Assembly (NCBI GenBank): GCA_964035545.1
Contig: OZ037771.1
Span: 3,235,628 to 3,299,627, forward strand
Source: Bugula neritina
Taxonomy: Eukaryota > Animalia > Bryozoa
Length of the DNA: 64,000 bases
Direction: 5' to 3'
Numbering within the stretch: the first letter of the stretch is position 1; every line of letters begins with the position of its first letter. The position numbers were made by a program, and so were the translations under genes. The notes under the pieces are model-generated. The model was not told where the DNA came from, did not search any database, and saw only the letters and a list, made by a program, of their open reading frames with translations. Below are positions 1 through 64,000 of this stretch, one piece after another.

Positions 1-101
1 TATTAAAGTACATAACTTGGTGTACGTATATTAAAGTACGTAACTTGGTGTACATATATTAAGGTACGTAACTTGGTGTACGTATATTAAGGTACGTAAC
101 T
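1..101. repeat. 28-bp tandem minisatellite (TATTAAAGTACGTAACTTGGTGTACGTA, ~3.6 copies), intronic
   Basis: Direct reading of the repeated unit at the window start. Confidence 0.85.
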
Positions 102-262
102 AGATGTAAGTGAGTAGACCAACTTATATGTGAACCATGTTACTCTAGGAGAATGACTGAGAAGGTAACATTAAGTTAGAACAATATTTAAAGTCAACTT
201 AGTGAACATGTCGTGTGCTTCAATACTCTAAATAGAAACAAAAATAAAATGAGAAAACTTAC

Positions 263-2940
263 AATAGACTTGGTCTTCTCGGGACGAGCAGCAATTGGGG
301 GTGGCGCGTCATCAGCCCCGTTATCAGTGCTCCTCTAAAATAACAAAAATGGCTGCTGACTTCAGCTGACACGCTGAGGCAAAGGAGGAAGCAGTTGTTT
401 CACAAACAGGAAATGAAGAGAACAGGAAATGGCTGCTTACCGGAGTTAAGGTTATCGATTGTTGAAATTGGTCGGTTAAATTGTGAGGCTTGTGAAAAGT
501 TGGACCTATTAAACATCACGACAGTGCAATTATCAGAAAACATATTATAAAGATGTAAGCATTGAACATATTGCATAACAGAGCATGCATCAGAGTATCA
601 TATATTATGTAATACTTCATAGCTATACTGATCACATTGTTATATATTGATGTTACTATGAATAGTAAATAATAGACAAGCTGACAAAAATAGAGAATAT
701 AATTAGACTAGTGCTGTGACACAGTAAAACTAGGGCTTCAGTTGAAGGCAGCTATTAAGTCAAGTTGTCAATAAAAGTAAAGAAACTTACAATTTTGAAA
801 TACATTTAAAAATCTGCTAGCATTGTGTAGGTACAGCATATGAAAGTATTGCCCCATCAATAGTCAACATATGACATAACGACATGACCAAGTGTTAGTT
901 TTGAATCCCACCTTTGACCATAAATTATCAGCCGAGATAAATCATGGCAAACTGAACAGATGAATTATCAAACAGCTTCCAGTTGACTCACGGCCATGTT
1001 TAGTTATAAATTACCAGAAAATATTTGCTTTGAAGAGCCTTTTGATGAGAATGAATGAGTCACACAGGGACTAACTATACAAGACAGGCTCAATGGAGTG
1101 TGTAAAGAACTCAACACACCTGCTTTGTAGTTGGTCATGTATTTCGTAGTCTGAGCCTGTTTACTGCTCCTGTCGTAGAATCTGAGCACATCCAACACGG
1201 CTTGCGGGTTCTTCTTCTGCTCAAACTTTGATATATTTGACCATTGGAGTAACTTGGCCCAAGACTCGGGCATTCCCTGCAGAAGTGGTAGAAGTAGTAA
1301 TAGTAGTAGTAGTAGCAGCAGCAGCAGTGGTAGCAGCAGTGGTAGTAGTAGTAGTAGTACTAGTACTAGTAGTAGTAGCAGTAGGAGTGGTAGTAGCAGT
1401 AGTAAAGATAGCAACAACAGTTACATTGGCACAAACTTTATTTTCACTAATAACCAGTTAACTTTGCAATGACAAGTAGTGCCTTAGTTGTTCCATTATT
1501 TTTTACTTGATGCAATCCATGTATTTGTTAAGTTAAAAGTGAAGCACCAGGTTAGCGATACTTACCGTAAACTCCCCTGTCGTTGGATCAAAGCCAACAT
1601 GCACCGTGTGTTCAAAGTTAGATGGTTCAGATATCACAGGTTTTTCCACCTTCTTTTGGCCTCCTGCATAGAGAGAAGAGTGAAGTCACATGACAAGCAC
1701 ATGACAAGCACCTGACAAACACCTAGTAGTATAAACAGTTGACATGATGCAGAGCCTAGAGTCAGTATCTGACCAAACCTTTAGCCTGCTTCTGTTTCTT
1801 CACCTTCTTTTCTTCATACTCCGGCTCTCGGGGAAGAGGTTTCTGGTCTACTGGTATCGGCTCCCTAGCGAGGAGAAAGAGTGAGAATATACAAGAAGGA
1901 AACAGCTGCACAACGACAGCAGTTTGTCAGCAACCTACCAGTTGTGCACCAGTTAGTAATTCATAATAATTCTACTCAATGGAAGTTTTGTTGAATATTC
2001 AATGATTGAGTTGATTAAATTTATTGAAACATAAATCCTCAAATAACTGATTTTATTTCAAACTTTTTAAAAGAAAATATAACTGCACTGCCGAATTGAT
2101 AGCTGAATCACTCTGTAGTGTGAACAGTCAATACTAGTGTGAACAGTCAATACCAGTGTGAACAGTCAATACTAGTGTGAACAGGCAATACCAATGCTTA
2201 CAAACAATCGCAAGTTACTTGATAAGACAGATCTTACATCAAGTGAAGCAGAGGATGAAATTGAACTTAGAAGACATTCTTTAGGACTACATAAGTTGAC
2301 CTGACATATCAGGTTCCATGTAATAAAATATAAAATTTAATTAGAAACATGGGCAATGCACACTAAAACATGCAGAATGCAGTTGGACATTGAAACCTGA
2401 TGACAAGAGAGTAGAAACAACGAGGAAGTGGCAGTGAGCCTAGACTAGATTACGTAATGATAAGGTATTGTAAACAGCAATGAAAGCTGAATACAGTCAT
2501 CTATTATATCTATTGTAAGAGTGTAAGGACTGCCTGTGTAATAGTGTAACATCTTATCACCTGATTAGTTCCACCTGCGCAAGTATGAGTCATGCTTTGA
2601 ATAACTACATGAGTCATCCCTTTCAGGGCTGATTAAATGTGAGTCCACGTCATCAATAGAGTATAAACACAGAAAAAGGGAAGATGTCTTAACATTATTT
2701 ATTGACTGTGAAAAGGCAAAACTACATCCTTTTTAAAATAAACTATTATTTATGCTACAAAAAATAAAATGGATGCTGTTGATGGCGCGGCATTAGACTG
2801 AAATTTCCTAATTCAAACTATTATTTATATCTATCTGAACACTAAATCATCAACAACAAGCTACGTTTAGTTTATTCTGATAAGTTATATATATATACGT
2901 TATATATATATACGCTATATATATACGCTATATATATACG

Positions 2941-2977
<37 letters not shown>

Positions 2978-3290
2978 ACACAAGTATTAAGTAATATAAA
3001 ATTAGATTAAATTACCAAAATATACCCTCACATGGTCAAATTAATGAACAACAAAACAAATCATGCCTTCTCTCTCAACAAGCCATGGTAAAGCCTGCAT
3101 TCCGAGTTATATTATAAAGACCCGCCTCACCACCAAAACTCAGTATGCATAATTTAACTCTTAAACTGTAGTAAAATATATTCTGTGCAGAAAGATGAAT
3201 ACAGACAGCTACATCATCTATAACATACCTGACTGTACTGGTTAACCTCACAGGTGGTGCAGGGGGAGTTTCACCATATTGGTCTCCCAT
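263..3290 (-). CDS. PAK1: Group I p21-activated kinase (PAK1/PAK3-like), N-terminal exons only; gene continues past the left edge
   Basis: Six phase-consistent GT-AG exons: 3290-3229 ([21 protein letters not shown], Nck-binding PxxP), 1864-1779 ([17 protein letters not shown]), 1663-1566 (CRIB: [23 protein letters not shown]), 1276-1120 (autoinhibitory [34 protein letters not shown]), 505-441, 334-263 (PIX-binding [14 protein letters not shown]). The kinase domain is not in the window. Confidence 0.93.
1287..1410. repeat. (AGT/AGC)n imperfect trinucleotide repeat in a PAK intron
   Basis: Direct reading; it generates the poly-Leu/Ser/Val ORFs in the track. Confidence 0.9.
2117..2192. repeat. 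19-bp tandem repeat x4 (AGTGTGAACAGTCAATACT)
   Basis: Direct reading. Confidence 0.85.
2886..2974. repeat. (TA)n microsatellite with CG interruptions
   Basis: Direct reading. Confidence 0.9.
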
Positions 3291-6200
3291 GTCAAGAAAT
3301 CTAGCAGTGACGTATCTCTATTAATGTGATCTCAGTTCACTCATGTATTAGACATCAATACACGCCCATCAACTAACAGCCCTGAATATATAAATATAAG
3401 GTTTAGTTAAAAACAGGTTTTACAGTGTACAGCAAGGAAGTTACATGAGAATAGAAAAAAGTTAGAATAGAAAAGGAACAAAAGATCAAATTATTTATCG
3501 ACACTCATGCCATCTCAAAAAGCCCACCTTCACAGTATAACTTGATTGAGTGTAAATAATATTGTACAAATTGTTGCTTTACCTTTCGCTAACTTTATAG
3601 CCAAAATTTTGAAGAGGTACACCATATCTAGGCCTATTATCTAATGTGTTTGCTGACTATTTTCAGTTTTTGGAACAAAGCTTTTTTTTTCTATTTAATG
3701 TACTGAAAATGATCAGCAAGACTCAAGCATTGCAGGGTACGATTAAGATTGAAGAGAATCAAACACATATTAAATGTTCTTGCAACAAAATAATCTAACT
3801 GTTAATCTATTTGATATTCATACTTATGCCTATGGTTTAGTAATATTTAACCTTAATTTAAATTATTCCTACTGACTATGACAACAATGATTATTAGTAA
3901 TAATTTAAATTGAGGGGTATGATGGCTATTGTCTTACAGAAAATAATTTAACCCCAGTTTAAGTTCAATTAAATTTAAGAATGAATAATCTAAAACTACA
4001 AGACTCTGCAAGACTCCATGAGAGACTACGATAAAAACTATTTAATTAAAACTTGAATTAAAATTTTAACTATATCAGAATTCTCACATCAAATTTAATT
4101 AATGGCTTTGATTTTTACATTAAAAAGTTATGGTAACCGTAATCCGTTGCTGTTGGACTTGGGGAATTTGATTGTAGCTATCAAGTGTAAACTGTTTAGA
4201 CAGTAAACCACAATTACCCAGAGTAAGTGTTTTCATTTACCCTTAGACTTATACTTATGGTTATACTGAGCATAATACTAATACTAATAGTATTAGTATT
4301 ACTCTATTAGTAATACTCTACTCATAGTCATACTGACCGTAAGTTCAACTCCAAGTTGACTACAAGTACAACTACAAGGTCAAGTGCATGATGATGATCA
4401 TGGTTATACTGGTGATACTGATGGTGACCGGGATAAGATGATCATGATGAGGTACCTACCTGTGCTGATAGAGCTGTGCCTGTAGCCGTAAGGCCGCTGT
4501 CACTATAACTAACGGTAAGTTACTGAGTAACTACCAGTACTCCAGTAGTAATAGTTGCACTTGTAGATTAATTTCAAGTAGTAGTACTCCAGACCCGGTA
4601 AACGTAGTATAAGTATGCAGTAGACGTAGCGGTAGTACTGCACTAATAGTAGTACAGTGTGAGTACTAGTGTCTAGTATTACTATAAGTTCAACTAATAG
4701 TTGTACTACTCGAACTCTAACTTTCAAGGTTGCCCACCACAGGCACAGGTACTGGTAGCCTAGCTGTACTTGTAGGACTAGGAGTCACAATCAAAGTAAG
4801 AGTCAGTGCCGTCGTAAATTACTGTTGAAGTGAGAAAAATTGATATTGCAGATGTTAGACTCGCAATCATAGAAAATGTAAAAAGCAGTTTCAGTTTGAT
4901 TGCTGTTGGTGATTGATGGTTTGATTCACCTGTTATCAACTGGAAAGCTAACCGGAAACTTTTTCTTTACTTTGTAGACCTAGTGTTATTGTGGTTTGCT
5001 AAACGTGTGTCGAGCTCACAGCGTCGCGTCATATTGATTCATATTTTGCATCATTTAAAACACAGGCTTTACAATAAAAGTTATCCTCCCTTGGAGAAAT
5101 TATACAAGTATGAAAAGACAACTCTTATCAACTCATATTCCGCTTGTAGGTACATAGGAAAATATTATTGCTCCATATAATCTGACTATTTTTCATTTTT
5201 TTAAATTCACTCATCATAACTGTAAAATTTGATAGGACATTCATTAATTGAGGTAACAATTAAAACAATACGTACATAATGTATCACATACATATAATAT
5301 AACATGTACATATAAAATGTTATTTATGCGTAAGAATTTATGTTTCACACTGGCACTATAACATACCACAAACACGTTAGAAAAGCACAGTAAAATGTCA
5401 AATTCATACATATTAATAAACTAAAATTAAAGTCTTAAGAGTTAAAATATTACATAAAACATTTATACTTCCAGTAATACAAAAAAGCCTGCAATTTTCT
5501 CAATTGTAATAGACATTAGACCTTAGTAAAAACCCAATAACTAGATACATATGTGCATAATATATGATTTAATTACCTGTCGTTTTATATATCCAGTATA
5601 TATGATATAATGCATTATAAAAATTAAAGAGATATTTGAGTTTACAGCTAATTAAATTATAATTAAATTGTGTCATTGTAAGAATTTTTATTATGCCCAG
5701 CCAACAGAATATTAGTAAAAGAGTGTTACAATGAAGCTGAGGTCATATGTTCCAGGTATCACAAGAGAAATCAAGCAAACCGAAATGTTTACTCAATAAT
5801 AATATTTTGATAGGGCGAGCTGTCATCATTTTCCTGTTTAGGCTGAAAGATCCAAGAGTTTTCATAATCATGATCTTCTGGGGTAGTCTTGCTTATATTT
5901 TTATATCTGCGACCTTCATACATTCGTACCTGACCGTCCACAGCAACCTGTTTTCAAAGGAATAGAATCCCCATGTATTGTTTAAAATAGGAGAGCGAAA
6001 TGCTGATTCTTTCACCAATTGTGTTTATTTTCTACTAAATGTTATACTAGCTTTAACTTTAACTTAGCAAGAAATATATTATTTACAAAATTATAAAGTT
6101 CTATTTTACAAGATAAAATTTCATCTTTAATAAATCTTTGAATTATTTAGCAATCTTATTGAGCAATCTTATGTAATAAATTTCTTTATAGGCTATAAAG

Positions 6201-7157
6201 TTATTTCATTAAACTGTTATATAATTGTGACATTTGCAGAGGCTATAGAACAAATATAAAAGTATGAGATTGAGTATGAGATTGAGTATATAAGAGTGAC
6301 TATAAGAAGGGGGTATCAAATCTAATCTATAATCAACAGTTTCTAAATAGAAGACAAAAGACACGGACTAAGTTTTGCAGCACTTGGACATATAAACAAA
6401 ACACAGAACATGGAGAGCCATTCCCACCTGAATAGATACAAGTATATGTTACAGATAAACATGTATTTACTATGTTATACACATGTATGCTATCTATGCA
6501 TTTTTAATTAATATTATAGCTGATTAAGCAATATGTTTTAATCATATGCAACTATTTTATGCTGCTCAAGCAAGCATCACATTTTGTGCGTTTAAGATAT
6601 TTGTAGCCAGTCAAGTACATTTGGTCACATGTCGCGTTAAGTTCTAAATTTTATTTACTACTAGACAAGCTGTGACATAAGCTTACAAACCCAGTTTATT
6701 CGTCAAGTGAAGTCTACAATATGAAATCATATAACTGCAGTTTGACATTATCGTGGAGAAAAGATAATAAGGTTACACAATATACCAGTTGTGTCTGTCA
6801 TAAGTTGCTGTAATATTGGGAAACTAGATACCTAATTAATAATATACTATATCTTAATAATTATTAAATTAAATAAATATTAACTGAAAAGTTGTTTTTT
6901 TGACTTAGATATATCTAGTAGTTATGTGTATACTTTAAATTCACAGAGTCGTTTAAAGAAAAAAAAATTTAAGTGCTGTTTGCTATATGCTATGAAAAAG
7001 TGGTTCGGCAAACTTCTGAAGACTACACTTCATTATGCACAACAACAATCACAAAAGAATTGTATTAGAAATAACGTTATACTCATTTTAAATCATACAG
7101 GCAAAATAAAACACGCTAATTCTTACACATTGCATTCTACAGAGTTCCTAATACCAC

Positions 7158-35263
<28,106 letters not shown>

Positions 35264-37625
35264 TTTTTGATAGATTAGTGATGCGTGCGAAGTAGGATGG
35301 AATGGAAGCCTCTTAACTAAGTCATACTAGAGATCATACTTCTTCTTCAAATTCTGAAAATAACGCAACGAGCATATCTCTGAGATTCACTGCATTATGA
35401 TAACCAACTAGTTGTCGCTTGTTGTCAGCCGACTGAAAAATAGCCTAGACTTGGGGGTAAACACTACTGTTCATATTCGAAGATGACTGAATAAATGACT
35501 TACTGCAGCCAAAGGTCATAGTTTCAAATAAGAAAATTCACTCTCTGCAGTAAACTATAAGTAATAAGTAACTTACAATTATAAGCATATTTTACTGCAT
35601 TAATCAACATTTTAGCAGTAAATTATATAAATTTCATCTGTTCATCTTTATCTTAGTGTTACTGATGAGTAATAACATCAATTCATAAGTACAAGTAGCG
35701 TAAGTATAAGTAGAAGTGTAACAGACTAAGGCAGTATGATGTATGATGTAGTAAGTAATAGACATGAAATCTGTAGATCTGGTAACATCCATCTACCAAC
35801 TCTAAACACTGCTCCAAACCAATTCAACTGATTCTACTAAACCTTTAGTAACTAAAGTATTCAAACGTTGGTAAACAGTTTCCATGTCCTTACCCAGTTA
35901 CAGCTTTTACAAGTTCATATTATCCGTCATGTAGTAATGCTATTCATGAATACGTAGATGAATACAAGTAGGAGTAAGCACATAAAATGACACACGGAGT
36001 GAGAACAAATTCACAGTTATGAATGGCTGCTTCCTCAACTGAATCCTCACTTCAACAGTCATGAGACAAGCATTTCTCTGATCAAGTCAAACAGACGTAA
36101 CCCGTTGCTATGGAAACTAATCTAATGACAAATTAGTACTTGATTTATATAATCGCATAGTTTTATAAAACTAGAGACTTTCTGCGACCTGAATTGTAGT
36201 GCAACAAGATATTGGCGTGATAGTGTCGGATACAGGTGTTAGTTTCATGATGCCTGGAGGATGTACTCAAAATCCAGAGCTGACAATAGTTGGCAGCTGT
36301 TAAAGGAGTAGTCCTAACTGTATCACGGATATATTTTTGAAGTTTTATAAGAATGAAGGTTATATAAAATATTTTGTCCTGCCCCAATCTGGACTAGCCA
36401 GTATGTGATTGATATAGAATAACGTTGCAATAACTTATGGAACAACATATAATAAACATAAACACTAGTCATTTACCACACTCCGGGGAGGGAGGGAAAC
36501 AATTAAAACTTGGTCACTTGTGTAGCTTAATAAAAATTCCTTTTTAGGCTAACGATTCAATAACTTATTTAACATAAAGAATACAGAGTATGAGCTTCAA
36601 AAGTGCAATAAAAACATTAAAGAGAAATGTTGGGCATAGAAAAAATTTTAAGCAGTTTATGAAATACCCAAATAGTAAGTTTAGTGCAAAATAATTGTTT
36701 TTAGTAATTATAATCTGAAGTAACTACAGCCAAAACAGTACATACATATTAGCTCATCAAACCATAATTATAGCTACATGATAAACAGCATAGCTATCAC
36801 CACAGTTTAAACAAGTGAGATATAGTCAAAACATGTCTCACTATTATATGGGAGGGGGGGGGGCTAAAGGTGCTCCACAATTTTGACTTTTGGGTTAGAC
36901 ACACACTATTATCATTTATCAAGCTATTAATTTCTGCATGCAATTAGTCTGTAACCATCTCTCTTTCATAACGCACTCTTTATATGCCCTTAAATACCTC
37001 ACCTTTACAACAAAAGGTTATACTATTGCACCATAACTGTTTTGCTTTGTAGTTGTGCTCCCTCTGCATAGAAGGGGAAGCAACTACTTAGTACAATTGA
37101 TGCACCTTCCAATACCCATCTACTTCATGATGCTGATTACAACCTGCAACTGTTTTTTGCAGAAAGAGTTTTTAGCCTGTAAACTTTCACATTTGTTAAA
37201 GTTGATCAACAAACTTCATCTATGCTTAAAGTTATATTCGTTGAAACGTTTTTCTAATCTAAAAGTTGGCTCAGACATCTGGCACAGTTCTCATAAAACA
37301 GTGGTGGATGTAGTTATTTCATCATGCAACCATAAACAAGATATAACTGCATGCCTACCGCTACACACATATCTAATTGAACCATACAACTAAGATATGA
37401 ACTATCAATTGTAATATAGCATACAAGTATATTATATATCACCTCTAGTCTTCTATAATACAAGTAACTATTTTTATCATGCATCTTGTAAAAAAAAACT
37501 ATAAGTGCTAACTAGGATATTGTGCATTATTTCACCCCCTTCCTCTCCACCCCAGTTACTTACCCGTCATACTTCTAAAGAAGAAACAGCTAAACACTTG
37601 ACATCTAACTCTCAACAGATACACA

Positions 37626-38960
37626 ATGAACTGTTTACTTCTCATCACTGCAGCTGGTAAACTACTTTTATTCTAATAAATTAATATTTCTGGTCACTTT
37701 TTAAAAGCTTTAGGTTGTATCAAGTTTTGTAACTTGGTCTGTTATTGTAACATATTATATTAAAAGTAATAAAAAAAACTACAGACCAGTAATATAGTGA
37801 TGAATGTTTGGAGAAAATATGTTTAAACATGTCTAGCAGAGCCTTAACTTTTTATCTGAATTTTTATTATTTTACACAAAGACTATATAAGAATAGTTTT
37901 TATTTGAAAAATGAAAGTGTTCTTTTAAAATTGCAGGTCTGTTTATTGGCCAGAGTTTAGCCAAAGACTGTAACCTCATCTGTGCAGCTGTGTATGACCC
38001 AGTTTGTGGATCTGATGGCAATACTTACTGTGAGTATATGACAAACACAGTATAAGTATTGTTGACAAGAAATTGTACGTGTGTACAAAAAATAATAATT
38101 AACTCACCAAAACCCACAATATATTTGACTAGCATTTTGCCTCCAAGTCAATTTAGTAAATTGTTATTACCAGCATTCTAGACCCTGTGTATGAAAAAAC
38201 TTATCTCAAATTATTTTATCGAAATATTTTAAAAGCAAGTAATTTTCAATCAGTTTTCAAGATATATTATAGTTCTTAAAATGTCAAAATTTGCAACAAA
38301 GTTACTTGAACAAACCAACACTTCTAAGTATAAAGTTATATAGAAAGAAATATTGATCTTTTAGCAAACCAGTGTGTTCTGGGAGGAGCTACTTGTAAAG
38401 ACAGCAGCGTCACCCTGGCATATAAAGGTGCTTGTAGGAAACAACCAGCCAAAGATTGTCCTCAAGTATGTTTTGCTCTGTACTCACCTGTCTGTGGAAG
38501 TGATGGAAAAATATACGGTAAATTAAAACCATATTTTTACCATTTTATGTTTTTCTTGAAGCACTCAACTTTCAACAACTGTCTTTAAAATATTCTGCTA
38601 CATCCCATTTTAAATAATAGACATTTTTTGGTAGAATATTTATTTCTCAAAGTCATTTTAAGATACTAAGTTTAATGAATTTATCCAGCAGCAAAAGTAT
38701 GTAAGCTGAGTGCGGTTTTCTTTGTAAGATACTATCATAGAAGTTACTTACTCTTATAGGCAACAGATGCCAGATGAGTGTGGCTAGCTGTAACAGTGGT
38801 AAGGAAATAACTGCCACCAAGTTAAGCAGATGTTCTTCAAGTTCTAACATTGCGACTCGATCAGTTAAGAAATCTTGTCCTACGATCTGTACTGCTAACT
38901 ACACACCAGTTTGTGGCAGCAACGGGAAGACTTACAGTAAGTCTGTAGTAACTTACCTCT

Positions 38961-39029
<69 letters not shown>

Positions 39030-39195
39030 CTAAAAATTGCTCAATAAATAATTTTCTTTATGCAACATCAATCATCCCTTTATTATCAAACTTTACTTGC
39101 ATTCTTGATATTTTCCAGGTAACGCATGCCATCTTATCGTGCATAACTGTCTTGGCAAAAAGAAAGTGACCATCAAGTCAAGAGGAAGATGTTAA
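37626..39195 (+). CDS. Secreted Kazal-type serine protease inhibitor 1 (3 Kazal domains)
   Basis: Exons 37626-37656, 37937-38029, 38365-38517, 38760-38936, 39119-39195. Signal MNCLLLITAAGLFIGQSLA; CxxxCxxxYxPVCGSDGxTYxNxC motifs; ends SRGRC-stop. Confidence 0.92.
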
Positions 39196-40200
39196 TTCAA
39201 CGTAGTTTCTACAGGACCTTCTCGTTGGATGAGACCAAAGTCACAAGAAAAAAATACTTCAGTTATCACAAATTTGACTAGCTTATGAAATAAATGTCAT
39301 GAAGGAAAATAAAACAAATATTCTTAATATAATATTATAATGTGTTTTTTCAATGTGTGTAATGTGCTATTACAGAGTACTCACAACAACCTGCAGTCTG
39401 CTGTCATATTAGATACACTCATCAGGGAGTGTCATGTCAATAAGTCATAGTGTAAGTTTATAATGTCTAGTTACCAGCCAACTAATCTTCAAGAAAACAG
39501 AATATCTTTACAGCTCTCATAGCTGCAGAGCTATACGTATTACCTAATAGAATTCACACAGGCTTTTTCTAACTTGAAATGAATGCATAATAAAAAAATA
39601 TGCACCTATATAAAAAGAAATACTTTGGACATGTAGAACCAACCAAGTTTACATATTCTATTTTCTTTATTTGGCACAATTATATTTCTATTACTGAATA
39701 ACTCAATTGAAAATTTTATTAGTCTATCAACTAACTTACGTCAAGCTAAGCATCTGGTGGAACTCACATAATAGCAGTGGTGGATTCAATTTCAACCCTT
39801 TTTCCAACATTCCTATCAAACTTACTCTAAAACTTATTGTAGATTACAATATAAAGACAAGTTGAGTTTAAATTTATGATAATCAGTTGGTATATTATTT
39901 CAATTATATTCAATATATTTCCTACAGCATCCTAGTGTTGAACACCCCCCCCCCCACCCTACTCTCTCATCCTCTGTCTTTTTTGCTTACTTTCCACTTT
40001 CCATAAATTGCATGCTAGACAATATTATATTCAACTTTTAGTCTTTTAATTATTTTAATCTTTTCAAGAAAAAGAAATTGTGTCAACTACTATTTTATAA
40101 GTTATCTCACCCCCTTTCTTTCCACCCCTGTTACTTACCCGTCATACTTGTAAAGAGGAAACAGCTAAACACTTGACATCTGACTCTCAACAGATACACA

Positions 40201-42552
40201 ATGAACTGTTTACTCTTCATCACTGCAACTGGTAAACTACTTCTATTCTAATAAACTATTAACCACCATTTTCTTTTGGAAAAGCTTTAAGTTGTATCAA
40301 CTTTTGTAGTTTAGCTTAAATTGTCATTACAGCCTACCATGTTAAAATAATAATATTAAAAAAACTACAGAGCAGCAATAGTGATGTATATTTTGAAAAA
40401 AACTTTCAAACATGTCTTTTAACAAAAATCTTAACAGGTTCTTTAATTATTTTTGTCTCAAACGTTTACTATTCTACAGAAAAGTTATATAAGAATATGC
40501 TTGCAGTCTATGTTCTCCAAATGATAGGGGTTCTTTGAATATTTCCAGGTCTGTTTATTGGCCAGAGTTTAGCCAAAGACTGTAACCTTATCTGTGCAGC
40601 TGTGTATGACCCAGTATGTGGATCTGATGGCAAGACTTACTGTGAGTATATAACATTATATAGATAACAACTATATATAATATAGATGACAACTATATAT
40701 AACATAGATAACAAACACAGTATAAGTATAGGTATTAAGCATAGGTATTGTGGCCAACAAGTATATAAATGTTTAAAAAATTAAAATAACTCCAGACTCT
40801 GTATAGTGTAAACAAACACATCGCAAACATTTTAACCAATATATTTTAAAGGCTAACAATTATCTTTTATCAGTTTTCAATATATATTATAGTTTTTAAA
40901 ATGTCAAAATTTGCAATAAAATTATCTGGACAAATCGACATTTTCAAATATTAAGGTGTACAAAAATAAATGTTAATCTCTTAGCTAACCAGTGTGCTCT
41001 TAGAGGAGCTACTTGTGAAGACAGCAGTATTACACTGGCATATGAAGGTGTCTGTAGGAAACAACCAGCCAAAGATTGTCCTCAAGCATGTTTTGATGTG
41101 TACACACCTGTCTGTGGAAGTGACGGGAAAACATATTGTAAGTGAGCATTATATTCTACTTTCACTAGAGTTTCTAAAAGTATCATTAATTTGAAAAAGT
41201 TAATTTTATGTGTGTCAGTGTTTTTCAAAGATCTTCAGCAAAATTATCAGCAATGGAATTGCCTGAACAAATTAACACTTTCAAATATGAAGCTATATAG
41301 AAATAAATTTTATCTTTTAGCTAACCAGTGTTACCTGGAAGTAGCTACTTGTAAAGACAGCAGTATCACGCTGACACATCAAGGTGCCTGTCGCAAACAA
41401 CCAGCCAAAGATTGTCCACAGGGATGTTTTGCTCTATACGCACCTGTCTGTGGAAGTGACGGAAAAATATACAGTAAGTTAGAATCATATTTTTATCATT
41501 TTATGTTTTTCTTGAAATATTCAATTTTATAAAAACTGTCATAAATGGAGTAGTCAGTCTAGATGTTAGAGTCTTGGCTTAGTAAACCCGAAGTCATGGG
41601 TTAGGATCCCAGTAAAGACTAGTGGTATTGTTTATAGGGAGAGCATCCAGTCATAATTGCTGTTATGCCACATAGATGAATAAGTTCTTAGTTCGCTTTA
41701 ACAACATTCTTTTCATCAGTGGGGGTGGATTCTTACAGAGGTAGTGACTATAAACTTTCGTGAATTTTTGTCTTAAAAATCTTCTTTATCGAAGTTAAAT
41801 TAATAATTATCTTTTGGCAAAATATATCTAGTAATGTCAAAGCCATTTTCTTCCAAAAAGTTGCATAAATTTATCCAACTATACACAGACTTTATTCAAC
41901 TACATATGAATACATTTTTTTATAAAATCATAGAAGTTACTTACTCTAGGCAACAGATGCCAGATGAGTGTGGCTAGCTGTAACAGTGGTAAGGAAATAA
42001 CTGCCACCAAGTTTAGCAGATGTTCTTCAAGTTCTAACATTGTGACTCGATCAGTTAAGAAATCTTGTCCCACGATCTGTACTGCTAACTACACACCAGT
42101 TTGTGGCAGCAACGGGAAGACTTACAGTAAGTCTGTAGTAACTTACTTCTACAATATATTAGTATCTGTCAAGTTGTACAGCATTTTATATAAGCTAAGA
42201 GTTCTGATAAGTGGGACTTTCTAAGATTGAGAATTAAACTTCAATATAATATATAGAATATTTAAATGTGAACAACTACACGTACTGCATAAATTTTCTA
42301 CATAAAGTGTTATATAGTACTGCTCTTCACATTGTCCCGAAGTAACTTGGTAAACAGTCATTGTTTATCACTAGCATTTTTTTGCTTTAAACTTCCTCAA
42401 TAAATATTTTGTTTTATGCAACATCAACTGTCCTTTTGTTATTAAACCTTTACTTGCATTCTTAATGTTTTCCAGGCAACTCATGTAAGCTGAGAGTATA
42501 TAACTGTCGTAACAACAAGAAGGTGTCCATCAAATCAAAAGGAAGATGTTAA
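40201..42552 (+). CDS. Secreted Kazal-type inhibitor 2 (4 Kazal domains)
   Basis: Exons 40201-40231, 40549-40641, 40985-41137, 41321-41473, 41950-42126, 42476-42552; same signal peptide and Kazal motifs as gene 1. Confidence 0.92.
41545..41770 (+). mobile_element. Degenerate tRNA-headed SINE-like insertion in a Kazal gene 2 intron
   Basis: A-box-like TAGTCAGTCTAGATGTTAG and B-box-like GGGTTAGGATCCC; the segment is absent from the paralogous intron of gene 1. Boundaries approximate. Confidence 0.45.
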
Positions 42553-43427
42553 TTCCACAGTTCCTACTGGACTGTTCCTAGGCCAGACCAAAGAAACAAG
42601 AAGAAAAATGCTTCAAATGTCAAAAAATTTGGCTAGTATATAAAATAAATGTATGACCAAGAATAAAACAAATATTCAAATATATTATTCAATGTGTGTA
42701 GTGTAATATAATAACTCAGAGTACTCACAACAACCTGTAGCCTGATGTCATATTAGATACACTCATCAGAGAGTGTCATGTCAATAAGTTAAAGCTTTAA
42801 AATAGTTTCAAGAATTGTATGTAAACCAAGGAACAAAATAGCTATCATATCATAGCTGTAGAGCTATACGTAATGCCTAATAGAACTGATACAGGCTTCT
42901 TTCATCTTGAAATGAATGCACAATTAATAAGGAAATAGCACCTATAAAAAAGAAATAATTTGGACATGTAGAACCAACCAAGTTTACATATTCCAACTTT
43001 TTCTATTTGACACATCCTATTCTTACTGAATAACTCCGTTGACAAAATGTAGTAATCTATCAATCAACTTGCGTCATACTAAACATCTGACGGAACTCAC
43101 ATGTAACAGTGGCGGATTCAACTATGCACCTTTTTACTTCAACCCTTCATTTAACATTTCTATAAAAATTAAATGCCATCAAAACTAGAATGCAACGGCA
43201 TATTGAGTTTAATTTTATGATAATGAAATGCATGGCGTATAATTGTGACATGTAACAAAATTTCTACAGCATCTCAGCATAAACCTCCTTACCCCCTTCC
43301 CTCACCCCCTCCCCTTACCCCCTCCCCCTCACTCACTCTTTCATCCTCTTGCTCTTTTGTTTACTTTCACTTTTCAATTATTTATCAGCTATAAAACATT
43401 AGGTGTGTGAAATTCAACAGATACACA

Positions 43428-44799
43428 ATGAATTACTTATTTCTCACCATTGTTGGTGAAGTGTCTCTATTTCAGTTATTACATTTTATGCATAGAACTT
43501 AAGGTATACATACTACTTTTTGTTTAAATGGTTGAGATGATCACTGAACTTTTTGGGGAGTAATTTAACTAATTAAGAAAGAAGATTATTAAATTAAAAG
43601 TGAGAGAAAATATTTAATGAAAACAAAAATCAAATAAAAATAATAATTTTAAAATATTGCATGATATTTGATTCAAAGTTATTAAATCAAAAGCCTTTTC
43701 TATTAGATGTTTTAAAAATGTATACTTGACCAAATACACGAAAAATTATAATACGTTGGAATAAACCTAAACATTTAAAATAAAATTTCTATTCTTTATT
43801 TCAATATTGTTATAAAATAACTACTACAAACAACTTGTATCACAAACAGCCAGTGTCTACTCAGCTGGTAAACTACTGCAGGTCTATTCATCACTCATAG
43901 TCTGGCACTAGATGATTGCGACAGCTTTGCTTGCGCTGCCTTCTACGACCCGATATGCGGCTCTGACGGCAAAACTTACTGTAAGTATGAGTAGAGCCTC
44001 CATACAATCTGTTAATACACTAACAGCTCAACAGGCAATATGGTAGCAAAGTTCTTACAATTCTTATGAAAAACAGAGACCATAATATATTCTACAAAAT
44101 TTTAGTTATTGAACCGACGTCTTCCAACTTACAAGCTAGTATACTACGTTTCACATTATAGGAGCTACTAGGAAATCACCAACCTTGTAGTTATGAGTAA
44201 CAAATAGTTTGCTAAGGTTAGATATACTAAACATTAGTCTAGCTACTATTCTCTTGGCTTAGATTACTGAAATAGTATAATTTACACTCCTTTTAGCTAA
44301 CCGATGTGAACTGAGCAGAGCTACTTGTAAAGATGGAAGTGTTGCTATTCAATACAGAGGTGAATGTCAGGCTCAGTCAGCTAAGAAATGTCCTGAGATC
44401 TGTCCAGCTTTATGGGCTCCCATCTGTGCAAGTGATGGCCAGACCTATGGTGGGTAAACCTGTGCTAATTATATACGTATATAAAGCTTGTGAAGTTTGA
44501 ATATACCTTGTCATTTATTCGGCTTTCGACTTCGATATTTTCAAATTGTTTAATTTTGGTAAGTCAGTGGTAAGTCTACAAATATTTCTTAGAATTGGAA
44601 ATAAGCAAAAAATATGCAAGGCTATATCCCATAAAATGGTCTTAGACAAACATTATAACTATTACTTGAATTGTAATTCAACATAGCATACTTGTCAGGA
44701 GATGTAATTTGAACTGTAGGCAGCAAGTGCGAGATGGATGCTGCCAGTTGTAGGAGTGGGAAGACAATAAAAAAAGTCCACTTTGGAATTTGTGCTTAA
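43428..44799 (+). CDS. Secreted Kazal-type inhibitor 3 (2 Kazal domains)
   Basis: Exons 43428-43455, 43882-43980, 44297-44449, 44720-44799. [20 protein letters not shown] and CPALWAPICASDGQTYGSKC. Confidence 0.9.
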
Positions 44800-45797
44800 C
44801 TGGAAACATACTGCGTAAAATAAGGTAATCGGGCTATGATTGGAAAATATTCTATTAAACTTTATAGCATGTAATTACCTTTAAAAACCTTACAGCCAGT
44901 TCATTGAACTTCATTTTTTTCTTTTTAATCACAAGAAATAAATACTAAAGTAATAATTTATATTCTAATACATAGATAAATATTAATGTTCTAGAATTAT
45001 CAGACAATACTGATCTTATGAATTTACAGATAGCCTATGCTCTCCAAAGGGCTTGCAGCTGTCATATGGGGGGACAGGTGACATCAAACCCAAGTTGATT
45101 GAGATAAGAGTTCCCACAGACTTTGTTGCACCCTGTACTTTGTAATAAAATACTTTCTGGTGTACTTTATTTGTAAAATATACTCGGTGTGCAATATCTT
45201 ATGAACAAATAATTACATCTACAAAATTGAGTTGTAATATATTTCTTTAACGTAGAATAATTGGTGCATCATGCTCATGCTTCAAATGCCAACAAAGCAA
45301 CACTTGGTTTAATATTGTATAATACGCTCTGAAGATATGATTTGATATAACTTAAAGCCAACTTACACCATCTTTTTGGAACAACTTTTAAAAATTGAAA
45401 ATAAAAACATCTCATTCATCGTAGTTGTGCTCTCTCTGCATACAAAAGAAGGCAACTACTGAATCTACTTGAGAACAGTTATAAATATCTGTCTTCTACA
45501 TGTTGTTTAATGTAACGGGCAACTACGTTTTGCAGTATGCAAAAATTTTGGCCTGCTGCATGTTAATTTGAAAGTTATTGAAATTTTTGTAGACCCTCAT
45601 CATTGAATAAAGCTGAAAAAGTTTATGTAAGAAAAAATTTAGCTCAAATAGCGTAGAACAGTGGTAGATTAATGTAGTTACTTTATCATTTACCAAGAGA
45701 CATAATATAACTGTATATTTCTATTGCTACATACATGATGTCTAACTAACTCATAGCAAGTAAATATGAAATAGTCCTTGTATTATAGCATACAGAG

Positions 45798-46659
45798 TAT
45801 AGAATGACACTCTTTGCTATGACTCTTGCTTTAGAGTGACACTCTAGCTTATACAGCCTGACTAGGAATAGGGAGGGTTTTAGACGTGATCAGAGTTTAT
45901 TTGAGTCACCAATGTTGATCAAATACTGACCAAATGCTGACCAAACACTGACCGTAAAAACTAAAATAATAATGATACAACATAAGGCATAAGGCAAACA
46001 AAATGTACGTAATATAATAAGTATGTTTGTAAAAGCACTAGCAATGTATATCATAAATTGTAGATAGCAGCATGAAATAATGATTCAACATAGCATGCAA
46101 CTACAGCCCATATTATTAAAAACTTTATAACATAAAAATGTAATAACGATATATAATTGTAAATAGATGTTCATTACCTCTTTTCTCTCTCTCCTAGTCT
46201 ACTGTTATGTTAATGCTGTGGCTTTGCACAGTCTTTCAAATAATGCTACTCTTTGGTAGTCTTACATAAACTTAATGCTGTCCAAACTGACAGCATGACT
46301 CTAACAATATTGCAACTACTAAAAATGGTTTTGTCTTATATACTAATCCATTTGATAAACATTATTGTGTTGTAAGAGGTATGATTTTACAATTTACTAT
46401 TTCGGGGTAGGATCTTACTGTTTCAAGAAGTGGGCTGAAGTAAACAAGCATGTGTGACATCACAGCTGATGCAAGCATAACTGCTGACTATGAATCATTC
46501 TACATGCGTAGCTACTGTTTTGGGGTAGTAATTAAAGAAGCATTAGGTAGACTACTAGCAGCTAGTGGTTAGGCTAATTTGAGGTTGATGACATTGTGAT
46601 TGTGTGTGATTGTACTACAAGTTATAATATCTGTAAACATCCTATTTCGTAACATTACA
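45798..46659 (-). repeat. BEL 3' LTR (862 bp, TG...TA)
   Basis: Matches 50357-51218; preceded on the minus strand by the polypurine tract AAAGGGGGGAG (46670-46660). Confidence 0.95.
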
Positions 46660-46779
46660 CTCCCCCCTTTAATTTCTCTCTATTCACTTAGAGGGAATTA
46701 ACAATTATATTATTATGCATTTAAAATACTAAGCTAAAATACTAATATAGGTATGCAAGCAAAGGTTATGGGGTAAATA

Positions 46780-47046
46780 GGTAAATTAATTTTTATGGAT
46801 AGGCCTATCTAAGTATGTGGGTGGAGCTAGTCTCACATCTTTACTGTTCAACTCTGTAGTTGCTAGTTGTACTTTTACCTTACGAATTAAGTCATCTCAG
46901 TTCCATGTGTTTCTATCTCACTTACACAATTGTCTTTACTTAGCCTGTAATATTCATCTAAAAATGACTCTTTTTGTACCCACTGCATTACAAGATGTTT
47001 AGCATCTGTCAAGTCAATAATTGTGAGTCTGGGAGTTATGCTACCT
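46780..47046 (-). pseudogene. Fragmentary remnants of BEL pol (post-RNaseH segment and extreme C-terminus)
   Basis: Short pieces in different frames: LTIIDLTDAKHLVMQWVQKESF and DDLIRKVKVQL..TYLDRPIHK, typical of BEL pol ends. Confidence 0.7.
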
Positions 47047-49788
47047 TTATGCTTTACTAATCTTTTTCTTTTTGGGGTGATACACGCCAAAGTGGGGAAT
47101 GTACCACTGATGGTTGCTTGCCTCACAAGTTGTAGGTACCAATTCTGCATCGCCATTGTTTGTTATGTCTGTCATGAATGCCACGTAATCTGTTCCATAT
47201 TTCTGGTCTTTAAGGAATTTAGATTTGAGGGTATCAAGTCTGTGCACAGCTAATTGTCTATTGCCTGGTAATTGTGGCTTAGCATTTTTAAACGGCAGTG
47301 GCATGCTGTAATAATTGCCTTCTCTTTGTTTAATATTGTTGCGCATGTTATCTAAAAACTTGGCATCTTCCTGTGACATTTTATGAGTACCAATGTACTT
47401 TGTGTCAGTATAATCTTGCTGTAGGACATTCAAGATATCTGAGCTCAAGTTCTGCTCATGAGCCATAGCCCTATTGCATGTGGGAAATGAGTTTGTTTCA
47501 TGCTTACCACTATTGCCTACAATACACCATCCTAGAGGTGTTCTCAGAGCAAAGGGATCATTGATTGCAGGGCCTATTTTAGTTTCAAGTGGCACTAAAG
47601 CTCTGGAGTTGTCATACCCTATAAGCATTCCTATCTCTATATCTAAACCTTGTGGTATTTCACCTGCAATGCATTTAAGGTGTGGCCATCTAGTGGCAAT
47701 TTCTGGTGTGGGTATGTGCTGCTTGTTAATTGGAATGCTGTCCCTACTGTAAGTCTTTCCTACTTGTATCTGCTCATGCATGTTCAGTCCTCTAATGGTC
47801 AAGTTATTGTACACCTTACACTTCATTTCCAAGTTGTCCGCTGTCATTGTTGTTAGTTTAAGAGAAACTGGTTTGCTTGTAGCTGTTTGTAGCTTACTAA
47901 CAACTTGGTTAGTTACAAATGTGGTATCTGACATGCTATCTAAGAGTGCATAAGTTAGCACTTCCTCATTAGGGTTATCTACAGTTGCTAGGTATATAGG
48001 CACAACCATTGAGCACAAGCCATTTGTTTTAGCCACTGTATTGTTGCTGTTAGCTGTTACTTGCTCTGGGTTGTTGCTACTTGCTACTTCATTTACCTGC
48101 ACTGTTTCTACTTTGGTATTGCTGTTGTTAGCTTGTGTAGCTGGCTGATTGCTTCTATGTGTTACAGTAGGATGCCTTTTTTGGCATATTTTACAAGTGG
48201 CTCTATTTCTGCATTCTTTTGTCATGTGACCTATTCTCAAGCAACCAAAGCATAATCTTTTACTAGTAATGAACTGTTGTTTTTGGTCAACTGGTATGCT
48301 AGCCAGTTTTCTACACTCATGTGTGCTATGATTACTGTAATTGCAGTAGAGGCATAGTTTAGCTTTGTGGTTTTCTGTACTTTTAACATCAGGAGAATGC
48401 TTTTCTATGCTAGTAGCAAAGCTAATGCCATTGTTGTGCTTTTGAGGCTTATGTGAGTCTATAACCCTTGAACCTGACAAAGATGAGGTAATTGGATCGT
48501 TTAGGATTTCTGCTTCTGTTTGCACAAACTTTACAAACTGACTAAAACTGGGGTAACTCCTGTGATTTTTCCTATGTGTGGTTACCTCCCGCTTCCATCT
48601 GTTTATCATGTTATCTGGCAGCTTGGAAATGAGCTCAAGATTCTTTTCGCAATCATTTAAAATTTCCAACTTTTTAATATCTTTTGCTGCTATTTCACAA
48701 TGTGTGAGGAAGTCAGAAAATGATTGTATCTGCTTATGTTCATGTGGTTTCATTTTGGGCCAAGCATTAATTTTCTTTCGAAATTCGTTAGCAACTGTGA
48801 ATTCTGACCCAAATCTTTCTTTCAAAATTATTCTGGCCTTTTGGTATGCTGCTAGTGTATGTAAACTGCATAGGCCACTAATTGCTTCTCTAGCAGGTCC
48901 ATCAACATGCTGTTTCAAGACATACATTTTACCATCATCACCTATCATTTTATCCTTGATGTAACTCTCTATGGCATATTCCCAATCTATAAAGTCTAAG
49001 GGATTTCCCCTAAATATTGGTGGCTTCGGCACATTGTTGGCTTGTATTGCTTTTGTTAAGCATGTGGCCAGGTATTCATTACTGCATGTAGAATGCTGTG
49101 ATTCATTGTTTTGCATGCTGCCTATTTGCTGTGGTTGGTTGCTTTGCAAAACTTCTACTGGCCTACTAAAAATAACTTCACTATTGCTTTCCTGATTCAC
49201 TATTGGTTGGCAATTATCTAAATACTCTGCTAGCTCATCTCTAACATCTACATCATGTTCCTCTATTATTTCCTGCCTTATTCTCAGTTGTTTCTGTTTT
49301 TCTAACAGCTTACTTTTACTTAGTTCCAACTGGACATTGGCTAACTGCCTTTTTAGCTCAGCCTGTCTTTGCATGGCTTCCATTTCACTTTCTAATTGTG
49401 CAACTTGCAATTTTGTCTTGGCTGAGATGAATGAGCTTGCTTTTGATGTGTGTTTACTGCTAGCATGTACTGAATGGCTTTCGCCCTTACATTGTTCATG
49501 TATACTGTTAATTTGCTGTGTTAAGTCCTCAAGGTGAGGATGACTTGGAGCTAATGACTTTAGAATTGCTAAGTCAGCATCTGCATCTAACATAATTCGT
49601 TGCATGTCATCCCAAAATTCATTATCATGATTGTCTGTTGCTGCATGCCTACTTCTAAACCTTTTAATTGCACTTGTGATAGATTTAAACCTTTTTTCTA
49701 CCTCTAATTGTTTTCCCTTTGTAGATAGGGTTTTGACTCGGCTGCTAATCCTAATGCTATTACTACATGTGGATGTGTCATCATTCAT
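47047..49788 (-). CDS. BEL/Pao Gag + aspartic protease + truncated RT start (913 aa)
   Basis: Coiled coil; PPIFRGNPLDFIDWE (DUF1759-type gag); knuckles CLYC..H..C, CFGCLRIGHMTKEC, CKICQKRH..H; protease YALLDSMSDTTF; PFALRTPLGW; RT start WYIPHFGVYHPKK, then an abrupt end. Confidence 0.92.
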   Translation of the reverse strand: MNDDTSTCSNSIRISSRVKTLSTKGKQLEVEKRFKSITSAIKRFRSRHAATDNHDNEFWDDMQRIMLDADADLAILKSLAPSHPHLEDLTQQINSIHEQCKGESHSVHASSKHTSKASSFISAKTKLQVAQLESEMEAMQRQAELKRQLANVQLELSKSKLLEKQKQLRIRQEIIEEHDVDVRDELAEYLDNCQPIVNQESNSEVIFSRPVEVLQSNQPQQIGSMQNNESQHSTCSNEYLATCLTKAIQANNVPKPPIFRGNPLDFIDWEYAIESYIKDKMIGDDGKMYVLKQHVDGPAREAISGLCSLHTLAAYQKARIILKERFGSEFTVANEFRKKINAWPKMKPHEHKQIQSFSDFLTHCEIAAKDIKKLEILNDCEKNLELISKLPDNMINRWKREVTTHRKNHRSYPSFSQFVKFVQTEAEILNDPITSSLSGSRVIDSHKPQKHNNGISFATSIEKHSPDVKSTENHKAKLCLYCNYSNHSTHECRKLASIPVDQKQQFITSKRLCFGCLRIGHMTKECRNRATCKICQKRHPTVTHRSNQPATQANNSNTKVETVQVNEVASSNNPEQVTANSNNTVAKTNGLCSMVVPIYLATVDNPNEEVLTYALLDSMSDTTFVTNQVVSKLQTATSKPVSLKLTTMTADNLEMKCKVYNNLTIRGLNMHEQIQVGKTYSRDSIPINKQHIPTPEIATRWPHLKCIAGEIPQGLDIEIGMLIGYDNSRALVPLETKIGPAINDPFALRTPLGWCIVGNSGKHETNSFPTCNRAMAHEQNLSSDILNVLQQDYTDTKYIGTHKMSQEDAKFLDNMRNNIKQREGNYYSMPLPFKNAKPQLPGNRQLAVHRLDTLKSKFLKDQKYGTDYVAFMTDITNNGDAELVPTTCEASNHQWYIPHFGVYHPKKKKISKA

Positions 49789-50356
49789 TGTTGCTGTGTT
49801 AGTAATAGAGACAGTTAGTGATAAGCATGCATTTACTTACTTACAGCTATTTTATAACCTAAATTCAATAGGAAAACTAGTTTGGACTGGTTTGTCAAGA
49901 ATTTCACAACAGCTACTGCAAACAAACAGCTGATGCCAGCACAGGGATTGCACCCAACTGCCCAATCAGAAACAGGGAGATCCTAATTAATTTTATGGGG
50001 CTTTGACACAATGTCTATCAAATGGAGTTTCTATAATTACAATACTTCAAAAAATAAATCTGCATGCAAGCCTAACTATTCTAATAACTTTCCATTCAAC
50101 TATTTCCTTTATAATTATGTCACTTATATGTGAAGGTGAGGGTTATATGGTAATCTCTCACCAATCTGCTGATTCCAGGTCACCTTTGTATGTAGTTGAG
50201 AGTAGTTGAGAATAATCCTGATAAATGTTAGTAATGTTTATATAGTTGAGGTGGGTAGAAGTGAGGTTCTCCTTGTGGTTGTCTTACGTTTGTCGACTTC
50301 TTTTGTTGGACTTGAGAAAGAGTTTTTACTCCCGGACTTTGAGAAAGAGTTTTTAC

Positions 50357-51218
50357 TATAGAATGACACTCTTTGCTATGACTCTTGCTTTAGAGTGACA
50401 CTCTAGCTTATACAGCCTGACTAGGAATAGGGAGGGTTTTAGACGTGATCAGAGTTTATTTGAGTCACCAATGTTGATCAAATACTGACCAAATGCTGAC
50501 CAAACACTGACCGTAAAAACTAAAATAATAATGATACAACATAAGGCATAAGGCAAACAAAATGTACGTAATATAATAAGTATGTTTGTAAAAGCACTAG
50601 CAATGTATATCATAAATTGTAGATAGCAGCATGAAATAATGATTCAACATAGCATGCAACTACAGCCCATATTATTAAAAACTTTATAACATAAAAATGT
50701 AATAACGATATATAATTGTAAATAGATGTTCATTACCTCTTTTCTCTCTCTCCTAGTCTACTGTTATGTTAATGCTGTGGCTTTGCACAGTCTTTCAAAT
50801 AATGCTACTCTTTGGTAGTCTTACATAAACTTAATGCTGTCCAAACTGACAGCATGACTCTAACAATATTGCAACTACTAAAAATGGTTTTGTCTTATAT
50901 ACTAATCCATTTGATAAACATTATTGTGTTGTAAGAGGTATGATTTTACAATTTACTATTTCGGGGTAGGATCTTACTGTTTCAAGAAGTGGGCTGAAGT
51001 AAACAAGCATGTGTGACATCACAGCTGATGCAAGCATAACTGCTGACTATGAATCATTCTACATGCGTAGCTACTGTTTTGGGGTAGTAATTAAAGAAGC
51101 ATTAGGTAGACTACTAGCAGCTAGTGGTTAGGCTAATTTGAGGTTGATGACATTGTGATTGTGTGTGATTGTACTACAAGTTATAATATCTGTAAACATC
51201 CTATTTCGTAACATTACA
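50357..51218 (-). repeat. BEL 5' LTR (862 bp) containing a putative 217-nt GT-AG intron (50736-50520) and an AATAAA
   Basis: Matches 45798-46659. Minus strand reads GAGAAAAGAG|GTAATG ... ATTATTTTAG|TTTTTACGG, with AATAAA ~60 nt further downstream. Confidence 0.9.
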
Positions 51219-51410
51219 CAGAGTTATATTTCACTTTTAGTATTCCAAAATAATAACTTTTATTATCATGTAAGAAAAAAATTTGTAAGTGTTAACTAGG
51301 ATATTGTGCATTATCTCACCCCCTTCTTCTCCACCTCTGGTTACTTACTTGTCATACTTGTAAAGAGGAAACAGCTACACACTTGACATCTGGCTCTCAA
51401 AAGATACACA

Positions 51411-53025
51411 ATGAACTGTTTACTTCTCATCACTGCAGCTGGTGAGCTACTTCTATCCTAATAAACTAATGTCTATTGTTATTTCATAAAAGCTTTAAGT
51501 TATCAAAGTTTTTGATTTAGCTTATCATTTTACCAAAATAAAATAATAATATAAAAACTATAAAGCAACTATATAGCGATGCATATTTTGAAAAAAAAAT
51601 TCAAATATGTCTTTCAACAAAAAATTAACATCTGCTTTCGTTTCTTTTTCACTCAAATTTTTATTATTTCACAGTAAAGTTATCTACTAATAGTTTAGTT
51701 ATTGTTCTAGAAATAATATTAAATCTTTGAAAATTTGCAGGTCTGTTTATTGGCCAGAGTTTAGCCAAAGACTGTAACCCCATCTGTCCAGCTGTATATA
51801 ACCCAGTTTGTGGATCTGATGGCAAGACTTACTGTGAGTATATGACAAACACAGTATAAGTATTGTTGACAAGAAATTGTACGTGTGTTCAAAAAATAAT
51901 AATTAACTCACCAAAACCCACAATATATTTGACTAGCATTTTGCCTCCAAGTCAGTTTAGTAAAAAAAAATTCATATATCATGATTTTAAAAGTGTCTTC
52001 AAATATTAAATTATATAAGAATAAGTGTTTACTTTAAAGCAGTAATTGAGAACCATACTAATTGCTATTGGCATTTTCTGTGTTAATTTTTAAAGAACTA
52101 AATTTCAAAACCACTGTATTAAAAATCTTCTTTGATATTGAACTTCAAACAATATATAATATGATTCAGTAAACTAGTAATTTTGAAGTTATTTTAAAAC
52201 AATAAAGTCAATAAAAATCTATTCAACTATAAAAATACTAAAAATATTTACGGTATCTTCTTTGTAAGATATTGTCACAAATTCCCTCCCTTCTAGCGAA
52301 CAAGTGCCAGATGGGCGTGGCTAGCTGTAACAGTGGCAAGGAGATATCCCTAACCAAATATGGCCGCTGCTCTTCACATTCTAACATTGTCACTCGATCG
52401 GCTAAAAGAAACTGTCTAATGCGCTGTCTTGCTGTCTACTTACCAGTCTGTGGCAGCGACGGAAGAACTTACAGTAAGTCTGTAGGAACTTACCTCTACA
52501 ATATATTAGTATCTGTCAAATTGTGCAGCATTTCATATAAGCTTAGGGTTTTTATAAGTGGGTTTTTTAAGATAAAAATGAGTTGTAATAAAATATTATA
52601 TGTGGGATATTTATATGTAAACAATTGCACATGTTTCATGTCTTTTCTATATGTAAGTTGACTTATATTTACTTGATACAATAAGCTTTACATACAACTG
52701 TGCAGAAGTATATTAGTGAATAGCAATTGTTCATCACTAGCAAACTTTTTGCTTTAAAACTCTTCAATAAGTATTGAAAAAATAATTTTGCCCCTACTGG
52801 GAATCAAACCTGGCTTGCAAGCAAGTGTGCTAACCATTACAACACGGGAACCACTGGGTAAACTCATTACTACAAGTATTTTATTTTATGCCACATCAAT
52901 TGTGCTTTTATTAAATTAAACATTTACCTATGTTTTTAAACTTTTCAGGTAACTCTTGTTCACTGAGAGGATATAACTGCCGTAACAACAAGAAGGTGTC
53001 CATGAAATCAAAAAGAAGATGTTAA
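51411..53025 (+). CDS. Secreted Kazal-type inhibitor 4 (2 Kazal domains)
   Basis: Exons 51411-51441, 51741-51833, 52297-52473, 52949-53025. [20 protein letters not shown] and CLAVYLPVCGSDGRTYSNSC. Confidence 0.9.
52776..52873 (-). mobile_element. 98-bp tRNA-derived insertion with 7-bp target-site duplication
   Basis: Minus strand GGTTCCCGTGTTGTAATGGTTAGCAC..GGTTTGATTCCCAG (A and B boxes), then a T-run. Flanked by AAGTATT (52769-52775, 52874-52880); absent from the paralogous intron of gene 2. Confidence 0.6.
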
Positions 53026-55021
53026 TTCTGCAGTTCCTACTGGACCGTTCCTAGGTCAGGACAAAGTCACAAGAAAAACAAATACTTTAATCGTCATAAA
53101 TTTGACTAGTGTATGACTTGAATGTATGATTGAACATGTTTGAACATGAAAAATAAATTAATTCCATGTTACATAAATGTGCTAAAATTTACAAAAACTT
53201 CGACAGCCCCATAATTCTTTTTCTTGACATGAAATCATACTTTGTGGTTTACTTTGGTAAACTATTATGTAATGTTTTAATTCAATATCAAGCTTCATAT
53301 AATTCAAGTTGGCCATCTGCCATCTGCCATCTAATGATGTTCTGCATGAAACAATGATACGGAAGTAGATGGGTCTTCAACATTTCCTGTTTTGCCCCCA
53401 TATTGAGTTTGTCAACCAGCTTATTGTGATAAAATGACTCAAACTATTGTTGGTACAAAGTTGAAGCATTTTATTGGTTAACATACATTACCTTGTATGG
53501 TCATTATATGTAGCAGCTGACAGATGTCAACTGCAGGTCAAGCCAATTGGAAATAGACTTAGTTAGCTATTTCAAAAAGACTAGTACATCTCAGCTGTAC
53601 AGTTTTACCAAACATGTTGAAAAAAAGGCTTTATATACTATTACATATTATAAAACGCAAACACTCAAGTAATAAGTCAAGGTATATAAAATATCAATAT
53701 AAATGTTCTACATTACTTGTGCAGTAGCTACTTTACAAAGTTTTGCAGCAGTGAGCATATGACATCCAATCAAAAAGAGTCATTTCCAGTTTATTTGTTA
53801 CATCAACAAAGTATCTCGTAGAGCACTTTATTTGTAAAATATAAAAGGTGATTATTGAAAAATATGTCATCCTTTGATGCTCTACGGTAATCAATGTGTG
53901 GGCATCTCATGGCCAAATAATAAAATTGTTTTGTATTTTCGCATCACATTTCTTTAGCATAGAATGATTGGTATATAATGCCTAAATGCAATAGAAAATA
54001 CTTGGTTATACATCATCATCACATTTGAGTTGTCCGACCATAAATCTTTTTGTAACACTATAAATTTAAAGGTTTACGGCATTAAAAATCTTACTAATAA
54101 AGACTTGGTAGTAAATCAATAAATAAACTTATAAAATTGATTGCACCGTTTTAAAAAGTCATCTACAAAATTAAGTTATAGCCTCCTTGTCAAATTTACC
54201 ATTTCTAGATGTCAAAATAAACATCACACCATAACTGTCAAATCATTACAATCCTAGGAAGTAATAATCTAATAAAATATGTGTAGTCACTGAACGGATT
54301 ATCAACTTTATCTAGATATATATGATTTTATGATTATTCCACATATATTATCATATAGGTTTGTTCTTAGCCTATATTATTTAAAACAATGGTATGCTGT
54401 CAGGTAGTTTGTAGATTGCATTAAAGAAAAGTAGGAGTCGTTTATTTGAACAGATTTCAATGTATTATATTTCAGAAATTTGAGACAAGTAAAATTAAAG
54501 CACACAACAGCTGTTTTGAATAAAATAAACAATATTACATTAGTTTTACAAAACCTTGCTTATAGGTGTGACAACTTCAGATTAGTTGTTTACTAATAAT
54601 TAAATTTACAAGCACTGTTGGTTGGTGCCTCAGCATACACCAATTAGGAATTAGAAAGCTTTTAGGCACATTAAACCCAGAACAATTATACTGATTAGGA
54701 TTTCAAGCGTTATCTACCACCCCACCAGCTACATCTGGCACTAGTCTCACACTTAAGGGGCGGATAGAGATCATAAAAATACTTCCATATTTAAACAAAC
54801 GTTAAGAAAAACGCTAAACATTTTTGCAGTTTTAAAGTACACTTTAACATTTTCAAGCAACAAATTTACTGACTTAATAAAACATTTATTAACAGGCAAA
54901 ACTAACTATTTAGTCACTCACAACTTTGGTATTATTTCCACTCAATCAGATTACAAATTCCAGCGTAATTTAAAACTTACCTCAAGCTATTTCTAAAGTT
55001 GTCTTTGTGTGGACAAGAAGC

Positions 55022-57270
55022 ATGTTTACAATTACAGTCTTAAGTAAGTTATATTAATACTATATAATATACTTTCTTAAGGTCATTTCGAACCTGTGCT
55101 TGAAATAACATAGTCTCTTAGCAAATTAGTGAGCGAATTTATTCAGCCATTAATGTTATAACTCAAAATGTATTTATCAGACAGCATGGTAAAATGTGAA
55201 GTGGCTTTATGAATTTGTATATAGCACATTATAGCACTTCACAATAGAAATTATTGCATAACTTTCAATGCAAAGGGCTTAAATAACTTTAAAATAGCAT
55301 TGAATAACTTGAATATTGTATTGCCAAAACTACTGAAAATCAAAGGCAACTATATAAGTTTTAATGACCAGAGAATTGTATAGTGATAGGAGCACTGGTT
55401 TAGTAAAAAAACACATAAGCTGTCATAGCTTTAAATCCAGGGCAGCGGGTTTGAATTTCTGTGCCGCAGCAAAAACCGTCAAACCCCTTAAAATTCCCAG
55501 CCCTGCTCTCACAGAGACAGGATTTAGTTGCAGTAACAAAAAGATTTTTATAGCTTATAAGTTTTTTAACTTTCTTAATAATACTTTGTTTTGGTTAAGG
55601 GTTGAAATTCTATTTATTACATTTTTATTTATACTATGTACACATTGTAATCTTTTTATTATACTGTACCTATAGCCATCTCAGGAAGGGGGACTCTAAG
55701 CAAACGTGAGTTTTATTTGTATGGTGCTCTTAGACTTAACCTGAGTTTATACCAACAGGTCTGCTGTGTATGCAGTTCTCAGGAACTAGGGCTTTGGCGT
55801 TACCCAAAGATTGTGACTTCTTCTGCAGTAAAGATATCTGGAGCCCAGCTTGTGGAACTGATGAGGTGACATACAGTGAGTACAAGTTCCCTGTCTTCTG
55901 CCACCATCATGTGTCACATCACATCTAACATCACAGGTTATACTGTATGTCACACATGTCACCTGCCATGTCACGTCACCTGTCATATCACCTGTCAAAC
56001 CACACGTTGCATCACCTGTCATGTCACATCACATGTCAAACCACATGTTTCATCACTTGTCATACCACATCACCTGCCACATCACCTGTCAAACCACACG
56101 TTGCATCACCTGTCATGTCATATCACATGTCATGCCGCAGGTCACATGACTAGAGAGTTTGAGAGTTATTGACTCTAACCATAGCTAGTCATGTTTCGTA
56201 CAACATAAAGATAATTTCTAGGGTGACTTATTGTGATTATCACTTAAAGCAAGTATAATTAATGCCTTAAATTTAAATAATCAACATTTAAAATGGGATT
56301 CTTATTTATCCTACAATAAAATTACATGGCATGCTTTTGAGAAACTCTAGCTGTGGCCAGCAGAACTTTAACAAATAACTTGAAAACTAAGTGCAAAAAT
56401 ATAGAATACAAGCAAATATTGATATTTTTATAAACAATATTTATAAACAATGTATAATATAGTAGATAGGTTGTGTTGCAATGTTTCAATTTATTGCAGC
56501 TAACCTATGCACCTTTTCGGAAGCCTTTTGTAAAAACAGCAGCCTCAGATTGAGTCATATCGGAGATTGTAATAGCTGTCCGTATGATTGCTATAAAGTA
56601 GACAATCCCTTGTGTGGTTCTGATGGGAAAACCTATGGTAAGTTTCACTGTTATATTATATGATCGTTTTACTTATCAATAATAGTTATAACTTTGGTTT
56701 TGATAAAACTTTTTAATTCATCAAAGCACATATAACTAGCTCAAGTGATATGATGTAGTATATACTTAGATTAAACTAGGTTAGCAGCAGCAGTAATGTA
56801 GTAGCAATATTTAATAAGTTACTTTTTAATGCTAATATGATAAAACTTGCAATGCCTCGCAGGCCTTAAGCATGTTCATTATTTCTGCCAATTATTCCAT
56901 CTCAAACTTTGAGTTGTCTGCCCCTTGTGTTCCAGAGAATAGCTGTGCGTTGAAATTAGCGACGTGTGGTAATAGCAGCATTACCCTGAGTCACAAAGGA
57001 GAGTGTTGTAAGAAGAGATCTTGTACATCAGTCCAGCTCTTGTGCGGTACAGGCGGGAAAACATATGGTGAGTTACTTGAAGCTGCATGTTCTGTTATGA
57101 CAAGGTAGCTCTTTAATGCGGTGAATGTAACTGTACTAGCTGTTGCAGAGGTTCAAAACTCTACATCAGCCTGTCAGTATAGCTCATTTAAACATTTAAT
57201 TTTATATAATGAAGGAAATAAAATATCTCAGAAAGTGATCGGTTCACGATAAAAATAAAACTAATAAGAA

Positions 57271-57331
<61 letters not shown>

Positions 57332-58177
57332 CCTTACAGGTTTTAATAAAGAAAAAAAACTTTTCTAGAAAAATGTGTTGCATTTTATTTATAATATTAA
57401 TCTTACAATAATTTTGAAGCTGAAATTAAATTGTACAAGTTATATTGGAACTAGTTTATACTCACATAAAATTTGGAGCACATGCAAGGCCTGTGCTAAA
57501 TACAGACACACTAACTGCAACTCATTTGAAGTCAAATCACTGAGGCATTTAAATGAACATAAAAGTTAATTTAGAGAAGTTGACTTTCACCGTTTTTAAC
57601 TGTATCCACTTTAGCCCTTACGGTAATAGGAGGTGCTAACTGATTCTTTTAAATTTTAGAAAGTTATAGATGTGAATTTGAATATGCACAGTGCGAAGAC
57701 CCTAGCATAAAGCTAGCCCACGAGGGGAAGTGCAAGGATTGTGCTGATGGATGTTATGAAATATACAGCCCAGTTTGTGGCAGTGATGGAAAGACATACA
57801 GTAAGTTTGCTAAGTATTGAGCATATGATTGCTCGAAAAATGCTGTTGAACTTTGTAGATATAACTAGCTGAAATAACTCACCAGATCAAAATTATAGTG
57901 CCAGGAAAACTGTTGGCTTGATTGACTTTGAAAATCTTTGTTTATATCAGCAGCTCCAGAATTCTATCATAGGCCCACTACATTGATCAAAACCACCACC
58001 GTAATTGCTGCCATTTTACCAGAAAATTAATGTGAACCTTGTTGCTAAGCAAGGAGTGTAAAAGCTGTTGCTAGGTAACGAATGTAAACTCTGCTTCTAG
58101 GTAACGACTGCAAGTTGAACAGACAGAGTTGTCTTACAGGCATAAATATAACAGCAGTGTCAAGAGGAACTTGCTAA
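55022..58177 (+). CDS. Divergent secreted Kazal-type inhibitor 5 (4 Kazal domains)
   Basis: Exons 55022-55043, 55759-55875, 56500-56637, 56936-57067, 57660-57800, 58101-58177. Signal MFTITVLSLLCMQFSGTRALA; phase-1 introns after each TY. The first exon is less certain. Confidence 0.8.
55905..56150. repeat. Degenerate CATCACCTGT/CATGT tandem repeat, intronic
   Basis: Direct reading. Confidence 0.8.
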
Positions 58178-58187
58178 GTAAAAGCAG

Positions 58188-58387
58188 GTATCCCTGGTTA
58201 CTGTATCCATGGTTACTATATCCATGGTTACTGTATCCCTACTTACTGTTATCCCTGGTTACTGTATCCATGGTTACTGTATCCATGGTTACTATATCCA
58301 TGGTTACTGTATCCCTACTTACTGTTATCCATGGTTACTGTATCCATGGTTACTTTATCTATGGTTACTATATCCATGGTTACTGTA
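58188..58387. repeat. 15-bp tandem repeat (ATCCATGGTTACTGT) just after the Kazal gene 5 stop
   Basis: Direct reading. Confidence 0.9.
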
Positions 58388-59139
58388 TTACATTATAGTA
58401 GGAATACAGTATTGCCATAACTGAAACTTTTCTATCTGAAATATAAGATGGTAATCTTGCACATGAGCTTATTTATATTTTATCCAGTGACTAAATGAGT
58501 CAATTGAAATGCAAGAATCAGAACTCATAGTGTTGCTGACACATTTTACCAGCAGCAGCAGCGGCAGCAGTAGCATATACGCATAGTATCAATGGGAAAT
58601 AGACAATAAAATAGTTTCAATAAAATAACACATTATAATGAACATTTATATATTATCATTTTTATTATTTATATATATCATACAAACAGAAAAACACCTG
58701 AAAATTTGTCATTGAGAAGCGTTATAGTAGAGTTTCTTAAAGTGTGAATATTTACAGATAATAAGTAACACTAACTCAACAAGAAAGATGTATTTGCATG
58801 TGAGATCTAAAATAGACATAACAGGAACAATTGGTGAAAATTTAGAATTGTTATAAAAAATTAACAAAATAAGAATGATACTGGTAAATGAGATATTAGA
58901 ACATTAATTTCTAGAAGTTGTTCACTCTGTAGGTAATTCATAAATATTCTGATAGTAACGGATATGGCATGGTTAATAGAATTATGAAGAAAATTGTAAC
59001 TTTAAACTAAAGAAAAAATATATATATTTGCCCACACTAATTTACTAACTACTCAAAAATATTTTACAGAGAAAACTATACCAATAATAATAATACTATA
59101 ATGCAAATAGTGTTAAGGGAAACATATACATAGTCCTGG

Positions 59140-62100
59140 TTAAGATTGCTTAGCTTCGAACATAGAACTGATGTTAGGGAATGAGGGGGAAGACTTGGAA
59201 TGTAATACTGTAAGAAATTGAATAGCCTTAGGAACTAAATACCAACCATTTACAGGAATGTTGGAATAGGTTATAGTCCTCATGTCGTCTAGATCATAGG
59301 CTGTTACGTGATAAGTTGGCTCTGTACAAATATTTACAGCATATAAACTACAACCATAACCACCTATCAAGTACCTGACAATATATATACACGAGTTTAA
59401 TTGATGAGATTCCCTATGAGTAACGGTGTCAGAGTACCTGGTGACATCTGTCAACCAGTTGTTAGCTATATTTAGTGAGTAAGTGACACCAGTCTGACAC
59501 ATGCACAGTGACTCAGTGGCAGGTCCATCTCCACACGGCCGATATGGGCTGTAAGGAGACCTGCGCTCATTGGCCAGCAGTGTCATCGTGGTGCTGCCGT
59601 GAGAGGCAGGCTTGTACGAGATTGTGACAAAAATAGTCTCCAAGGATTTGGAGGGCGAAGTGAAATGAATGTCCATAGAAACTGCGTAGTGGCCATCCTA
59701 CAACAGACGAGACATCATTGACCAATGAGAATCATCATACGTTTAATTCAATCCAATATTTCAAAACGTTCATCATCAAATTTAGAAATTTCATTTGGTA
59801 TAAACAAAACCTAAAAAGTGCTGTTATTAACAAACATTGTAATTATTGCCACAATACAAATTCAGACTAGCCAGAATGCCAACATAAATATTCTAATTAA
59901 GACATAACTGATAAAAATCTTACACCAATATAACTATATTTATATTTATGAAATAAACTAAGCATGTTAAGGTAGATTAGCTACTCTTACTACTATATAT
60001 AACAATGCAATACTCACTTTACTAGTAGTGATACTTGTGTGGGAGTAATTTACTGGCAGGAGAAGATAACATTTCATATTTTGGGCACCTCCAGAGTTTT
60101 CCATCATACTCTTAGATAGCTGTGCTGAAGCAAACTCAGCAAGGAGAAACAACTCTACGTCTGAGAGAACGATCTTATCTACATACAGTACAGTACGCGA
60201 TGTACTGAGTACCAAACAATGCAGAAAGTTCACAGTTAGTTGTAGTTTTGAGGCTATCTAAAGGTTGTTAAATTTGCGAACCTAAAAGTAATGAATTGTT
60301 ACAAATATTATTTAAAACTAATGGCAAAGCTACTCTAAAATAATTTTATGTCACTGTATCTTCACAAGCCAGACATAGGCAAACCTTTTAAATTACAGAT
60401 GCATATGTTAGGTTGATAGAGTGTCAGGTCTTGGCAGGTTCTCTCAGGTGATAGAGTTGACACAAGTCCTTCTCTGACAGCCTTAGCCGGTGTCGCTATG
60501 TACTTCAGCAAGTAGTGTATATCCAACATGGTGACTAGTCTAGCCTGGTTAGCAATGAGATTCTTCATCACCTCTTCCCCTAAACATATATTTCTGAACC
60601 TTATACGTGTGAACATTGCTTCCCTAGCACATGGGACATTTCTTGCTAATGCACAACATTAACAGAATTATGAGATATGAAACAAAATTAATTTATACAG
60701 ATAAAATGTACCGGAACTGGTATTTTCAATTTTTAAAACTTCCATTGATCAAGAAAAAAGTTGACAGTGCAAAGTAGGAAATAAGGAATGGTAGAAAGAG
60801 CTAAGAATCCATCATCAAAAAGTCCAAATCATAAAAAGATAATAACCAAGAATATGCTGAGCTCCTTTAGGCACTATCATGTAAAATATGGGGTGATACG
60901 TCTCGTCTCGTCCTTGCTGGTGGCTCTGTGGAAACGTGCCGTAAGCATTGCCGTGATCAGAGATTATTATGGTGAGCGTGTTTGTTTGCTTTGTCACGTG
61001 TTCAATATGATTGGCCAAATCTACATCCAGCGTTTTAATTCGAGTTCCATCTTCATCATGTGGCGTGTTACTACCGTAGAAACTTGTGTAGGGAATGCCT
61101 GCAGATAGCATTAAAACACTCGTTAGAACAGTGGAAATCTGTAGAATTTGTTATATTCTCCAGATAGTTGATAAACCCACATTATTAAACATTATTTTGG
61201 AAAGAAACTACAACATGATTTGTGAGGTTTATATATAATGTATATATCACTTTAGGAGTTGTCTCCACTACCAACAAGTGTTTCCTAGTTGCAGTATAAA
61301 ATACAACCTACAGAAATCATCTCACTATTAAAATTTGCACACTAAAGCTGATGAATTGGAGCTAAAAATGATGCATTCAGCAGAATTTAAAAAGTTTCAA
61401 GCTGCAGATGCAGTAGTAATCCTGTTGGATAGAATGCCGTATGAATAACTTCCTATTCCCTATGAAAGGTCATGGCTGTTCCAATCATTAAGTAAGGCAG
61501 CAGTATACACCGCTAACTTTTACACAAACAACAATATTATATCTAACATTAGTTGCAATACTCCACATGACCATTATCAAACAAAAAAGTTGTAGTATCA
61601 AGAAAAGAACATATTAAAGTCCTCAACAGTTTGAATATACAGGTGTGAAGTTTGAGAATTAAAGCAGCATAGGTGTTTTTACTGTCACGATAAAATTACC
61701 TGCATCCACCCTCTGTTGTTGATACTGGGCCAGATATTCGAATATGTAACTATGATGATATCTTCCATTGTAACACACGGCTGGCACTCCGTGAAATGGA
61801 TCTGGCTTGCCATTGGCTAGCAATACTTCACAACTATAAGTTAATAGTAGTAATATAACACGAGGGGGCAACTTCCAATAATTTGCTGTTTAAACTTATC
61901 AAAACTTACAATTTATGTCTAGCGTGAAGAGCAGTAATATTTCCAACACATACGCCAAACTTTAAAAACAAAAAATTGATTAGTGATTGCGTAATGAGAT
62001 TGTACAAGATTTATCAAGTTAGTAAGTTTTTGGTAACAGGTAGAGTACAGAAGCCAAATTGCAGTAAAAACGATTCCTTGTAATATTTTTAAAGTCAAAT

Positions 62101-63783
62101 TTCTAATTCCTGCCTCATGTGACTATTCCATGACTCACCCTGCTGGTGAAATGCCGTAAGAAGTTATCCCCCCGACGTGAAAAGCCTTCCACAGATTCCT
62201 CCAGTACTCGGCACGACCGAGTGACTTACTGTGAACCAACAGGTCCTTACTAATTCCCCACTCCCAGGTCCAGCACAGGTCTTCCAGGAAGAGATTCTCA
62301 TATCCTGGAATAGACACGCCTACTATAGACACACCACTTAGACACGCCTACTGGACAAACACGACTTAGAGACGTCTAAATTTTAAATTCTTAAAGCACA
62401 TTGTGATTGTCTTTGCGTGTACCAGCTGAACATGGACACTACTTCACCACACTACAGTATAATATACTATTAGTATTACCACACCACACTACAGTATAAT
62501 ATACCATTAGTATAGCCTCACCACACCACAGTATAATATACTATTAGTATTACCTCGCCACACTACAGTATACTATACTATTAGTATTACCTCACCACAC
62601 CACAGTATACTATACTATTAGTATTACCTCACCACACTACAGTATAATATACTATTAATATTATCTCACCACACTATTAATATTACCTCACCACACTACA
62701 GTATAGTATACTATTAGTATTGCCACACCACACAGGAATAACAGACACCTTTATCTCGAAGGGGTTGCAGTGTTTCCTGTAGAAGTAGCGGAGATTTAGG
62801 TGAGCCCTGCGTTGAGAAAGTCTGCTTCGTGTCAATAACTCCACCAAATAATGCCTGCATGTTCTCAAACGTGCGAGACTTGATGCTTTGAAAGAGCGGG
62901 TAACTCAGCACCTGAACCAATATACACATCAATTAGATACATCTCAGCAATGCTTTTACAAAACCCAACACCTTCACAGATATGCAGAAATTCTTATTCT
63001 TATTACTTGATCAATACATCTTTTTATAAATGTTGGACAAAAATTTTGTTTTAGTAAACATTCTGATAAAACCAGCTTCAATATTTTTCGTCTAAACCGA
63101 GCAACACATTGGTTTTGATACACCATTTCACCTGAAGTGCGCAATTTCTAATACCTGTTGAACACATATCTCACCTAAATATCTCACCTTTATATCTCAC
63201 CTTTAGATCTCACTATTATATCTCACCATAACATCTCGCCATTGCATCTCACCATTATATCCCACCATTACGTCTCACCCACAGATCTCACCACTATATC
63301 TCACCTTTATATCTGTGGAATGTTGGAGGTTCTTTAGTTTGCCAACAGTTTTTGGCAGACTCCGGTGAAAATGGAAGTAGGAAACTGAGTCTAAGAGCAG
63401 TATATTGATGCTGACACTTGTCCTCTGCTCATTGGTCACATGATCTCTCTTGACAGGCTTGTCAGGTAGTATAAGTAATTGAGTACCTGCAGAGCACCTG
63501 CCAGTCCAACAAACATCACAATTAGTATGTTAAGACTTATCTCAAGATTGAATATTATATCTTCACACCTCATATATACATAGTTCAACAACTATATATT
63601 AATATTATACCCTCACACCTTATATATACATAGTTTGAATGACCTCCCTGGTCAATAAGCTGTCGAATAGCCTGGCTAAGTCTGTCTGATGATTGGTGCT
63701 CTCTCCAGATCATACGACCAGTTGCTATATTTAGATAGCCAGATTTCACACGACCTTGACAACTCACTAGGTCACATTTGACA
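59140..63783 (-). CDS. DUF229-like (alkaline phosphatase/sulfatase superfamily) protein, 3' part; 5' exons lie beyond the right edge
   Basis: Spliced exons give INILLLDSVSYFHFHRSLPKTV, FQSIKSRTFENMQALFGG, LFLEDLCWTWEWG, CYNGRYHHSYIFEYL, TPHDEDGTRIKTLDVDL..TLTIIISDHG, NQARLVTMLDIHYLL..RTCQDL..CIC; stop at 59140. Some exon edges are approximate. Confidence 0.75.
62445..62730. repeat. ~37-bp tandem minisatellite (CCACACTACAGTATAATATACTATTAGTATTACCTCA)
   Basis: Direct reading; intronic. Confidence 0.85.
63168..63305. repeat. ~14-bp tandem repeat (ATCTCACCTTTAT-like)
   Basis: Direct reading; the last unit overlaps a splice donor of the DUF229-like gene. Confidence 0.8.
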
Positions 63784-64000
63784 TCCTAAATATACAAACA
63801 ATATGACAAGTTGAAATGGCTTGGCAGTACAATGGTAAATATATAAAATCGGCTGCTTTTATACTCTGCCACTTAGCTGGCAAATATAGGCTACATTACT
63901 TTAAATCAACGTGAATAACTTTTTGGCTGGAGCTTGATTAAGATGCCAGTTAGATTGGGAAAAGCATGAATAATGAGTATTTTGTAGCATAAACATAGTT

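Follow-up and report, generated by a model that had tools for sequence, protein, structure and literature searches.

Organisation of the element

The window analysed here, a stretch of 64,000 nucleotides from contig OZ037771.1 of the bryozoan Bugula neritina, contains on its minus strand a retrotransposon bounded by two long terminal repeats (LTRs), the features of which are listed in Table 1. An earlier sequence-only reading of the window had assigned it to the BEL/Pao superfamily, and all sequences and coordinates given in that reading were correct on the minus strand. The assignment is borne out by the protein content: the only long open reading frame of the element encodes a gag with DUF1759, and the polyprotein of a full-length member of the family (L071, 1893 amino acids from the first ATG) matches all four of the Pfam families Peptidase_A17, Integrase_H2C2, DUF5641 and DUF1759. 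Of these, the window frame retains only DUF1759, as the pol part has been deleted, and its stop is located at the deletion, just past the first RT motif. Both the 5-bp target-site duplication and the polypurine tract that are hallmarks of BEL/Pao elements are present. The LTR has a G+C content of 33% and the termini TGT...ATA in the window family, while the LTRs of its relatives (see below) end in ...ACA.

The 216-Mb genome contains at least five members of the window family of about 8.1 kb in size, with an open frame of 1909 amino acids. Apart from the loss of two internal segments (about 1.5 and 1.1 kb), the window copy shares 97.5% identity with the full-length L071, and the deletion derivative is present in 8 copies with open frames of 929-931 amino acids. 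The window element is therefore a non-autonomous deletion derivative of the ~8.1-kb BEL/Pao family, and one that was recently moved in trans. No record was found for the window family in an exact-protein look-up.

Table 1. Features of the BEL/Pao element and its LTRs, in window coordinates.
Feature	Position	Strand	Remarks
Target-site duplication CTCTG, upstream copy	51219..51223	-	
Whole BEL/Pao element, 5421 bp	45798..51218	-	LTR pair and target-site duplication
5' LTR, 862 bp, TGTAATG...TTCTATA	50357..51218	-	100% identical to 3' LTR
Likely TATA box GTATATAAG	50894..50902	-	Read from sequence
Exon-1 tail GACTAGGAGAGAGAG	50744..50758	-	Complementary to U5 50435-50419
Last 10 nt of LTR exon 1 (GAGAAAAGAG)	50737..50746	-	Complementary to PBS positions 8-16, one bulged A
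Donor GAGAAAAGAG/GTAATG	50737/50736	-	
LTR intron, 217 nt, GTAATG...TTATTATTTTAG, 25% G+C	50520..50736	-	Exactly absent from four genomic LTR copies
Acceptor TTATTATTTTAG/TTTTTAC	50520/50519	-	
E2a, first 7 nt of exon 2, TTTTTAC	50513..50519	-	Proposed primer 3' end is the C at 50513
Three GGTCAG-type 11-nt repeats	50480..50512	-	Directly after proposed cleavage site
Polyadenylation signal AATAAA	50455..50460	-	Starts 53 nt past E2a
U5 segment CCTCCCTATTCCTAGTC	50419..50435	-	Predicted to pair with exon-1 tail; helix is an alternative to junction:PBS helix
PBS position GTAAAAACTCTTTCTC	50341..50356	-	Begins at first base after LTR
Second copy of 26-27-nt PBS unit	50303..50329	-	16-mer GTAAAAACTCTTTCTC again at 50329-50314
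Open reading frame, 913 aa	47047..49788	-	Gag (DUF1759), zinc knuckles, protease region, very start of RT
Polypurine tract AAAGGGGGGAG	46660..46670	-	Directly before 3' LTR
3' LTR, 862 bp	45798..46659	-	
Target-site duplication CTCTG, downstream copy	45793..45797	-	

An intron in the LTR

A search of the genome with the LTR yielded some copies in which query bases 13-494 are joined to bases 710-876 with an overlap of 2 nt. These copies read ...GAGAAAAGAG/TTTTTACGG... across the joint and lack precisely the 217 nt from GT to AG. With a natural intron-less copy as the query, we identified four intron-less LTRs as compared to at least 33 that retain the intron. Two of the four are solo LTRs, one located on C1 (target-site duplication GTTGT) and the other, which belongs to an 83%-identical subfamily, on C9 (TTAGT), and the remaining two are the 5' LTRs of complete insertions on C4 (ACTAT) and C5 (CCTTT). 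The natural intron-less copies also served as the spliced reference, and the exon ends were compared piece by piece. Diverged LTR subfamilies of this genome (L066, L067 and L068, 84-87% identity) are represented by solo LTRs and so provide no information about the primer-binding site (PBS).

Exact loss of a GT...AG segment from retro-copies is the usual signature in DNA of splicing followed by reverse transcription. The segment has the GT...AG borders, the donor consensus and the polypyrimidine tract of a spliceosomal intron, and the donor and acceptor that the sequence-only reading had placed within the LTR thus delimit a real intron, excised exactly in four genomic LTR copies from two subfamilies. 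These copies represent indirect but strong evidence that the LTR intron is spliced and that the spliced RNA gets reverse-transcribed.

The motif GTATATAAG is also found in a Watersipora LTR, about 165 nt upstream of the donor, and similar TATA motifs are present in L075 and L076. If it acts as a TATA box in the window LTR, transcription would start about 30 nt downstream of it and exon 1 would be about 130 nt long. On the other side of the intron, the stretch of GGTCAG repeats is the part of the LTR that varies most in indels among the copies. This hot spot after E2a may be caused by misaligned first-strand transfer, and tandem repeats are unstable anyway; the hot-spot count was given little weight, since the end anchor also caught a similar site nearby.

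Complementarity between the splice junction and the post-LTR sequence

We found no TGG-type PBS within the first ~100 nt after the 5' LTR and no tRNA genes in the window using ARAGORN, which agrees with the original observation that a TGG/tRNA PBS is missing downstream of the 5' LTR. The second copy of the 16-mer at the PBS position is part of a tandem unit of 26-27 nt that is present in one, two, three or at least four copies across members of the family.

The 862-nt LTR was searched for matches to the reverse complement of the bases that follow it, with the 3' end of this complement as the anchor. The single best match in the window LTR was 9 nt in length (AG plus TTTTTAC) and located at the acceptor, with a runner-up of 6 nt. 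There are 41 GT sites upstream of the acceptor, and the donor described above was alone in lengthening the match (by 6 nt) while the other 40 added nothing. Joining of the two exon ends yielded 13 perfect pairs with the PBS, or 16 with one bulged A, as opposed to 9 nt in the unspliced sequence, and the complementarity stopped at the LTR edge, so that the values previously given for the junction were reproduced by our recalculation. For the spliced junction of a natural copy and its PBS the estimated duplex energy was -18.2 kcal/mol, versus -7.3 kcal/mol for the 9 bp of the unspliced sequence.

The 16-mer complement of the PBS was found in the 216-Mb genome only in copies of the element and at one isolated site on C2. 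Allowing for at most one mismatch added a 525-bp coding-like tandem repeat on C108 (one mismatch), and neither the C2 site nor the C108 repeat had a match in Rfam. Comparison of the PBS with host RNAs, a check put forward together with the sequence-only reading, thereby gave no candidate for a host RNA primer (16-mer search of the genome, Rfam, and tRNA genes in the window).

Comparison with related families

Relatives of the window family were collected by a protein search with the RT region, for which the identity to the window family ranged from 47 to 55%. The DNA around 11 relatives was extracted, and 9 of these yielded an LTR along with the sequence following it. They comprise two families of the bryozoan Watersipora subatra, three contigs from marine metagenomes, one element each from the hemichordate Glandiceps talaboti and the sea urchin Strongylocentrotus purpuratus, and two copies of one teleost fish family, one of which is from Pseudorasbora parva. 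Including the window family, the dataset consisted of ten pairs of LTR and post-LTR sequences from nine distinct BEL/Pao families, the two fish copies being one family. For a tenth relative, located on a Logan contig, the PBS alone was visible (GTAAAAACTCTTCTG).

The first 9 nt after the 5' LTR were the exact complement of AG plus E2a at the 3' splice site of the LTR in all ten pairs. The best 3'-anchored match was exactly 9 nt in each of the ten LTRs and the next best was at most 7 nt. E2a was located 67-156 nt before the end of the LTR, following a pyrimidine-rich site ending in ...AG, and a polyadenylation signal was present about 20-65 nt past E2a in nearly all of the compared families. 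The LTRs thus share a common order of features, namely a TATA-like motif, exon 1 ending in ...AG, a GT donor, an A/T-rich intron of about 100-530 nt, a pyrimidine-rich ...AG, E2a, a G, AATAAA, the LTR end and the complementary post-LTR sequence, with the introns outside the window family being predictions from the consensus. Apart from this shared plan, the LTRs of different families could not be aligned.

Five combinations of E2a and PBS start were observed: TTTTTAC with GTAAAAA in the bryozoan-type clade, GTTTCAC with GTGAAAC in the second Watersipora family, CTCTTAC with GTAAGAG in fish, ATCTTAC with GTAAGAT in the hemichordate and TTTTCAC with GTGAAAA in the sea urchin. Variation was seen at three of the seven E2a positions, at one of them through all four bases, and the Watson-Crick compensation was always full, which requires at least five compensated E2a/PBS changes on the polyprotein tree. 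The base after E2a was G and the last base of the LTR was A in all ten pairs; as these two cannot pair, the duplex comes to its end precisely at the edge of the LTR, where the 3' end of a minus-strand primer must be located. The conserved ...AC/G context at the proposed cut is the one sequence feature that bears on the putative RNase H cleavage.

The PBS was matched on the donor side of the intron as well. In every LTR, the GT site that lengthened the match most was the AG/GT donor, although tied with another GT in two of the LTRs, and the donors of the bryozoan-type families were positionally homologous (GGAGAG...AAG/GT). The perfect complementarity after joining was 13 nt in the window family, 12, 11 and 11 nt in three other pairs and 10 nt in the remaining six, as compared to 9 nt in all unjoined sequences. 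The exon base at position -3 was the complement of the PBS base in all ten pairs, the intron base at -3 in none of them, and the exon base switched between G and A together with the PBS in at least 2-3 independent co-changes on the tree. Covariation of the PBS with the predicted LTR splice junction in related BEL families, which had been suggested as a test of the sequence-only reading, was in this way observed in all ten pairs.

A second helix in the leader

Another complementarity was conserved among the LTRs, between the 20-35 nt of exon 1 that immediately precede its last ~6 nt and the 3' end of U5. It was present in all nine LTRs that were analysed, and the U5 partner ended 1-5 nt before the end of the LTR in eight of these. 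A helix of exon 1 with U5 needs both segments on one RNA. This speaks for transcription from a point upstream of the donor and against a transcript starting at E2a. The helix also crosses the junction:PBS helix, so that the two cannot coexist in cis; the leader would have to change between two conformations or, alternatively, a second RNA would have to provide the primer.

In the centroid fold of a natural intron-less leader, the junction was paired with the PBS. When the unspliced leader of the window element was folded, the minimum-energy structure placed both of the exon ends on the PBS, with the intron forming a side domain. As 9 bp are present without splicing and as the unspliced leader can adopt such a fold, the sequence alone cannot prove that splicing precedes priming.

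Insertions with unequal LTRs

In each of the two complete insertions on C4 and C5, which are flanked by matching target duplications, the intron is missing from the 5' LTR but present in the 3' LTR. The U3 and U5 segments are nearly identical within each pair of LTRs, and the two U3 segments of the C5 insertion are each other's nearest relatives. The R regions differ on both sides of the junction in the length of the (GA)n tract and in the make-up of the GGTCAG units, and the C5 pair has an additional 10-nt indel in R. Such unequal LTRs are not explained by canonical reverse transcription and strand transfer or by self-priming in cis, nor are they predicted by the main model presented below. 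They may have been caused by a spliced leader RNA that served as the plus-strand primer, by spliced cDNA acting in gene conversion or by a second jump between different molecules.

A model for primer formation and its alternatives

The retrotransposons Tf1, Tf2, Maggy, Skippy and sushi-ichi are self-priming Ty3/gypsy chromoviruses (the Tf1/sushi group), described in work by Levin and by Poulter, which have no tRNA PBS and in which the bases that directly follow the 5' LTR can pair with a short segment of R from the same element. Tf1 is reported, from work by Levin, to self-prime with 11 nt, the first of the transcript, and to obtain the primer by an RNase H cut. The complementarity across families, the covariation and the stop at the LTR edge indicate that self-priming of this kind, in one form or another, is well supported and very probable for the BEL/Pao elements studied here. 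The elements from the sea urchin, the acorn worm and fish show the same layout and compensating changes, and so these probably self-prime too.

A primer that spans the exon junction is in our opinion the best reading of the data, albeit unproven, and it is plausible that splicing itself makes the primer. Specifically, we consider it somewhat more probable than the opposite that the window element self-primes without a tRNA, with RNA from its own LTR, consisting of the end of exon 1 joined to E2a, supplying the minus-strand primer. The LTR exon 1 end and E2a would pair with the sequence that begins at the first base after the 5' LTR, and once the 217-nt intron has been removed the duplex would run without interruption for 13 bp, or for 16 bp if one bulge is allowed. 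The RNA would then be cleaved after ...UUUUUAC, in analogy to RNase H cleavage in Tf1, and the resulting 3'-OH would be extended into U5 by reverse transcriptase. The product would be a primer RNA ending in ...GAGUUUUUAC, joined to the complement of U5 on the minus-strand strong-stop DNA, which would cover U5 and the stretch back to the cut and end just after E2a. The segment of 40-90 nt that separates E2a from the poly(A) site would act as the working R for the first strand transfer, and exon 1, the intron and E2a would be regenerated from the 3' LTR copy. Intron-less LTRs would arise whenever the 3' copy of the intron is spliced.

In the cis form of this model the 5' intron has to be spliced and the 3' intron kept on the same RNA, which counts against it, and the caveat raised in the sequence-only reading that the 3' copy must stay unspliced is correct for this form. 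A trans form would remove the difficulty: a short spliced LTR transcript ending at the poly(A) site of the LTR itself would prime the unspliced genomic RNA, and a single RNA spliced at the 5' intron and unspliced at the 3' intron would not be needed. The insertions that lack the intron in the 5' LTR and have it in the 3' LTR would then be by-products, in which spliced RNA also primed the plus strand. Three additional observations count against the main model. In cis, the junction:PBS helix faces competition from the conserved helix of the exon-1 tail with U5, the match between junction and PBS is imperfect beyond 10-13 nt, and in the fish and hemichordate LTRs a TATA-like motif is not consistently found upstream of the predicted donor. 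The transcription start site and the cleavage are proposals, priming may occur in cis or through a separate short spliced LTR transcript, and splicing may be required for priming or just compatible with it.

Self-priming could also take place from unspliced RNA, either with the 9 nt of AG plus E2a alone or through a three-way junction with the intron looped out, in which case the intron would serve another purpose, such as expression, export or hiding of the 5' poly(A) signal. The 9-nt core is available without splicing in all ten pairs, both exon ends lie on the PBS in the minimum-energy fold of the unspliced leader, and most genomic copies keep the intron in both LTRs, so that unspliced RNA is certainly a template. 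Nevertheless, nine A/U-rich base pairs provide only -7.3 kcal/mol and Tf1 uses 11, while PBS position 10 tracks exon base -3 and never intron base -3 in the ten pairs. The constant distance of 7 nt between the intron and the primer end across all families, whose LTRs otherwise cannot be aligned, is also hard to explain if splicing plays no part in priming, and we regard this alternative as unlikely. It is improbable that priming follows the classical Tf1 scheme, with a genomic RNA that starts at or next to AG/TTTTTAC and a primer that is the 5' end of the transcript; under this scheme, what we have called exon 1 and intron would represent U3 and be spliced only within the 3' UTR or in read-through transcripts. 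Such a start would give R its usual size (~40-90 nt, from E2a to the poly(A) site), and one Watersipora LTR has a TATAAA 27 nt upstream of E2a. In the other families a TATA at -30 is not consistently present, and this position is occupied in all ten pairs by a 3' splice site with a polypyrimidine ...AG; the conserved GTATATAAG is located ~165 nt upstream of the donor. Moreover, the pairing of the exon-1 tail with the 3' end of U5 in nine of nine LTRs needs exon 1 on the same RNA as U5, and PBS positions 10-13 match exon 1.

A host RNA as the primer is a shade less probable still. The complement of the PBS within the LTR would in that case be a mimic or regulator that masks the PBS or controls splicing or 5' polyadenylation, and pairings of U5 with the leader around the PBS do occur in retroviral leaders. 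The fitting RNA would end in ...AGUUUUUAC, and in ...AGGUUUCAC in Watersipora. A tRNA-like primer is unlikely because Pol III would terminate at the run of five U, and the genome search revealed no other source of the 16-mer. The five E2a/PBS haplotypes are compensated. A single host, Watersipora, moreover harbours two families whose PBSs differ and in each case agree with the LTR of the family itself, which is a strong argument against a host RNA primer common to both. Finally, a coincidental match between A/T- and GA-rich sequences, which could be imagined given the G+C content of the LTR (33%) and the purine/pyrimidine runs in both the exon end and the PBS, was rejected by the comparative data from the ten pairs and has next to no probability: the best match is unique in ten LTRs, occurs at the same place and the same boundary, and has compensated changes.

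Relation to known priming systems

The elements described here resemble the Tf1/sushi group in having no tRNA PBS, a post-LTR complement of the element's own transcript that has been kept in evolution and a duplex that ends at the LTR edge and, by analogy, in that a cut at the duplex end would give the primer and the primer bases would be regenerated from the 3' copy of R. However, the window element belongs to BEL/Pao rather than Ty3/gypsy and would work like the group without being a member of it. Unlike the first 11 nt of the transcript used by Tf1, the complementary stretch is apparently located ~130 nt into the transcript; the upstream TATA motif, the splice signals and the exon-1:U5 helix are indirect evidence that points to an internal position. 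In the DNA of the window element, a spliceosomal intron furthermore interrupts the stretch 7 nt before the primer end, and the full complementarity (10-16 bp) exists in these BEL/Pao families only across the exon-exon junction.

With tRNA-primed LTR retrotransposons and retroviruses, the window element shares the LTR-PBS...PPT-LTR plan, the 5-bp target duplication and a U5/leader helix near the PBS, but it has neither a TGG...-type PBS nor a match to a tRNA 3' end, and the PBS covaries with its own LTR. A functional 5' splice site inside an LTR-derived leader is also known from HTLV-1/BLV and foamy viruses, which have a splice donor in R and an acceptor in the body of the genome. In the window element, by contrast, donor and acceptor are both located within R, so that the whole intron is duplicated in both LTRs, and the junction matches the PBS.

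The two main surveys of BEL/Pao elements never mention a PBS, tRNA or primer, and the start of reverse transcription in this superfamily appears to be undescribed. A literature search did not find BEL/Pao and self-priming together, in keeping with the sequence-only reading, for which no description of splice-coupled priming was known, but older papers on BEL-like elements (e.g. Frame et al. 2001) might mention priming.

Implications

Annotation tools that search for tRNA PBSs will miss or mis-score elements of this type, for which the rule of AG plus 7 nt matched by the PBS is a simple diagnostic. More tentatively, and with the balance tipped slightly towards doubt, a large BEL/Pao lineage in at least four animal phyla may make its primer by splicing of an LTR intron in the R region, which would bring two half-sites together as the primer, possibly on a short LTR transcript that acts in trans. 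If the trans-primer reading is true, RNA processing would decide which molecule is the primer and which is the genome. If the model as such is true, self-priming extends beyond one Ty3/gypsy clade to a second LTR superfamily that is present in many animals, a spliceosomal intron has been conserved inside the LTR because of where it cuts the primer sequence, and splicing is directly coupled to reverse transcription.

Primer-binding site and LTR variation

The primer-binding site (PBS) is located inside a tandem unit of 26-27 nt, GTAAAAACTCTTTCTCAA(A)GTCCGGGA, in the window element as well as in the copies L009, L013, L064 and L065. The number of units varies from 1 to at least 4 among family members, and in many copies the PBS units are followed by a degenerate extra unit, GTAACAGCTCCATCTCAAGTCC. 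The LTR part richest in indel variation among 26 aligned copies consists of three 11-nt GGTCAG-type repeats immediately 3' of the proposed cleavage site. The LTRs of the window family terminate in ...ATA, whereas all related families examined have the usual ...ACA. One full-length copy, L069, has an open frame of 1909 aa and a deletion of about 100 nt common to both LTRs (family LTR positions ~148-246), with a repeat of about 18 nt at its borders.

Features and copies (G000, B. neritina genome)
Feature	Position	Observation
PBS tandem units	window 50303-50356
GGTCAG-type repeats	window 50480-50512
LTR termini	window 50357-50359; 45798-45800
Exon-1 tail	window 50744-50758
U5 3' end	window 50419-50435
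Recurring segments	window 38000-42656; 51340-53129
L064	G000 C4:9437416-9442622	5' LTR without intron, 3' LTR with intron; matching intact target duplications
L065	G000 C5:13966583-13971865	5' LTR without intron, 3' LTR with intron; matching intact target duplications
L069	G000 C6:8537000-8546500
L061	G000 C108:5000-6400
L066	G000 C4:11717000-11726999

Neighbouring and other repeats

On the upstream flank of the BEL element, at higher coordinates, several segments of 110-300 nt recur 10-14 kb away with 64-98% identity; next to the insertion lies either a segmental duplication or a further repeat family. L066, a solo LTR from a subfamily with 87% identity, is present twice, 6.8 kb apart, and the flanks of the two are identical; it represents a local segmental duplication rather than an LTR pair. 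L061, which surfaced solely through its 1-mismatch copy of the 16-mer following the LTR, is a tandem repeat of ~525-530 bp with a protein-coding appearance, for which no Rfam match was found.

Unequal LTRs and a second helix

L064 and L065 are two independent insertions in which the 5' LTR is intron-less whereas the 3' LTR contains the intron. Within each pair the differences are concentrated in R near the junction, with U3 and U5 near-identical. Such discordant pairs are not expected from standard reverse transcription.

In 9 of the 9 LTRs analysed, the tail of exon 1 shows complementarity to the U5 3' end, equivalent sites being present in L072, L074, L075 and L077-L081 beside the window LTR. 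The 5' poly(A) signal lies between the two arms of this helix, which is mutually exclusive in cis with the pairing of the spliced junction to the PBS. The helix may act as a switch, or as a mask over the poly(A) site.
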